64,000 nt of DNA from Candidatus Acidiferrales bacterium (GCA_035533875.1 DATLSZ010000038.1:355-64354), one strand, 5' to 3'; positions 1 through 64,000 are shown, counted from the first letter of the stretch. Notes: a model not told the origin generated them from the letters alone. Numbers and translations are program-made.

Positions 1-63
1 AAAAAGACTGTTAAAAAGGCTGTTAAGAAAACAGTAAAGAAAACAGCAGCAAAAAAGAAATAG
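1..63 (+). CDS. 3' end of an upstream gene with a Lys-rich tail (KKTVKKAVKKTVKKTAAKKK*); product not identifiable
   Basis: Frame 1 is open from the window edge to TAG at 61-63 and is followed by a hairpin terminator. Confidence 0.4.
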   Translation, partial: KKTVKKAVKKTVKKTAAKKK

Positions 64-108
64 TAATGTAAGGTGAATTATCACTTTACCAACTGATCAA
101 TTGGTAAA

Positions 109-138
109 AACCCCTGCCAGCATGGTGGGGGTTTTTCT
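109..138 (+). terminator. Rho-independent terminator
   Basis: Stem CCCCTGCCA / TGGTGGGGG (includes G:U pairs) with a 3-nt loop, followed by TTTTTCTTT. Confidence 0.6.
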
Positions 139-218
139 TTAAGTGGTTTGATTTTGAAGATACGTTACTATCGTTTAGGCTTTCCTTTGAGGCTGAGATA
201 TGGTAAGATTAATTACGT

Positions 219-2984
219 ATGTTAGGGTTACTCAACAAAGTTTTCGATTCCAATAAGCGGGAAATAAACGCGCTCCAGCCGCTCGTTGATAAGATCAATG
301 CCGAAGAAGATACGGTCAAGAAATTAAAAGACAAAGACTTTCCCAAAAAGACACAGGAATTCCGGGACCGTATCAAAGACGGAGAAAAATTGATGGATGT
401 TTTGCCGGAAGCATTTGCTCTGGCTCGTGAAGCATCCCGCAGGGCTATTGGTCTGCGGCAGTTTGACCAACAAATGATGGGAGGAATAGTCCTAGCGCAA
501 GGAAAAATTGCCGAGCAAAAAACAGGTGAAGGAAAGACGCTGACCGCTGTTTCGGCATTGTATCTTCACAGTTTGCTGGGCAAAGGTGCTCATTTGGTAA
601 CGGTCAATGATTATTTGGCCAGGCGTGATGCTGGCTGGATGGGACCGGTTTTTAATTTATTGGGAGTTTCGGTTGCCGCTATGATCAATGATCAATCATT
701 TATCTACGATCCGGAGTTTGTCAATAAAGAGGCAAATGATTACCGCCTGACGCATCTCAAACCAATATCCCGCAAAGAAGCATACGATGCCGATGTGACA
801 TACGGGATCAATTCTGAGTTCGGATTTGACTATCTCCGTGATAATATGGCACAAGACATGACCAACGTCGTTCAGCGCGGCTACTATTATGCGATTGTCG
901 ATGAGGTTGACTCAGTTCTCATTGATGAAGCCCGGACGCCGCATATTATTTCAGCACCCGACGAATCACCTTCACAACGGTATTATGAATACGCCAAAGT
1001 CGTTGATAAGTTATCGCCTGATACGGATTATAAAATTGATGAGAAGTTCCGTACTGCTCATCTGACCGATCATGGAATCGGCAAAGTTGAGAAGCTCTAC
1101 GGTATCAAAGATATCTATGAGAAGGATTTTGACACTGTCTATCATTTGGAAGCCGCATTGAAAGCGCGTGCGCTCTTCCATCGTGAAAAAGATTATATTG
1201 TCAAAGATAATCAAGTGGTGTTGGTCGATGAGTTTACCGGAAGACTACTTGAGGGTCGTCGTCTGTCCGAAGGCATTCATCAGGCAATTGAAGCAAAAGA
1301 AGGCGTTCCGATCCAGCGTGAATCAAAAACACTCGCAACGGTTTCTCTACAGAATTATTTCCGTATGTATGAGAAATTGGCTGGCATGACCGGTACTGCT
1401 GTGACAGAAGCAGAGGAGTTCCGGAAGATTTATAATCTGGATGTTGTTGTGGTACCGACATACCGTCCGGTTCAGCGTATTGATCATGCGGATGCAGTAT
1501 ATAAATCCGGACGTGCGAAATACACAGCTGTCGCGAATTCTATCGAGGAAGCGCATAAAAAAGGTCAGCCGGTTCTTGTCGGTACAACTTCAATTGATAA
1601 GAATGAAATTGTTGCAGAACTGCTTCGCCGCCGCAAAATCAAGCATGAAGTCCTGAACGCAAAGAACCATTTGCGGGAAGCGGAAATTATCGCTAATGCC
1701 GGGAAGAAGGGTGCGGTGACTGTCGCAACCAACATGGCTGGCCGGGGAGTTGATATTGTTCTTGGCGGATCGCTTGACGTGGGCGCAACTGATGCAGAAA
1801 AGAAGCAGTGGCAGAAAGAGCATGACGAAGTGTTGAAATTAGGTGGATTATATGTTGTCGGTACCGAGCGTCATGAATCTCGGCGTATTGATAATCAGCT
1901 GCGGGGTCGGTCCGGCCGGCAGGGTGATCCGGGCGCGTCACGATTTTTTGTCGCACTGGACGATGAAATCATGCGGCTCTTCGGCGGAGACAGGATAGCA
2001 GGGATGATGACACGATTTAATATGCCTGAGGACGTGCCTCTCGAACATGCACTTGTGACCAAATCCATCGAGAACGCGCAGGTAAAAGTTGAGAGTTTCA
2101 ATTTCGATTCTCGCAAACATTTAGTTGAGTATGATGATGTGCTGAATAAGCAGCGGGAAATTATCTATGGACGTCGCCGTAAGATTCTAGAAAATACGCT
2201 TGATGAAAAGAGTACGCTTAAGGAACTTATTCGTGAGAAAATTCATGATGCCGTGTCAAGTTTGGTCGAGCTTGCGGTTGCCAATCAAGTAGCAACGACA
2301 GATTCGGTAAATGACGATATCAGTGACGCGTTCAACACGATTATTCCTTTTGATGAGGCATCCAAGTCGCAACTGGGCAAACAACTTGAGCAGTATCATG
2401 ATACTGATGCGAAAATAGCATTTCTCACCAAAATCGCGGATGACATTTATGATAATCGGGAGAAACAGCTTGGTATACGTCTTATGCGGGAGATTGAAAA
2501 ATATATTATGCTGTCAGTCATCGACAATCTCTGGACCAACCACCTCGATGCCATAGATAATCTGCGCCAGGGGATTGGTCTGCGTGGGTATGCGCAGCGT
2601 GATCCATTGGTCGAGTATAAGAATGAGGCGTTCAGGATGTTTGAGCAGCTCGTCTGGGCAATTGATGATGAGATAGTACATAGGATCTACAAAGTTCAGG
2701 TGCAGCAGCCGGCAGCAGGTTCAGGACCTACAGGTGAAACACATACCCATGAAGACGGTAGTGTTCATGAAGGCCCGGCACATCCGGAAGCAGCAGCTCC
2801 AGCTCCCAAACCTCGAAAAATAGTCACCAATACACCACAGAGTGAAATTTCGGACGATGGGAAGAAAAAAAGCCGTCCTCAAGAGGACTCCCTCGCCTCA
2901 AAGAGGCTCGGTCGTAACGATCCCTGCTGGTGCGGATCTGGGAAAAAGTGGAAGAAATGCCACTATCCGCAAATGCCTGCTTAA
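219..2984 (+). CDS. secA: Preprotein translocase ATPase SecA
   Basis: 921 aa. DEAD-like motor motifs (MMGGIVLAQGKIAEQKTGEGKT, IVDEVDSVLIDEARTP, TNMAGRGVDI) and a C-terminal SEC-C zinc motif CWCGSGKKWKKCH. Confidence 0.97.
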   Translation: MLGLLNKVFDSNKREINALQPLVDKINAEEDTVKKLKDKDFPKKTQEFRDRIKDGEKLMDVLPEAFALAREASRRAIGLRQFDQQMMGGIVLAQGKIAEQKTGEGKTLTAVSALYLHSLLGKGAHLVTVNDYLARRDAGWMGPVFNLLGVSVAAMINDQSFIYDPEFVNKEANDYRLTHLKPISRKEAYDADVTYGINSEFGFDYLRDNMAQDMTNVVQRGYYYAIVDEVDSVLIDEARTPHIISAPDESPSQRYYEYAKVVDKLSPDTDYKIDEKFRTAHLTDHGIGKVEKLYGIKDIYEKDFDTVYHLEAALKARALFHREKDYIVKDNQVVLVDEFTGRLLEGRRLSEGIHQAIEAKEGVPIQRESKTLATVSLQNYFRMYEKLAGMTGTAVTEAEEFRKIYNLDVVVVPTYRPVQRIDHADAVYKSGRAKYTAVANSIEEAHKKGQPVLVGTTSIDKNEIVAELLRRRKIKHEVLNAKNHLREAEIIANAGKKGAVTVATNMAGRGVDIVLGGSLDVGATDAEKKQWQKEHDEVLKLGGLYVVGTERHESRRIDNQLRGRSGRQGDPGASRFFVALDDEIMRLFGGDRIAGMMTRFNMPEDVPLEHALVTKSIENAQVKVESFNFDSRKHLVEYDDVLNKQREIIYGRRRKILENTLDEKSTLKELIREKIHDAVSSLVELAVANQVATTDSVNDDISDAFNTIIPFDEASKSQLGKQLEQYHDTDAKIAFLTKIADDIYDNREKQLGIRLMREIEKYIMLSVIDNLWTNHLDAIDNLRQGIGLRGYAQRDPLVEYKNEAFRMFEQLVWAIDDEIVHRIYKVQVQQPAAGSGPTGETHTHEDGSVHEGPAHPEAAAPAPKPRKIVTNTPQSEISDDGKKKSRPQEDSLASKRLGRNDPCWCGSGKKWKKCHYPQMPA

Positions 2985-2994
2985 GACTTCTTTT

Positions 2995-4656
2995 TTAGTT
3001 TGGTAGTTTATAATTCTTAACTGCAGAGATCATCGGGTCGCTAGGAGACATATTGAATCCGCATCTATATCCTTGTTCATTCGCGTTTAAATAGTTCCAA
3101 TAGACAACTCCTGATGCTCCACCGTTCGTACCGGTAGTGCTCAGCTCCATATTTGTCTTATTTATCAGCCAGGTTTTCCGGGCAGCAAGACTAAAGCCAG
3201 AGTGGTTTGCAGAAGTATCCGCAGTACCTGGATTTGGTGTGTTGGATGTGCAGCCTGAACCCCCGCTTACACCGACTTCATCACTGATGAATGGTTTGTT
3301 GAGATTCTTGGCCGCTTGCTTAACTTGTGCAAAATCTCCTGAGATTGTTTGTCCACCACCCCAGTCCCAAGAATAGTCGTGGAAATCAAGAATATCCAAT
3401 TTACTGAAAAGCGCTTGGTAGTCAGCTGCTCCGCCCATGTCGGAGACATCAGCTGGTGCAATGCTGATGAGCTGTTTTGCACCGGCAGCCTTGATCAGTG
3501 TATCCGCGCCGTTTATGTATGCTTGGGCTGTCGAAAGCGGTATACCTTGACCTACCACCGTAGCACCACCTTCACCATTGCCGCTATGAAATGGTTCGTT
3601 ACCGATTTCCCATATCGCAACGGTAGGATTGTCGGCGAGTGGTGTTACCAGCTGTTTAACCCAGTTCGCGTAATTGCTGCCTGATTGATAAGAGGATTGA
3701 TAGTAGGAGAGGGTTTTGCCACTGCCTTGCTGACCATTGCCTGAACCATTCAGGTCGCTGCAATTGCTATTGTCATCACTCAAGCCGATAATAAGATGCT
3801 GATGATATTTTGTCGCCTCATTGACGATACTCTCAATGTAGGAGACGCCTCCTGGATTGTTCTGAACCGCAAAGATACGGGCCATACCATTTGCAGGCAA
3901 GTTGGAAAAGTACGTGTCCATCTCTGCTGTTGTCCAATTGTTGCCGCTCCAACATTGTCCGATTATACCGTTGGGGTTAAAACCTATGAACCGAAACGGT
4001 TTGCCATTGAGCATCAATTGTGTCCCGGATGCCGTTATAAATCCTGAGTTGGAACTCGGCGGTTGCGAATTGGGGTTTGGTTGTCCAAAGATAGTAGGTG
4101 TAGGATTACCACCGTGCGCTGATGAGGGAGTACCGGATATATTTCCACCACCGCCCCCTGCACCTGCAGAGGGAGCAGCGGCGGAAGGTGCTGCAGAAGG
4201 TGAAGTGTTAGAACTGCAGGGAGTTAGTGAAGGAAGCTGAATACCTAATTTTTGGAAGAGAAATTGGAGTAATTGCCAGAGTAATTGAAAAAACTGCTGG
4301 ATACTTCCCCCATTCACCGAGTGATGTCTCTTGCCATGATAATGCATTGAGTATACAGTTCCGGTATTTTGCGAAGAGAGAGAAGGCTGAGAAGAAGAAC
4401 AAGGAAGCGTGGAAGTGGGAGATTGCGCGTCGGAAGGCGCAGCAGAAGGGTTGGGTTGGGAGCTACTGGGAGTGCCGGAAGAGATACTGGAGGGAGCAGA
4501 GCTGATAGGATTTGTTGTGTTACCGGTAACAGAAGGTTGAGTCTTACAAGAACCCAGACAATGAGGGGAAGGAATAGGAATAGTACTTTGAGCAAAAACA
4601 GGAACACAGGTAAGGATAGAGAAAACGAACAAGGAAACGAGCAGAAAATATTTCAT
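2995..4656 (-). CDS. Secreted glycoside hydrolase, GH5-like (mannanase/cellulase fold), with an N-terminal Cys/His/hydrophobic-helix module
   Basis: Signal peptide MKYFLLVSLFVFSILTCVPVFA, Ser/Pro-rich linkers and a clan GH-A acid/base motif IWEIGNEP. Confidence 0.75.
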   Translation of the reverse strand: MKYFLLVSLFVFSILTCVPVFAQSTIPIPSPHCLGSCKTQPSVTGNTTNPISSAPSSISSGTPSSSQPNPSAAPSDAQSPTSTLPCSSSQPSLSSQNTGTVYSMHYHGKRHHSVNGGSIQQFFQLLWQLLQFLFQKLGIQLPSLTPCSSNTSPSAAPSAAAPSAGAGGGGGNISGTPSSAHGGNPTPTIFGQPNPNSQPPSSNSGFITASGTQLMLNGKPFRFIGFNPNGIIGQCWSGNNWTTAEMDTYFSNLPANGMARIFAVQNNPGGVSYIESIVNEATKYHQHLIIGLSDDNSNCSDLNGSGNGQQGSGKTLSYYQSSYQSGSNYANWVKQLVTPLADNPTVAIWEIGNEPFHSGNGEGGATVVGQGIPLSTAQAYINGADTLIKAAGAKQLISIAPADVSDMGGAADYQALFSKLDILDFHDYSWDWGGGQTISGDFAQVKQAAKNLNKPFISDEVGVSGGSGCTSNTPNPGTADTSANHSGFSLAARKTWLINKTNMELSTTGTNGGASGVVYWNYLNANEQGYRCGFNMSPSDPMISAVKNYKLPN

Positions 4657-4770
4657 TAAAATAGATACAATCTCAGATTAAAATATTATGCTGGAGGTGT
4701 CAAGATAAGATAAATCATTTAACGGACATTTACTAGTACTTAGCTCTAATTTATTAGTCGTAATAGTTAT

Positions 4771-4845
4771 AAACATTACTTATTTGTGTGGTTCCCTATA
4801 TTGATGACAGCTCAAGAAATGCCACTATTCACAACTAGGGTAAAA
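4771..4845 (+). repeat. secA-3'-end-like repeat, copy 1 (core GATGACAGCTCAAGAAATGCCACTAT at 4803-4828)
   Basis: The 26-nt core is identical to 6227-6252. Reads LKKCHYSQLG* in the frame equivalent to the secA tail WKKCHYPQMPA*. Confidence 0.8.
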
Positions 4846-4849
4846 GAGG

Positions 4850-6097
4850 TTAGTTAGTAGGTACGCTTCCACACCACCATCCGCCTTTCGGTAACATGAT
4901 TGCTGGACACATTGTTCCGGGTTTGCATATAGGCTTTGGGGTGCAGGTTGGTTTTGGCTGCGGAGGGCACCAGCCGCCTACAGGTTCTGCAATCATACAT
5001 CGTGGCGTAGCATCCAGACATTTAGGTCTCGGCATACATGATGGCGCCGGCGAAGTAGAGGTAGATGGACACCACCCGCCACGTGGCTCCGCAGGGCACA
5101 TGATTCCTAATTTTGAACCCGGATAACACTGAGGAGGCTTTGGAATACACGATGGAATAGGTCCGCAGACTGGTTGATTTATGGAGCTAGATGCTTTTGC
5201 ATTTTGTTTTATTGCATTTGAGACCTGCTGGAAAATACCGGTAAGTTGATCGGCTGTTGGCGCATAAAAGAATGCACCCCCGGTGTCCGCTGCTATTTTT
5301 TTAAGAGAATTAAAATTAGCATTCTTTCCGGGTGTCCCAACCCCAACAGTAAAGAATGTCATTGCTGATGTTTTATAAGCATTTATAGCTGCTTGAAGTG
5401 CTGCTTGTTTTCCTTGAGATGTGTCTAATGCCTGTGGTGGTTGCATAAGTTCAGTCCAATTTGCTTCTCCATCAGTTATAACTATTGCTACTTTATTATT
5501 TTCGCTCGCGGCATCTTGTATCTCTTCTCCTTTAGCTACATCGATTCCGCATTGGGTACAAGTGCGGTATTCCAGATGTCCTGCAGCTTTTTTGACAACA
5601 GATTTCAACATGGAATAATTTTTTGTTAACTTTTGATCTAATGTTGCTGCTCGTCCGAAAGTTACCAAACCGGCCTTACTACTTTTATCAATTGAAATTA
5701 AGTCTATGAAATTATTCATCGCTGTTACTGCTGCAGCCATTTTCGTTTGGGAGCCGGATTTGCCATGCATACTATCTGAAATATCAAGAACAAAGAGAAT
5801 GTCGGCGGAGCCGGAAAGACATATGGGTTTTGGTTTGGGTATCGGAACACAGGTACCTCCGGTATCCGGAATGCTGCCATTGATATTGCATTCATATCCT
5901 ACCGGACAAAGAGACGTATTGGTAAGTCCACAAGCTTGAGTCATTGGCGCTGCTTCTTGTTTTATTTGCTGCTGTTGGTTTGAGGCAAGAAGCGTAATTG
6001 GCAAACTCACCGCAAGTAGGAAGAGGACAATTAATGTAGCATGCGTACCATTACTAACACTAGAGAAATAGTGCTTTATAAATAGTTTTATCCTCAT
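4850..6097 (-). CDS. Membrane-anchored/secreted von Willebrand factor A domain protein with a Cys/Pro-rich C-terminal repeat region
   Basis: MIDAS motif in ILFVLDISDSMHG. N-terminal hydrophobic anchor. C-terminal GGWCP repeats. Start moved to ATG at 6097 (MRIKLF...); the ORF track extends to 6154. Confidence 0.8.
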   Translation of the reverse strand: MRIKLFIKHYFSSVSNGTHATLIVLFLLAVSLPITLLASNQQQQIKQEAAPMTQACGLTNTSLCPVGYECNINGSIPDTGGTCVPIPKPKPICLSGSADILFVLDISDSMHGKSGSQTKMAAAVTAMNNFIDLISIDKSSKAGLVTFGRAATLDQKLTKNYSMLKSVVKKAAGHLEYRTCTQCGIDVAKGEEIQDAASENNKVAIVITDGEANWTELMQPPQALDTSQGKQAALQAAINAYKTSAMTFFTVGVGTPGKNANFNSLKKIAADTGGAFFYAPTADQLTGIFQQVSNAIKQNAKASSSINQPVCGPIPSCIPKPPQCYPGSKLGIMCPAEPRGGWCPSTSTSPAPSCMPRPKCLDATPRCMIAEPVGGWCPPQPKPTCTPKPICKPGTMCPAIMLPKGGWWCGSVPTN

Positions 6098-6190
6098 AAA
6101 AATGAATGAAAAAGACTCTAATTCTAACTTACGAGTATTCAAAGTTACTGTCAAGTATTAAAGTATAAATTTTGATGCTGTAATAATACA

Positions 6191-6265
6191 ACAAAAATGT
6201 TATAAGTTTATGATGTGCCTTATTTGGATGACAGCTCAAGAAATGCCACTATCCTCAGATAGGTT
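6191..6265 (+). repeat. secA-3'-end-like repeat, copy 2 (core at 6227-6252)
   Basis: 17 nt AAGAAATGCCACTATCC (6238-6254) is identical to secA 2952-2968. Reads LKKCHYPQIG* in the secA-equivalent frame. Confidence 0.8.
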
Positions 6266-6412
6266 GATATATTGATCTAATCAGCTATTTCAAGTCATTC
6301 TTTATACTGTATTAAGATTAGTCAAATTGACCCAGTACCCCAAACGTTCGTATCTTGACTGCTCTGTAAGAATTGATTACGCTAAATAATAGATATACAA
6401 ATAGTCATACCT

Positions 6413-8320
6413 GTGAAATATTTATTATTGCTACCACTTACTCTGATTTCATTATTTGCGAATTTCTCTTTTGCCTATGCCCAAACATCTGTTTCTCCGT
6501 CAGTTTTTTATTGTGTTGGTAATAATCCTCAACCTCCTTGTGTTACTATTGCCCCAACGCAATCAACAGTAAATAGTAGTCCTTCAGTCTCCCCAGCTTC
6601 GAGTATAGGCGGTACTATCAATCCTGTTTCCGGCATAGTAAGCCCTTCCGTTTCAATTTCAGTGACCCCCAGCACAGGAACAGGTCCCAATATCCCAGGA
6701 GGAGTATGTACTAATCTTAGTCAACTTTTAAATACGCTCGTTCCTATACAAACCAGCACCAATGCAAAAATCCATATCAAATGTGAACCAGCAAATAGTG
6801 GCGGCGGTAGTGGCAATGGTGGTGGTAATCCCAACAATGGATTAATAAGTAAATTTATAACATTACTCGTGCAACTTATTATGCAGTTGTTTCAATTATG
6901 TGGTATGCAACCTCCAACCGCTGGCACACCAACAATATCAGGAACACCATCTATCTCCCCAGCTTCATCAGTAAGCTCAACACCTTCCTCAGGTATTCCA
7001 TCAAGTGTTGTAGCTACGCCAACTGTTTTTTCAGTATCTCCATCAACTGGTACTAACACTCCCCCTACAGGTAATAGTACTCTGAAAATAGGCAATAACG
7101 CTCCACCTGCTGGCACCAATGCTGTGGTAGATTTCCGTAAAAATCTATCAGTTCCGGCACTGAATGTCTACTCGATCGGGGACACTATTTCAGAATTTGG
7201 TTATCCTAACAACAATATTGCAAATGCCACTTGGAGAAGTACGCTAGCCAAGCTCGGACCATTGGCGTGGCGTCTCGCTCTACGTATGAACGGCAATAGC
7301 GTAGCAGCTGGTGCAGGTGGTGGCAATGGTGACGGAACTGCCTACGTCAAAGATATTAGGGCTATGAACGGCGTACCCGTTGTCATTGCTGCTGGCAAGA
7401 CTGGAGATTACGATATTGACCCTAACATGAGTGTACAGTTGGTTCACTACTTTAACGATGGTGGTGGACGAAATGGCGGTCCAGTTAAAATATGGATAAT
7501 CGGTAATGAGCCTGACAATGGAAATTCGGGCGGCTACATTGGTGCTTTAAACGCTACGACGAAAGCCATGAAGCAAGCTGATCCAAGTATTCAGATTTCC
7601 GCTCCGGCTGCTTCACATTTTGATGATGGTCTTATGGGTGCAGCTAATAATACTGCCGGACAGTATATTAATTACATGAGTTATCATGCCTATACAGGTG
7701 GGGATGGACAAGGCGTGTACTCGACACCGGAATTTCTGACCGAGGCACAGCATGTCAAGAATAGCTACGGTAAAACACCTGCACTCGAAGAGTTCAACTG
7801 GAACTTTAGATGTGCAGGAGGAAATGGATATAGTGACTGGGAAGGTGGCGTGTACATTGCTAGTGTCATCGGCAACTCTCTCGCAGGGGGTGCTGGTCAC
7901 GCCTACATGTACGCTGATTCCGGCGGCTGCGGTACCCTATATAATGGTGGCGCACCTATGCCAGCATATTACGGCTTAGGTATCTGGACGGGTATGAATG
8001 GTCAGTTCGACCGCTTCGGCAGTCAGCTCGTTAACTCTAGTGTGGGTGGTGTTGATGTGACAAACGGTGGTAAGTCAGGACTATCTCAGCAAGTAGAACT
8101 GTTCGCGATGAACAATGGTAAGATCGTAGCGATAAACAAGAACGGTGGCGCTGAGAACATAACGATAGGTCTTGGCGGTCTGACAACTGGTTCATACACG
8201 GTGTGGCAAACCGACACCACCGGACCTATCAAAGAAGTCCGAGGTAGCACAAACTTCACAGGTTCAAAGATTACCATAACATTGCCTGGCCATACGGTAT
8301 CCAGTATCGACGTACAGTAA
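6413..8320 (+). CDS. Secreted glycoside hydrolase, clan GH-A (GH5/GH30/GH39-like), with an N-terminal Cys/His/hydrophobic-helix module
   Basis: GTG start. Signal peptide, Ser/Pro-rich linkers, IWIIGNEPDNG motif and a C-terminal beta-sandwich-like tail (ITITLPGHTVSSIDVQ). Confidence 0.7.
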   Translation: MKYLLLLPLTLISLFANFSFAYAQTSVSPSVFYCVGNNPQPPCVTIAPTQSTVNSSPSVSPASSIGGTINPVSGIVSPSVSISVTPSTGTGPNIPGGVCTNLSQLLNTLVPIQTSTNAKIHIKCEPANSGGGSGNGGGNPNNGLISKFITLLVQLIMQLFQLCGMQPPTAGTPTISGTPSISPASSVSSTPSSGIPSSVVATPTVFSVSPSTGTNTPPTGNSTLKIGNNAPPAGTNAVVDFRKNLSVPALNVYSIGDTISEFGYPNNNIANATWRSTLAKLGPLAWRLALRMNGNSVAAGAGGGNGDGTAYVKDIRAMNGVPVVIAAGKTGDYDIDPNMSVQLVHYFNDGGGRNGGPVKIWIIGNEPDNGNSGGYIGALNATTKAMKQADPSIQISAPAASHFDDGLMGAANNTAGQYINYMSYHAYTGGDGQGVYSTPEFLTEAQHVKNSYGKTPALEEFNWNFRCAGGNGYSDWEGGVYIASVIGNSLAGGAGHAYMYADSGGCGTLYNGGAPMPAYYGLGIWTGMNGQFDRFGSQLVNSSVGGVDVTNGGKSGLSQQVELFAMNNGKIVAINKNGGAENITIGLGGLTTGSYTVWQTDTTGPIKEVRGSTNFTGSKITITLPGHTVSSIDVQ

Positions 8321-8387
8321 GTACTCCTTAAGATATGTAGTACTTCCTGGTTGAACGCTAAGGATACTATCGGGCAGGAAGTGCAAA

Positions 8388-8420
8388 GACAGTTCAAAAA
8401 ATGCCACGATCCGAATTACC
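8388..8420 (+). repeat. secA-3'-end-like repeat, copy 3 (divergent)
   Basis: GACAGTTCAAAAAATGCCACGATCC matches the copy 1/2 core at 22 of 25 positions. Reads QFKKCHDPNY in the secA-equivalent frame. Confidence 0.6.
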
Positions 8421-8468
8421 ATAAACATGCTTCTTCTGTGGAATTACAAAAATTTTCCGTTGTTGAGT

Positions 8469-8497
8469 TTGACAACTGTTGTTAGATAGGTTAATCT
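8469..8497 (+). promoter_or_regulatory. Possible sigma70-type promoter
   Basis: TTGACA, 17-nt spacer, TAATCT. Lies upstream of the small ORF at 8634. Confidence 0.3.
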
Positions 8498-8633
8498 ACT
8501 TTTATATACGCTTCTGGAGAATTATCCTTTTTTAGCCTCTTCCAAAAACATTTACAATAAATTAGAACATTGTTTACATAATTCTTTTATTGAATGAAGA
8601 TAATTAATTATTATGAAAGGAGGTGATTAAAAA

Positions 8634-8696
8634 ATGGTTTATATTCTTTATCAAACGCTTATACATTACGGTCCACCCGGAACCTCATTGGCATAA
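8634..8696 (+). CDS. Candidate 20-aa small ORF (MVYILYQTLIHYGPPGTSLA)
   Basis: Strong Shine-Dalgarno AAAGGAGGTGA ending 7 nt upstream of the ATG. HYGPPGTS resembles HTGPPGQS in the next gene. Confidence 0.25.
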   Translation: MVYILYQTLIHYGPPGTSLA

Positions 8697-8806
8697 TAAA
8701 TATAAATCTCCTCTCTTTTTAATGTTCTTTTTATTGTAGTTTTTTGATTTATGCTGAAATTATCTTTCGTGAGAATTAAGACATGTCTTTTGTGGCCCTT
8801 TGAGCT

Positions 8807-9142
8807 ATGTGTTCAATCCGAGGGAGAAAGGGGGTGATTGCTATTTCAAAATTAATTGGATTATTTATCGTCTTATCGGTATTTCTTACGTCAACGTTGA
8901 TGACACAAACTGCGTTTGCGGCATCAGGGACGATCAAGCCCGGATGGGGGTTTGGTGATAAGAATCATATTCATACTGGCCCTCCCGGCCAGTCGGTGAG
9001 ACCAAGTGTTTCCGAATCGGTAAATGTCAGCGCTAATACCGGAGGAAATAAAACCGGGAATAATTCCGTGGTTCTTACTGGGAATGCCAATGTGATGGTG
9101 TCAATAGAAAATTTCTTCTCCCATTTATTTGGTAAAATTTGA
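8807..9142 (+). CDS. Small secreted hypothetical protein
   Basis: Signal peptide ending TAFA/AS. An alternative GTG start at 8834 is preceded by GGGAG. Terminator lies downstream. Confidence 0.6.
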   Translation: MCSIRGRKGVIAISKLIGLFIVLSVFLTSTLMTQTAFAASGTIKPGWGFGDKNHIHTGPPGQSVRPSVSESVNVSANTGGNKTGNNSVVLTGNANVMVSIENFFSHLFGKI

Positions 9143-9167
9143 GGTAAGGATTTAGGGATTTGATGAT

Positions 9168-9201
9168 AGCATAGGCTTGCTCGACGGGGCATGCCTATGC
9201 T
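9168..9201 (+). terminator. Hairpin terminator
   Basis: AGCATAGGC / GCCTATGCT 9-bp stem 26 nt after the stop codon. The T-run is weak (CTTTGATT). Confidence 0.5.
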
Positions 9202-9510
9202 CTTTGATTATTGCTTGATAAGCAAGAGCAGATGGGCTGACGGCAGGAGAGTTAAGCTGCTTTGATATAGTATCTCATTTTTTCCTGCATTACCTCAATA
9301 TATTTTTTTATCGAAACTAATTCCTTTCTCTGAATCGTACTCCGTATATTTCATAAATTCGTCGCAATTATCTTCCCAAACAGCAATATCTTCCAGATAT
9401 TTGAGCCAGAAAGCTCACTGTTTGGTTGGTATCTCTTTTTAAATTGTAAAAAGTTGCTTTTTGTTATATAATCTTTTTTTCGTGGCAATATTGAGTGAGC
9501 TCTATTCTGT

Positions 9511-11781
9511 ATGCTACGATCTTTGCGTGTCAGTACACAACGGGCACTTACTACAAAAAGTAACACCGGCACATTTCGATATGCCGTTTTTAAACCTGCG
9601 GGCAATGATACCGGATTAATTACCGGAATCATACCTGATGCCGAGCGGAGAAAAGAAATAGCCTCATTGTTGCAGGAAATGAACCCTTCAATTGAACAAG
9701 TGGGATTTGTTAACCCTGACTCCAATAATGCTGAGCTGATAATGGCTGGCGGTGAATTTTGCGGAAATGCAACAAGAAGCGCAGCTTATCAAATTTTACG
9801 TGGTAAACCAGGTAAAATTTTTATAAAAGTTTCAGGTGTAAAAAAGAAGCTTCTGGCGGGGGTTACTAAGCGTGGAGAAGCCTACTGTCAGATTCCCATT
9901 TACGAAGATCCCTACTTAATCACCCCTGATCCCAAACACCCCGGAAATGCGCTTGTTACAATGGAAGGAATAACTCATTATATAGACTTTGACTTCAGTA
10001 AAATTAGAGGATTAACAACTGATGAAATAAAAGCAAAAGCACGGAAAGAAATGGCTGATATGGGTATTGATAAGCAAGTATGTTGCGGAATTATATATGT
10101 TGATCAGCGGGAAGATTGGTGCGCTATTCATCCCATTGTGTATATCCGGGATGTTGATACACTCTTTTACGAAACTGCTTGTGGAAGTGGAACGACAGCT
10201 TTGGGTCAGCTGCTTGCGCTTCAGCAAGGCAAATCAATCAATGAAATGCCGATACTCCAGCCATCAGGCTTGAATATTAGGGTAACAGTTTCCTTTGATG
10301 GTAAAAAATTCGGTTATGCACAGATTCAATCTCCTATAGAAATATTGCAGAATGGTGTTCTTGAATTACCGCAAAACCATACAAAAGAAACATCACAGTC
10401 TATTAATACCATGCTTCAAAATATCATTCAAAAAAGGCCGAAGTTGAGGAAGCTTATAGCCGATAAATCAATTCTTGATTATCTCCGGCCGGCTCTTACA
10501 TGGAAACAACAGGAAAATATTTTTCCTCATGCCAAAACATTAGAAATGATTATTACAGCACATATTGAAAAACTTTACGGAGAAGATGCCGCTGCTCTTG
10601 CGAGCAAACAATTGAAAGATAGTTGGGTTGTTGAAACAGGTGCGCATTTACATATTCCTCGCCGTTACAATAATCTTGCGCAGACAGAAGGTGCACAAAT
10701 TAATTCACTTCTTTTCCAGGGGCAGGTATTATGGGCACTGGCTAATCAGCGTTTGGGCAATCATTTGGCAATCGGTATGAATTCGGGAAGAGTTCCCCTT
10801 GATAATACCAATAGTGGAGCATATCTGGATTTGCCATCTCTTAAAACGCCTATGACGTTGGCGAGCAAGAAAAAGCATCCAGACTCACCTCAAACCTTCA
10901 TTTCCGCACGAACAAAAGAAGATATTGAACAAAAACTTGAACTGCTTGCTATGTATAAAAAACAGCGGATGATTCAAGAACAGGAATACGAGCTTGGTCT
11001 GGAAATATTAACTAATTTTTTAGTAGTTCAATCAAGTTTCAGTGATCAGGTCGCTACAACACATGCATTGATGTTAAATAAACTTTTGCCCAATAGACAA
11101 ATTACCCTGGATTCAGAGCCGGTCGGAGCAGAATTCATTATAAAGCTTCTGAAAGATCCAACATCATTAACCTACAGTATATTTACCGATCCATACCGCA
11201 AAGCGCTCTTTTATCAGTATCTTAAGAGTATTCAAACGGGGTGGGCGGAGCATGGTTCACCATTCTATCAAATTATTCAAAAAGGCGAAGGGTACCGGCT
11301 GGTCGATTATTCGGGAGATCTCAGCCCAGAAACGATCATAAAAGGACTTGAAGAAAGAACACTTTGGCCTACAGGAGTTATGAAATTTTTTGCAGAGATG
11401 GTAGAGGGAGGATTACTTTCTGTCGGAGGCTGGACTCAAACAGGATATTGTACAGATATTAAAATGCAATCAGTCAAACTTCTGCATAAATTCGGCTATA
11501 AAGAGCGGGCGGAAGCACTTCATAAGATGCCAACCCATATCGCCGCAGTTGGTCCGTGCTGGGGAATTGATAAGATAAACGGTAAATTCCAACTGCTTGA
11601 TGCAATAACAACGCTTCTTGATACCTCCATCGTAAATCTCTCCTATATAACCAATCTGACAGCAACACAAACATTACTCATTGCAGCACCAACCTTATAC
11701 GAATTTTTGCTCAGGGAACCGCCGGTGATAAATTATAAAGACCTAACCGAAATCTCCCGATACGCTTTTGCACGAAGATAG
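9511..11781 (+). CDS. DapF-fold epimerase/racemase-like N-terminal domain fused to an uncharacterised ~460-aa C-terminal domain
   Basis: PAGNDTGLI, MAGGEFCGNATRSAAY and ETACGSGTTALG match the two-Cys DapF/PhzF-type layout. The C-terminal 460 aa has no motif I recognise. Confidence 0.6.
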   Translation: MLRSLRVSTQRALTTKSNTGTFRYAVFKPAGNDTGLITGIIPDAERRKEIASLLQEMNPSIEQVGFVNPDSNNAELIMAGGEFCGNATRSAAYQILRGKPGKIFIKVSGVKKKLLAGVTKRGEAYCQIPIYEDPYLITPDPKHPGNALVTMEGITHYIDFDFSKIRGLTTDEIKAKARKEMADMGIDKQVCCGIIYVDQREDWCAIHPIVYIRDVDTLFYETACGSGTTALGQLLALQQGKSINEMPILQPSGLNIRVTVSFDGKKFGYAQIQSPIEILQNGVLELPQNHTKETSQSINTMLQNIIQKRPKLRKLIADKSILDYLRPALTWKQQENIFPHAKTLEMIITAHIEKLYGEDAAALASKQLKDSWVVETGAHLHIPRRYNNLAQTEGAQINSLLFQGQVLWALANQRLGNHLAIGMNSGRVPLDNTNSGAYLDLPSLKTPMTLASKKKHPDSPQTFISARTKEDIEQKLELLAMYKKQRMIQEQEYELGLEILTNFLVVQSSFSDQVATTHALMLNKLLPNRQITLDSEPVGAEFIIKLLKDPTSLTYSIFTDPYRKALFYQYLKSIQTGWAEHGSPFYQIIQKGEGYRLVDYSGDLSPETIIKGLEERTLWPTGVMKFFAEMVEGGLLSVGGWTQTGYCTDIKMQSVKLLHKFGYKERAEALHKMPTHIAAVGPCWGIDKINGKFQLLDAITTLLDTSIVNLSYITNLTATQTLLIAAPTLYEFLLREPPVINYKDLTEISRYAFARR

Positions 11782-11788
11782 CGTTACC

Positions 11789-13186
11789 TCAGCTTCCTGA
11801 CGGAATTATGTTTGAAGGTATTATCGAAGGAGACGGGGATACAACGGATGACGGTAACGGATTAAGACTTGGACAGGGAGTTGTGCCAGGATTCAGGTTA
11901 ATAGGTGGTATGCTTCCATTATTCCCAAGCAGCAAATTAATTAAACTGATAATAAATTGCAATAATAATAGCATCAGATTACTGACACCACCATTTTTAT
12001 GTTCATGTTCTTTTAACTCGTGAACAGAATTCGTATGCACTGCATTCGTTTGATTTGTACTCGCGCAAGGAGTTTGTGAAGGTGATGACGAAGGCGATCC
12101 CGAAACTCCAGGTGATGTCTGATTATTCCCCGATCCGCCACCTCCAGCTGCCTGCGAAGGGCCTGGGCTTGCTCCACAAGTACCGCCAAGACAATAAAGC
12201 GTTGGTGTAACGGCAGAGGGAGCCGGAGGTTTTGAGCCTCCGGAATTTGCAATATTGACAGTAAAGAGATCACTGAGGTCTGTTGCTTTTGCTGCACCGC
12301 CCAAAAGGGGAGTCACACCAAAAATTTCTTCAATCGTTTTCAGGGTTGAGCTATGATCGTAGTGGATTGAGTTTGAATAATTTTTCTTTGCAAGCGGTGA
12401 TAATACGATCATCCCGATCGGGCCGTCTCCGCCTTCACCTTCATCCCAGATGATAAAGAGCACGCCATTTGTTTTATACGCCTGTGAGTTTAATATCTTT
12501 GGTACTTGTTGTGACAGCCAGGTGTCTGCTTGTTGAATTGTTCCGTTATGCATATCGTCATTAACGTTTGGTGTAATGAATGTATAACGTGGTACTGTAT
12601 TATTTTGTAATGCAGCAGCAAGTTCTGAGTAAGGACGTTCATGGGAGATGCAGTTAGAAGAATTCGCATTACCATTGTTCGTGACATCGTTAAAATAAGA
12701 AAATGGAACATGATTTACGTCGGCACCTGAGAAATTGAGAATACAACTTTTTCCATTTGTGTCTTCCGCATATTCTTTCCAAGTGATACCCGCAGCATCC
12801 AAGAGGTCGGTTAAGTGTTTGGCGCTGCTTCGGCAATTTGCACTATCAGGGCTGCAATCGCTTTGTCCTGCTACCGCAGCACCTGCTTCAAGCCAGACGT
12901 AATTCGGCGCACTGGGATGATTTCCTGGGGGGTTATAATATTGTTCGGCATGCGCGCCCATCGGTAATAAAGTTTTGTTTATGTATGGAGCGGAAGAACT
13001 GCCTTTTATAGCAGCCCAATTGTGATTTTCTTCCGCAATGATGAATACATGCTGGATGGGTGATGCCGCGTAGACCTTTTGCAGGTTTATCGTGGGTTTA
13101 TTATTGGCAAACAATAAAAATAGTGAGATGAGTAGCATACAGGCAATAATAATTACGCCGGGTTTTACAATATAAAGTTTTTTCAT
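11789..13186 (-). CDS. Secreted phosphoesterase family protein (PLC / acid phosphatase AcpA-like) with a C-terminal Cys/His/hydrophobic-helix module
   Basis: N-terminal anchor. HVFIIAEENHNW, NDDMHNG and FIIWDEGEGGDGP motifs. C-terminal module YCLGGTC...HELKEHEHKNGG...LMLLLLQFIISLINLLLG. Confidence 0.7.
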   Translation of the reverse strand: MKKLYIVKPGVIIIACMLLISLFLLFANNKPTINLQKVYAASPIQHVFIIAEENHNWAAIKGSSSAPYINKTLLPMGAHAEQYYNPPGNHPSAPNYVWLEAGAAVAGQSDCSPDSANCRSSAKHLTDLLDAAGITWKEYAEDTNGKSCILNFSGADVNHVPFSYFNDVTNNGNANSSNCISHERPYSELAAALQNNTVPRYTFITPNVNDDMHNGTIQQADTWLSQQVPKILNSQAYKTNGVLFIIWDEGEGGDGPIGMIVLSPLAKKNYSNSIHYDHSSTLKTIEEIFGVTPLLGGAAKATDLSDLFTVNIANSGGSKPPAPSAVTPTLYCLGGTCGASPGPSQAAGGGGSGNNQTSPGVSGSPSSSPSQTPCASTNQTNAVHTNSVHELKEHEHKNGGVSNLMLLLLQFIISLINLLLGNNGSIPPINLNPGTTPCPSLNPLPSSVVSPSPSIIPSNIIPSGS

Positions 13187-13265
13187 AGGTCGTATATGCT
13201 TCCTTATATAGGGTAGATTAGATGAACAAACAAGTCAATGTTTTTTAAAATGATATAATCATCAG

Positions 13266-14123
13266 ATGATACAAGCAGTTATTATGGATGTTGACGGGGT
13301 GATTGTCGGTAAGAAATCCGGTATCAATTTCCCATTGCCGAATGTTTTAGTCATTAAAGCATTACGGAGACTTAATGAAAAGGGAATTCCTGTTATTCTT
13401 TGTACTGCTAAATTCAATCACGCGGTCAAAGAAATTATTATACAAGCAGAACTCCGTAATCCGCATATCACAGACGGCGGTGCGCTAATTATTGATCCGC
13501 TTAATGAAAAAATAGTCAAGAAACATGTTTTCCCAAAAGACCTTGCACGAACAATTGTCGAGCAAGTTCTATCTCAAAATTTTTATACGGAAGTATACGG
13601 TGTCAACGACTATTATTTACAGAAAGATCATATTGGCAAGTTTACTGAAAAGAGGATCAAGATCTTGCAAAAAGAGCATACAGCTGTTGACTCACTGCTT
13701 GATAAAATTGATGAGATAGAAGTGATAAAGATAATAAACTTTGCACATACTTCAGAAGACAGACTGCAAATAAATAAACTTTTAGATCAGTTTAGCGAAA
13801 AAATTCATGTCATATGGTCACATCACCCTGCTACTTTGCCTGCAGAAAATACCGTTATAACAATAAAAGGTGTATCAAAAAAAGATGCTGCATTGGAGGT
13901 TTTGGATTACTTAAAGATTTCTCCTAGCGAGACCTTGGGTGTTGGCGACACGATAGCGGATTGGAATTTTATGAGTCTTTGCAAATATGTCGGCGTTGTG
14001 GGAGACGCGAGTCAAGAGCTTAAAGACCTGTCTAGAACAAAAGGAGAGGGGAATTACTATTTCAGCCCATCGGTAGATGAAGATGGATTTCTAGAAATTG
14101 TTGATTACTTTAAAGATAAATAA
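13266..14123 (+). CDS. HAD-superfamily hydrolase, Cof-like (subfamily IIB)
   Basis: Motif I MDVDGVIV, cap region and motif IV GVGDTIADWNFM. Confidence 0.8.
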   Translation: MIQAVIMDVDGVIVGKKSGINFPLPNVLVIKALRRLNEKGIPVILCTAKFNHAVKEIIIQAELRNPHITDGGALIIDPLNEKIVKKHVFPKDLARTIVEQVLSQNFYTEVYGVNDYYLQKDHIGKFTEKRIKILQKEHTAVDSLLDKIDEIEVIKIINFAHTSEDRLQINKLLDQFSEKIHVIWSHHPATLPAENTVITIKGVSKKDAALEVLDYLKISPSETLGVGDTIADWNFMSLCKYVGVVGDASQELKDLSRTKGEGNYYFSPSVDEDGFLEIVDYFKDK

Positions 14124-14152
14124 CGAGCGTAAATGATTACTAATAGAGCGAG

Positions 14153-14181
14153 TTGATAAAGGAAGCTGAGCGATATATAAT
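14153..14181 (+). promoter_or_regulatory. Near-consensus sigma70 promoter for the 14200 gene
   Basis: TTGATA (14153-14158), 17-nt spacer, TATAAT (14176-14181). The ATG is 19 nt downstream. Confidence 0.6.
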
Positions 14182-14199
14182 TACAGAAAAGTGTAAGCT

Positions 14200-15030
14200 A
14201 TGAGCGGCGAAATGAAAGCACTTTCTCAAGCATCTGTAGTGAGTCCCCATGAACGTGGGAGAGAAGCTGTTTCTTCTGGTTTACCCAGTCCAGCTAAAAG
14301 GAGTTTAGGTGCACCGTCTACAAGTATCCATGTTCGAGGCCTTGGATCTCCAGGTAGAGTTCCAAAAGGAGATGCAAGTAGAGAAACACAAACTCGAGGT
14401 CTTGCGGAGCTTTATTATAGATTAAGACTAATGAGAAATCCAGGTCACGCAGAACTTCCTCCAGACCAACGAGAACAATGGGCGAGAAGTGATTGGGACA
14501 GAGCCTCAGCCGACTTATCGGAGAAAAGACCCTATGAAAAGTTAGTGGCTCAAACGAGAAAAAGGATAGGAAGAGCATGGTCGATAACGGGAAAAGAATT
14601 TGACACTACAGCGAGAATGGCGCAGGTATTGCATGAAGAACGCGCAGCGATGGCAGAAATAGATCGAGGTCATCGAGATACTCTTGGCCGAAGAGATCTC
14701 CCTGATCATGATTGGAGAGTTGCGCAAATTTTATTAAGAGGATACAGAGACCCGGATGCTCTTCTTGCGGCAATGGAACAAAGACGGGATGACGCAGTAA
14801 CAAGAGCAGCTAATACCCGGACAATAGCAGAACTTCATCATCAAAGAAGGCTATTACAAAATCCAGGTCACGCAGAACTTCCTCCAGACCAACGAGAACA
14901 ATGGGCGAAAAGAGATTGGGAGGAAGCATTGGATGTTGCAGTCATGGGAGAAGAAGCAGTCACCGGGTATTCGACACGTCTTCGGGAAGAAATTGGTCAA
15001 CTACAAGAAGTTAAGGATGGTCAGAGTTGA
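14200..15030 (+). CDS. Arg/Glu/Asp-rich repeat protein of unknown function; carries the N-terminal box shared with the 55.9-63.6 kb module
   Basis: 276 aa. STSIHVRGLGSPG box at aa 40-52. Internal duplication NPGHAELPPDQREQWA. AGA-rich Arg codon usage, unlike neighbours. Confidence 0.7.
   Translation: MSGEMKALSQASVVSPHERGREAVSSGLPSPAKRSLGAPSTSIHVRGLGSPGRVPKGDASRETQTRGLAELYYRLRLMRNPGHAELPPDQREQWARSDWDRASADLSEKRPYEKLVAQTRKRIGRAWSITGKEFDTTARMAQVLHEERAAMAEIDRGHRDTLGRRDLPDHDWRVAQILLRGYRDPDALLAAMEQRRDDAVTRAANTRTIAELHHQRRLLQNPGHAELPPDQREQWAKRDWEEALDVAVMGEEAVTGYSTRLREEIGQLQEVKDGQS
14436..14485 (+). repeat. Intragenic direct repeat, copy A (50 nt)
   Basis: Identical 50-mer AAATCCAGGTCACGCAGAACTTCCTCCAGACCAACGAGAACAATGGGCGA also occurs at 14859-14908. 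Confidence 0.9.
14859..14908 (+). repeat. Intragenic direct repeat, copy B (50 nt)
   Basis: Identical to 14436-14485. In frame, 423 nt apart. Confidence 0.9.
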
Positions 15031-15040
15031 TAGCATTGAA

Positions 15041-15883
15041 CTATTTATTAAGTGCTTTTAAAAGATCTTGAATATACGGGGTTTGTGGAGTATATTGTGC
15101 TTGCATTAATAAACCGAATGTTCTTTTCCATAGTAGTGGCATTTTTATTTCTTTTAGACTCCCCCGGTCAAGATCTTGTGTGACAAAATTTTCAGGTAAC
15201 AAAGCAACTCCACCACCAAGAAGCGCCAATTCCCGCATGAAAGTGACGCTGGTTGATTCGGCATAAATTGTCGGGATGATTTTATGGTTCATAAATAATT
15301 CATCAATTTGTGCTCTGGTATTCGAGCCTCTGTTATATAAAATAAAAGGGATTTCGGATATCGGTTTGGAAAATGATTTCGATGACACCGGAATAAGTTT
15401 TTCGGAATAGGTACGCAAAAGGGTAATATTGTTTGGCATTGTGTAGTTTTTGTTTAAAATACATAACGCGGCATCAAGTGTCCCAAGGTGTAATTGCTGA
15501 AGCAATTTGCCGGAAGAATCAATTGTCAGTTCGAGGGTATATTTTGCTGTTTGTTTGTTGTTTTGTAAAAACTTGCCGAGCCGTAGGGCGATGTTGTCAA
15601 ACATCCCGACAGCATATGTTTGTGTTTGGCCATTTCTTACCTGAGGATCGTGTGCGTTTGCCCATAGCTGTAGTATTTTTTCTCCAAGTATGATAAGAGA
15701 TTTACCATCATCGGTAAGCTGCAGTTGTTTGCCTTTATGTCGAAAAAGTTTGGTTTGGAGGTCTTTTTCAAGCCGCTGTATGGATTGCGTCAGGGCGGAT
15801 TGCGTAATAAAGATTTTTTCGGCTGTTTTTGTGAGATTTCCTTCTTTCGCAACAAGAAGAAACCGTTGTAGTTCATCGATCAT
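15041..15883 (-). CDS. LysR-family transcriptional regulator
   Basis: N-terminal wHTH (LTKTAEKIFITQSALTQSIQRLEKDL) followed by a substrate-binding-like domain. Divergent from the ino1-like gene. Confidence 0.85.
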   Translation of the reverse strand: MIDELQRFLLVAKEGNLTKTAEKIFITQSALTQSIQRLEKDLQTKLFRHKGKQLQLTDDGKSLIILGEKILQLWANAHDPQVRNGQTQTYAVGMFDNIALRLGKFLQNNKQTAKYTLELTIDSSGKLLQQLHLGTLDAALCILNKNYTMPNNITLLRTYSEKLIPVSSKSFSKPISEIPFILYNRGSNTRAQIDELFMNHKIIPTIYAESTSVTFMRELALLGGGVALLPENFVTQDLDRGSLKEIKMPLLWKRTFGLLMQAQYTPQTPYIQDLLKALNK

Positions 15884-15950
15884 TATTTTTAATATATCAT
15901 AAATTAGATTAATTTTACAAATGGATTTAGTTTTGTTATCCTTTCTTTTT

Positions 15951-17045
15951 ATGGCTGGGAAGAAAATAAAAATTGCTATCGTCGGTATTGGAAATTGCGC
16001 ATCGTCACTTGTTCAGGGATTGACGTACTATAAAGACGCAAAAAAGGATGATACGATTGTCGGCCTGATGCATCCGGTACTTGGCGGTTATGCAATTGGT
16101 GACATAGAAGTTGTCTGTGCATTTGATGTCAACGCAACCAAAGTCGGCAAAGATCTTGCGGATGCCATCTATGCCAAACCCAACAATACCGTTGTGTTCG
16201 CCAAAGTAAAAAAAACAGGAGTGACCGTACAGAATGCGCAGGTATTTGACGGCATAGGCGAGTATCTGCAGGATGTCGTCAGCATTTCAAAGACCGATAT
16301 CCCCGATCCGGTTGAAGTTTTGAAAAAATCGAAGGCAGAGATTCTTATCTGTTATCTCCCTGTTGGAAGTCAACAGGCTGTTGAGTATTGGGCGGATGTG
16401 TGTCTCAAAGCAAAAGTTGGTATGGTAAATTGTCTGCCGGTTTTTATTGCATCCGATCCGAAATGGCGCAAAAAATTCATCGATGCCAATATCCCTATCA
16501 TCGGTGATGATATCAAATCACAAGTGGGGGCAACGATTGTCCATCGAGTGCTTGCGAATTTATTTCTCGACCGTGGTATGCCGATTGATCGCACCTATCA
16601 ACTCAATGTCGGCGGCAATACTGATTTTCAAAATATGCTGGAGCGCAAGCGACTGAAAAATAAAGAGATATCCAAAACCCGTGCTGTGACATCACAAATT
16701 GATTTACATGATGAAGAAATCGCGCCGGAAAATATCCATATCGGCCCGAGTGACTGGGTGCCATGGCTGAATGATAATAAGGTGGCTTTCATCAGGATTG
16801 AGAGCCGGCATTTTGGCGATGTGCCGATGCATATTGAGGCAAGACTGTCAGTCCAGGATTCGCCGAACTCCGCGGGTGTCGTTATTGACGCACTCAGGTG
16901 TTGTAAGTTGGCATTGGATCACAAGCTCGGCGGGCCGCTCACTGAACCATCCGCGTATTTCATGAAATCTCCGCCTGTGCAGTTTACCGATGCAGTCGCA
17001 AAAGAAAAAGTCGAGGATTTCATTGAGACATATTCGCGGAAATAA
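15951..17045 (+). CDS. ino1: myo-Inositol-1-phosphate synthase (Ino1 type)
   Basis: KIAIVGIGNCASSLVQGLTYY, FIASDP, GDDIKSQVGATI and SPNSAGVVIDA follow the bacterial/actinobacterial Ino1 pattern. Start moved to ATG at 15951. Confidence 0.9.
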   Translation: MAGKKIKIAIVGIGNCASSLVQGLTYYKDAKKDDTIVGLMHPVLGGYAIGDIEVVCAFDVNATKVGKDLADAIYAKPNNTVVFAKVKKTGVTVQNAQVFDGIGEYLQDVVSISKTDIPDPVEVLKKSKAEILICYLPVGSQQAVEYWADVCLKAKVGMVNCLPVFIASDPKWRKKFIDANIPIIGDDIKSQVGATIVHRVLANLFLDRGMPIDRTYQLNVGGNTDFQNMLERKRLKNKEISKTRAVTSQIDLHDEEIAPENIHIGPSDWVPWLNDNKVAFIRIESRHFGDVPMHIEARLSVQDSPNSAGVVIDALRCCKLALDHKLGGPLTEPSAYFMKSPPVQFTDAVAKEKVEDFIETYSRK

Positions 17046-17090
17046 GCAGAATTATACGCTGAGCTACGCGAAATTGGTCAACGTGGTTGT

Positions 17091-17678
17091 TTATAAATTT
17101 TTGTATGCATGAGATATCCGTTGTATGACGGTGTACAGTGAGAGAATAGTGATAAAGACAAATGTTATTCCCGCAATATTTAGGGATGCAACGATAATTG
17201 CAGGAAAAAATATATAGAAAAACAAAGCAAGAAAGATGAGCACAAGTCTTTCCGGCCGCTCAATAAGTCCCACCGCAAAACTCACTTTTGGATTTGCCAG
17301 CTCTCCTCTGCTTCTTACATAACTAGTCAAATAAGCAAAAAGAAGAAACGGAGCAACTATTCCCCAACTGATAATGCCGGCAAACGCAAAGGCAGTAATA
17401 ACCAGAAAGTCTGCAACACGATCCATTGTGGAATCCAAAAATCCGCCGAATGGAGTCACTTTATGATATCTTCTTGCGACCATTCCATCCAGCATGTCAA
17501 ATCCACACCCGACAAACGCGATAAGCGAGACGATATACCAGTGATAGAGCATAAAGACAAAGAACAGGAGAGGTGGTATACTTCCTAATAGAGTGAGGGT
17601 GTTGGGTGAGACATGTGATAATCGTTTTACAACTGGAAGTAAAAATGGTTCAATTGTCGATTTTTTATTACTCAACAT
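17091..17678 (-). CDS. CDP-alcohol phosphatidyltransferase (candidate phosphatidyl/archaetidyl-inositol-phosphate synthase)
   Basis: Signature DMLDGMVARR-x8-GGFLDSTMDRVAD. Multi-pass membrane protein. Start moved to ATG at 17678. Confidence 0.8.
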   Translation of the reverse strand: MLSNKKSTIEPFLLPVVKRLSHVSPNTLTLLGSIPPLLFFVFMLYHWYIVSLIAFVGCGFDMLDGMVARRYHKVTPFGGFLDSTMDRVADFLVITAFAFAGIISWGIVAPFLLFAYLTSYVRSRGELANPKVSFAVGLIERPERLVLIFLALFFYIFFPAIIVASLNIAGITFVFITILSLYTVIQRISHAYKNL

Positions 17679-17690
17679 ATAGTGACATGA

Positions 17691-17802
17691 ATAATTTTCA
17701 ATTTTTAATTTACAATTTTCAATCAATTTTACAATGTTTCAATGTTTGAAAATTAATTCATTGATGCATTCAATGAAAATTGAGAACTGAAAATTGTAAA
17801 TT
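17691..17802. repeat. AT-rich nested palindromic element in a divergent intergenic region
   Basis: 15-nt perfect inverted repeat AATTTACAATTTTCA (17707-17721) / TGAAAATTGTAAATT (17788-17802). The 19-mer ATAATTTTCAATTTTTAAT is shared with 28357-28375. Confidence 0.75.
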
Positions 17803-17814
17803 AGTTACACATCT

Positions 17815-18486
17815 ATGAAAGGCTCGCGTTATAAAGTTGATCTTCATACACATTCTATCATATCGCAGGATGGAGGGATTACTGCTGCTCAGTATGAAAA
17901 GGTATTGCAGGCGGGAGAACTCGATTGTGTCGCGATAACCGATCACAATGAAACGAGTTTTGCTAGGATAATGCAAAAAAAGTTAGGAAACAAAATTATA
18001 GTCGGCGAAGAGATAAGCACAACAGAAGGTGAGATCATTGGTCTATATCTCACGGAAACAATTCGTGGCGGTATCAGTGTTGATGAAGCGGTTGCCAGTA
18101 TCAAGCATCAGGGTGGTCTGATTTATATTCCTCATCCATTTGAACTTTTCAGAAAAGGATTGCGTAGGAGTACAGCCGAGCGGATCTTGTCGGATATTGA
18201 TATTATTGAAGTCTTCAATGGGCGAGGCCGTTTCCGCGGAAAACCTATTTTTGCCGAACAATTCGCCTCAAAAAATAACATTCTCCAAGCTGCCAGCAGT
18301 GATGCTCACGGGGTAAAAGGTCTTGGACATACATGCAGCATGCTTACTGAATTTCCGACCCAAAAGAAGCTCAAAGAATTATTGGCAAACGCCATTCTTG
18401 ATAAAACGTATGCACCCTTCTATACATTTTTTTATCCCATGCTGAATAGAATTAAGAATAGTGTTGTTTTATTGGGAGAAAATTGA
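17815..18486 (+). CDS. PHP-domain metal-dependent phosphoesterase
   Basis: VDLHTHSIISQDG N-terminal His motif plus later IPHPF and DAHG motifs. Confidence 0.75.
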   Translation: MKGSRYKVDLHTHSIISQDGGITAAQYEKVLQAGELDCVAITDHNETSFARIMQKKLGNKIIVGEEISTTEGEIIGLYLTETIRGGISVDEAVASIKHQGGLIYIPHPFELFRKGLRRSTAERILSDIDIIEVFNGRGRFRGKPIFAEQFASKNNILQAASSDAHGVKGLGHTCSMLTEFPTQKKLKELLANAILDKTYAPFYTFFYPMLNRIKNSVVLLGEN

Positions 18487-18487
18487 A

Positions 18488-19402
18488 ATGCTTTATAGGG
18501 ATGATGTTTTATATGTTATTAATCCACATGCAAACGAGGGTCACGCCTTAGGCCTTTGGAATAAATCCAGACAAAAATTTAATATTCTTCCAAAAGATCC
18601 GGTTGATATTACCGCTATTTCACTGGAGGATGTTATTGCTGAGAGGAAACCGAAATTGATCGTCATTGCCGGCGGTGACGGGACGATAAATGCAGTAGCT
18701 CGTATCGTTTTCGGGATGTCTCAGAAACCTTTACTTGCAGTTCTTCCTTTTGGTTTTGGCAATGCGTTATCTTACTGTCTCGGTGTTGAGACAATGAAAA
18801 AGGCGGTAGATGTTATCGAGAAAAGGGAGCATACGGTTACCGTTGACTTACTCCGGACAGATATTCCGGATCATTCCGTTGGTGTTTTTAGTGTGAGTGT
18901 GGGATTTGATGCCCGAATCGTATTCAACCGTCAGCATTTTCGGTACATAGGATTCCGTTCTTACATATTGTCTGCTATACGCAGCTTGGTCTTTCATCCG
19001 GAACAGGAGATAACATTTACCATTGATAGAAAAGTGACGCTGTCTGCGCGAGCATCATCTTTGGTTATTGCGAATTGTCCTGTTATCGGGCAAAATTATA
19101 TAGTCTCACCAAACGCGAAGCTGAATGACGGACTGTTGGACTGCACGCTATTTTCAACGAAATACGATTATATTACCAATCTCAGGTTCAGAGGATTCAA
19201 ACATCCACTCTATTCCGAACTCGGAAAGGTGAGATTTAAAGCATCGCATCTCAAAATTGAAGGGGAGCCGTATGTGCAGATTGATGGCGATCCGGTGGTA
19301 CAGCGGGAAGGTATTGAAATTGAAGTCGTGCCTTCTCAGTTGACTTTTTTACGGAATGAAGACAAGAAGATTAATCAGATGTATCTGCCATTTGTGACGT
19401 AA
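18488..19402 (+). CDS. Diacylglycerol-kinase-family lipid kinase (YegS/BmrU-like)
   Basis: LIVIAGGDGTINAV catalytic-domain motif. Start moved to ATG at 18488, 2 nt after the PHP stop. Confidence 0.75.
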   Translation: MLYRDDVLYVINPHANEGHALGLWNKSRQKFNILPKDPVDITAISLEDVIAERKPKLIVIAGGDGTINAVARIVFGMSQKPLLAVLPFGFGNALSYCLGVETMKKAVDVIEKREHTVTVDLLRTDIPDHSVGVFSVSVGFDARIVFNRQHFRYIGFRSYILSAIRSLVFHPEQEITFTIDRKVTLSARASSLVIANCPVIGQNYIVSPNAKLNDGLLDCTLFSTKYDYITNLRFRGFKHPLYSELGKVRFKASHLKIEGEPYVQIDGDPVVQREGIEIEVVPSQLTFLRNEDKKINQMYLPFVT

Positions 19403-19441
19403 GGTATGCTTTAGATTATCTTAAATCGCAAATGTTAAAGC

Positions 19442-19500
19442 TCAAATCTACATCTCAAATATTAAATCAATTACTTTTGAGATTTATGTTGTAGATTTGA
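19442..19500 (+). terminator. Two-tier hairpin built from repeated words (CAAATCTACA / CTCAAA)
   Basis: TCAAATCTACA (19442-19452) pairs with TGTAGATTTGA (19490-19500). TCTCAAA (19453-19459) pairs with TTTGAGA (19476-19482). Confidence 0.45.
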
Positions 19501-19518
19501 TATTTGAGTTATATTATT

Positions 19519-20073
19519 ATGCTCGGAGCGATCTTTTTCTCATTGTGGTTTTTTGCGCCTGCCGGATTTGCTAATCTTGCTGCATTTGCTGCCGGTAAAA
19601 TAAAATTGCTCAAAAAGTATAAGTTTCCGGTAGATTGTTATTTGAAATTTCGAGGCAAACGGTTACTTGGAAGCCACAAAACAGTTCGAGGATTTGTTAC
19701 CGCGATACTTGTTGGGATTGTCATTTGTTCGATTGAAATATTTTTTTATGGCAATATTTTTTGGATCAGAGAGATTGTGCCGGTGGATTATTATACTATT
19801 AATCCTGTGATGCTTGGTGGTCTTTTAGGTTTTGGAGCACTCTTTGGAGACGCGGTCAAAAGTTTTTTCAAACGACAAGCCGGCATTCAGCCTGGAAGAA
19901 GCTGGTTTCCTTATGATCAAATAGATTATATTGTTGGTGGTGTTGTTTTTAGCTTGTTTGCTGTCCAGCTGCCGGTTTTACAATACCTATTACTTTTTAT
20001 CGTTTGGTTTCTTATTCATCCGTTAACAACAAGTATCGGTTATCTCTTCAAAATCCGTAGGAGACCATTGTAG
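19519..20073 (+). CDS. CDP-archaeol synthase-like protein (CarS / DUF46 family)
   Basis: PAGFAN, GSHKTVRGF and GDAVKSFFKRQAGIQPG...DQIDYIVGG match the CarS pattern. The ORF track start is TTG at 19504. Confidence 0.7.
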   Translation: MLGAIFFSLWFFAPAGFANLAAFAAGKIKLLKKYKFPVDCYLKFRGKRLLGSHKTVRGFVTAILVGIVICSIEIFFYGNIFWIREIVPVDYYTINPVMLGGLLGFGALFGDAVKSFFKRQAGIQPGRSWFPYDQIDYIVGGVVFSLFAVQLPVLQYLLLFIVWFLIHPLTTSIGYLFKIRRRPL

Positions 20074-20077
20074 CTGT

Positions 20078-22009
20078 TTATTTTTTTGTGAGCTGGTTGA
20101 GAAGGCCGTTGAGGTTTACTGTCGCAACTCCGATGACTTTGTCTGCACCGCCATAATAAACAAAGAGTGTCTCCCCGATTACCAGTGCACCGCAAGGGAA
20201 GACAACATTTGGCACTTCACCTTCGACTTCATATTGCTCAACAGGTTCAAAAATTGGATCATCTGTACGGACAAGTATTTTCGTCGGATCATTTTTATCC
20301 AAAAGCATCGCTCCGACTTTATATTTAAAGCCTGGTTCCGATACTCCATGATACAATAGTAGAAAGCCTTTTTCTGTTTCTATGGGAGGTGCTGCAATAC
20401 CGATCTTCACATTATCCCATTTATCAGGCCTTGGCTGCGCGATCGCTTTACCTCCTAAGAATTTATTACCACCGTAGTCCATTTTATCCGATACATCAAC
20501 CCAGATATCGTGTCCCAGCCGGTGAAACACAATGTATTTTCCTTCGTTACTTTTTATGATACAGGCATCTTTATCATCTGCATTAGGAAGTGAAATGAGC
20601 GTGGGTTCTTCCCAGTTCCACTGCCTTCGTAAAAAGTTTTCAACACCGATCCATGTTATTGCAACACGCGGAGGATTCTCTCCATCATATGCCGTATAGG
20701 TCATATAAAAACGGTCATCAAATTCCGTGATGCGAGGGTCTTCACATCCGGCATTGCCTATGGATTTTATTCTTCTTTCAAAATTTGCTCGTGGTGTGTA
20801 AATTGGATAATCGAGGTTCTCATCAATATGAAATCCGTCTTTACTTACAGCAAGTCCAAACACAGACATCCCGTCACGAGACTGAGCTCGGTAGATAATG
20901 TGTACCTTACCGTCTCCGTAGATAGCAGCGGGGTTGAAGACCGCCTGCGCCTGCCATTCCCATTCAATTATTGGTTTGAGAATTGGATTGCCAGCAAAGC
21001 GGGTAAGTTTGTCATTGTCTGTCGGAGCAGAGATGATCGGTGTTGATGCTTTTGGTTTGATATCATCAAGAAGTTCATTTATCTTGCAAGTTGCCAGTGC
21101 AACTCGTGTATCAGCAGCACCGTAATACACATAGAGCTCATCATCTTTTACAAGACCGCCGGAGGGGAAAATTACATTTGGCACATCTCCACGCAGCTCA
21201 TATTCTGCCTGCGGAGTAATGAGCGAATAATCGGTTCTTCCCAAAATATGACGCGGGTGATCAAGATCCAGCAGTACCGCTTCTATGCCAAATTTTTTTT
21301 CATTTGAAAGATAGTCGGTGATATAGGAATACAGGACAAGCCAACCGTCTTTTGTCTTGATTGGTGCCGATCCAAGTTCTACCTGATCACGGATATCGCG
21401 GAGAAGATTGATAACATGCGTGCCGGAGTTTTCATACAATTCATCCCAATAGTATGGAGACCATATCTCATCTTCACGATCAAAATACGCGACAGCTATT
21501 TTTGCTGGTGGCAGATCGGTATTCATTGTGATAAGAGCACCCATCTTCCCTTTGACCAGATCAGGAAAAAGAGCCATGGCTTTTGCATTGAAGGTACTGA
21601 CCGGATGCTTGAAAAACGTTTTAAAATCCTCTGTGATAGCAACGGCTGTTTTGATCCCATACGCGCTAAACGGAAAGACAGAAAGTGCAGTATAAAAAAT
21701 ATAAAATTTCCCATTGAAAAAAGTAATACGCGGATCCTCAACTCCATATTCTTCCCAGTCTTCTGTTGGACCAAAAAGCAATTTGTGATCTCCGAAGTGG
21801 ATGCCATCTGTGCTTGACGCATACCCAACCGATGAAACCCGCATAGTGATGCCATTCTGTTTTTTTTCAGAAGATAAAGCTCGGTAGACCATGTGGTATA
21901 TTCCGTCGTTGTATGCAACGCAGCCATTGAATGCACCATCATGCTCCCATTCAAGATCAGGGTTCGGATTTAGTATTGGATTTTCGGGGTAACGTTGTAA
22001 GGTTATCAT
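20078..22009 (-). CDS. Tandem double GH130-like glycoside phosphorylase/glycosidase
   Basis: Two copies of the GH130 pattern (NP..NP...WE....FN......DG.YHM.YRA, EDPRIT, VYYGGAD) in one 643-aa protein. Confidence 0.8.
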   Translation of the reverse strand: MITLQRYPENPILNPNPDLEWEHDGAFNGCVAYNDGIYHMVYRALSSEKKQNGITMRVSSVGYASSTDGIHFGDHKLLFGPTEDWEEYGVEDPRITFFNGKFYIFYTALSVFPFSAYGIKTAVAITEDFKTFFKHPVSTFNAKAMALFPDLVKGKMGALITMNTDLPPAKIAVAYFDREDEIWSPYYWDELYENSGTHVINLLRDIRDQVELGSAPIKTKDGWLVLYSYITDYLSNEKKFGIEAVLLDLDHPRHILGRTDYSLITPQAEYELRGDVPNVIFPSGGLVKDDELYVYYGAADTRVALATCKINELLDDIKPKASTPIISAPTDNDKLTRFAGNPILKPIIEWEWQAQAVFNPAAIYGDGKVHIIYRAQSRDGMSVFGLAVSKDGFHIDENLDYPIYTPRANFERRIKSIGNAGCEDPRITEFDDRFYMTYTAYDGENPPRVAITWIGVENFLRRQWNWEEPTLISLPNADDKDACIIKSNEGKYIVFHRLGHDIWVDVSDKMDYGGNKFLGGKAIAQPRPDKWDNVKIGIAAPPIETEKGFLLLYHGVSEPGFKYKVGAMLLDKNDPTKILVRTDDPIFEPVEQYEVEGEVPNVVFPCGALVIGETLFVYYGGADKVIGVATVNLNGLLNQLTKK

Positions 22010-22094
22010 TTCAGAACACTCAGATCGCCGTGTAAATTAGTTATATCAGATTATCAGTTTTTCTGAAAGACAGAATACTTGAGATTTCTGAAAA

Positions 22095-23918
22095 TTAGTT
22101 AAGGACTGGACTGGTAACTCGACGGAGTTTCGGTTCCTGATGGTGTTTCATCTGATAGAGGAATTTATCCAAATCTGCTTCGGCAGCATTTACAAAAGTA
22201 TCTCCGCCTCCATAATATACCAACAGTTTGTTATCTTTTAATACTGCTCCACACGGGTAAACTACACCGGCTTTAAACCCGCCATTTTCATAATGCTCTT
22301 CAGGAGATAAGATAGGGTTATTCGTTCTATAGAGAACTTTTGTCGGATCTTTCTTATCAAGCAACATGGCCCCAATTTTATATCTACCCGGATCTTGATA
22401 ACCTACCGATTGATAGATAAGTAGCCATCCGTCTTTTGTTTTCATTGGAGGAGCGCCGGCTCCAACCTTTTTACTGTCCCAATGTTTCTTTCGAGGTGGA
22501 ATGAAGTAGTGACCTGTGAGAAATTTATCATCAGCAAATTTCAGATCATCGAGAGTATCCATAAGGATATTGGGATAAACTCGGTGAAGCATGACATATT
22601 TGCCATTAATTTTTTCAGGGAATAGAACAGCACTTTTATTTACCATACCTGGAGCTGAAATTAATTTCGGTCTTTCCCATTTATCCCACTGGCGGTTCAA
22701 AAATTGATCAACAGGAATAGAAGTAAGTGCGACTCGTGGTGGATTTGCGCCATCAAATGCAACATAGGTCATAAAAATTTTGTCTTCAACTTTGGTAATA
22801 CGTGGATCCTCAATGCCGCCATATCCACCGCCGGATGCGAAATGATCGGCAAATGTTTTAAAGACTGCGCCACCCGGTGTCTCAAAAGGTTCTCTTGGAA
22901 TATAAATCGGCTCTTCGGATTTCTCATCAATCGTCAGACCGTCTTTGCTTGTCGCATATCCAAGAACAGACAAGTCACTATCTCCAAGTGCCCGGTAGAC
23001 AAAATGTACTTTTCCGTCTTCAAATAAAGCGGCGCTGTTGAATGTCGCGCGAGATTCCCATTTGTGATTGGGATCAGGGGAAATTATCGGGTTTTGATGA
23101 TGCTTTTTCAAAAGGATTTGGATGTTTTTGTCTTTAATGCCGTTTGGAGGAATCGGACAAGATACGGCATACACGGTACTATCATTGACGATCCAGTAGA
23201 GAATGCATTTATCGTCAAACATCTCAATACCGAGTGGTTTTATGTTTTCTTTTCTGAGATTATCGGGAATTTCCCATAGAGGTTTATCAAGCCGCCATAA
23301 CAGTCTGGTCGGATCTTTTGTATCAAACGCTGCTGCGCCCACTGCATAGTAAGCATTATCATTTTTGGTTTTTTTCGCGTAATAGAACACAAGTATGTGG
23401 TCTTTGAGATTGAATACTTTCGCGACTTCCAATGAAGCATTATCAAAATTATCTTCAAGACTTTCAAGTACCGGATTGTCAAAAGCTCTCCAATCAGTGA
23501 GCTGTGAGGAGTAGGCAAGCTTTATTGTATGTTCACCGAAGTATAACACATAACGGTTCTTGAATTGAAAATCAGGGACAATGGACCCTACCTCGTTGAC
23601 GCCTTCTACCTTTCCGAGTTTTTTCCAACGGAGCGATTCTTTGGATTCAGCGACATTGAACTTACTTCCGCTGCGTCCGTTAACTTTATATGTCGAGATG
23701 AATCGATCTTTTTGTTTGCTGACAGTGAACCGCTGCCAGTCGTACTTCGGTTCTTCCCGACCTTTGGGATCGGTGACTATGATATATTTTGTTGAGCCAT
23801 TAAACGCAAACCCATCACTGCCGGAAATCCGTTTGAAATAAAATTTGTTACCTTTATCGTAGGAGAAATAGAGGACAATATCTCCATCAATATATGCAGT
23901 ACCAACAAGTTTAATCAT
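22095..23918 (-). CDS. GH130-like glycoside phosphorylase/glycosidase with a divergent propeller-like N-terminal half
   Basis: The C-terminal half has WESRATFNSAALFEDGKVHFVYRA, EDPRIT and VYYGGGD. The N-terminal 270 aa is weakly similar. Confidence 0.75.
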   Translation of the reverse strand: MIKLVGTAYIDGDIVLYFSYDKGNKFYFKRISGSDGFAFNGSTKYIIVTDPKGREEPKYDWQRFTVSKQKDRFISTYKVNGRSGSKFNVAESKESLRWKKLGKVEGVNEVGSIVPDFQFKNRYVLYFGEHTIKLAYSSQLTDWRAFDNPVLESLEDNFDNASLEVAKVFNLKDHILVFYYAKKTKNDNAYYAVGAAAFDTKDPTRLLWRLDKPLWEIPDNLRKENIKPLGIEMFDDKCILYWIVNDSTVYAVSCPIPPNGIKDKNIQILLKKHHQNPIISPDPNHKWESRATFNSAALFEDGKVHFVYRALGDSDLSVLGYATSKDGLTIDEKSEEPIYIPREPFETPGGAVFKTFADHFASGGGYGGIEDPRITKVEDKIFMTYVAFDGANPPRVALTSIPVDQFLNRQWDKWERPKLISAPGMVNKSAVLFPEKINGKYVMLHRVYPNILMDTLDDLKFADDKFLTGHYFIPPRKKHWDSKKVGAGAPPMKTKDGWLLIYQSVGYQDPGRYKIGAMLLDKKDPTKVLYRTNNPILSPEEHYENGGFKAGVVYPCGAVLKDNKLLVYYGGGDTFVNAAEADLDKFLYQMKHHQEPKLRRVTSPVLN

Positions 23919-24108
23919 AGTGGGCGCGGTGAACCAGCAAAAAACGGTAAGTCCCCACCGCCTATATTCAGCTTAACAGATCAGTAAAATTAGTGTCAAG
24001 TTGAAGTTTGCTTTACGTCAGTTAGGTTGTTTTATGGTTTGATATTGTTAGTTATTGTATGTATCACTTGCAAGGTTTCTTCTTACCAAACTCTTACGTA
24101 AATAATTT

Positions 24109-24756
24109 TTATTGTAGCGCTGATAGTTTTGCAAAATTTATCTTTGTAAAGTCGTCAGTTATGAGATCCGCTTGTACAGGGCTTTTTATTTTTGATTTCT
24201 TTTTCCAATAGAGAACGCATTTCATATGTGCTTGATGCGCTGCAACAAGGCCATTTACTGCATCTTCTATGACAATAGATTCAGAAGGGGGAATATGTAA
24301 CAGACCGGCAGCTTTAATAAAAATTTCAGGGTCAGGTTTGGCACGGGTTACATCATCCTTGGTGACAACAGCGTCAAATGTGTCGTGCATTTCGAACAGA
24401 TCCAATACTATTTGCATACGGTATCGTGATGCAGATGTCGCAAGCGCAAGCGACACATTGTGAGACTTTAAATCTTCTACGAGTTGAGGTATTCCATCTA
24501 TTGGTAAGAGATCATGATACATCCGTATTTCTTCTTCGACATCATAATGACTGCCGTAATATTCTGCAGATTCAGGAAGGTTATATGTTTCTTTCACATA
24601 TTGCCAGAAAGATTCAATAGGAATTCCATGGAGACTATGCAATTCTTGTTCAGTCACTTGCACGCCAAATTTTTTTGCAGTTTGTGTTAAAAGTTTATCT
24701 GCAATTGACTGGCTGTCAATGATGACGCCGTCCATGTCAAATATTACTGCTTTCAT
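24109..24756 (-). CDS. HAD-superfamily hydrolase, subfamily IA (beta-phosphoglucomutase-like)
   Basis: FDMDGVIIDS motif I, TSASR motif II, EDAVNG motif IV. Confidence 0.8.
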   Translation of the reverse strand: MKAVIFDMDGVIIDSQSIADKLLTQTAKKFGVQVTEQELHSLHGIPIESFWQYVKETYNLPESAEYYGSHYDVEEEIRMYHDLLPIDGIPQLVEDLKSHNVSLALATSASRYRMQIVLDLFEMHDTFDAVVTKDDVTRAKPDPEIFIKAAGLLHIPPSESIVIEDAVNGLVAAHQAHMKCVLYWKKKSKIKSPVQADLITDDFTKINFAKLSALQ

Positions 24757-24757
24757 A

Positions 24758-25867
24758 TTAAGCTTTTACTTTGAGCGTGTCGCCTTTGTAGGTAAGTTTG
24801 AGTGGTTCAATAATAACTTGTTTTTCCCCTTTTTCGACAGTGCCTGCATGCCAGGCTTTTAGGCTGTTCTTCGTTGCTGCATCAATCGTTTTTTTTACAT
24901 CTCTTTTATTGATGAATAACGCAAATCCTGCTCCCATATTGAAGTTGCCGTACATTTCCTGATCATCATTGCCCGAGTTTTTTTGGATAAAAGGAAAAAT
25001 CGGTTGAGGATTTGGGACAGTATGCATTACATAGGTGAAAATTTTGTTTGCCCGCATGAGCTTTCTCCATCCATGACCGGTGATATTTGTCATATAATGG
25101 ATTTCAACTCCTGCATCAAAAGTATCACGAATGAGTTGAGCATAGATGTGTGTTGGTGCAAGTATTGATTCTCCGTAACTCGTACCGTCGGGTAGAAGTG
25201 TAGCATATCCTTTTGGCAGCTGAGACGCTATAGTCCGTGCAAGCGTCAGGCCGTTTGCGTGAATGCCACTGCTTTCAATTAAGATTATTGCATCTCCAGC
25301 ATCTAATTTTTCTCCCAACGTGAGATGTTTTTTGGGTTTTATTACTCCAATCGCGCTGCCGGCAAGGTCAATGGTACCAGGATCGACGATGTCTTTTAGT
25401 GTCGGTGTTTCGCCGCCGCCCCATACGGCGCCAGCAAGATCGCACGCTTTTGCCCATCCTTCAACCAAATCTATCGCACGTTCTTCATCGGAGAACCAAT
25501 CACCGCTTCCGATAGCAAAATACGCGTTGACCACTTGTGGATCAGCTCCCACAACGATAAGGTCATTCACGATCATAGCGACTGTATCCTGTGCAATCGT
25601 ATCATAGTGGGTTTTCCCGGTGAATTTTCTCGTCTCGTCAGCGACGAGATTTTTTGTTCCCAAGCCTTCGATGACAAATGCTCGGTACTCGTCTTTTTCT
25701 TCCCAAACATAGGCAGATTCACCTCTGCTGTCTGCGATTTCTTTTGCGCCAAATCGATTAAAATTTGCTGCGGTTGCTTTTGCCCGCAATTGTGCAAGTA
25801 CTTTTATGGGATCCATTGCTTCATAGTTGACACCGGATTCTTTGTAGGATATTTTTTGTTTTTTCAT
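24758..25867 (-). CDS. purM: Phosphoribosylformylglycinamidine cyclo-ligase (AIR synthase)
   Basis: YKESGVN, EGLGTK, VAMIVNDLIVVGADP, GGETP, SSGIHANGLTLAR and NITGHGW are collinear with PurM. Confidence 0.85.
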   Translation of the reverse strand: MKKQKISYKESGVNYEAMDPIKVLAQLRAKATAANFNRFGAKEIADSRGESAYVWEEKDEYRAFVIEGLGTKNLVADETRKFTGKTHYDTIAQDTVAMIVNDLIVVGADPQVVNAYFAIGSGDWFSDEERAIDLVEGWAKACDLAGAVWGGGETPTLKDIVDPGTIDLAGSAIGVIKPKKHLTLGEKLDAGDAIILIESSGIHANGLTLARTIASQLPKGYATLLPDGTSYGESILAPTHIYAQLIRDTFDAGVEIHYMTNITGHGWRKLMRANKIFTYVMHTVPNPQPIFPFIQKNSGNDDQEMYGNFNMGAGFALFINKRDVKKTIDAATKNSLKAWHAGTVEKGEKQVIIEPLKLTYKGDTLKVKA

Positions 25868-25911
25868 TTTATTGAGCCTATTGTATCAAGATTGTTTATA
25901 ATTAGAAAGTC

Positions 25912-26766
25912 TCAATACAGGCTTAAGACAATAACACCGATAATTGTTATCGTTGCGCCGATGAGTTTTTTCTTAATATCTTGTCTTTCATGAAGAAAGA
26001 TAATCCCTGCAATAATTGATGTGACAAGCATACCTTGATAAATAGCAGTTATTTTTCCAGAATCTCCAAAACGGAGTGCTACGGTAAAAAGATAAACAGA
26101 AATAATATTGACACCAACAGCAAGAAATTTAAGTTGGAGGTTATTTTGAAATATTTGTTTCAGACGACGTGTGGAATTTCGCATTGTTAACGGGAAGAAT
26201 AGTGCGGGAACAAATGCGATAGTAGCATTTATGATCGAATTTGATCCGTAGGGAAGTGTCATTTTTGTGAGGACAATATTAAATGCAATCATAAATGCTG
26301 AAAGATTGGCATAGGTTGCACCTTTGTCGACAAATAGCTTTTTCGGACTCACAACAATGCTAAGTCCAATAAATAAAACAATTATTCCTGCATACTCAGA
26401 TATCTTTAAGTTTTCATGGACGAGGAAAAAAGCAATAATGGGAACCCAGATCAGACGGGTTCGGGAAAGTATGGCAGAAATAGAAAGATGCGAGTTCTCA
26501 TGCATTTTCATATACCAATACACAGAGATCCATTCTGTTAAACCAAGAAGCAAAAAGAGTATTATCGATTGGGTTGAAAGAATTATTTTCCAATCAACAA
26601 TAATTGCAGTAACTACAAAGAAAAGAAAACGTACTGCTTCAAAAAACCACGCATATGCTGTTGCATCTTCTTGTTCTTTTAAAATATATCTACTGATAAA
26701 ATTAAACGCGTTTGAAGCAAGCCCGGCAATTATCGAGAGAAAAATCCAGTTGTTAAAAAGAGACAT
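25912..26766 (-). CDS. EamA/DMT-family membrane transporter
   Basis: 284 aa, about 10 hydrophobic segments, duplicated EamA-like halves. Confidence 0.65.
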   Translation of the reverse strand: MSLFNNWIFLSIIAGLASNAFNFISRYILKEQEDATAYAWFFEAVRFLFFVVTAIIVDWKIILSTQSIILFLLLGLTEWISVYWYMKMHENSHLSISAILSRTRLIWVPIIAFFLVHENLKISEYAGIIVLFIGLSIVVSPKKLFVDKGATYANLSAFMIAFNIVLTKMTLPYGSNSIINATIAFVPALFFPLTMRNSTRRLKQIFQNNLQLKFLAVGVNIISVYLFTVALRFGDSGKITAIYQGMLVTSIIAGIIFLHERQDIKKKLIGATITIIGVIVLSLY

Positions 26767-26768
26767 GA

Positions 26769-27743
26769 TTAAATTATATCAACATTCTTGAGGTTCTGTT
26801 TGATCCGCTCTTCAATTGGATAAGTGAAAACGTTAAATGTTTTTTCACTCAGCATTTCGTACGTTTTTATATATCTTTTTGAGAGCTCTACTGCTAGTTC
26901 TTTGGTCATTTTCGGCGGTTTGCCATCACCAAAATAACCGCGTTTGGCATACCAGAGTCTGAGAAATTCTTTATCAAAATTTTCCGGCTCCTGTCCATGT
27001 TTCAAACGATCTTTATATGTTTTGGCAATCCAGAATCGTGAGCTGTCGGGTGTATGGATCTCATCAATCAACATGAGTTTGCCATTATATAATCCAAATT
27101 CGTATTTGGTATCAACCAGTATCAGTCCATGTTGCTCACACCATTTTTGACCAAGTGCAAAAAGCTCTAGCGATACTTTTTCCATCTCTTCGTAAAGTTT
27201 TTTCTCAACAATTTTCCGGCTTATAATCTCATCACGTGTCAGCCGTTCATCGTGTTTGGCCGATCCTGCTTCAGGATGCGTAGTTGGCGTAATGATCGGA
27301 TGAGGGAGCTTCTGATTTTTCTGCATACCGTCTGGGAACTGCATGCCATAAATTGTCCTTTCGCCTTTTTCATACGAGTACCAGACAGAAGTTTTCGTAA
27401 CTCCTGAGAGATATCCTCTGATGACCATCTCAACAGGAATCGGTTTGCAGTTTTTTGAAACCAATACATTGGGATCGGGGAGAGAAATCATGTGGTTTGG
27501 GACGATCTTTTTGGTTTTCTCAAACCAAAAAGCTGCCAATTGGTTGAGCACCGCACCTTTGAAAGGGATGTTGCCGAGGATAACATCAAATGCCGACTGC
27601 CGGTCTGTTGTGATCGTTACTCTTTTGTCTTTAAGAATATAAAAGTCACGTACTTTGCCTTGGTATTTTTTTCCAAGTGTGGGGAGATCAATTGTTTCCA
27701 GTGCTTTTGGCAGGGCATTGATGATGGTTTTTGTTTGGATCAT
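26769..27743 (-). CDS. purC: SAICAR synthase (long form)
   Basis: GKVRDFY, TDRQSAFD and LILVDTKYEFG motifs. Confidence 0.9.
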   Translation of the reverse strand: MIQTKTIINALPKALETIDLPTLGKKYQGKVRDFYILKDKRVTITTDRQSAFDVILGNIPFKGAVLNQLAAFWFEKTKKIVPNHMISLPDPNVLVSKNCKPIPVEMVIRGYLSGVTKTSVWYSYEKGERTIYGMQFPDGMQKNQKLPHPIITPTTHPEAGSAKHDERLTRDEIISRKIVEKKLYEEMEKVSLELFALGQKWCEQHGLILVDTKYEFGLYNGKLMLIDEIHTPDSSRFWIAKTYKDRLKHGQEPENFDKEFLRLWYAKRGYFGDGKPPKMTKELAVELSKRYIKTYEMLSEKTFNVFTYPIEERIKQNLKNVDII

Positions 27744-27750
27744 AAACTAT

Positions 27751-27826
27751 CGTCATTGCGAGCGACTGCAAGGAGCGCGGCAATCTCTTTTGGGATTGCT
27801 TCGTCGCCTTGTTTCTCGCAATGACG
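27751..27826. repeat. Nested-palindrome intergenic element (CGTCATTGCGAG ... GCAATC..GATTGC ... CTCGCAATGACG), copy 1
   Basis: 12-bp outer inverted repeat and inner GCAATC/GATTGC repeat. A 32-nt block is identical to copy 3. Confidence 0.9.
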
Positions 27827-27833
27827 GGGAAAT

Positions 27834-28358
27834 TTATTTTTTATTCTCTTTAAGATACTTTTTGAAACCATCTTCGTCGAGTTTTTCAACTTTTTGCAGT
27901 ACCGAGTCTTCAAGATTTTTTTGGTATGTCTCGAGTTTTTCTTGGACGGTTTTGTCTGATGTGCCGATGATTTTTGCTGCGAGGAGACCTGCGTTTTTTG
28001 CGCCGTTGATTGCAACAGTCGCGACCGGGATCCCCGGCGGCATCTGGACGATTGAAAGAAGGGAATCAAGACCATCCATATTTTTGGTTTTAATTGGCAC
28101 ACCGATGACAGGAAGCGAGGTGAGAGATGCAGTCATACCGGGTAAATGAGCAGAACCGCCTGCACCTGCGATGATGACTTGCAAACCATTATCTACTGCC
28201 TTTTTTGCGTATTCATACATCCGGTCCGGAGTACGGTGTGCAGAGACAATAGTTATTTCATAAGGGATGTTGAGTTCCTCCAGCATGTTGGCCGCCTCCT
28301 GCATAACAGGAAGATCACTGTCCGAACCCATGATTATTCCTACAAGTGGTTTATTCAT
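27834..28358 (-). CDS. purE: N5-CAIR mutase
   Basis: [14 protein letters not shown] and [10 protein letters not shown] motifs. Start moved to ATG at 28358; the track uses TTG at 28367. Confidence 0.92.
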
Positions 28359-28438
28359 AATTTTCAATTTTTAATGAATTTCCAATGATTCAATTTTCAA
28401 ATGTTTAAAACATTGAAAAATTGCTATTTGATTGAAAA
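28357..28438. repeat. AT-rich TTGAAAAT/ATTTTCAA word-palindrome element (sibling of 17691-17802)
   Basis: Shares the 19-mer ATAATTTTCAATTTTTAAT. Internal palindrome TTCAAATGTTTAAAACATTGAAAAA. Confidence 0.7.
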
Positions 28439-29566
28439 TTAAATCGATATTAGCTTTCTCGCCTTTACTGCATTATTATATACTTTTTTTATGTCGTCTC
28501 CAATGACGGTTATATGTCCCATTTTCCTTTCAGGTTTCGTGTCTTTCTTGCCGTAGATATGGATATACGCACCAGGGATTGCAAGCACTTTATCCATTCC
28601 TTTTACATCAACCGGTCCGAGGCGCTCGCCAAGAATATTTATCATCACAGCAGCTGGCACAAGCATGGCTGGGTTTCCGAGTGGTAATCCTGTTATTGCC
28701 CGGATATGCTGCTCAAATTGTGATGTCGCGCATGCTTCAGTCGTATAATGGCCACTGTTGTGGACACGGGGTGCTATCTCATTGATGAGTACTTCATTAT
28801 CCTTCGTAAGGAACATTTCGATACCAAAAACTCCTGCGCCGTGCAGATGCTCCATAGTTTGAATCGCAAAATTCTTTACTTTATCTGCGATTTTTTTATC
28901 AACGCGTGCTGGTGCGATCGTGGTGTGAAGAATATTATTTTTGTGAATTGTCTCAACGACCGGATAGGGGACGATTTCTCCGTCCATACTTCGCGCGATC
29001 ATGATCGCAAGTTCTTTGACGAAGGGTACGAATTTTTCAACGTACAGTTTGCGATCACCGAATTTTTCAAGTGCTTTATCAATATCTGCAGGTTTTTTTA
29101 TCAGTGCGTTGCCCCGTCCGTCGTATGCGTCAAAGCGTGCTTTGAGAAGAAAAGGATAGCCGAATTTTTTGACTGCAGTAAGAATATCAGTTTTATTTTC
29201 TACGGCAACATAAGGGGCGACAGGAACACCTACTTTGGTGAGAAATTCTTTTTGGGTAAATTTATTTTTAATCGTTTCTATTGTTTTGGGAGAAGGATTG
29301 ACCGGCATACCTTCTTTGACGAGTTCGGATAGCGTGTCGGTGTTGATGTGTTCTATTTCAACAGTGATATAGTCTGAAACTTTTGCGAGTTCACGTGTTG
29401 CTTTGGCATCACTGTAGCCTCCGGTAATCTCCCGATCCACCACTTGTCCCGCTGGAGATCCGGGTGTCGGATCGGTGACCGTGACGGTAAATCCCATGCT
29501 TTTGGCGGGTAATGCCATCATCTTTCCTAATTGTCCACCGCCGACAATCCCGATTCTATTTTTCAT
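28439..29566 (-). CDS. purK: N5-carboxyaminoimidazole ribonucleotide synthase (ATP-grasp)
   Basis: IGIVGGGQLGKMM N-terminus, ATP-grasp core and NEIAPRVHNSGH. Confidence 0.9.
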   Translation of the reverse strand: MKNRIGIVGGGQLGKMMALPAKSMGFTVTVTDPTPGSPAGQVVDREITGGYSDAKATRELAKVSDYITVEIEHINTDTLSELVKEGMPVNPSPKTIETIKNKFTQKEFLTKVGVPVAPYVAVENKTDILTAVKKFGYPFLLKARFDAYDGRGNALIKKPADIDKALEKFGDRKLYVEKFVPFVKELAIMIARSMDGEIVPYPVVETIHKNNILHTTIAPARVDKKIADKVKNFAIQTMEHLHGAGVFGIEMFLTKDNEVLINEIAPRVHNSGHYTTEACATSQFEQHIRAITGLPLGNPAMLVPAAVMINILGERLGPVDVKGMDKVLAIPGAYIHIYGKKDTKPERKMGHITVIGDDIKKVYNNAVKARKLISI

Positions 29567-29576
29567 AATTACTATT

Positions 29577-29653
29577 CGTTATTGCGAACGAAGTGAAGCA
29601 ATCCCAATCGAGATTGCTTCGTCACGCATTATCATGCGTTCCTCGCAATGACG
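29577..29653. repeat. Nested-palindrome intergenic element, copy 2 (divergent)
   Basis: CGTTATTGCGAACGAAGTGAAGCAATC ... GATTGCTTCGTC ... CTCGCAATGACG. Overlaps the last 10 codons and stop of purB. Confidence 0.85.
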
Positions 29654-31049
29654 TATTATTAGATACTTTATTAATTTCTTCAACCAACTTTTTTGCACGT
29701 TCCGGGGCAGTGCCGACATGAGATCGCACATCAAGAAGTTTTTCAATTTCCTCTTTTGACAGATATTTGGTTATCTTTTCATTTTTTTGCAGAAGCTCTC
29801 TCATCGGGTTTGGTTTGGCATCTGCGACTTCCTGCCATGCCTTCATGGAGATTTCCCGTAGAATTTCATGCATTTCTTGCCGGTCTGCACCCTTTTTAAC
29901 TGTTTCAATAATAATAAGTTCCGTTGCTGAAAACGGTGCGAATTTTTGCAGATTATTTTCTACTTGTCCCTTATGAACGATCAGTCCGTCAATTATGTTA
30001 TTGCTTGAAACAAGAATATCTTCAAGCGCCAGGAACATCTCGGGGATGTACGCACGTCTGTTGGCCGAGTCATCAAGTGTCCGTTCAAGAAGCGAAAGGG
30101 ATGCATTGTCCCAGGCGTTTTTCGAAAGGTTCTCCACAAATCTCGCAAGTGAGCAGATCTGCTCTGATTTCCGGGGATTTCGTTTGAACGGCATAGCGCT
30201 TGAGCCGACTTGTTTGTTACCGAACGGTTCCTGCCATTCGCCGATTCCTGCTGACTGCATGAGGCGGACATCAAATGCGAATTTGTTGAGCGACTGAGCG
30301 ATAGAGCTTAGAAGTTGTGCTACGAACAGATCTGCTTTTCTCGGGCCGACTTGATTACTGATAAGTACAGGATCGAGTCCGAGCTTATTCATCACATTTT
30401 TTTCCATGTCTGTTGTTTGGGTTTTATCAAGAAGACTTGTATAGCTTGCCTGGGTGCCGACAGCGCCTTTGAAACCTTTTGCTCTGTAGCGTGATTTGAC
30501 AAAACGTAGCAGCGTGAGATCTTCGAGGAAATCCTGCGCGTAGATTGACAATCGATAGCCGACGGTTGTCGGTTCGGCCGGCTGCAGATGGGTATAGCCC
30601 ATGCAAGGAGTGTCGGCATATGTTGAGATTTGACTGGCAAATGACTTGAGTGTTTCTTTGAGTTTGGTTTCTATAATAGTGAGGGATTCGTTCATACGGA
30701 TAGAATCGGTATTGTCAACGATATCCATACTTGTCGCACCAAGATGGATTTTGCCCCCTCCTACCTTTGCTTTTTCGGCAAATTCTTTGATGGCCGCTAC
30801 GATATCATGTTTGGTCTCCTTCTCAATTTCCAATATTCTTTCGATGTCGATGTCGTTCTGATTTTTTTTCAGATCCTCAAGTTCTTCTTGTGATATTAGT
30901 CCGAGTCCGGTTTGTGCAGTTGCTAATTCGACCCAGATCCGTCGCATGATTTTGAATTTATTTTTTTCGGACCAGATGTGACGCATTTCTTCTGACCCAT
31001 AGCGCCAGGTAAAGGGGGATTGGTATGTGGTAAAGTTTTGTTTACTCAT
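29622..31049 (-). CDS. purB: Adenylosuccinate lyase
   Basis: Fumarate-lyase superfamily signature GSSAMPFKRNP. The C-terminal TSLRGTHDNA* is encoded by the repeat element. Confidence 0.9.
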   Translation of the reverse strand: MSKQNFTTYQSPFTWRYGSEEMRHIWSEKNKFKIMRRIWVELATAQTGLGLISQEELEDLKKNQNDIDIERILEIEKETKHDIVAAIKEFAEKAKVGGGKIHLGATSMDIVDNTDSIRMNESLTIIETKLKETLKSFASQISTYADTPCMGYTHLQPAEPTTVGYRLSIYAQDFLEDLTLLRFVKSRYRAKGFKGAVGTQASYTSLLDKTQTTDMEKNVMNKLGLDPVLISNQVGPRKADLFVAQLLSSIAQSLNKFAFDVRLMQSAGIGEWQEPFGNKQVGSSAMPFKRNPRKSEQICSLARFVENLSKNAWDNASLSLLERTLDDSANRRAYIPEMFLALEDILVSSNNIIDGLIVHKGQVENNLQKFAPFSATELIIIETVKKGADRQEMHEILREISMKAWQEVADAKPNPMRELLQKNEKITKYLSKEEIEKLLDVRSHVGTAPERAKKLVEEINKVSNNTSLRGTHDNA

Positions 31050-31056
31050 AATTATT

Positions 31057-31124
31057 CGTCATTGCGAGCGAAGCGCGGCAATCTCTTTTGGGATTGCTTC
31101 GTCGTTTCACTCCTCGCAATGACG
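31057..31124. repeat. Nested-palindrome intergenic element, copy 3
   Basis: CGTCATTGCGAGCGAAGCGCGGCAATCTCTTTTGGGATTGCTTCGTCG...CTCGCAATGACG, between purB and purH. Confidence 0.9.
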
Positions 31125-31128
31125 TGCG

Positions 31129-32685
31129 TTAGTGCCAAAAGGCACGGCGTCCGGTAAAGATCATTGGTATTCCTGCTTTGTCTGCTGCATCAATTGACTG
31201 CTGGTCATTGACCGAGCCGCCCTGCTGGACAACTGCTGCGATTCCATGTTTCACTGCAAGCTCTACACTATCTCCAAACGGGAAAAAGCTGTCTCCGACC
31301 AGAATACCGTCTTTAGTATACTTGCCTGCCTGCTCTATGGCAATCTTTGTCGAGCGGACACGAGAGGTCTGACCCGATCCGATACCACGAGTCATCGGGA
31401 TAGTTTTATCCATCACAAGTACGGTGTTGGATTTGATTTTGGTGATAAATTTCCAACCAATTTGCATTTGTTCCAGTTGTTGTTTGGTGGGCTTTTTCTT
31501 TGTCACGACCTGCCATTGTTTGAATGATTCATCGATGTCGATGTCGGCTGTTTGGAGCACAAATCCCCCGTCAATTGATTTCAGATTCCATTCGTCTGAC
31601 AAAGAGGGGATATCACCAAAGGAATAAATGCCCATTGATTTACGAACTTTTTGCAGGAATGCGAGAGCGTTTGGTTTGATAGACGGCACTGCGATGATAT
31701 CCATATTACCTCTCTTTGCATCTTTAAATCCGCCGATGACTTTTGCTGCCGCAAGATCCATGGGCTTGTTCAGAACAATTATACCGCCGAATGCCGATTC
31801 AGGATCTCCTTCAATCGCGTTGCTCAATGCTTCGTCCAATGTATTTCCCAGAGCCGCACCGCAAGGACTGTTGTGTTTGATCACTGCGGCGGCTGGTTGA
31901 TCAAATAATCGTACGACATCAAGACCGGCGTTGATATCAGTGACATTAACCAGTGACAGATCCCGACCCCAATGTTTGGTGAGATGATTAAACGGTGTTG
32001 CCACATTTGGTCTGGTATACACGGCACCTTTTTGATGGGGATTTTCACCATAACGTAAATCAATGAGTTTCCTTCCGGGAATGGTAATTTCTTGAGGGAA
32101 TATTGTTTCATCCATTTGTGATCTTAAGTACCATGCGATCTGGCTGTCATAAAAAGTGAGGTGGTCAAAAGCTTTTGCCTGGAGGTAACGGAGGAGTTTC
32201 ATGTCGATTTTTTTCGGCAGCGCATCAGTGACTGTTTGATAATCCGAAGGATCGGTAACAACTATGAGTCCATTTTTGGCTGCTGCGCGGATCATGGTCG
32301 GGCCGCCGACGTCGATGTTCTCTATTGCTGTTTTATAACTTACTTTTTTATCTGCGACGGTTTTTTCAAACGGATAAAGGTTGCAAACGACGATGTCGAT
32401 TTGCGGGATTTTTAGTTGTTTTGCTTCTGCTACATGTTTGGCGTTTGATCTATCATAGAGAAGCGCGGATTCGATTTGGAAACTGATGGTTTTCATCCGT
32501 CCATCAAAACTTTCGGGATTGCCGGTGATTTTCTGGATAGGAGTGATTTTGATGTTTGATTTTTCTAATTCTTTTGCGGTGCCGCCGGTGGAGATGATTT
32601 CGTAGCCTGCTTTGATAATTGCCTCGGCAAAGGGGACAATGTCTGTCTTGTCAGAAACACTAATGAGCGCGTATTTTTTACTCAT
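31129..32685 (-). CDS. purH: Bifunctional AICAR transformylase / IMP cyclohydrolase
   Basis: ALISVSDKT MGS-like N-terminal domain and C-terminal AICARFT domain ending RRAFWH. Confidence 0.92.
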   Translation of the reverse strand: MSKKYALISVSDKTDIVPFAEAIIKAGYEIISTGGTAKELEKSNIKITPIQKITGNPESFDGRMKTISFQIESALLYDRSNAKHVAEAKQLKIPQIDIVVCNLYPFEKTVADKKVSYKTAIENIDVGGPTMIRAAAKNGLIVVTDPSDYQTVTDALPKKIDMKLLRYLQAKAFDHLTFYDSQIAWYLRSQMDETIFPQEITIPGRKLIDLRYGENPHQKGAVYTRPNVATPFNHLTKHWGRDLSLVNVTDINAGLDVVRLFDQPAAAVIKHNSPCGAALGNTLDEALSNAIEGDPESAFGGIIVLNKPMDLAAAKVIGGFKDAKRGNMDIIAVPSIKPNALAFLQKVRKSMGIYSFGDIPSLSDEWNLKSIDGGFVLQTADIDIDESFKQWQVVTKKKPTKQQLEQMQIGWKFITKIKSNTVLVMDKTIPMTRGIGSGQTSRVRSTKIAIEQAGKYTKDGILVGDSFFPFGDSVELAVKHGIAAVVQQGGSVNDQQSIDAADKAGIPMIFTGRRAFWH

Positions 32686-32789
32686 TGATAATACTATTAT
32701 AACGTATCTTTCATAATAAATCCAGTTTAATTAAATGACTATGGGTTGAATCGAAAAGTGAGAATGCCAAACTTCCAGTGAACGTGCAG

Positions 32790-33596
32790 TTATTTCTTAA
32801 AATACTCCATTGCATTTTTGAAGAGCTGAAGACCCGGAGCGAAGTCAGGGAGCTTTTTCCCTTCATCAAGATATTCTTCTTTCAGTGATTGCCAATTAGG
32901 GAGTTGGGTGAAGAACATTGCTCGTTCCGGATGCGGCATGAGACCAAGAATTCTTCCGGATTCATCGGTGATGCCGGCGATGTCATCAATTGACCCGTTG
33001 GGGCTTGCCGGAAGATTGAGATACTCACACATTTCTCCTTTGAAGTACCGGAAAGCAACAAGCTTCTTTTTATTAATTTCCTTAAGTACTTTGTCTGTTG
33101 CATAGAGTTTGCCTTCACCATTGGACACTGGGATTGAAAGTGTTTTGATACCTTTTAACCAAGGTGAGTTGGGATTATCAACTTTCAGATCGACAAATCG
33201 TACGGTATAGCGGGGGATTTCATTGTGCATGAGGCCGAGTTCGCGGTTGCCGTACTCGGCTTGTAACGCGGGGAGTAAGCCGAGATTAACCAGTATCTGA
33301 AAGCCGTTACAGATGCCGATTACGAGTTTGTCTTCTTTGATAAATTGTTGTAGATCTTCCCAAAGATGATTTCTCAGCTTGTTGGCATAGGCATTGCCTG
33401 CTCCGGTATCATCGCCGTACGCGAATCCTCCACCAACTGCAAGGATCTGATAATCGGAGAGTTTGTACTTTCCGGCAATCAGATCATTGATATGCACGAT
33501 ATCACCGGTGCCGCCTGATGCTTCAAAAGCAAATTTTGTTTCTTCTTCACAATTCAGCCCGTAACCGGAAAAGACTAAGACTTTTGGTTTGTTCAT
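32790..33596 (-). CDS. purQ: FGAM synthase, glutaminase subunit
   Basis: GICNGFQIL catalytic Cys and PHPER motif. Start moved to ATG at 33596 (MNKPKVLVF); the track start is 33650. Confidence 0.85.
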   Translation of the reverse strand: MNKPKVLVFSGYGLNCEEETKFAFEASGGTGDIVHINDLIAGKYKLSDYQILAVGGGFAYGDDTGAGNAYANKLRNHLWEDLQQFIKEDKLVIGICNGFQILVNLGLLPALQAEYGNRELGLMHNEIPRYTVRFVDLKVDNPNSPWLKGIKTLSIPVSNGEGKLYATDKVLKEINKKKLVAFRYFKGEMCEYLNLPASPNGSIDDIAGITDESGRILGLMPHPERAMFFTQLPNWQSLKEEYLDEGKKLPDFAPGLQLFKNAMEYFKK

Positions 33597-33682
33597 ATAT
33601 TTTTTGTTTCGCTCGGAACGAAATTTTTTCTTGAATACAGACTTCGTCATCCATTCTGCGAAAAAAATTTATTCCTCGCTTT

Positions 33683-36600
33683 TTAATAATCTTTAAATGT
33701 ATCTCTATATGTGTTTGTTGCTTTTGTCAGATCGAAATTTACCAGTTCATGTTTTCCAGATTTTATGATAAGTTCGGGACTTTTCGTTACTTTTCCGATG
33801 AGCTGGAATGCATTGCCTTCCATTATTTTTTCAAACGCTGCTTTGTTGGTTGGTTTGATTGTTACGACGATCCGTCCCTGCGATTCGGCATAGAGTGCAT
33901 GATGGTCGGATGAAGTTTTGCCTGGCAGGTTATTCAGATCAACTTCCAATCCCAGCTGGCCGCCAATTGCAGTTTTTGCCAACGCAACGGCGAGTCCGCC
34001 TTTGGTTACTGAGATGCTTGAAGCAAGCAGTCTTTTTTGTACAGCGTTGTAGACAGCCAGATAAAGGTTGTAATTTTTCTTAGCATTAACAGAAGGTACC
34101 TGATTGCTCTGGAAATTTTTCTTTTTTTCCTCACTCAGCATCGCATAATATTCGGATCCGCCGAGCTCATCAAATGTTTCCCCCAGCACATAGATCAGAT
34201 CACCTGAATTTTTGACATCAAGTGAGACTACTGTTGTGATATCTTCCACAACGCCGATTGATGAGATAAGAAGAGTTGGAGGAATGGAAATTTTTACCGG
34301 CTCCCCTTTTTCGTTAAATCCATTAAAGTCATTGAACATGCTGTCTTTACCTGCGATATACGGCGTGCCGTACGCGACTGCGTAGTCATAACAAGCTTTA
34401 GCCGACTGTTTCAGCTGACCCAAGCGCTCAGGCTCAGTTGATGAACACCAAAAAAAGTTATCCAAGATTGCCAGGTAGTCAGGGTTTGCGCCGTTTGAGA
34501 CAGCATTTCTGATGGCAGTATCGATACTTGCCGCGGACATCTTATATGCATCGATTTCAGTATAGTTGGGATAAAAACCTTGTGAGAGAATCACGCCTTT
34601 TTGTGAAGATAATACCGGCCGGAAGACACTTGTTTCACCATTGACTCTGCCTTTGCCCTGAAGCGGTGGCAGTACCGAGTTCCCTTGCACAACATAATCG
34701 TATTGATTGCTGATAAAAGCATAACTTGTGATGTTAAGACGTGTTAGCATTGTTTCTAATGATGAAGTGAAGGTAGTTGTTTTCGGCAATGGCGGTTCAA
34801 CAAAAAGTGGAGGGTTATAGGTTGTCGTTGTCGGCCGCTGCGGCAAGCCGTAGTGCAAAAATTGCAAATCAATATCCATGATTGTTTTTTTATTGTAGTG
34901 AACGACACATTTGCCGGAGTCGGTGAATTTGCCAATGACACTTGTCTCTACTCCGCGGCTCTCCATAAGACCTACGAATTTTTTCAGGTTTTTCGGTGGA
35001 ACCGCAAGCGTCATCCGTTCTTGGGATTCAGATATCCATATCTCCCATGGTTCAAGTCCAGGATATTTCAACGGTACTTTTTCAAGATCTACAAGACAGC
35101 CGTTTGATTCTTTGGCCATTTCGGCAACCGAGCAGGAAAGTCCGCCTGCTCCGTTATCAGTAATACTGTTATAGAGAAGTAAATCACGGGCTTCTTTGAC
35201 GAGCGCGTCACTGAGTTTCTTTTGCGTTATCGGGTCACCTATTTGAACTGCTGTTGCCGGACTTCCCGTATCCATGGCTTCTGAAGAAAAGGTCGCTCCG
35301 TGGATGCCGTCTTTGCCAACGCGATTGCCGATGACGACGATATAATCACTCGGCATGGCTTTTTTGAGGTGAGAGAGTTTTCCTTTAATTTTTCTTGGGA
35401 TTAGCCCGATGGTTCCGACAATGACTAGCGGCTTTCCACGGAACCGCTCATCAAAATAGACAAATCCCTGCGGTGTCGGGATACCTGATTGATTGCCTCC
35501 TTCATTGACCCCTTGGATAACACCATCCATAATTCTTTTTGCTGAGAGCATTTTCTGCGTGAAGTTCGGACCTTTATACAACGGTACATCAACTCTCGGA
35601 TCCGCAAAACAAAACCCATAATAATTCGCAACAGGCTTGGCACCGAGACCAAATCCGATTGTATCGCGATTAACACCCACAATTCCGGTGATTGCTCCGC
35701 CGAAGGGATCAAGCGCTGATGGACTGTTATGTGACTCAGCTTTATGTGTCACGAGATATTCATCATCAAAAGCGATGCCTCCCGAATTATCCGTAAAGAC
35801 AGAGACACAAAAGTCGTCCTTTCCTTTGTCCTCACGGATCTTTTTTGTTGCACCCTGAATATATGATTTATATATACCATCTTTGATCTCATCCATCGGA
35901 TTTGCGAAGATGGTATGCTTGCAATGTTCTGACCAAGTTTGGGCAAGTGACTCTATCTCGATATCCCGTGGTTTTCTTCCGAGTTTTTTAAAATACTTTT
36001 GGATTGCTTTCATGAATGCCAGATCAAGCGCCAAGGGTCCTCGTCTTGTCCCGTCGGGATTGGCAATTCCTGCTTTGCCGATTTTTGCAAGTTCCTCGTC
36101 AGTTATATTCAGATCTACTTCATCAGCACTTGGCACTTTGGTGAGTTTGACATTTGGGGCGACCACATCCATACCACCGTCTTCTTCAAATTGTTTTCTG
36201 GATTTGATATGAGCTCTTTGGATCAGGGGATTATACATGCTGTTGGCAAGTTCCGTCACTTCATTTTCGGTAAGGCTGCCTTTGATAAACGTCACTTGTG
36301 AAGTGTATACTCGTTCTTCACCGTCAAATGTTATTTTGAGCAGATCCGTCGCGATTTCCTGTACAGTGTGTGACACATTATCGGTAACACCCGGCAAGTA
36401 GCCGATTTCGATTGCCCAGTCAAATTTATCAAGCGTATAGCGTTTAGCGTCTAGCGTATAGTTATTTTTTTCATTTATTAATTGATAAATTTGCGTAACC
36501 GGATTGCACAAAGCGGATGCGAGTTTGGAAAGATCATCACTTGAGAGTTTTTTATCAATAGTATAGATATCAAGAAGAAAAATATTTGTGATTTTTTTTG

Positions 36601-36685
36601 AGTTAATGATGTTGCTGAAAGTTTTTTGCCGGACGGCAGCGCGGGAGTCAAATACAGTCGTTGCAATCTCGATTCTTGTTATCAT
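33683..36685 (-). CDS. purL: FGAM synthase II with a long N-terminal extension (PurS-like region fused to PurL)
   Basis: 1000 aa against roughly 740 typical. HNSPSALDPFGGAITGIVGVNRD and duplicated AIRS domains. Confidence 0.88.
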   Translation of the reverse strand: MITRIEIATTVFDSRAAVRQKTFSNIINSKKITNIFLLDIYTIDKKLSSDDLSKLASALCNPVTQIYQLINEKNNYTLDAKRYTLDKFDWAIEIGYLPGVTDNVSHTVQEIATDLLKITFDGEERVYTSQVTFIKGSLTENEVTELANSMYNPLIQRAHIKSRKQFEEDGGMDVVAPNVKLTKVPSADEVDLNITDEELAKIGKAGIANPDGTRRGPLALDLAFMKAIQKYFKKLGRKPRDIEIESLAQTWSEHCKHTIFANPMDEIKDGIYKSYIQGATKKIREDKGKDDFCVSVFTDNSGGIAFDDEYLVTHKAESHNSPSALDPFGGAITGIVGVNRDTIGFGLGAKPVANYYGFCFADPRVDVPLYKGPNFTQKMLSAKRIMDGVIQGVNEGGNQSGIPTPQGFVYFDERFRGKPLVIVGTIGLIPRKIKGKLSHLKKAMPSDYIVVIGNRVGKDGIHGATFSSEAMDTGSPATAVQIGDPITQKKLSDALVKEARDLLLYNSITDNGAGGLSCSVAEMAKESNGCLVDLEKVPLKYPGLEPWEIWISESQERMTLAVPPKNLKKFVGLMESRGVETSVIGKFTDSGKCVVHYNKKTIMDIDLQFLHYGLPQRPTTTTYNPPLFVEPPLPKTTTFTSSLETMLTRLNITSYAFISNQYDYVVQGNSVLPPLQGKGRVNGETSVFRPVLSSQKGVILSQGFYPNYTEIDAYKMSAASIDTAIRNAVSNGANPDYLAILDNFFWCSSTEPERLGQLKQSAKACYDYAVAYGTPYIAGKDSMFNDFNGFNEKGEPVKISIPPTLLISSIGVVEDITTVVSLDVKNSGDLIYVLGETFDELGGSEYYAMLSEEKKKNFQSNQVPSVNAKKNYNLYLAVYNAVQKRLLASSISVTKGGLAVALAKTAIGGQLGLEVDLNNLPGKTSSDHHALYAESQGRIVVTIKPTNKAAFEKIMEGNAFQLIGKVTKSPELIIKSGKHELVNFDLTKATNTYRDTFKDY

Positions 36686-37341
36686 TATAACGTATTTATC
36701 AGCTCTATTGTAACAGATTTTAATGATTTTACAACCATATCAGCGTGTGAGAAATCGTGTTCTTTAGTGTACTCATTCGGTACCGCGATGATTTTCATAC
36801 CAGCAGTATGAGCGGAAAGAATACCTGTGTGTGTATCTTCTAATGCAAGACAATTCTCAGGTTCTACTCCCAATTGTTTGGCTGTATGCAAATAAATATC
36901 AGGGTGTGGTTTGTGTTTTCTCATTTCGCTCGGTCCGACAATCACGTCGAAATACTCTTTAACTCTCAGTTCATCAAGAATAAGATGAATATGCCCGATA
37001 TATCTATTTGACGCAAGTGCAAGTTTCAATTTACTCTTTTTAATTATATCTAGCAGTTCAAAAAAACCATCAAACGGTTTTAATCCTCCATTTTTTACCA
37101 GTTGTTCAAAAATAATACGTTTTTTTGCTTTTAATGTATCCGGGTCAAGGGGAAGCTGATATTTTGATATAAGGTTTGTATAATAAGTTTTTCCTGCTCC
37201 TCCAATCTGGTGAATGAGTCCATTATCATTCAATTGCGGTTTTTTTCCGAATTCTTTGACAATTTGTTCAAGGGCACGTGATTCGAGGATTTCGGTGTCA
37301 ACGATGAGACCATCCATGTCAAAGATTACTGCTTGTATCAT
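36685..37341 (-). CDS. HAD-superfamily hydrolase IA embedded in the pur operon
   Basis: FDMDGLIVDTE motif I. Overlaps purD by 4 nt and purL by 1 nt (TAATG). Confidence 0.8.
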   Translation of the reverse strand: MIQAVIFDMDGLIVDTEILESRALEQIVKEFGKKPQLNDNGLIHQIGGAGKTYYTNLISKYQLPLDPDTLKAKKRIIFEQLVKNGGLKPFDGFFELLDIIKKSKLKLALASNRYIGHIHLILDELRVKEYFDVIVGPSEMRKHKPHPDIYLHTAKQLGVEPENCLALEDTHTGILSAHTAGMKIIAVPNEYTKEHDFSHADMVVKSLKSVTIELINTL

Positions 37342-38603
37342 ATTTTTCCGATATCTTTGCGGAATTGCATGCCGGGGAAATGGATGCCTTTTTTGCCGAT
37401 CTGTTTGTAGGCCTTCTTCAGCGCTTCATCAAGGGTTTTTCCCGTCGCAGTTATTCCGACAACCCGTCCGCCATTGGTGACGACATTGCCATCGACTTCT
37501 TTTGTTCCCAAATGCATCACGACAACATCATCCGGTACGTTCTCAAGTCCGCTAATGATGTCGCCTTTGTGGGAACTTGCAGGATAGCCGGCTGAGGCAA
37601 GGATAATACAGCAGGCGAATCTCTTTGCCCATGTGACGATAATTTTGTCCAATGTTCCGTCAACACAGGCGTATAAAAATTCGTAAAGATCACTATCCAA
37701 TAGCCGCATGTAGGACTCAAATTCCGGATCACCAAAGCGAGAGTTGAACTCGACGACTTTGGGCCCATCTTTGGTCATCATGAGTCCCGGATAGAGACAG
37801 CCGACAAAAGGCATCCCGCGTTTTTTCAATTCTCGTATTGCTGGCAGTACTATTTTTTCTTTGATTTCTTCCAGTTGTTTCTTGCTGACCTCAGAAAGCG
37901 GGGCGATCGTACCCATGCCGCCAGTATTGGGACCTTTATTGCCGTCATAGATTGGCTTGTGATCACGGGACGTGGGGAACATGACAACATGGTCGCCATC
38001 GGAAAATGCATGGATTGAGACTTCCTTTCCAGTCATGAACTCTTCAATGACTATTTCATCACCGGCATTGCCAAAGATTTTGTTGATCATCGCATCATCA
38101 ACTGCCGCAAGCGCTTCATCAAGTGTTTGTGCAACGACAACACCTTTGCCGAGCGCAAGCCCGCTCGCTTTGATCACAATCGGCGCGCCGTGCTTTTTCA
38201 CATACGCTTTTGCTTTTTTGGCATCGGTAAATGTTTCATATTTTGCTGTCGGGATATTTGCGTCTTTCATGAGCTGCTTGGCAAATGCTTTGGAAGATTC
38301 TATTTGTGCTGCTTCTTTTGTTGCTCCGAAGATTTTGAGTCCTGCTTTTTGAAACGCATTAACAATACCGGCAGCAAGAATATCATCGGGACCTGCTACC
38401 GTTAGATCGATCTTATTCTTTTTGGCAAAGGCAATTTGTGTCTCAAAATCCGTTGCGGGGATGTTTGTATTTATTCCAATAGTAGCAGTGCCAGGATTGC
38501 CGGGCGCAAAATAAATCTTGCCGACCTGAGGTGACTTGGCAAGTCTCCAGCCGAGTGCGTGCTCACGCCCGCCGGAGGCAATAATTAGAATATTTTTCTT
38601 CAT
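37338..38603 (-). CDS. purD: Phosphoribosylamine-glycine ligase (GAR synthetase)
   Basis: ILIIASGGREHAL N-terminus, ATP-grasp core and EFNSRFGDPE. Confidence 0.92.
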   Translation of the reverse strand: MKKNILIIASGGREHALGWRLAKSPQVGKIYFAPGNPGTATIGINTNIPATDFETQIAFAKKNKIDLTVAGPDDILAAGIVNAFQKAGLKIFGATKEAAQIESSKAFAKQLMKDANIPTAKYETFTDAKKAKAYVKKHGAPIVIKASGLALGKGVVVAQTLDEALAAVDDAMINKIFGNAGDEIVIEEFMTGKEVSIHAFSDGDHVVMFPTSRDHKPIYDGNKGPNTGGMGTIAPLSEVSKKQLEEIKEKIVLPAIRELKKRGMPFVGCLYPGLMMTKDGPKVVEFNSRFGDPEFESYMRLLDSDLYEFLYACVDGTLDKIIVTWAKRFACCIILASAGYPASSHKGDIISGLENVPDDVVVMHLGTKEVDGNVVTNGGRVVGITATGKTLDEALKKAYKQIGKKGIHFPGMQFRKDIGKI

Positions 38604-38608
38604 TAGAA

Positions 38609-38701
38609 AGTATTAAGTATGAAGTATAAAGTATAAAGTATAAAAAATCTATAAATAAATTAAATAAAATACTTAATACCTGATACTAAATACTTTATAC
38701 T
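38609..38701. repeat. Stuttering inverted repeat of (A)GTAT(A/T)AA words
   Basis: Left arm AGTATTAAGTATGAAGTATAAAGTATAAAGTATAAA. Right arm ATACTTAATACCTGATACTAAATACTTTATACT. Lies between purD and purF-N. Confidence 0.75.
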
Positions 38702-40826
38702 ATTTCCCCCATGGGAAGGTGCCGCGGCTTACATCAATTCCGGATCGTAGCACATGCAGGACTCGTTTGACAGCAGTTGGTAAGAAGAGATATTCTGTTT
38801 CACGGATTCTTTTTTCCCAACTTTCCGATGTGTCATCTGGATGACGGTGGACCTCCGCTTTAAGGACAACTGGACCGACGTCAAATTCGTTATCAGGCAG
38901 TATCTGATGGACAGTAAATCCCGAAACTGGGAGGCCTTGCGTAAACGGATCCGTTATGACATGAGCTCCGCGAAAAACAGGGATAATACCTTGAGAGGTT
39001 TTGATGATCTTTGCGTCATCGGAAGAGAGCAGTGCAGGATGCTGATTGATGACCGGAATTTCTTGAGCTTGTGCTTCTTTAAGGAACGTATCTCCAAAAA
39101 TAAAATTCCAGCCTGCAAGCTGGATAAGATCTGGTTTTACTTTGTTGATATGTTGCATCAATTGCTCTTCGTAGTGCATCCTCTCAGTTTTATCTGTTCG
39201 CTTTCCTTGGTAGGGAAGAACAAAGGTCGGGATCTTGTGTTTCTTCGCGCGGGTTAATCCATAAGCATCCGGATTGTTGGAGACGACACTGACGATTTGA
39301 GCGTCCAGATCTCCGCTTTCTATTGCGTCAATCATCACTTGCAGGTTGGTGCCACTTCCTGAGATAAAGATACTGATTTTTGGTTTGCCAGTAATTTTAT
39401 GTTTCTTTTTGGGAAATTCTTCCTGTTTGCCTCTGATCGGGTGTGGTCCGCCAAACGGAGTCCAGTAAAAATCTTTTGGTTTGCCGCCAAACGCTTTTGT
39501 TGTTTCTTCGATGGGTAAATAAACCACGGCATCTGCTTTGACATGATCGGCAACTTTTTGCTCGATGACATCAAACGGCTCTTTTTCAAATTTTGCTGCT
39601 GGTAATTCATTTTTTGCTCGCATATCTATTCCCAGGTCACATTGATCAACGACCGGCGGACTGGCAAAGGCAATAAATATTTCTTTGACACCTGCTTCAC
39701 GGAATTTTTTTACCAACGCAGTACTTGTCGTTAATCTGACGCCAGAATCATCAACGATAACAACTTTTTTGCCTCTGATTTCATCGGGGACGATGTTGTG
39801 CTTGCCGTTGACTGCGGTAATCCGATTGTTTTGTCCGGGCTGGATAAAAGTCCGTCCGACATAATGGCTTGTGGTGATGGCATCAACCATTGGTATCCCA
39901 AGTTCATGCGCTACTCCTTTGGCAGCAGGATATCCGGAATCAAATGTCGGAACGACGACATCAGGTATAATTCCTTTTTCTTTCATTCGCTTTCCTAGCA
40001 AGTGTCCTGATGCTTCACGTCCCGCGCGGATTCTTATGCCATTGACAAAACTGTCAGGCCTGTCGAAATAGACACATTCGAAGAGGCAGTATTGTGGACG
40101 TTTGGGTTCACCGAAAAAGAATGAAGTTAGCTGACCCTTTTTGTTTATTCTAATAATTTCTCCAGGTTTTACTTCGCGAATAAAATCGGCGCCGATTGCA
40201 TCAATCGCCGCTGACTCGGATGCGATGATCCATCCATTCTCAAACTGTCCCAAACAAAGCGGGCGGATCCCATAAGGATCTCTGACGCCGAAGATTGATC
40301 CATTATTGGTAAGTATTGTCAGTGAATACGCGCCGTTAAATTGCGGAAGGACATCCATAAGTGTATCAACCCAGTTTTTATGATTTTTTCTTTCTTTATG
40401 GATCAGCGCTGTCATCAGCTCGGTATCACCAGAAGCGGCAAATCTGCTGCTTAGCTGGTGTCTGATATTTGAGACAGTGGGAATATTGCCGTTATGTCCA
40501 AGACTCAGCTGGTATTTCCCGTGCAGCATAGCTATCGGTTGCGCGTTGCCTTCATGTGATCCTCCAAATGTCGCATAGCGGTTTTGTGCTATAGCTGTGT
40601 GTCCCGGACCTAATTTTTTCAATACACTCTCGGTGAGTACGTGAGGAACAAGTCCCATTTTTTTGTAGGTGGATATTTTACCGTCGGGATTGAGTACGCT
40701 TAAGCCAGCACTCTCTTGCCCTCGATGCTGCAGTGATGCCGAAGCTCTTCTTGCTATGTATGGAGCGGTATCGTCAGCAGACCAAACTCCGACGACTCCG
40801 CATTTTTCTCTCAGATACGTTTTCAT
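38700..40826 (-). CDS. purF: Amidophosphoribosyltransferase fused to GAR transformylase (PurF-PurN fusion)
   Basis: The N-terminus has the MCGVVG-type Ntn Cys (KCGVVGV) and a PRT domain. The C-terminal 200 aa has ISIFISGSGTNLQ and INQHPALL of PurN. Confidence 0.88.
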   Translation of the reverse strand: MKTYLREKCGVVGVWSADDTAPYIARRASASLQHRGQESAGLSVLNPDGKISTYKKMGLVPHVLTESVLKKLGPGHTAIAQNRYATFGGSHEGNAQPIAMLHGKYQLSLGHNGNIPTVSNIRHQLSSRFAASGDTELMTALIHKERKNHKNWVDTLMDVLPQFNGAYSLTILTNNGSIFGVRDPYGIRPLCLGQFENGWIIASESAAIDAIGADFIREVKPGEIIRINKKGQLTSFFFGEPKRPQYCLFECVYFDRPDSFVNGIRIRAGREASGHLLGKRMKEKGIIPDVVVPTFDSGYPAAKGVAHELGIPMVDAITTSHYVGRTFIQPGQNNRITAVNGKHNIVPDEIRGKKVVIVDDSGVRLTTSTALVKKFREAGVKEIFIAFASPPVVDQCDLGIDMRAKNELPAAKFEKEPFDVIEQKVADHVKADAVVYLPIEETTKAFGGKPKDFYWTPFGGPHPIRGKQEEFPKKKHKITGKPKISIFISGSGTNLQVMIDAIESGDLDAQIVSVVSNNPDAYGLTRAKKHKIPTFVLPYQGKRTDKTERMHYEEQLMQHINKVKPDLIQLAGWNFIFGDTFLKEAQAQEIPVINQHPALLSSDDAKIIKTSQGIIPVFRGAHVITDPFTQGLPVSGFTVHQILPDNEFDVGPVVLKAEVHRHPDDTSESWEKRIRETEYLFLPTAVKRVLHVLRSGIDVSRGTFPWGK

Positions 40827-40838
40827 ACGAATAATTAC

Positions 40839-40876
40839 TCCGAATCGATCCGAATATAATTGCCTTTGTATTCGGA
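40839..40876 (-). promoter_or_regulatory. 5'-UTR hairpin with a competing second arm overlapping the purF Shine-Dalgarno
   Basis: On the minus-strand RNA, AUCCGAAUA pairs with UAUUCGGAU (9 bp). A second AUUCGGA copy overlaps GGAG 11 nt upstream of the AUG. Confidence 0.35.
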
Positions 40877-40931
40877 TTAATTTGGACTAATTATCGAACT
40901 CACTCGTACCTCGCCATGTCATTGTAAAGAT

Positions 40932-40955
40932 CAAAAAACCCGCAGTTATGCGGGT
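40932..40955 (-). terminator. Intrinsic terminator (minus strand)
   Basis: ACCCGCA-UAAC-UGCGGGU followed by UUUUUU on the minus strand. There is no U-run on the plus strand. Confidence 0.7.
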
Positions 40956-41018
40956 ACGAAAAAATCGACTACAAGTAACTTACTATTTAAAGCGAAAAGA
41001 CAAGCCATGAACAAGAGC
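40932..41018 (-). ncRNA. Candidate ~87-nt leader RNA / sRNA upstream of the pur operon
   Basis: Bounded by a perfect consensus promoter (41025-41053) and the intrinsic terminator. Contains a 20-codon ORF (41008-40946) with no SD. Confidence 0.45.
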
Positions 41019-41024
41019 AATCTA

Positions 41025-41053
41025 ATTATAGGTTGCTTTTACAGCAGTGTCAA
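41025..41053 (-). promoter_or_regulatory. Consensus sigma70 promoter (minus strand)
   Basis: TTGACA (41053-41048), exactly 17 nt, TATAAT (41030-41025). Confidence 0.7.
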
Positions 41054-41098
41054 GTAGCTGTATTAAAGGGATTATTTTATGAGGTATACTATAATTAA

Positions 41099-41449
41099 AT
41101 GAAAACTGTCCTGAGAAATATCATCGCTGTTGTTGTTCTTATTGCAGTTGTGTATTTTGTTACCAATTATGCTGGACAGATCCAAGCGCAAGTCGGCGTG
41201 AAAGGAGCAAGTACCAGTAGAGCACAAGAAATAGCGGGAAAAATTGGATCGGATGTCGGTTCTCAAGTCGCATCTGCCGAACAACAGCTATTGCAAATCA
41301 AAGTTTCCGATATTATCAATGGATTATCGCGATTCCAAAGAATTCCTCAGGATGCAACGAACATAAAAAGTTATGTCCAGGATCAGGTAAATAATGTGTT
41401 AGAATCGAGAAATGTCCGTGGAACTACGCGGAACAAGACACAGAACTAA
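41099..41449 (+). CDS. Small membrane-anchored hypothetical protein
   Basis: N-terminal TM segment IIAVVVLIAVVYFV. TATACT/TATAAT lies immediately upstream of the ATG (possibly leaderless). Confidence 0.55.
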   Translation: MKTVLRNIIAVVVLIAVVYFVTNYAGQIQAQVGVKGASTSRAQEIAGKIGSDVGSQVASAEQQLLQIKVSDIINGLSRFQRIPQDATNIKSYVQDQVNNVLESRNVRGTTRNKTQN

Positions 41450-41470
41450 GTGGAAAAAGAGGTCTAATAT

Positions 41471-42493
41471 ATGAATATTGATGAATTGAAAGAAAAAGCA
41501 GCAAAATTAGTAGAAAAAGTCGGTGTCGATGAGAAGCGGAAAAAGATCCGAGAGCTTGAGGCTGCAAGTATGAAGCCGGATTTTTGGGATAATCATCAGA
41601 CAGCGGCTGAACAAATGAAAGAGCTTGCAGCTCTCCAAAAAGAAGTAGAGGAAGTAGAGCTACTACAGCTCTGGATGGAAGAAGGCGAGTATGAAGAAGC
41701 TGAGAAATTACTAAAGCGTTTGGAACTTTTGTTATTCTTTGCATCACCGCATGATAAAGCAAATGCGATTTTTGCAATTCACTCTGGACAAGGAGGAACT
41801 GAAGCGATGGATTGGACTGAAATGCTTTTCAGGATGTACACAAGGTATTTTGAAAAGAAGGGGTGGTCATATGAGATACTCGATGAAACTCCCGGTGAGG
41901 AAGCAGGTCTTAAGAGTATTACGTTATCGGTAGAAGGGAAATATGCGTTCGGTAATTTGAAGCACGAAGCCGGCGTTCATCGTTTGGTCCGGTTGTCACC
42001 ATTTAACGCGGATAATTTGCGTCAGACTTCTTTTGCGATGGTTGAAGTGTTACCGGAAGTCACGCAAGATACAGGAGATATTGCAATAAAGGATGATGAT
42101 ATTGAGTTTGAAGCATATCGGTCCGGAGGCCATGGTGGGCAAAATGTGAATAAAGTTTCAACTGCGGTTCGATTGAAGCATAAGCCGACCGGTATCGTCG
42201 TCACCGCGCAGACGCAGCGGTATCAAGGGCAAAATAGGGAATTTGCAATGAAGTTATTAAAGGCGAAATTATGGGCGATCAAAGAAGAAGAGCGGAAAAA
42301 GGAAGAAGCCAAATTAAAAGGCGGATACAAGACGCCTGGCTGGGGCAATCAGATCAGGTCCTACGTGCTTCACCCATATCGCATGGTAAAGGATTTGCGG
42401 ACCGGTGTTGAGACAGGCAACACGGATGCAGTCCTCAACGGAGATTTGGATCAATTTATTGAAGAAGAACTGCGTGCTCTCGCGACCCCGTAA
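41471..42493 (+). CDS. prfB: Peptide chain release factor 2
   Basis: SPF tripeptide (RLSPFN) and GGQ motif ([12 protein letters not shown]). Single uninterrupted frame. Confidence 0.92.
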
Positions 42494-42502
42494 TTTTTAT
42501 TT

Positions 42503-43867
42503 ATGCAGAGAAACTCATACGAATTTCCTATATCTCCATTGCTAAGCGAGCTGGTGTATGGATCTTACTTGAGCGCTAAAAAATATCTCACGGGATATGA
42601 TGCCGATACTCGAACTATCTCGCTAACTCAGACGTTATTGAAAGAATTATCTGTTTCTTTTGAACAGTGGCCGCGAGTAACTGTGACAGGTAGTAAAGGA
42701 AAGGGTTCGACTGCTGTTTTTTTGGCAAGTATTCTTTCAGCCAGTGGAGAAAAAGTCGGTCTTATTACCAGTCCTCATTTGCGTCGATTTAATGAACGCA
42801 TCCGTATTGACGGAACATGTGTTTCAGATGAAGAACTAGAGGAAGCTGCAAGAGATATCGCTCCGGCAGTACGTTCTCTTATTGCAACAATCCATCCGCC
42901 AAAATATCTTGGTCCGGGTGGCATTGTCCTGGCTTTGGCTGCGAAACTATTTATAAAACATAACGTCACCTCGGTCATCGTTGAAGCAGGTCGCGGCGGG
43001 GAATATGACGAGTCGCGTTTGATAGAAGCAAATATTTCGATCATAACGCCCATTATGCTTAAACATGCTGCGAGAATTGGACCACATCTTACTGATATTG
43101 CACGAACAAAGGTACGCATTACTCATCCGCAGAACGTTATTATTACTGCGCCGCAAAAACTGGCTGTACAAAAGGTTATTACGTCGGTTGCTCGTGAATT
43201 CTCCTCACCTGTTCTTCAAGTCGGTAAAACAATCAGGATTATGCACAAAAGACAAACCCTCGATGCGACATACGCTGATTTTTTTGGCGAGGGATTTACC
43301 TATAACAACCTTTCTCTTTCTCTGTTAGGTTCATATCAGACAGAAAATGCTGCCGCTGCTGTTTTAGCTGGTCGTATCCTCACACAGTTTGGCGCAACAT
43401 GTACCAAAGAAGGAATCTATCAAGGACTGAGACAAGTCAGATGGCCCGGGCGATGTCAACTTGTGCAGAAAATTCCTTGGGTACTTCTTGATGGGGCAAT
43501 TAATAAAATGTCAGCAACAGAAATAATCCAGATCATCAAAAAACTGCCGGCTAAACGTATCACTGCAGTTCTCGCTATTCATAGAGCGCAAGATCTGGCA
43601 AGTGTCTGTTCGATACTTGCAAATGTAGTTGACAATATCATTCTTACGGAAGTTCATACCACGTCACTTGAATGGGATAAAACAGATTTGATAAAGAGTA
43701 CTTCAAAATATTTCAAGAACCCTCTCTATATATCGGATGTGAACGATGCATTCAATTACATTAAAAACACTATCAAGAAAGATGACGGTGTAGTACTCTT
43801 AGGTCATCAATCGTTCGTCGGGGAAGCCTTGTCATATTGGAATATCGATTCCTGTAGGCTGTGGTAA
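42503..43867 (+). CDS. folC: Folylpolyglutamate synthase / dihydrofolate synthase (Mur-ligase family)
   Basis: P-loop VTGSKGKGST and Mur-ligase central and C-terminal layout. Confidence 0.8.
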   Translation: MQRNSYEFPISPLLSELVYGSYLSAKKYLTGYDADTRTISLTQTLLKELSVSFEQWPRVTVTGSKGKGSTAVFLASILSASGEKVGLITSPHLRRFNERIRIDGTCVSDEELEEAARDIAPAVRSLIATIHPPKYLGPGGIVLALAAKLFIKHNVTSVIVEAGRGGEYDESRLIEANISIITPIMLKHAARIGPHLTDIARTKVRITHPQNVIITAPQKLAVQKVITSVAREFSSPVLQVGKTIRIMHKRQTLDATYADFFGEGFTYNNLSLSLLGSYQTENAAAAVLAGRILTQFGATCTKEGIYQGLRQVRWPGRCQLVQKIPWVLLDGAINKMSATEIIQIIKKLPAKRITAVLAIHRAQDLASVCSILANVVDNIILTEVHTTSLEWDKTDLIKSTSKYFKNPLYISDVNDAFNYIKNTIKKDDGVVLLGHQSFVGEALSYWNIDSCRLW

Positions 43868-43869
43868 CG

Positions 43870-44613
43870 TTATTTTCCTTTTTCCCATTTTACGGAATTC
43901 AGCAGTGGTTCGAAAAGATCATCTTTGGTATCAATTTGCAGATCCTTAATTTCTTTTTCAGTAGGAACATGGCTTTGGAATTGCACAAAATTAATGTCTT
44001 CAATAACAGCAAGGGGTTGTTGCTCATTGCCTTCGCCAGTAACTACTGTTGCAACTGTTGCGAGACTATCTACAATACTTGTTTTCTCTGTTTGCATAAT
44101 CTGTCCATAAATATCAGGTTCTCCGATATAGTTTTTTAAAGGTTCAAATCCGCACCAAGAGAGTGAGATACCGGTAACTCCCCAACGAAGGGGTGTAGTT
44201 CTGCTGTCGGTAACAATCACTCCGAGATTTTGTATCTTATGTTTCTTTCGTAGATACTTCCAGATATGGTTTGTTATCTGCTGTAAATTTTTAGGCCAGA
44301 GGATAAAGTATCCATCGCCATTTGACTCATCAATGCCACCACTGGCTGTCAACGTATGATTCTTGATGCTAATTATTTGGTTATACGTCATTTTATAGTC
44401 ATTTCCCAAATAGTAATCTGTTTCGTGCGGGATAAGATCGCGTTTTTCCAATCCGTTTTCTTTTTTGATAACATCTTTTTGACAGAAAGAAATGATTTTT
44501 GACGCTATCGCAACGACTGATCCGTCAGATAGTTTTGGAAGATACCGATCAAGGATTTCATAGATATCTTCGCCGACTGTTATTTTATGGGTTTTGTATG
44601 CGGTTACTTTCAT
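43870..44613 (-). CDS. CofE-like gamma-glutamyl ligase family protein (F420-0:glutamate ligase fold)
   Basis: VVAIASKIISFCQ, GGIDESNG and IVTDSRTTPLRWG resemble PF01996-type ligases. Last gene of the folate operon. Confidence 0.65.
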   Translation of the reverse strand: MKVTAYKTHKITVGEDIYEILDRYLPKLSDGSVVAIASKIISFCQKDVIKKENGLEKRDLIPHETDYYLGNDYKMTYNQIISIKNHTLTASGGIDESNGDGYFILWPKNLQQITNHIWKYLRKKHKIQNLGVIVTDSRTTPLRWGVTGISLSWCGFEPLKNYIGEPDIYGQIMQTEKTSIVDSLATVATVVTGEGNEQQPLAVIEDINFVQFQSHVPTEKEIKDLQIDTKDDLFEPLLNSVKWEKGK

Positions 44614-44618
44614 TGAAA

Positions 44619-46505
44619 TTATGAATTACTGTCTTTACCCTGTTTGGATAAATCAATATACAACTCTTTTATCGTTTTTTGAAAAATTGGATGAACAAAT
44701 TCGGGATCGATATCCGTAAACGGTTTCAATACAAATTCCCGTTCAGAGATGCGCGGATGCGGAATGATCAAATTGACACTTTCATAGACCAGCTGGTCAT
44801 AAAAAAGGATATCAATATCTATTTCACGGGGACCATTCAGAAACCGTTCTTGTCTCCCCAGTTCCCGTTCGGCATTTTTTACAAACGCAAATAATTGCTG
44901 CGGCAACAACTGAGTTTGTCCTTTGATGACGGTATTGATGAACAGATCCTGATCTTCGTGGTACATGGGTTTGGTCTCATACAGTTTGGCGGACTTAATT
45001 TCATGCAGATGCTTTTCAAGAGCAACGACTGCTTGTTTGATATTGTGTTTTTTATTGCCGACGTTGGAACCAAGAGCGAGAAATACGGTGTGCATAGGCG
45101 TAGTATACACTGCTTTATCGATCGATTCCAGGAGTGCTTTTGCTTTGAGAAGTGTCTCATCAAACTCCAGTTGCGGAACTGAATCCATCAGAATTGCGCC
45201 GCCTGTTCCGATAGAAAGTTCGTTATTTTTTGTGATGATTGTCCGGATGATGATGTTAAGCGCTGCTGTTTGGTTGAAACTAAGAAATCCAAGTGATCCT
45301 GCATATATTCCTCGGGCTTTTTTCTCAAGCGATTCAAGGATTTCCATCGTGCGCAATTTCGGGGCGCCGGTCATAGAGCCTCCCGGGAAGCATGCATTGA
45401 TACAGTCAATAACCGATACCTCATCGCGTAGTTTGCCCTCGATTGTTGAAACCAGCTGGTGAACTGTTTGATACGATTCAATCGCCATCCGTTTTGTTAA
45501 TTTCACCGACCCGAACTTACAGACTTTCCCCAAGTCATTACGCAGTAGATCTATAATCATCGCATTCTCAGACCAGTCTTTTTTACTGTTTTTAAGTTGC
45601 TGTTTCAGTTTTTTATCTTCTGCAATTGAATGGCCCCGCCTTATTGTGCCTTTGATGGGTTTTGTCCGGACATTTTTATTCTGGTCTATTGTGAGGAATT
45701 GTTCCGGAGACGAGCAGAGAACAGCAAGATCGTTGTGCCTAAAATAGGCAGCATACGGTGCCGGGTTTTCATTTCTCAAAATCTTGTACAGCGTAAGCGG
45801 ATCGGTATTGCGTTTGGCAGTAATGGTATTGGTCAGACAGATTTGATAACTTTCACCTCTTCTTAAATATTCTTTGCAGGTTTCTATATCGTTGAGGTAT
45901 TGTTGACGAGACCGGGCAAAAATGAAGTCTTGGTTTTTGGCAAATTTTTTTGAGACAGCATCATGCGAATTGTGATTTTTCCGCATGGATATTAGTTTTT
46001 TTTCTATTACTTCAAACCACACATCTGCTTCGTGTTTGTCTTTTGCCAAACAAACGAGATACATGTGTTCTTCTTTATGATCAAACGCGATGAATTTATT
46101 GATCAAGAACCAAAGACTATCAGGATACAGAGATTGGAATTGAGTTTTTGCACCGGTGAGTTCTTTCAGTTCATACCCAAAATATCCGACTAAGCCGCCG
46201 ATAAAAGGAAAAGGGAGCTTGTCAGATATAATTGTGTGCTTCTTTAGTTTAGTTTCCAAAAAATGAAAGATGTCCTGAGTAACAAGTTTGGTTCGCTTAT
46301 TGGTTTGGATCGTTATGCTGGATTGCTTAAGCATATACGAGTAGATTTCTTGAGGTTCTGCGCCCATGTAGGAAAAGCGGTTGTCGTTGTTGGTGAGACT
46401 GCTGTCAAGCCAGAAACTGTCAGTTTCTTCTTTAAAAAGTGTATCAAATACAAGCTCCGGATCAGACCACTCGGTAAGTTTTTTATAAAATAGTTTATTA
46501 TGCAT
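44619..46505 (-). CDS. pabB: Aminodeoxychorismate synthase component I fused to HPPK (PabB-FolK fusion)
   Basis: Chorismate-binding motif FPGGSMTGAPK. The C-terminal 160 aa (VFLALGSNVG...REIDIDILFY...IPHPR) is HPPK. Start ATG at 46505 overlaps the pabC stop. Confidence 0.85.
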   Translation of the reverse strand: MHNKLFYKKLTEWSDPELVFDTLFKEETDSFWLDSSLTNNDNRFSYMGAEPQEIYSYMLKQSSITIQTNKRTKLVTQDIFHFLETKLKKHTIISDKLPFPFIGGLVGYFGYELKELTGAKTQFQSLYPDSLWFLINKFIAFDHKEEHMYLVCLAKDKHEADVWFEVIEKKLISMRKNHNSHDAVSKKFAKNQDFIFARSRQQYLNDIETCKEYLRRGESYQICLTNTITAKRNTDPLTLYKILRNENPAPYAAYFRHNDLAVLCSSPEQFLTIDQNKNVRTKPIKGTIRRGHSIAEDKKLKQQLKNSKKDWSENAMIIDLLRNDLGKVCKFGSVKLTKRMAIESYQTVHQLVSTIEGKLRDEVSVIDCINACFPGGSMTGAPKLRTMEILESLEKKARGIYAGSLGFLSFNQTAALNIIIRTIITKNNELSIGTGGAILMDSVPQLEFDETLLKAKALLESIDKAVYTTPMHTVFLALGSNVGNKKHNIKQAVVALEKHLHEIKSAKLYETKPMYHEDQDLFINTVIKGQTQLLPQQLFAFVKNAERELGRQERFLNGPREIDIDILFYDQLVYESVNLIIPHPRISEREFVLKPFTDIDPEFVHPIFQKTIKELYIDLSKQGKDSNS

Positions 46506-47202
46506 GGTATGTAAATTTTTGCAGGTACTCACTTTCGCGTTTATCAACCATCGAAAGAATCTGCTGCAACAGTTTTTCGCCATCAAGCAGTTTTTTCCCG
46601 TTCAAGTGCGTTACTTTTTGTATACGGAGGCTATTGACGAGAACCAATGGTCCTTTTGTGTTCTTATTGATCTCTGTTTCAATAACTTTTGCGTTTTGCA
46701 TAATCAATTGGCGAGTAATGCCATTGAGTCCTTTGGCACGAATCGGCGGCGTTATGAGTTCACCCAGTTTATTTACCGAAAAGACATTGCTGATTGTAGA
46801 TTCTATAATAGTGCCGTTGACGGTAAAGATCGCATCATCGGCATCTTTTTCTTCAGCCATTTTTTTTGCAGCGTCATTGATAGTTCTGTTCGTTGTTTTA
46901 TAAATTTTCAGATAATTTCTTGTGTCTTCAACAGTTATTACTTTGTTGGCTGTTGCATTCTTCGGGAGAGGCCTCTGTTCGAGTATGAGGTTGGGTGCGT
47001 CGTTTTGTACGGTGACGGTTAGTTTTAATACACAGTCTTTGAGGCTGTTATTTATCAAATATTTTTGTATCGTTTCTAACGTAATTGTCGTGTGACCTAT
47101 ATTCAATTTTGCTGCTTGCGACAAAAGTCTTTCTCTATGCTGTTCAAAAAAAAGCGGTGTACCGTTGGTAATTTTTAGTGTCGTGAAGACGCCGATTTTC
47201 AT
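46498..47202 (-). CDS. pabC: Aminodeoxychorismate lyase-like (fold-type IV PLP enzyme)
   Basis: Size and context match, with an N-terminal ...[13 protein letters not shown] pattern. Overlaps folE by 4 nt. Confidence 0.7.
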
Positions 47203-47762
47203 TTGATTCTATTAATAAAAGACATAAATTCTTCACGAGTTTTTTGATCGTCCCGGAAGGCACCGAGGACGGAAGAAGTGATCATAACCGAGTTTTGTTT
47301 TTCAACTCCCCGCATCATCATACACAGATGTTGCGCTTCAATAATTACACCGACTCCATATGGTTTGAGTACCGTTTGTATTTCTTTTGCTATTTCTTGT
47401 GTCAGTCGTTCTTGCACCTGGAGGCGATGAGCAAATCTATCTACGATCCTGGCTATTTTACTGACCCCGATGATTTGATTTTTAGGAATATACCCGACGT
47501 GGCATTTGCCTAGAAACGGCAGAAGATGGTGCTCACACAGACTATAGAGTTCAATGTCTCTAAGAATTATCATATTGTGGATGCGCTCGCTGAAAATAGC
47601 GTCATTGACTGTCTCTTTCCGTGTTGTGGTATATCCCTTGGTTAACTCTGACAACATCACTGCAACACGTCGAGGCGTTTTTTTGAGTCCTTCACGATCC
47701 GGGTTTTCACCCAATTCGAGGAGCAGTTGTTTAATTAGTGTTTCAATATTTTTATTACTCAT
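47199..47762 (-). CDS. folE: GTP cyclohydrolase I
   Basis: [10 protein letters not shown] and [12 protein letters not shown] motifs. Confidence 0.93.
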
Positions 47763-48120
47763 TTTGTCTGGTTATTTCAATTGCTGAAGATTTTGCAAGC
47801 GGAAGCGCTTGCGGTTTTTCAATATGCACGGTTACTAATTTTACTCTCTTATCTTTCAAACAAATATCAGCGACAGCTTGGCCGAGTTTCTCCAGAAGCT
47901 CAAACTGTGATTTTTCGACCATCTTATACACTTCGTTTGCGACATCATAATAACTGACCGTATCATTGATGTCATCCGTTTGTCCTGCCTTTCGTGTATC
48001 GACGGAAAGCGCGATATTGATAATTACGGGTTGCTTCTCTTTCCGTTCGTTTTCAAATATCCCGATAATACAAGATACAGGTAAGTCATTAATAAAAAGT
48101 GTATCAAGTTGTTGTGTCAT
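47755..48120 (-). CDS. folB: Dihydroneopterin aldolase
   Basis: 121 aa with a [11 protein letters not shown]-type motif. Operon position between folP and folE. Confidence 0.85.
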
Positions 48121-48953
48121 AAGAATTTTTCAAGGACAGCCAAAAATTTTTTCGTCTGCATTATATCATGAGTCCGGATAATCCCGGCTCCGTTTTGAAT
48201 AGCAACAGCTGTTTCCGCAAGCGATGCTTCAAGCCGCTCTGCATGTGATGTTTCTATTTGTAGACTTTCCTGCAGAATTTTTCCGAGATGACTTTTTCGT
48301 GATACACCAATTAAGATAGGTAAATTGAAGTGACTGAACCTGTCAAGATTTTTCAATATTTCGATATTTTGTTCAACTGTCTTTCCGAATCCAATGCCCG
48401 GATCAAGGATGAATTGATCGCGTTTGATGCCATACGTTTCACCAACCGCAATTTGACTCTCAAAAAAATCTCCAATTTCTTTGACGACATCAGCATATGA
48501 TATCTCACCTTGCTGCATTGTTTTGGGCTGTCCGTTAATATGGTAGATAATGATCATACAGCGATATTCGGCAACTACCGATGCAAGCTGTTCATCAAAA
48601 AGAAATCCTCCCAGGCTGTTGACTGCATTTACGCCGTTTGCAAGAGCTTCTCTTGCAACTTCCGCTTTCCACGTATCAATTGAAAGCCGGATGTCTGCTC
48701 CGAAGTGTTTTCTTATTGCTTTGATAACTGGTAGTACTCGCTGTTTCTCTTCTTCGGCATTAATCGGCTGTGAACTACTATATTTGAAGGGAGAGAATCG
48801 CCTGGTCGATTCGCCGCCAATATCGATATAGTCTGCGCCTTCAGCAAGCATTTGCGCAACACGCTTAACTGCTTTTCCGGTACTATTATATTTGCCGCCG
48901 TCCGAAAAAGAATCGGGTGTACTATTGAGAATCCCCATTATTTTCGTTTTCAT
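48117..48953 (-). CDS. folP: Dihydropteroate synthase
   Basis: MGILNSTPDSFSDGG, DIGGEST and RTHD motifs. Confidence 0.93.
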   Translation of the reverse strand: MKTKIMGILNSTPDSFSDGGKYNSTGKAVKRVAQMLAEGADYIDIGGESTRRFSPFKYSSSQPINAEEEKQRVLPVIKAIRKHFGADIRLSIDTWKAEVAREALANGVNAVNSLGGFLFDEQLASVVAEYRCMIIIYHINGQPKTMQQGEISYADVVKEIGDFFESQIAVGETYGIKRDQFILDPGIGFGKTVEQNIEILKNLDRFSHFNLPILIGVSRKSHLGKILQESLQIETSHAERLEASLAETAVAIQNGAGIIRTHDIMQTKKFLAVLEKFL

Positions 48954-49088
48954 AATTGTAAGACACGTAACAAATATTCTTTTATTGCTCTGTGTCCTTT
49001 GCTTTTACTATATTCGGGCTTAGCCGTCAAGACTGTTGCCAAAATTTTAGAAATATGCTTTACTAGTGAGAGCCTAGCAATAGGCGTC

Positions 49089-49622
49089 ATGCCCATGGTC
49101 AATCAGCCAAATCAAGTAAAGAGTCCAGCGCAGCCTATCGTTAAACCCGTCATGGGATCATCGATGCCAAAACCGCCCGGATCAAAACCTTCCGTAATGC
49201 AGTCTTTTGCACCGCCAAAGCAAGGAATTTCCGGAATAATGGTTTTTTTTGTTTTAATCATTATGATTGCGCTTGGCGTAGGAGTCGGATACAGCGCGTC
49301 ACTTTTTTCGGTTCAAGCAGGGGGGAGTTTTGTTCCTAAAGCACTCAATCCAAACGCACCGGTAAAAGGTAAACTCTATGGCAATGGTGATCCGTCAATC
49401 TTCAAAGATACAGCGGAAGGTACAGTGCAAAAAGGAGGAATAGATGGTGAGGGTGCTTTTCATTTGGTCCGTCCGGGTGGTGATAGCCAAAATGTCTATC
49501 TTACATCATCAACCGTTGATCTTTCTCAATTCATCGGATCCAAAGTAAAAGTGTGGGGAGAAACCCAAAAAGCGCAGCATGCCGGCTGGCTGATGGACGT
49601 GGGAAAGGTACAAGCGGAGTAA
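49089..49622 (+). CDS. Membrane-anchored hypothetical protein
   Basis: Pro-rich N-terminus and TM segment IMVFFVLIIMIALGVGVGY. Start moved to ATG at 49089; the upstream part of the track ORF is antisense to folP. Confidence 0.6.
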   Translation: MPMVNQPNQVKSPAQPIVKPVMGSSMPKPPGSKPSVMQSFAPPKQGISGIMVFFVLIIMIALGVGVGYSASLFSVQAGGSFVPKALNPNAPVKGKLYGNGDPSIFKDTAEGTVQKGGIDGEGAFHLVRPGGDSQNVYLTSSTVDLSQFIGSKVKVWGETQKAQHAGWLMDVGKVQAE

Positions 49623-49624
49623 CA

Positions 49625-49719
49625 AGAGTATCAGGGGTATCAAAAGTATCAAAAGTATCATGAGCTATGAAGTTTGTTGTCCTTGATACCAGTGATACAC
49701 TTGATACTTATGATACTCT
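49625..49719. repeat. Beaded hairpin built from four GTATCA / TGATAC words
   Basis: Left arm AGAGTATCAGGGGTATCAAAAGTATCAAAAGTATCA. Right arm TTGATACCAGTGATACACTTGATACTTATGATACTCT. The words pair and the spacers mismatch. Confidence 0.85.
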
Positions 49720-49726
49720 TACTACT

Positions 49727-50428
49727 ATGATTCGATTTGAAAATGTTACCAAACAATATCCGACAGGCAATACGGCACTCGAAGATATCAGTTTTACCAT
49801 TGACCGGGGTGAATTTGTATTTGTCATCGGTCCCTCAGGATCGGGAAAGACGACATTATTTCGTTTATTGATCAATGATGAAATGCCATCAAGCGGATCA
49901 ATTTTTATCGGTGACTGGGATTTAACAAACCTTCCTAAGAAAAAAATTCCGGTATTACGGAAAAATATCGGCGTTGTCTTTCAAGATCTCAAACTTCTTC
50001 GTGACAGGACAATTTATGAGAATATCATGTTTCCACTTGAAGTCGGAGACATTGATTCTCATGAAGCAAGAGAGCGGGTGGATGGGATTATCGAACGGGT
50101 TGGTATCTCAGAACACCGCGACAAATTTCCTATCCAATTGTCAGGAGGAGAACTGCAGCGTGCAGCAATTGCCCGGGCGCTTGCTTTCTCGCCGGAGATT
50201 ATCCTTGCTGACGAGCCGACAGGAAATTTGGACAATGCGACATCATGGGAAATTATCAAGCTGCTGCAGGATATTAATGAAAGCGGAACAACCATACTTA
50301 TGGCAACCCATAATGCCGATATCGTGAACAGCCTGCGTAACCGGACGCTTATTTTGGAGAAAGGGAAATTAACGAAAGATCAGGCAAGCAAACATAAAAA
50401 ACCGGAACATAAAGAACACAAAGAATAA
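49727..50428 (+). CDS. ftsE: Cell-division ABC transporter ATPase FtsE
   Basis: Walker A GPSGSGKTT, signature LSGGELQR, Walker B ILADEPTG. Start moved to ATG at 49727 (MIRFENV). Confidence 0.9.
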   Translation: MIRFENVTKQYPTGNTALEDISFTIDRGEFVFVIGPSGSGKTTLFRLLINDEMPSSGSIFIGDWDLTNLPKKKIPVLRKNIGVVFQDLKLLRDRTIYENIMFPLEVGDIDSHEARERVDGIIERVGISEHRDKFPIQLSGGELQRAAIARALAFSPEIILADEPTGNLDNATSWEIIKLLQDINESGTTILMATHNADIVNSLRNRTLILEKGKLTKDQASKHKKPEHKEHKE

Positions 50429-50430
50429 TT

Positions 50431-51297
50431 ATGAGTGCTACTAAATCAACGTTCAAACATATCAGAAGAAGTCCGTATCAATCATTGGCAGCGGTATTTA
50501 TCATGATGCTGACCTTTCTTTCTATTACCGTCTTTTCTTTTATTGTTTTTGGTTCATCAGAGGTTATCAATTTTTTTGAATCCAAACCGCAAGTAACCGC
50601 TTTCTTTAAAGACACTGCGACACAGCAGAATATAGATGATCTTAAAAAACAGCTTGACCAAACCGGTATGATCTCATCCACGAAATATATATCAAAAGAG
50701 CAGGCGCTGCAGATCTATAAAGCGCAGAATAAAAATGATCCGCTCCTGTTGGATCTCGTGACAGCAGATATCTTACCCGCGTCTCTTGAGATTTCGACTA
50801 TAAGAATTGAAGATTTGAGTTCTGTTTCAAATATTCTGAACAAGTCGCCTATTGTCTCACAAGTTATTTATCAGAAAGATATTGTTTCAACGCTCGCGAG
50901 ATGGACCAATGCGATACGGATCATCGGGGTAGCTTTGATTGTCGTTTTGACTGTTGTATCAATTTTCATTATGATGACGGTGATAGGATTCAAAGTTTCT
51001 CAAAAGCGGGATGAGATTGAAATAATGAAATTACTGTCGGCGACCAATTGGTATATTCGGTGGCCATTCATGCTTGAGGGAATTTTATATGGTGCGGTGG
51101 GAACGTTGATTGGATGGATTATCGCTTCTGGCGGCTTATTATACTTTTCACCGTTTCTTGAATCGTTTCTCAAGGGAATACCGATCTTTCCTATCTCGCC
51201 ATTGTTCTTGTTGGGGTTATTACTGGGAGAATTGGTGCTTGCGGTACTCCTTGGCATTTTTGCCAGTTCACTTGCCGTTCTCCGGTATTTGAAATAG
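50431..51297 (+). CDS. ftsX: Cell-division permease-like protein FtsX
   Basis: N-terminal TM, periplasmic-type domain and three C-terminal TM segments. Immediately follows ftsE. Confidence 0.85.
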   Translation: MSATKSTFKHIRRSPYQSLAAVFIMMLTFLSITVFSFIVFGSSEVINFFESKPQVTAFFKDTATQQNIDDLKKQLDQTGMISSTKYISKEQALQIYKAQNKNDPLLLDLVTADILPASLEISTIRIEDLSSVSNILNKSPIVSQVIYQKDIVSTLARWTNAIRIIGVALIVVLTVVSIFIMMTVIGFKVSQKRDEIEIMKLLSATNWYIRWPFMLEGILYGAVGTLIGWIIASGGLLYFSPFLESFLKGIPIFPISPLFLLGLLLGELVLAVLLGIFASSLAVLRYLK

Positions 51298-51319
51298 CGT
51301 AAAATCCGTTTTTTTACAT

Positions 51320-52567
51320 ATGAAAAAATTTAGTATCATAATTGCTCTTATTCTTTTTGTCTCTTCTGGATTTATCGCGTACGCACAAACTGCGACTCCA
51401 ACTCCTGCAGCCACGACACCGACACCGACTACAAGCACATCAAGCAATACCTCTTCGACGATAGAACAACTGAATCAAAAAATTTCTGATTTGGAGCAGA
51501 AAGTAACTGATCTAAAATCGCAAGGAGACACACTAACTTCACAGATTGGCGTTATGGATAACCAAATTCAGCTCACCGAATATCGCATCAACGCGACACA
51601 GGCGCAGATCATGAGTCTTACGATGGATATTGATTCAGCGGCCAAACGCATGGGTAGTCTTGAATCATCACTGACCAATGTATCAAAAATTTTATTAAGT
51701 CATATTGTCGCGACCTATCAAGCAGGTAGTGCCAATGATATGCAGGTACTGTTGAGTTCTAATGATATTTCCAATTTTGTTACGAAAGAAAATTATCTGA
51801 AACTTGTGCAGAAGCATGATCAAGAATTGCTCTATGATACACAGCAGGCGCGCAACGACTACGCGCATCAAAAAGCGATACTTGAGGACCAAAAAAAGCA
51901 AGTCTTGGCACTTAACACGCAACTGCAGCAGTATACAAAAGATCTTGATTCCCAAAAGCAAGCAAAGCAGGATCTGCTTACGCAAACACAAGGGGATGAA
52001 CAAACGTATGAGAGTTTACTTGCTCAAGCACGGGCAGAGTTGGCAGGGTTCAGCAGGTTTACAACAAGTCAAGGCGGTTCATCACTGTTGAGCGGTCAGA
52101 CGTCATGCGATGGGTGGGGATGTTATTACAATCAGCGTGATACACAGTGGGGAGCACTAGCTATCAACGGACAAAGCGGGTATTCGATGGCAGGGTATGG
52201 TTGTTTGATTACCTCAATTGCGATGGTGCTGAGTCATATGGGTCATAAGGATATTTTGCCAGGTGATATCGCAATGAGCGGGGGCAATAACTTTGCAGTT
52301 GATACCGCGATGCTTGCCAAGTCAATCAGCGTGAAAGGTGTTTCATTATCACGGGTCGGTGTCTCGCTTGATGATGCTTTGTCGAGCGGTCCGGTGATCG
52401 TCGGAATCTATGCCTATGGCGGCACGCATTTTGTCGTGATCAAAAGTGGATCAAATGGCAATTATGTCATGGACGATCCGTATATACCCAATGGACATGA
52501 CATCTCATTTACTGATCACTATACCTTGGGAAGCATCTTTGAAGAAGATAAGATAGTCCTCAATTAG
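51320..52567 (+). CDS. Secreted coiled-coil protein with a C-terminal papain-fold (C39-like) domain; PcsB/EnvC-like FtsEX partner candidate
   Basis: Signal peptide, about 200 aa of heptad-rich sequence and a C-terminal GYGCLITSIAMVLSHMGH Cys motif. Confidence 0.6.
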   Translation: MKKFSIIIALILFVSSGFIAYAQTATPTPAATTPTPTTSTSSNTSSTIEQLNQKISDLEQKVTDLKSQGDTLTSQIGVMDNQIQLTEYRINATQAQIMSLTMDIDSAAKRMGSLESSLTNVSKILLSHIVATYQAGSANDMQVLLSSNDISNFVTKENYLKLVQKHDQELLYDTQQARNDYAHQKAILEDQKKQVLALNTQLQQYTKDLDSQKQAKQDLLTQTQGDEQTYESLLAQARAELAGFSRFTTSQGGSSLLSGQTSCDGWGCYYNQRDTQWGALAINGQSGYSMAGYGCLITSIAMVLSHMGHKDILPGDIAMSGGNNFAVDTAMLAKSISVKGVSLSRVGVSLDDALSSGPVIVGIYAYGGTHFVVIKSGSNGNYVMDDPYIPNGHDISFTDHYTLGSIFEEDKIVLN

Positions 52568-52673
52568 TAGGTGCGCTGAACTACGCTGAACAAAATTCGG
52601 AACCACGCTGTAAAATAGTTTCGATATTTTCATACTTGAACTCAGCTAATAATTTTTTTTATACTCTAAATGG

Positions 52674-53534
52674 ATGAGCTATTTACGTGTTTTCATATTT
52701 ACTGTTTTGTTTTGCTCTTTGCTCTCTATTGTGTCTCGCGTTTTTGCCGATTCAAAACCAGTAATCAATGAATTTCTGCCGCATCCGAGTAATGGCGATA
52801 AAGAATGGGTAGAGCTGTATGTTCCGGATGGCATTGATATTACCAATTATTGGATTGATGATGATACGGATTTTATCAGTGATACCGGAAGCAGTTCGAA
52901 AAAACGGATAACATCCATGGTGCAGGGAAGTGACGCAGAGCATGTTGTTTTTGAACTCTCCTCATTTATGTTTAATAATAGTGGAGATACAGTCGCGTTG
53001 TTTTCCTCTGACGGGGCTTTAATTGATCAGTATGCTTATGCGAGTGATCCTGGGGCTGATGTCTCTATCGGACGAACCCCGGATGGAACAGGCGGTTTTC
53101 AAGTTTTGGCTTCGGCAACACGTGGCAGTCCCAATAGTAGTCCCAAACCTACCGATACACCGACACCTGTGCCGACAATGAAACCTGCCGCTATACCAAA
53201 ACCGACTGTGACTCCAAAGCAAATAATGAGTGAGACAACAATCAGTACAGTGAATGATAAAGCTATCCTCGCTGATGAGATCTCGGTTTCACAAAGCGAA
53301 GGCAATGCTATTTCAGGTACGCAGACTGCAAGTATCAGCTCTCGTCCTACGTCTGTTCTTCGTACGCGAACGAAATCGTCAAAAAAGAGTAATACAATAG
53401 TTCCAAAGCAAATGGTTATGGTGGCAGGTTCATCAAGTTCTTTGCCCAAATTTATTGCAATGAGTATCGGTGGAGTTCTCTTCATAGCCTGTGGTATACT
53501 GGTATACCTTAAAAAGTTAAAAGTCAAAAATTAA
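52674..53534 (+). CDS. Lamin-tail-domain (LTD) protein with a C-terminal membrane anchor
   Basis: VINEFLPHPSNGDKEWVELY LTD motif, Pro/Thr linker and C-terminal TM IGGVLFIACGILVYL. Confidence 0.75.
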   Translation: MSYLRVFIFTVLFCSLLSIVSRVFADSKPVINEFLPHPSNGDKEWVELYVPDGIDITNYWIDDDTDFISDTGSSSKKRITSMVQGSDAEHVVFELSSFMFNNSGDTVALFSSDGALIDQYAYASDPGADVSIGRTPDGTGGFQVLASATRGSPNSSPKPTDTPTPVPTMKPAAIPKPTVTPKQIMSETTISTVNDKAILADEISVSQSEGNAISGTQTASISSRPTSVLRTRTKSSKKSNTIVPKQMVMVAGSSSSLPKFIAMSIGGVLFIACGILVYLKKLKVKN

Positions 53535-53548
53535 AAGTCAAAAGTTTT

Positions 53549-53992
53549 ATGAAAAAGATAACAATTACTTCAAGTTTTAAAGAAACACAACAGCTAGGGT
53601 TGGATTTCGCAAAAACATTCAAGGGTGGCGAGGTACTCGCGCTCTATGGCGATCTTGGAGCCGGCAAGACGACGTTTATGCAGGGGTTGGCAAAAGGTTT
53701 GGGGATTACAAAAAATATTATCTCTCCGACATTTATCATTATGAGGACGTACAAGACTGGATTGAAGAATAAAGATTTACGATTAAAGAATTTATATCAT
53801 TTGGATTTGTACAGAATTGAAAATGAATCTCAAGCGGTTGATCTGGGTTTGGAAGAAATAATGGGAGATCCGGAGAATGTGGTAGCAATTGAATGGCCGG
53901 ATAAGGTAGAGAATCTGCTGCCTGAGAAACGGATCAATATTTACTTTGAATATCTGGGAGACGATACAAGGAAGATACGGTTTGAGGAATAA
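53549..53992 (+). CDS. tsaE: tRNA t6A biosynthesis ATPase TsaE
   Basis: YGDLGAGKTTF P-loop, SPTF and HLDLYR motifs. Confidence 0.9.
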   Translation: MKKITITSSFKETQQLGLDFAKTFKGGEVLALYGDLGAGKTTFMQGLAKGLGITKNIISPTFIIMRTYKTGLKNKDLRLKNLYHLDLYRIENESQAVDLGLEEIMGDPENVVAIEWPDKVENLLPEKRINIYFEYLGDDTRKIRFEE

Positions 53993-54022
53993 AGTATCAG
54001 GAGTATCAAAGGTATCAAGAGC
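53963..54022. repeat. GATAC/GTATC word hairpin spanning the tsaE stop codon (same word family as 49625-49719)
   Basis: GATAC at 53963 and 53974 lies opposite GTATC at 53994, 54003 and 54012. Confidence 0.65.
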
Positions 54023-54039
54023 TTTTGTAATTTTATAAA

Positions 54040-54657
54040 TCACTTCGATTCACATGAAATAAAATCCTTATTTGATTGTTGTGTATAGCTACATCCTCCG
54101 GGAAGCGAAGGTAGCGGGACTGCGACAATTTTATCTTCATTATTTTTACATGCCGTTATATTTGCCTGCGGTGTAGTGATGCAGTTTACTGGAAGTATCA
54201 CAGGTGTTGTGGGAATCGGCGTGTGAGGTGAAGTACATTTGATCATACTTCCGCTTTCCGATGCTTGCAGATTGCATTCTGGTGGAAGTTTGGGAAGTAC
54301 GACGCTGACAGGAAATTCATTTGCACTGGTCGGAGCAGATGTTGGGCAAGTGACTGCCAGCCCTTTTTTTGTACGCTGATAGGAACATCCGGCGGGAGGA
54401 GATGGCAAATTTTTTTCGGGATTGTCCTGATATGCGTTTGATTTTATGTTGCTTGTATTTGGAGAAGCGAGTGCAAAGATATTTATCCCAAGTGTTACCA
54501 TCAAGATTACCATTGAGGTGATTACGGTAAATCGTGAGAACAGAAACGAACGTTTGCGGGTTATATTATAATATTCAGTCGCAGTTTGCTCCGGTTGTTC
54601 TGTTGGCTGTTCTGGCTTTTCTGGTTGAGCTTGCTGTGGTGGTTGTGTCGGATCCAT
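54040..54657 (-). CDS. Membrane-anchored hypothetical protein with three Cys-pair repeats
   Basis: Pro/Gln-rich N-terminus and a TM segment. Three units: PPAGCSYQRTKKGLAVTC, PPECNLQASESGSMIKC and PGGCSYTQQSNKDFISC. Start set at ATG 54657. Confidence 0.55.
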   Translation of the reverse strand: MDPTQPPQQAQPEKPEQPTEQPEQTATEYYNITRKRSFLFSRFTVITSMVILMVTLGINIFALASPNTSNIKSNAYQDNPEKNLPSPPAGCSYQRTKKGLAVTCPTSAPTSANEFPVSVVLPKLPPECNLQASESGSMIKCTSPHTPIPTTPVILPVNCITTPQANITACKNNEDKIVAVPLPSLPGGCSYTQQSNKDFISCESK

Positions 54658-54813
54658 GCTATATCTAGGATAGAGGGGTGTGCGTGGAAAGTCAAGAAAG
54701 TTATTTACATTTTCGTAACAAAAAGCATAAAGGTTTTTTTGATTTGTAGGTATTAACATAATTTCTTTTTTTGTTCTTTTTCCGCAAAAGAACCAAAACT
54801 CTTTGCAAAGAAA

Positions 54814-54913
54814 GTCGGCCTATTTTGCTCATTCACTTATCGGGGGACTATCCGCCCCCTTCGGCAGTACGCCGGATTCCCCCTGATGCGTTCACTCGCA
54901 AAACTTCACGGCC
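54814..54913. ncRNA. GC-rich structured element, candidate ncRNA or cis-regulatory RNA (class unknown)
   Basis: Nested helices GGCC/GGCC, UUUUGC/GCAAAA, GGGGGA/UCCCCC and UCCG/CGGA, with a C(UUCG)G tetraloop. Sits in an otherwise AT-rich spacer. Confidence 0.3.
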
Positions 54914-54988
54914 TTTGTTTCAATTGCAAAAAATATGTTTTATATCACTTAAGAGATCATTTAACCATGAGTATGCTAGAATATTTGC

Positions 54989-55579
54989 ATGGATGATGTG
55001 ACAGAAGCGATTCGGGTTCTTAAAAAAGGTGGCATTGTAATTTTTCCGACAGATACGGCTTTTGGGATTGGCTGCAGGATTGACGATGAAGAGGCAGTGA
55101 AGCGGCTATTCCGGATACGCAAACGACCTGAAAATAAAGCAGTTCCGGTACTGGTTTCAAGCCTTCACATGGCACAGAAATATGTTCAAGAGATCCAGCA
55201 GGATGTTGTTGAAAAATTGATAAAGCCTTATTGGCCCGGAGCTCTCACGATTGTCCTTGCGAGCAGAAATGACAGAGTTCCCGAATTGGTTCGCGGCGGT
55301 ACAGATACAGTGGGTGTACGGGTACCTGACCATTTGACGGCACTTGCCCTTATCAACGGTGTCGGTGTCCCTCTCCTGGGCACATCAGCAAATTTTGCGG
55401 GAGAGGCAACACCTTATGCATTTGAGGATTTGGATGAGGAACTGGTAAAACAAGTTGATTATGTCGTTCCCGGCGTTTGCCATGTGAAACAAGCATCAAC
55501 CGTGATTGACTGTACGAAGAAGCCGTGGAAGATCTTGAGACCAGGATACTTAGATGTAAGATTAAAGATTGAGGATTAA
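54989..55579 (+). CDS. tsaC: L-threonylcarbamoyladenylate synthase (TsaC/YrdC/Sua5 family)
   Basis: GGIVIFPTDTAFGIGC and GTSANFAGE motifs. An extended -10 TGcTAGAAT ends 6 nt before the ATG (possibly leaderless). Confidence 0.88.
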   Translation: MDDVTEAIRVLKKGGIVIFPTDTAFGIGCRIDDEEAVKRLFRIRKRPENKAVPVLVSSLHMAQKYVQEIQQDVVEKLIKPYWPGALTIVLASRNDRVPELVRGGTDTVGVRVPDHLTALALINGVGVPLLGTSANFAGEATPYAFEDLDEELVKQVDYVVPGVCHVKQASTVIDCTKKPWKILRPGYLDVRLKIED

Positions 55580-55585
55580 AGAATT

Positions 55586-55900
55586 ATGATTGCTTTATTG
55601 ATTGATACAACAAATAATAAAGAAGTGACGGTCGGATTGAAAATCGACGGCAAGGAGTTTATTAACAAAAAACCGCTTGATACGAGAAAGGCGCAAGTTG
55701 TGTTACCGATACTTGAGAAAATGCTTAAGGAACGGGGTTTGCAGTTAAAGGATTTGAATGCGATTGAAGTCAATCCCGGCCCCGGCTCATTCACGGGCAT
55801 CAGAGTTGGTTTGAGTATCGCCAATACCCTGGGATTTCTCCTCAAAATACCTGTTAATGGGAAAAGAGTTGGACTAACGACAAAGGCTGTTTATCAATAA
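55586..55900 (+). CDS. tsaB: TsaB (YeaZ)-like protein, short form (possibly truncated)
   Basis: NPGPGSFTGIRVGLSIAN motif. Only 104 aa. The stop is 2 nt from the convergent stop of the 55903 gene. Confidence 0.7.
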   Translation: MIALLIDTTNNKEVTVGLKIDGKEFINKKPLDTRKAQVVLPILEKMLKERGLQLKDLNAIEVNPGPGSFTGIRVGLSIANTLGFLLKIPVNGKRVGLTTKAVYQ

Positions 55901-55902
55901 GC

Positions 55903-57567
55903 TTACGCTCTATGGCCATGTCCCTGTGTTCTTGTGCGGCGTGGAGGTGCTAGTACTAAATGTTTTTGGGCCACTTGTCTTTCTCTCCGTGAGAATACAT
56001 TGGCAGGGAGTCCATCATAGGTCGGCCTTCGTGAAAGATCTCTGGCATCGAGTTCTCCCTTAAGCTGCCTAATCCGCAGTCCGTGCGTTTGCGCTAATTC
56101 TTGTTTTAAGGCATATACAACAGGTGCAGGTAATCCCTGGGCTCCTCCCAATACAGCAGCTTCATGGTGTTGGAGAGCTAAGTATGCTGCGCTTCCTGTC
56201 ATTGCTTCTTCTGCTTCTCTGAGATCGAGCTGGAGTCGCCCCGGTATACTTGCGGTACCAACATCCAATGGTAAACGATCACGGTTAACTTTATCTGTTT
56301 TATAAGTCGCGACAAGTCCTCTATGAAGTTTTTTCTGTCTTCTTCCTCGCATTCCTTCACGGACTTTTGCGCCTCCCCATACCGTAAATCCTCCCGCAGT
56401 TATGAGAGCTCCTGCTACAGAAGGTGTGTGACCATATACGTGTGCTAGATCAGCCAATCCTCTATTGATTAATTCGGCCAGTTCCATACCAAGTGTTTTA
56501 GCGTTGGCAGATGCGACTTGCACTGCAACTCTATAAGGAAATACATCATGAAGTTTGCTCCTTCTTAATAATGGTGGAGCGGTTACAACATTCTCTAGGG
56601 TAAGCGGAATTGCAGAAAATCCCCACAATGGATCCACCGCAGTAGCGAGTACCAATCCTGCTGACGCAAGTGACGTAGCACCGCTCACTAGTTGATTTGT
56701 AGGATTACGTCGATACGATTCAGCTCTGTCTTTTATCATATTACCAAGTAAATCGACACTGTCCTTCAATAATTCTGCATGTCTATCACTGAGAGGCAAA
56801 GCTGGATTTGCGCCTGTTACTACATCGGCGCTTCCAGGGTCTGGAATACGTCTTATCCTACGTTCTGCAGCAGCAAAAACGCTTCGTGCACCAGAACTAT
56901 CGTCTCCTCCCGAAGCTGCTCTTCGGCCTCCGCCATTTCCTCTTCCGCCGCCAGCTCCACCTGCAGCTTCAGAACCTCTTTCATGACCTGCATCAGATCC
57001 TGATCCTGCACCTCTGTCTGTTCCCGTGTCACTCCCCGCATTTACATCAGATCTCGGTCCTGCGCCTGCTTCAGATCCTGGTCCTGTGCCTGTTTCAGAT
57101 CCTGATCCTGCGCCTGCTTCAGATCCTGGTCCTGCGCCTCTCTCTGTTCTTGGCCTTCGGTTCCATCCTGCATCGGTTCTTGGTCCTGCGCCTCTCTCTG
57201 TTCCGGCTGCTCGTCCTGCTCCTTGATCCGTGCTACGTGGTTGATCACTTCCTGGAACCCCTGCCCTGCCTGCAGCAGCACTAGGTTCTCTTGGAACACC
57301 AGCACCTCTACCGGGTTCTCCAGGTGCACCTGGTGGTCTTCCCGGAACACCGTGATATTCAGCACCACCGGCTGGTGAGGCGGGACGTGGACCAGCTCCC
57401 TGTTCTTGCCCAGGGCCAGGTGCTTTGCGTCCTAATCCTCCTGGTAATCTAATATGAATACGACGGGAAGCACGGGGTCCTGTACTTCCAGGTCCGCTTT
57501 GCCCTTCACTGCCCAACGGGCTACTACCTCTTTCGGGTCTCCCCTCGGGTCTATTTAAGGAGCTCAT
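55903..57567 (-). CDS. Module protein A: 554-aa Gly/Arg/Pro/Ala/Glu-rich protein with a disordered N-half and a hydrophobic-segment C-half; unknown function
   Basis: Long ORF with its own TTGTAA-17-TATAAT promoter. N-terminal box SRRIHIRLPGGLG. Octapeptide repeats. Hydrophobic stretches LVSGATSLASAGLVLATAV and SVAGALITAGGFTVWGGA. Confidence 0.75.
   Translation of the reverse strand: MSSLNRPEGRPERGSSPLGSEGQSGPGSTGPRASRRIHIRLPGGLGRKAPGPGQEQGAGPRPASPAGGAEYHGVPGRPPGAPGEPGRGAGVPREPSAAAGRAGVPGSDQPRSTDQGAGRAAGTERGAGPRTDAGWNRRPRTERGAGPGSEAGAGSGSETGTGPGSEAGAGPRSDVNAGSDTGTDRGAGSGSDAGHERGSEAAGGAGGGRGNGGGRRAASGGDDSSGARSVFAAAERRIRRIPDPGSADVVTGANPALPLSDRHAELLKDSVDLLGNMIKDRAESYRRNPTNQLVSGATSLASAGLVLATAVDPLWGFSAIPLTLENVVTAPPLLRRSKLHDVFPYRVAVQVASANAKTLGMELAELINRGLADLAHVYGHTPSVAGALITAGGFTVWGGAKVREGMRGRRQKKLHRGLVATYKTDKVNRDRLPLDVGTASIPGRLQLDLREAEEAMTGSAAYLALQHHEAAVLGGAQGLPAPVVYALKQELAQTHGLRIRQLKGELDARDLSRRPTYDGLPANVFSRRERQVAQKHLVLAPPRRTRTQGHGHRA
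56993..57203 (-). repeat. Intragenic tandem repeats (24-nt units, plus a 22-nt duplicated block)
   Basis: Four consecutive 24-nt units start at 57047, 57071, 57095 and 57119 (TCAGATCCTGGTCCTGYGCCTGYT). GGTCCTGCGCCTCTCTCTGTTC occurs at 57128 and 57182. Confidence 0.85.
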
Positions 57568-57576
57568 AGTTAAATA

Positions 57577-57636
57577 ATTATAACATGATAATACTGTATT
57601 TACAAGTTGAACATTGTGGTATAAATATGGTATGAT
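57577..57636. promoter_or_regulatory. Compact divergent promoter region with back-to-back overlapping -35 elements
   Basis: Minus strand: TTGTAA (57605-57600), 17 nt, TATAAT (57582-57577). Plus strand: TTGAAC (57607-57612), 18 nt, TGgTATGAT (57628-57636), or TTTACA (57599-57604), 15 nt, TGgTATAAA. Confidence 0.55.
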
Positions 57637-57664
57637 ACAGATCTATAGTTTAGCTATAGTAAAA

Positions 57665-60600
57665 ATGAGAAAGAGTGACGCAGTTCCAGCTGGAGATGGA
57701 CCACAACATGAAGGAGGTGCACTTGTTGGTGCTTCTGTCCGTAGAACAATGACACCAGCAAAATTACCTCGAAGCATATGGGTGAGAAGGGGCGGCCCTG
57801 GTGAAAGGGCTGCACTCCCAGGTGCAGTAGTAGAACCTCGGTTGGCAACAGTGAGAGCTGTGCGGCATGTGCCCCAAACTCATGAACAAGCAAGAGACCA
57901 TGAGAAGGGAGCATTGGACGAAGCCTTAACTCGTGCTGTAAATACAGGTGAGCCTGTCGGTGTTGCTTTTTCACAACATGGAGGCAGAGTTAGCCATACG
58001 TTGATTGGACGTCCATTTGTTGGTGGAGACTCAGCGGATAAAATTGTCTTGGCATATCCACCTCGTGCTGTTGGCGAACACACAACTCAGGAAACGATAG
58101 ATCGTCAAATTGATTTTCCGCACTGGAGAAGATTACTTGTTGAACCACTTGCCGCACCCTCAAATCCAAAAAGAGCAGATAGTGACGGGTTAGATATCGA
58201 GAGTGCGATGCTCACCGGAGGGATGGAGGTTCCCGGGACGTATTTACTGTTGGGCCAGCAGCGGCATCCCGATGAGACTGGAAGATCGTTTGGTCAGACA
58301 CACGAACTGTTACGAAGAGCAAGAGGGAGCGTATCAGCAAGAGGTAGTGATCTTGAAAGAGGTCTTACGCAAATGACAGATAGACTCCGTAATAGAACAG
58401 GCGGAGATTTTGAAGTTGTGGCATATCTTGTCGGGTCGGATACTTCCGAACATGCAGATATGTTAGCCCATCGGATAGAACAAGCAGCAGCAAGTGGACG
58501 ACCGATCAATATAACAGTTGATCCAAGACCCTATGAAGGATTAGCACAAGCGGTTAAAGCAGGGGACAGTGCTCAACGACCAATGGTCGTAGGGAGAGAG
58601 AGTATTCCGGTTGGTTTGGCTAAGGATGACTTTGCGTCACTATTCCCACTCACCCCATTATCTGACTATGATGGAGAAGCGCGGAGACATCTCGTTCGTT
58701 GGTCAAGTCATTTTCCAAACCTTCATGATATACCTGATGAGAGACTCTGGGAGATCGGTGGTCTTTACACTGATGATGAAGTAGTCTTACCTGGGAGATT
58801 TCAAGTGGATATTGAAGCTGTGAGTGATCGTGTTGGTGTATTTGGAGAAACAGATTCCGGTAAAACAGTTTTGCTTATGCTCTACGCAGTGGGATTGGCA
58901 GCACACGGGATACCATCATGGGTTTGGCATCCAAAAGCCAATAAACAAGGCGATGCGACACCAGCTGAAAACATTGCAAGACTAGCGCAAAATTTAGGTG
59001 TAGAAACACCAGTCAGAGAATTAACTCCGGGAGATCTAACTCAAATACTATTTGGAATGGATGTACTCGATCACGGAGATATGGATCCCGCTACTTATTA
59101 TACTGAGGTGGTGGAATGGCTAACAAATGCATTTTATTCCACTGCTGGAACCGGAGAAAATACTGACAGCTTGATGTCAATTAAAAAGTTTGTGCATAAA
59201 GCAGTTTTCGGTGATGATATATCAAAAATCGCAACTACCACAGATCCAACAAAACAACGGTTTATGGGTTATGCGGAGCGAAAAGGGAGAGACGCATTGA
59301 CGGGATTAGATCTCATTACCGGAAGTGATCATATGCCCGGAAATTTCTTGGAGTTAGCTCAGGTAATTATTGAAGCAACAGAGCAACCTGACTATCAAGG
59401 AGAAGCGGCAAGTTTTGTCAAATGGTTTACTGGCCTTGTAGAAGTCGTCTCCACAAGTAGAGCCGGCTTATCTCTCCAGGGAGATACGAGAATGAATATT
59501 CTTGAATTATTTAATGGAATTACAAATTTCCAGACTGACGGGCTTGATGATATGGGATATGCGCTGATTTTTGGCGGCATGCTTCTTGAAGCAAAGAAAC
59601 ACCTAATGTACTCACCGGATAGATTAGCAATGATCGTTGATGAAATTGGAAAAATACTGAGGCCAGGCAGTCCACTCGAAGCACAAATGAAAGATGTTGC
59701 GGCACGATGGCGTTCTCTCGGCCTTGATTTTATTTATGCGGATCAACGACTTGGGAATGTTCCGAAAGATGTTCTTGGTAACACGGGAACATTAATGACT
59801 TTCAGAGTCCCAGAACAAGATGATTTAAGGACCGCACGTACACTGTTAGGTATAAGACCTGATCCCAACGGAGATGAACAAATCGCTGCTATAACTCACT
59901 TTATGACACGAGAACTTGCGGTATATGTGAAAGGTATGGGTATGGTAGAACCTGCACACGCGCAAGTTCGCTACTTGGATTTTTCAGGAACAGCACAACC
60001 TCTTCCGGCAGATACACTTATCATAGAAGATGAAGAAGGACTTAGACTTACCTTTGGTGAGACAAGAATGCTGGATTTACTATTTTATAGTCCACACATC
60101 GGTGCTGATATCCGAGCTCTTGCGGAGTTAGAGCTATTTAACAGAGAAGTTGGCCTTGATACTTATATGGCAGTATCTCCCGATTTGCAGGCTCGTCTGC
60201 AAGCGTTACAGGAGGATTTAGCTGACCCTCGATATATGCAGTATCTCGTCAAAAAAGCCGCGGAACGATCTCTGAGCGCACACTCATCAAGAGTTAATAC
60301 GGACGCATACTTAGAACTTACAGCCAAACAAGGAAAAACATTTGGCGAGTTTATTGCTCGTATCAGAGATGGAATGCATCACGCAATTAACGGAGAAGCA
60401 CCTGATGAGACGCCAGATAGGGAGTTTGTATTGCCGGGATATGAAACAATATGGGCAGAAGCAATTCTTACTTCCTGGATCAGCAATAGATCCCAGGATG
60501 CAATAAAAATATATAGTGCTTTAGTAGAGGGCACTCCGGAGGAAGTTCAAGCGCGATGGGAGCAGTTCCAGCAGGCACATGCCCGGGGTGAACTGGGTGC

Positions 60601-61768
60601 AGAGATTGAAAATGTATTAGGTGCTCCTGTGCCAAGTAATACTGAAGATGCAATAATTGCCTTTCTACAATCGATATCTGGAGGCTCGGAAGCAGCTATA
60701 CCAGGACTCATTGAGAAATTTCAACAAGGATTACCCCGGCCTGTAGAGAGAACAGATGAAGGTACTGAAAGAGATATTGCCGCAGAACTTGAAGAATTAC
60801 TTGGGTATCCCGTACCTGGAGAGACTGCCATGGATATGCTTAATTTCCTTCAGTTAAAACGAGCACCATTGGATCCGCTTACTTTTGCCAGGCAGCCATT
60901 TGGAAGAGGATATTTACTGGACGCTTTAGTAGGAGAGATAGGTATTGAAGAAGCTATTGTTAATGGCGACGCGAGCGAATTACGCGAACGGTTAGAGAAG
61001 AGATTGACGTTATTCAGTTTTTCCGATGTGAGTAAAGATGTACTCTTTGATAACATTATTGCGTTTGTAGAACTGGAGATAGAGAGAAGAAATAGTAGTG
61101 GAGCAAATCCGACAGAAGCATTAAACAGAGGGATTAAAGAAGCGGTTTCAGAAATTGGAGGAATTCTTGCAGCACTTGCAACTGCAAATTCCGGCGGCCA
61201 ATCTGCGCAGGCATTGGCACAAGTGCTTCAAAGTGAGTTAAGCCTTATGAGACAAGATCTTAGCAGGTTAGCCGGTACTGCAAGATCAGGTCAACAGGGT
61301 GAAACTAGCGAAGCAGGCATAACTAGTTTGTTGGAAGACAATACGGAAATAGAAAGTAGAAGATTGAATATGATTGATACTATTGCCCGTCATGTACGGA
61401 CATTTGGTACCGGATCTGAGTATGGAGATCGGATGATTGAAAGAATAAGTGAGGATTCTCAACTAGTTACGCTTCTGGCACGATTAGGTATAGTAGTCCC
61501 TGAACCGGGAACAGTAAATGAAAACACGGCTCAATTTAGCCCTCTTTTTTCAGCAGAAAATGATGATTTATATACATTACTTCCGTTATTTGTAGATGCA
61601 CCACAATTAACAGAAGCAATCATTGCGTTTCATGATAATCAATCAGAAGAAACACATGGTGCGTTGGAGGAAGCTATTGATAACGAATTTCCCTATGTAC
61701 TCAAAACAATAATTACTAATTTCTTCCCGGATGTTAATGCGAATGGAGGCAGTGATAATGCTAAATAA
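57665..61768 (+). CDS. Module protein B: 1367-aa protein with a central HerA/FtsK/VirB4-VirD4-like P-loop ATPase core and long uncharacterised flanks
   Basis: Walker A VGVFGETDSGKT (58844-58867). Walker B LAMIVDE (59624-59644). Then FIYADQRLGNVPKDVLGNTGTLMTFRV. N-terminal box RSIWVRRGGPG. Start set at ATG 57665. Confidence 0.8.
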   Translation: MRKSDAVPAGDGPQHEGGALVGASVRRTMTPAKLPRSIWVRRGGPGERAALPGAVVEPRLATVRAVRHVPQTHEQARDHEKGALDEALTRAVNTGEPVGVAFSQHGGRVSHTLIGRPFVGGDSADKIVLAYPPRAVGEHTTQETIDRQIDFPHWRRLLVEPLAAPSNPKRADSDGLDIESAMLTGGMEVPGTYLLLGQQRHPDETGRSFGQTHELLRRARGSVSARGSDLERGLTQMTDRLRNRTGGDFEVVAYLVGSDTSEHADMLAHRIEQAAASGRPINITVDPRPYEGLAQAVKAGDSAQRPMVVGRESIPVGLAKDDFASLFPLTPLSDYDGEARRHLVRWSSHFPNLHDIPDERLWEIGGLYTDDEVVLPGRFQVDIEAVSDRVGVFGETDSGKTVLLMLYAVGLAAHGIPSWVWHPKANKQGDATPAENIARLAQNLGVETPVRELTPGDLTQILFGMDVLDHGDMDPATYYTEVVEWLTNAFYSTAGTGENTDSLMSIKKFVHKAVFGDDISKIATTTDPTKQRFMGYAERKGRDALTGLDLITGSDHMPGNFLELAQVIIEATEQPDYQGEAASFVKWFTGLVEVVSTSRAGLSLQGDTRMNILELFNGITNFQTDGLDDMGYALIFGGMLLEAKKHLMYSPDRLAMIVDEIGKILRPGSPLEAQMKDVAARWRSLGLDFIYADQRLGNVPKDVLGNTGTLMTFRVPEQDDLRTARTLLGIRPDPNGDEQIAAITHFMTRELAVYVKGMGMVEPAHAQVRYLDFSGTAQPLPADTLIIEDEEGLRLTFGETRMLDLLFYSPHIGADIRALAELELFNREVGLDTYMAVSPDLQARLQALQEDLADPRYMQYLVKKAAERSLSAHSSRVNTDAYLELTAKQGKTFGEFIARIRDGMHHAINGEAPDETPDREFVLPGYETIWAEAILTSWISNRSQDAIKIYSALVEGTPEEVQARWEQFQQAHARGELGAEIENVLGAPVPSNTEDAIIAFLQSISGGSEAAIPGLIEKFQQGLPRPVERTDEGTERDIAAELEELLGYPVPGETAMDMLNFLQLKRAPLDPLTFARQPFGRGYLLDALVGEIGIEEAIVNGDASELRERLEKRLTLFSFSDVSKDVLFDNIIAFVELEIERRNSSGANPTEALNRGIKEAVSEIGGILAALATANSGGQSAQALAQVLQSELSLMRQDLSRLAGTARSGQQGETSEAGITSLLEDNTEIESRRLNMIDTIARHVRTFGTGSEYGDRMIERISEDSQLVTLLARLGIVVPEPGTVNENTAQFSPLFSAENDDLYTLLPLFVDAPQLTEAIIAFHDNQSEETHGALEEAIDNEFPYVLKTIITNFFPDVNANGGSDNAK

Positions 61769-61810
61769 CGTTAGACATATGAGATACTCTTTTAAGAAAG
61801 GATATAAGGT

Positions 61811-63643
61811 ATGATGCCTATGGAAGCACGTGGAGAACAAGGAGGATTGCCAATGCGTGACGGCGCGCCACGCGGTGTTACTTCTCCGGTTTCATCAAGG
61901 AGAATTCATTTGCGTGGAGTTGGCGAGGGTGCCATCGCTCCCGGATTGCCACAACAACCAGCTATGGCAGAGACTACCACTATGAATCCTGGCAGGCCGG
62001 GAAGACCAGAACGGGCTCCTGGTGCAACCCCAGCATCAGCTTTTGATGCTATGAGAGGGTATCCAACGGCAGTAGTTATAGGAGATTCTCATAAACCTGG
62101 AGGAGTTGAGGAAGTTGCTAAAGCATTGACGCGCGCGCATCACAGGAAAGAGGGAACCTATACCGGTAAAGTCGCGATTCTTAACTTAAAGTCTGATAAA
62201 ACAGTATTGAGAGGAGTAGAAGATGACGTCGATCAAGCAGGGATATCTTGGGAGCGAAGAAGGCCTTCACCGGACGGATTACTCGGATTATTTACTGAAC
62301 GTGACGGGATGGTCAGTCCGTATAGAGCAGCTGGAGCTTTCGTTGATGCTATGCTTGCACAACGACGTGAACCGGTCGATCCTGGTTTTAGGACAAGGTG
62401 TCGTCATGAAGTACTCCAACTTATGACTGTCTTAACAGACTGGTCTCGGGTTGAAGTACCACAGGATATTATTGATAATGGACAAGATCCTGATGCAATG
62501 CATAGGTTGCCAAATGTCCCACCGGCGTTAGTTCCAAAAGTCACTCAAATAAGAGATGCCGCTGCACATGTACTCCTTCCACAACAAAGGGGGGTACAAC
62601 CCGGACCTTACGGAAGATTTCAATTAACTGATAATGTATCCACGTTGACAGATGCACAAAGAGAATTATTAACAGGACCAATGTATGGTATCTATGAAAC
62701 AATTCAAACCTTACCAGAACAAGAACAAGTATTGAAAGCGATACTCAATTTTGCCAATGGTTTACTTCCGTCTGGTACCAGAGATCCGATCACACGGGGT
62801 AATTCTCGTGAAGATGAAGCAAGAGGTGAAGCCGCACCAAGTAGCGTCAATATTCTTGATTTGCCTACTGATCCCAATGTTGATCCTTCATTGAAACAAC
62901 TGTTAATTAAACTTGCGATAAATGATTTGAAGCTTTCGCCGGTGGATATGTTGTTAGTATTGGGTGCTGGAGATGCTGATAAGGATGCTATACGGAAAAT
63001 GAGAGAAGAACATAACGGACAGGTAGTTCTTCAATTTGATGAGGTAACAGATCCGGCACTTGCAGTGATGGGTGGATATAGTGTTGTTGCGACGGTAGGA
63101 AATGTTCCGGGTACTGGTGCAGGTTCGGCTGCTCAGATACTTGCAGCAAGAAATGCGCAGTATCCAGATGGAGATCAGCCGGAAGGATTGCCGGGTGACC
63201 GTAAGGTGCAATTAGGTGATGTACAGACTGTATTCGCTCCAGGTTACATTACTGTCTTTACTCCAGAAGGACAGGTTTTTAGAGGGGTACCGATAAGACC
63301 CACATTGGAGGCGAGTGATAATCCGGTGCAGATTGAAGAAGAATATTTTGTGCAAGCTCGAGCTGCTCAACATCCGTTACTTACCGATAGAGTGTTTGAT
63401 TTAGTCGGAGGTGCTGTAAATCGTTTGCAAGGCGGTCGTCGCAGGATTGCTCTGAGACGCAGAGACAGAATCGAAGGTGGAACACAGCCAGCAGTCGAAC
63501 AACAGGAAGAAGTAGGTGAGATAGGCACTGGTAGACAACCCGAGGCTGCTCCTCCTTTAACATATCCTCTTCCGGCAGATACTATAGGGCAAGAAGGTCA
63601 AGATTTACCCCATGGAGATGTCCCACCAGAACCCTGGGAATAA
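61811..63643 (+). CDS. Module protein C: 610-aa protein of unknown function
   Basis: Begins 42 nt after protein B on the same strand. N-terminal box SSRRIHLRGVGEG. Arg/Gly/Pro/Glu/Asp-rich with A-ending codon bias. Confidence 0.75.
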   Translation: MMPMEARGEQGGLPMRDGAPRGVTSPVSSRRIHLRGVGEGAIAPGLPQQPAMAETTTMNPGRPGRPERAPGATPASAFDAMRGYPTAVVIGDSHKPGGVEEVAKALTRAHHRKEGTYTGKVAILNLKSDKTVLRGVEDDVDQAGISWERRRPSPDGLLGLFTERDGMVSPYRAAGAFVDAMLAQRREPVDPGFRTRCRHEVLQLMTVLTDWSRVEVPQDIIDNGQDPDAMHRLPNVPPALVPKVTQIRDAAAHVLLPQQRGVQPGPYGRFQLTDNVSTLTDAQRELLTGPMYGIYETIQTLPEQEQVLKAILNFANGLLPSGTRDPITRGNSREDEARGEAAPSSVNILDLPTDPNVDPSLKQLLIKLAINDLKLSPVDMLLVLGAGDADKDAIRKMREEHNGQVVLQFDEVTDPALAVMGGYSVVATVGNVPGTGAGSAAQILAARNAQYPDGDQPEGLPGDRKVQLGDVQTVFAPGYITVFTPEGQVFRGVPIRPTLEASDNPVQIEEEYFVQARAAQHPLLTDRVFDLVGGAVNRLQGGRRRIALRRRDRIEGGTQPAVEQQEEVGEIGTGRQPEAAPPLTYPLPADTIGQEGQDLPHGDVPPEPWE

Positions 63644-63691
63644 TAAGTTTAGTAGACGGAAAGACATCCAACAAGATATCGAGTTGTATGA

Positions 63692-63721
63692 TTTTATTTA
63701 CACTTCACTTTACAGGATGCT
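63692..63721 (+). promoter_or_regulatory. Possible sigma70 promoter
   Basis: TTTACA (63692-63697), 18 nt, TATACT (63716-63721). GAGGAA SD precedes the ATG at 63728. Confidence 0.4.
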
Positions 63722-63727
63722 ATACTT

Positions 63728-64000
63728 GAGGAATGAAGAAGATATTGCGGCATCTTTTAATACCTCACGAATCAAATAACCACAGGTCCCGTGTACTCCA
63801 TCATGATAGTTTATTGTTAATTATTTCCTTTCTTGTCGCTGGGCTTATCATTATCCAAGGAACTCACCGGGAATATCCGGCGGTGCTTGGAGACTCGACT
63901 GCTTCGATAACTGTTGAGGATCTCTTGAAAGATACCAACGTTGATAGGGAAGCGCATGGACTGGCGCCGTTAGTTCTTAACCCAGAATTGACCCAAGCAG
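63728..64000 (+). CDS. Membrane-anchored protein, 5' partial (CAP/YkwD-like domain beginning at the window edge)
   Basis: ATG at 63728, open to the window end. N-terminal IPHESNNHRSRVLH motif, a TM segment, then NVDREAHGLAPLVLNPELTQA typical of CAP-domain starts. Confidence 0.55.

What the first reader, a model, noticed from the sequence alone, without database searches (positions are those of the whole stretch)
57430..57802. A shared N-terminal box, S-x-R-I-H/W-(V/I/L)-R-x-x-G-x-G, in four otherwise unrelated proteins at two loci
SEEN: each of the four compositional-outlier proteins has the same short box 28-52 residues from its N-terminus, preceded by a disordered Gly/Ser/Pro/Arg stretch. 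The boxes are ASRRIHIRLPGGLG (554-aa protein, nt 57430-57468 minus), PRSIWVRRGGPG (1367-aa protein, 57770-57802), SSRRIHLRGVGEG (610-aa protein, 61892-61930) and STSIHVRGLGSPG (276-aa protein, 14317-14355). The underlying DNA is not conserved, so the constraint acts at protein level. INFERENCE: a box at a fixed N-terminal position in all members, including the ATPase, suggests a common recognition, targeting or assembly peptide. It could be a docking signal for the translocase or a shared processing site. I know of no described signal with this sequence.
Basis: seen in the sequence. Interest (0 to 1): 0.8.

Follow-up and report, generated by a model that had tools for sequence, protein, structure and literature searches.

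The report
Shared N-terminal tag on HerA-module proteins
Four otherwise unrelated proteins of an uncultivated bacterium, three of them encoded around a very rare HerA-type motor ATPase, carry the same short peptide about 35 residues from their start; selection keeps it at protein level, so it looks like a previously undescribed address or docking tag, but its function is untested.

Summary
The core I-[HW]-[ILV]-R occurs exactly four times in all six reading frames of the 64-kb window, each time 31-43 residues into one of the four named proteins. A composition-corrected, unbiased block search finds the same box (z 3.7, 0 of 100 shuffles). The DNA is not conserved: identical residues use different codons and third positions are saturated. 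In a close strain the box is constrained (dN/dS 0.31), while the rest of the leader drifts (1.46).

The box is the core of a disordered leader of about 50 residues. It sits on all three products of a conserved module, X | HerA/FtsK-clade ATPase | Y, and on one unlinked 276-aa protein. The ATPase family has only 8 representatives among 1.84 billion proteins.

Orthologues elsewhere do not keep this box. In one distant relative, however, 12 consecutive island proteins, probably 13, share their own different N-terminal leader. These include the ATPase, Y and an ECF sigma factor.

The best reading is a genome-specific docking motif recognised by a common partner of this ATPase system (confidence about 0.45). 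It is not a Tat, Sec, T7SS or double-glycine signal. The function is inferred, not shown.

The parts
55903..57567 (-). Gene X (554 aa). Leader, then a ~190-residue Gly/Ala/Ser/Glu/Arg/Pro low-complexity region, then a helical C-terminal half. No family match.
   Evidence: An unannotated minus-strand gene occupies the same position next to the ATPase in L003, L005/L019, L007 and L009. These are alignable only loosely (A7).
57409..57567 (-). N-terminal leader of X (residues 1-53). M1 is the only Met before residue 278, so the leader must be translated.
57430..57468 (-). Box in X: SRRIHIRLPGGLG (S34-G46)
56833..56862 (-). Second, box-like copy in X: RRIRRIPDPG (residues 236-245), at the junction between the disordered and folded parts
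   Evidence: loose regex; significance not established
57665..61768 (+). HerA/FtsK-clade P-loop ATPase (1367 aa) with Walker A GETDSGKT and Walker B MIVDEIGK
57665..57823 (+). N-terminal leader of the ATPase (residues 1-53)
57770..57802 (+). Box in the ATPase: RSIWVRRGGPG (R36-G46)
57845..57871 (+). ATVRAVRHV (residues 61-69). A second basic, strand-like element that resembles elements near the N-termini of ATPase orthologues (VRAV, VKVK, VRIH).
   Evidence: by eye, not tested statistically
61811..63643 (+). Gene Y (610 aa). A conserved partner lies immediately downstream of the ATPase in all six lineages. It has an alpha/beta N-domain and no family match.
61811..61957 (+). N-terminal leader of Y (residues 1-49)
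61892..61930 (+). Box in Y: SSRRIHLRGVGEG (S28-G40). It reads SRRVHVRGAGEG in the close strain L020.
63440..63481 (+). Box-like C-terminal element in Y: RRIALRRRDRIEGG (residues 544-557)
   Evidence: loose regex; significance not established
14200..15030 (+). p276: an unlinked 276-aa protein with the same leader and an internal ~40-residue duplication. It lies between a HAD hydrolase gene and a LysR regulator gene. No homologue was found in the related loci.
14317..14355 (+). Box in p276: STSIHVRGLGSPG (S40-G52)

Best explanation
The box is the constrained core of a disordered N-terminal leader of about 50 residues. The core is a short, strand-like stretch, [RS]-I-[HW]-[ILV]-R, that runs into a Gly-rich turn, G-x-G-x-x-[A/G]...P-G. 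The leader is carried by every product of a rare three-gene module (X | HerA/FtsK-clade ATPase | Y) and by one satellite protein, p276. I propose that it is a short linear docking motif on a flexible tether. One common partner would recognise the box and so bring these unrelated proteins to the same assembly. The simplest candidate partner is the ATPase ring or a domain of X or Y. The tagged proteins could be co-assembling subunits or clients handed to the ATPase. The ATPase's own copy would place it in the same assembly or occupy its site in cis.

Shown: the box exists and is specific. It is always N-terminal. Selection acts on the peptide. It is linked to a conserved HerA-type module. An independent, genome-specific leader exists on 12-13 island proteins in a second lineage.

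Inferred: that the box is bound by a partner, which partner that is, and whether the outcome is assembly, translocation or regulation.
For: 1. Specificity. Only 4 hits of the core occur in six frames of 64 kb, all at residues 31-43 of these proteins. None of the other ~47 genes in the window has it.

2. Statistics. The unbiased composition-corrected block search recovers the box (z 3.7, 0 of 100 shuffles). For the first 65 residues, Smith-Waterman (SW) alignment z-scores against shuffles are 4.6 for X-Y and 4.6 for Y-p276.

3. Peptide-level selection. The X and Y leaders share 30 of 67 residues but only 9 of those 30 use the same codon, and third-position identity is 0.33. Against a strain 94.6% identical, dN/dS is 0.31 in the box with only conservative changes (I>V, L>V, V>A). 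It is 1.46 in the rest of the leader and 0.16 in the rest of Y. This is the signature of a short linear motif in a drifting disordered region.

4. Functional linkage. ATPase-Y adjacency is conserved in six lineages, with X upstream on the opposite strand in five of them. The adjacent CAP-domain gene lacks the leader.

5. Independent parallel. In L007 (also recovered as L011), 12 consecutive, otherwise unrelated proteins share a different ~45-residue N-terminal leader. They include the ATPase, Y and an ECF-type sigma factor. Phe and Pro are invariant. A locally built profile HMM of the leader scores 28-49 bits, and all hits lie at the N-termini. A 13th, truncated gene matches weakly (E = 0.007). 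Three flanking non-island genes lack the leader. The third codon position is the least conserved.

6. Within-genome similarity among non-homologues exceeds similarity between orthologues across genomes (mean z 1.9 and 1.8 against about 0). This is expected if each genome's tags co-evolve with one receptor.

7. No leader-bearing protein has a Sec signal peptide or a convincing membrane segment, so the motif acts in the cytoplasm or on a non-Sec route.
Against: No binding, structural or expression data exist. AlphaFold2 run on single sequences gave unusable models (pLDDT 38).

In four of the six lineages (L003, L005/L019, L008, L009) a shared leader could not be demonstrated statistically. The three-sequence test also misses the obvious L007 leader, so its power is low.

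The window leader and the L007 leader are not detectably homologous (hhalign not significant). The parallel is therefore an analogy.

A tag carried by the machine's own ATPase is unusual for a substrate signal. The ATPase box is the most divergent of the four (z about 0 against X and p276).

The dN/dS values rest on few substitutions: 3 synonymous and 3 non-synonymous in the box.
Confidence: 0.45

Rival explanations
1. The leader is a cleavable pro-peptide. The box plus the Gly-rich turn would be a processing site for one dedicated protease, which removes the leader to activate or mature the module proteins. Known parallels are pro-sigma factors, phage prohead substrates and the L27/Prp system.
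For: The site lies at a fixed short distance from the N-terminus and is followed by small residues (G-x-G, and GG in 2 of 4 proteins). In L007 a sigma factor carries the leader on a ~120-residue extension, which recalls pro-sigma factors. The sequence upstream of the box evolves fast, as expected for a discarded peptide.
Against: No protease gene is recognisable in or next to the module in any locus. The residues conserved are a hydrophobic/basic strand rather than a defined P1/P1' pair, and the spacing to the Gly residues varies by 0-2. In X the leader is followed by ~190 further disordered residues, so cleavage would not expose a folded domain. This rival is compatible with, not exclusive of, a docking function.
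Confidence: 0.15
2. The leader is an inherited N-terminal module with an autonomous biochemical role and no common receptor. For example, it could be an Arg/Gly-rich nucleic-acid-binding or condensate-forming arm that spread among these genes by ancient recombination.
For: The leaders are Arg/Gly/Pro/Ser-rich and disordered. X also carries an RGG-like stretch (GGGRGNGGGRR). X and Y align over ~76 residues, more than a minimal motif. Both loci are compositional outliers, which suggests a shared foreign origin.
Against: The conserved residues are Ile, His/Trp and Ile/Leu/Val, not the Arg/Gly that such arms depend on. Outside the box the leader drifts at dN/dS of about 1 or more. Synonymous sites between the X and Y leaders are saturated, so any spread was ancient and the box has since been held by selection. 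Genome-specific uniformity across 12-13 unrelated proteins in L007 is hard to explain without a common reader.
Confidence: 0.15
3. The box is a secretion signal of a known type: a degenerate twin-arginine (Tat) signal (SRRIHIR and SRRIHLR resemble S-R-R-x-F-L-K), a double-glycine leader, or a T7SS signal.
For: Two of the four boxes begin S-R-R-x-h-h-[RK] near the N-terminus. Y has A-M-A about 20 residues downstream. The profile built from the ATPase family alignment hits FtsK (E about 1e-6) and, more weakly, EccC (E about 1e-3).
Against: No hydrophobic h-region follows the box in any of the four proteins; R, K and E occur within the next 20 residues, and no 19-residue window reaches Kyte-Doolittle 1.5 (KD, a hydropathy scale) in the N-terminal regions. 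Two boxes lack RR. One bearer is a cytoplasmic P-loop ATPase, and in L007 another is a sigma factor. No TatA/TatC, C39-ABC exporter or WXG100 genes appear among the neighbours scanned. T7SS signals are C-terminal.
Confidence: 0.04
4. The box acts on the ribosome as a nascent-peptide element (arrest or pausing) that co-regulates translation of the four genes, rather than acting in the mature protein.
For: Conservation is at peptide level, at a fixed ~30-45 codons from the start. At that point the N-terminus is only just leaving the exit tunnel. Trp/His-hydrophobic-Arg followed by Gly/Pro loosely recalls arrest motifs (my own recollection, not tested).
Against: There is no similarity to described arrest peptides beyond composition. 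No downstream regulated cistron or structure is evident. The phenomenon covers 12-13 genes with a quite different sequence in L007. An arrest function does not explain restriction to one functional module.
Confidence: 0.06
5. The box is a chance or composition artefact of Arg/Gly-rich N-termini.
For: The bare 4-residue core is expected ~6 times per six-frame window. The motif definition was made after seeing the data. An uncorrected BLOSUM block search preferred a Gly/Pro block.
Against: All 4 occurrences fall in the 4 pre-flagged proteins at residues 31-43. The composition-corrected unbiased search recovers the box with 0 of 100 shuffles reaching it. The conserved residues (I, H, W, V, L) are the rare ones in these segments. 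Conservative replacement is seen in a sister strain.
Confidence: 0.03

Closest known systems
Short targeting or encapsulation peptides on disordered tethers: bacterial microcompartment encapsulation peptides, encapsulin cargo-loading peptides, the BclA-type N-terminal exosporium-targeting motif, and N-terminal packing signals of extracellular contractile injection system cargo. This comparison rests on my own knowledge, not on a test here.
   Same: A motif of 10-20 residues sits near a terminus, on a flexible linker, and is shared by otherwise unrelated proteins encoded near the machinery they join. Sequence outside the motif is free to drift.
   Different: No shell, sheath, tube or exosporium genes are recognisable in any of the six loci. 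The motif sequence is unrelated. The motor ATPase itself, and in L007 a sigma factor, carry the tag.
Type VII secretion (ESX/Ess): an FtsK/SpoIIIE-family ATPase (EccC/EssC) that recognises signal peptides on its substrates
   Same: A P-loop ATPase of the FtsK/HerA superfamily is encoded next to small sets of unrelated proteins that share a recognition motif. No Sec signal is present.
   Different: T7SS signals are C-terminal (YxxxD/E, WXG100 helical hairpins). EccC has membrane segments and three ATPase domains. Here there is a single HerA-clade domain with no membrane segment, EccC similarity only at E about 1e-3, and no WXG100 or Ecc/Ess partners.
Twin-arginine (Tat) signal peptides, S/T-R-R-x-F-L-K
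   Same: An N-terminal S-R-R-x-h-h-basic string is present in X and Y.
   Different: There is no hydrophobic h-region. Two of the four boxes lack RR. The bearers include cytoplasmic enzymes.
HerA-partner modules: archaeal HerA-NurA, and the bacterial defence systems Sir2-HerA and DUF4297-HerA
   Same: The ATPase core is HerA-like. Orthologues hit Pfam DUF87/HerA_C, and the family profile hits solved HerA structures at E about 4e-11. It is encoded with dedicated partner genes. L008 sits among toxin-antitoxin genes.
   Different: The protein is 2-2.5 times longer than HerA (912-1378 aa), with large unique N- and C-terminal regions. The partners X and Y match no nuclease, Sir2 or other effector family. 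PADLOC gives only weak HerA and mad8 hits. No shared N-terminal tag is described for those systems, to my knowledge.
RiPP leader peptides bound by PqqD-like recognition elements
   Same: The concept is the same: a short leader strand recognised by one reader domain within a gene cluster, with cluster-specific leader sequences.
   Different: The bearers here are large proteins (276-1367 aa), not short precursor peptides. The only PqqD signal is an insignificant hit (E 0.033) in one L007 protein.

Membership tests
HerA/FtsK-clade P-loop ATPase (for the 1367-aa protein) | Walker A GxxxxGK[ST] and Walker B hhhhDE in a RecA-like core | tested here: met
   GETDSGKT (residues ~404-411) and MIVDEIGK (~655-662) in the translation. 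G, K, T and E are invariant in the 7-sequence alignment.
HerA/FtsK-clade P-loop ATPase (for the 1367-aa protein) | Significant profile similarity to HerA/DUF87 or FtsK families | tested here: met
   The window protein alone has no Pfam hit. Its orthologues hit DUF87 and HerA_C above the curated cut-offs. The family profile hits solved HerA structures at E = 4e-11 to 4e-10 and FtsK at 2e-6.
HerA/FtsK-clade P-loop ATPase (for the 1367-aa protein) | Hexameric ring with a central pore | not testable with these tools
   No usable structure prediction was possible.
Tat signal peptide | Twin-arginine motif S/T-R-R-x-F-L-K in the n-region | tested here: inconclusive
   SRRIHIR (X) and SRRIHLR (Y) resemble it. 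PRSIWVR (ATPase) and STSIHVR (p276) lack RR.
Tat signal peptide | Uncharged hydrophobic h-region of 12-20 residues after the RR motif, then an A-x-A cleavage site | tested here: not met
   Charged residues lie within 20 residues after the box in all four proteins. No 19-residue window with KD of 1.5 or more occurs in the N-terminal regions.
Type VII secretion substrate and EccC/EssC system | C-terminal YxxxD/E or WXG100-type signal, and a multi-domain membrane-anchored FtsK/SpoIIIE ATPase with Ecc/Ess partners | tested here: not met
   The motif is N-terminal. There is a single ATPase domain and no membrane segment. EccC similarity is only E about 1e-3. No WXG100 or Ess/Ecc Pfam hits occur in the neighbours.
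Double-glycine (C39-processed) leader peptides | A 15-30 residue leader ending in GG or GA on a small precursor, with a C39-peptidase ABC exporter in the cluster | tested here: not met
   Only 2 of 4 boxes contain GG. The bearers are 276-1367 aa. No C39-ABC exporter adjoins the module. The only C39-like signal is a sub-threshold hit in a PcsB-like protein 4 kb away.
HerA-based anti-phage defence systems (Sir2-HerA, DUF4297-HerA and others in PADLOC) | A HerA of ~500-600 aa paired with a recognised effector (Sir2, nuclease, etc.) | tested here: not met
   PADLOC gives only weak HerA and mad8 hits to the ATPase and nothing for X, Y or p276. The protein is 912-1378 aa.
Phage or plasmid (mobile element) module | Homologues in phage, plasmid or viral-contig collections, with structural or transfer genes nearby | tested here: not met
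   tblastn found no match in 72,556 plasmids or 50,697 phages, and none in IMG/VR. PHROG hits were only to the P-loop region.

The most novel reading that the evidence does not exclude
The leader is a new class of genome-specific N-terminal 'address label'. It would mark both the components and the clients of a previously unrecognised HerA-type ATPase machine for protein assembly or translocation in uncultivated bacteria, and it would co-evolve with its receptor. In one lineage it labels four proteins. In another it labels a whole 13-gene island that includes its own ECF sigma factor.
Probability: 0.3. Interest if true: 0.85.

Novelty: new variant of a known kind. Interest (0 to 1): 0.6.

Why it matters
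If the box is a docking or targeting tag, it does two things. It defines the membership of an uncharacterised cellular system by sequence alone: scanning a genome for its leader lists every component and client. It also gives a direct experimental handle, through leader-reporter fusions and box point mutants, on an ATPase family so rare that homology says nothing about its role (8 representatives among 1.84 billion proteins). The pattern 'same tag within a genome, different tag between genomes' would also be a clean natural example of signal-receptor co-evolution. If it is instead only a processing site or an autonomous disordered arm, the finding is a modest curiosity about a rare gene cluster.

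Tried and rejected
1. Leader-profile searches of the 5.8-billion-protein collection returned nothing at E of 10 or less. I tried the window leaders (A4) and the L007 leaders (A5). Short low-complexity profiles cannot reach significance there, so the genome-wide spread of the tag is unknown.

2. The full-length ATPase found only itself in the word-indexed search. The exhaustive HMMER search gave 8 representative proteins.

3. The GTDB genome scan found one locus, identical to L007. The metagenome scan found only distant HerA proteins that match the Walker-B region. The viral, plasmid and phage collections gave nothing.

Single-sequence AlphaFold2 of Y and X gave pLDDT 38, so no fold search was run. 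The model's strand at Y residues 32-35 (the box) has too little confidence to use.

5. The profile comparison of Y against the ATPase was not significant (probability 2.8%). Y is therefore not shown to be a degenerate paralogue of the ATPase. PDB profile searches with Y and X gave nothing credible.

6. By eye I saw a three-part leader (E-x-G near Met, then S-F or S-L, then the box) in all six loci. Statistics support a shared leader only in the window and in L007, so I do not claim it for L003, L005/L019, L008 or L009.

7. I considered reading the box as a Rossmann-type beta-strand plus GxGxx[G/A] fingerprint. I dropped this because the context is disordered and proline-rich, and the sister strain breaks the pattern.

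8. Rfam and tRNA scans of the window found nothing. No RNA-level explanation is needed, since the DNA is not conserved.

9. Four literature searches found no description of this motif or module.

11. The first composition-corrected block script timed out without output. The faster version is.

Full report

- X: 554 aa, 55903-57567, minus strand, SRRIHIRLPGGLG at residues 34-46.
- ATPase: 1367 aa from the ATG at 57665, RSIWVRRGGPG at residues 36-46.
- Y: 610 aa, 61811-63643, SSRRIHLRGVGEG at residues 28-40.
- p276: 14200-15030, STSIHVRGLGSPG at residues 40-52.

The core I-[HW]-[ILV]-R occurs exactly four times in the six-frame translation of the whole 64-kb window, and only at these sites. That bare core is not rare: shuffled sequence gives about 6. 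With its flanks the pattern is expected 0.03 times and is seen 4 times.

That pattern was written after seeing the data, so I ran an unbiased test. I searched the first 70 residues of the four proteins exhaustively for the best ungapped block, with substitution scores corrected for the local Arg/Gly/Pro-rich composition. The search returned RIHIR/SIWVR/RIHLR/SIHVR at residues 36/37/31/42. The z-score was 3.7 and none of 100 shuffles reached it. Without the correction, a non-significant Gly/Pro block wins. The signal therefore lies in the residues that are rare in these segments (Ile, His, Trp, Val, Leu) and not in the composition.

The spacing to the glycines varies by 0-2 residues.

**The constraint acts on the peptide**

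The four DNA segments do not align. Identical residues use different codons: S-R-R is TCC CGT CGT in X and TCA AGG AGA in Y, and the final Arg is AGA, AGA, CGT or CGA.

The X and Y leaders align over ~76 residues (E = 1e-7; shuffle z = 4.6). They share 30 of 67 aligned residues, but only 9 of those 30 use the same codon, and third-position identity is 0.33. Synonymous sites are therefore saturated.

A co-occurring strain (L020) has a Y protein 94.6% identical. Sixteen of the 33 differences fall in the first 75 residues. Nei-Gojobori dN/dS values are:
- the whole leader: 0.97;
- the leader without the box: 1.46;
- the box: 0.31, with SRRIHLRGVGEG becoming SRRVHVRGAGEG (conservative changes only);
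- the remaining 535 codons: 0.16.

The counts are small. Still, the picture is that of a short linear motif held in a freely drifting disordered region.

The leaders are very likely translated. X has no Met between M1 and residue 278. The ATPase box lies downstream of every candidate start codon. The leader regions are GC-rich coding-like sequence, not AT-rich spacer.

**What the genes are**

None of the four proteins matches Pfam, NCBIfam, PHROGs or PADLOC beyond weak P-loop hits.

The 1367-aa protein has Walker A (GETDSGKT) and Walker B (MIVDEIGK) motifs. Its orthologues hit DUF87 and HerA_C above the curated cut-offs. A profile of the family hits solved HerA structures at E about 4e-11, FtsK at about 2e-6 and EccC at about 1e-3.

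The family is extremely rare.
- The word-indexed search of 5.8 billion proteins found only the protein itself.
- An exhaustive HMMER scan of 1.84 billion representatives found 8 proteins.
- Plasmids, phages and IMG/VR gave nothing.
- Only one GTDB genome carries it.

The contigs that encode the homologues show a conserved arrangement. An unannotated gene of ~430-550 aa lies on the opposite strand (X), then the ATPase, then a ~430-610-aa gene (Y). This holds in the window, L003, L005/L019, L007 (= L011) and L009. L008 lacks X.

The Y proteins are alignable (A6; BLAST). The X proteins correspond only by position and loose alignment. No leader-bearing protein has a signal peptide or a convincing membrane segment.

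To the right of Y lie a membrane-anchored CAP-domain protein and a small His-rich membrane protein, neither with a leader. The order is the same in L003. The module therefore sits in conserved chromosomal synteny in that lineage.

NCBI labels the contig 'Candidatus Acidoferrales bacterium' (MAG, all four 'hypothetical protein'). At 41% GC that label is doubtful. The L007/L011 genome is labelled 'uncultured Gammaproteobacteria'.

**Do homologues elsewhere have the box?**

They do not have this box. No orthologous X, ATPase or Y protein carries I-[HW]-h-R at the corresponding place. The first 65 residues of orthologues are not similar across lineages (mean shuffle z about 0).

L007 shows the same phenomenon with a different sequence. 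Twelve consecutive genes encode proteins that are otherwise unrelated, with no intra-locus BLAST hits. They include the ATPase, Y, X and an ECF-type sigma factor with Sigma70 r2 and r4 regions. All begin with a common leader of ~45 residues: M-x(1-4)-E-[ST]-G ... [SA]-F ... G-x-[ED]-G-x-x-P-x-R-x-x-R-[IV]-x-S-[PL]. Phe and Pro are invariant.

A locally built profile HMM of this leader scores 28-49 bits, always at the N-terminus. A 13th, truncated gene matches weakly (E = 0.007). The three flanking non-island genes in the locus lack the leader. The 'R-[IV]-x-S-[PL]' element occurs 9 times in these proteins, always at residues 31-75. The third codon position is the least conserved and synonymous codons vary.

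The window leader and the L007 leader are not detectably homologous (hhalign not significant). In L003, L005/L019, L008 and L009 I thought I saw similar motifs by eye. Pairwise and block statistics do not support them. The three-sequence test also misses the obvious L007 leader, so it is weak.

The defensible statement is this. In two of six lineages, unrelated proteins of this module share a genome-specific N-terminal leader. Within-genome similarity among non-homologues (mean z 1.9 and 1.8) exceeds between-genome similarity among orthologues (about 0).

**How it most likely works**

The pattern has five parts:
- a constrained strand-like core on a drifting disordered tether;
- a strictly N-terminal position;
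- restriction to one gene module plus a satellite gene;
- a different sequence in different genomes but a uniform one within a genome;
- bearers that are cytoplasmic-type proteins.

This is what a short docking motif read by one common partner would produce, with tag and reader co-evolving. The only recognisable enzyme is the HerA-type ATPase. FtsK-superfamily ATPases that read peptide signals are known (EccC/EssC; my own knowledge). The ATPase or its partners X and Y are therefore the simplest candidate readers. Whether the outcome is co-assembly, hand-over for translocation, or autoinhibition and competition (the ATPase carries its own copy) cannot be decided here. I put this explanation at about 0.45.

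Rival explanations:
- Cleavable pro-peptide or processing site (0.15). It fits the fixed N-terminal distance, the small residues after the box and the leader-bearing sigma factor. No protease gene is recognisable, and ~190 disordered residues follow the leader in X.
- Autonomous Arg/Gly arm spread by ancient recombination (0.15). The conserved residues are the hydrophobic and aromatic ones, and the rest of the leader drifts.
- Nascent-peptide translational element (0.06).
- Known secretion signal (0.04). SRRIHIR and SRRIHLR resemble the Tat S-R-R-x-F-L-K motif. However, there is no hydrophobic h-region, two boxes lack RR, and the bearers include an ATPase and a sigma factor.
- Chance or composition (0.03).

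**Comparison with what is known**

In working principle the nearest relatives are short targeting or encapsulation peptides on flexible linkers (microcompartment and encapsulin cargo peptides, the BclA exosporium motif, contractile-injection cargo signals) and T7SS signal recognition by an FtsK-type ATPase. In membership it belongs to none of them. No shell or sheath genes are present. The T7SS, Tat and double-glycine features were tested and not met. HerA defence-system partners are absent. There are no homologues on phages or plasmids. I found no paper describing the motif or the module.

**Limits**

The function is wholly inferred. Leader-profile searches of the large databases failed, so I do not know how many proteins per genome carry the tag. 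Structure prediction was not informative.

**Verdict**

The feature is real and selected at the peptide level. It is the core of a longer leader that marks the products of a very rare HerA-type ATPase module. The box is genome-specific rather than family-wide. Interest 0.6. Novelty: a new variant of a known kind (short N-terminal targeting or docking peptides) attached to an uncharacterised system.

Noticed in passing
L007:298-20339 (same region as L011, GenBank OZ246394.1): A ~20-kb island of 12 consecutive genes, probably 13, whose products all start with one shared ~45-residue leader (invariant Phe and Pro; '...SF..G.EG..P.R..RIVSP'). The products include a HerA-like ATPase, its X and Y partners, two proteins of ~930-990 aa and an ECF-type sigma factor with a ~120-residue N-terminal extension. 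None of the others has any Pfam or PHROG match.
   Followed up: partly
window 55586-55900 (+): The tsaB (YeaZ) ORF is only 104 aa and covers positions 2-90 of the 212-position TIGR03725 model. It ends 2 nt before the stop codon of the convergent gene X, where GC rises from ~0.42 to ~0.50. Either tsaB is truncated by insertion of the X-ATPase-Y block, or this lineage has a half-length TsaB. The right-hand boundary lies outside the window.
   Followed up: partly
window 56833-56862 (-), 63440-63481 (+), 57845-57871 (+): There are extra box-like elements. X has RRIRRIPDPG at residues 236-245, where the disordered region meets the folded half. Y has RRIALRRRDRIEGG near its C-terminus. The ATPase has ATVRAVRHV at residues 61-69, which resembles strand-like elements near the N-termini of its orthologues. 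Their significance was not tested.
   Followed up: no
window 56880-57410 (-): X contains ~190 residues of Gly/Ala/Ser/Glu/Arg/Pro low complexity with quasi-repeats (ERGAGP..., GSEAGAG...) and an RGG-like stretch (GGGRGNGGGRR). This makes X the most GC-rich gene in the window (0.52 against ~0.41).
   Followed up: no
window 14200-15030 (+): p276 has an internal duplication of ~40 residues (…LMRNPGHAELPPDQREQWARSDWDRA… and …LLQNPGHAELPPDQREQWAKRDWEEA…). It is a GC outlier (0.47) between a HAD hydrolase gene (0.37) and a LysR regulator gene (0.39). No homologue was found in any related locus.
   Followed up: partly
window 57568-57664 and 14124-14199: Consensus-like sigma-70 promoters (TTGTAA-17-TATAAT upstream of X, TTGATA-17-TATAAT upstream of p276) lie very close to the start codons. 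The -10 box of X ends 9 nt before the ATG, which suggests a leaderless or near-leaderless mRNA.
   Followed up: no
window 63733-64000 (+), L020:2158-3293, L003:6011-7195: Downstream of Y lie a CAP/SCP-domain protein with N- and C-terminal membrane segments and a small His-rich membrane protein (…HHYVHHDLH…). They are in the same order in the window lineage and in L003. Neither carries the leader.
   Followed up: partly
whole window: The contig encodes near-complete de novo purine and folate biosynthesis, SecA, and FtsEX with a PcsB-like protein, at ~41% GC. This sits oddly with its NCBI label 'Candidatus Acidoferrales bacterium' (Acidobacteriota). The contig may be mis-binned.
   Followed up: no
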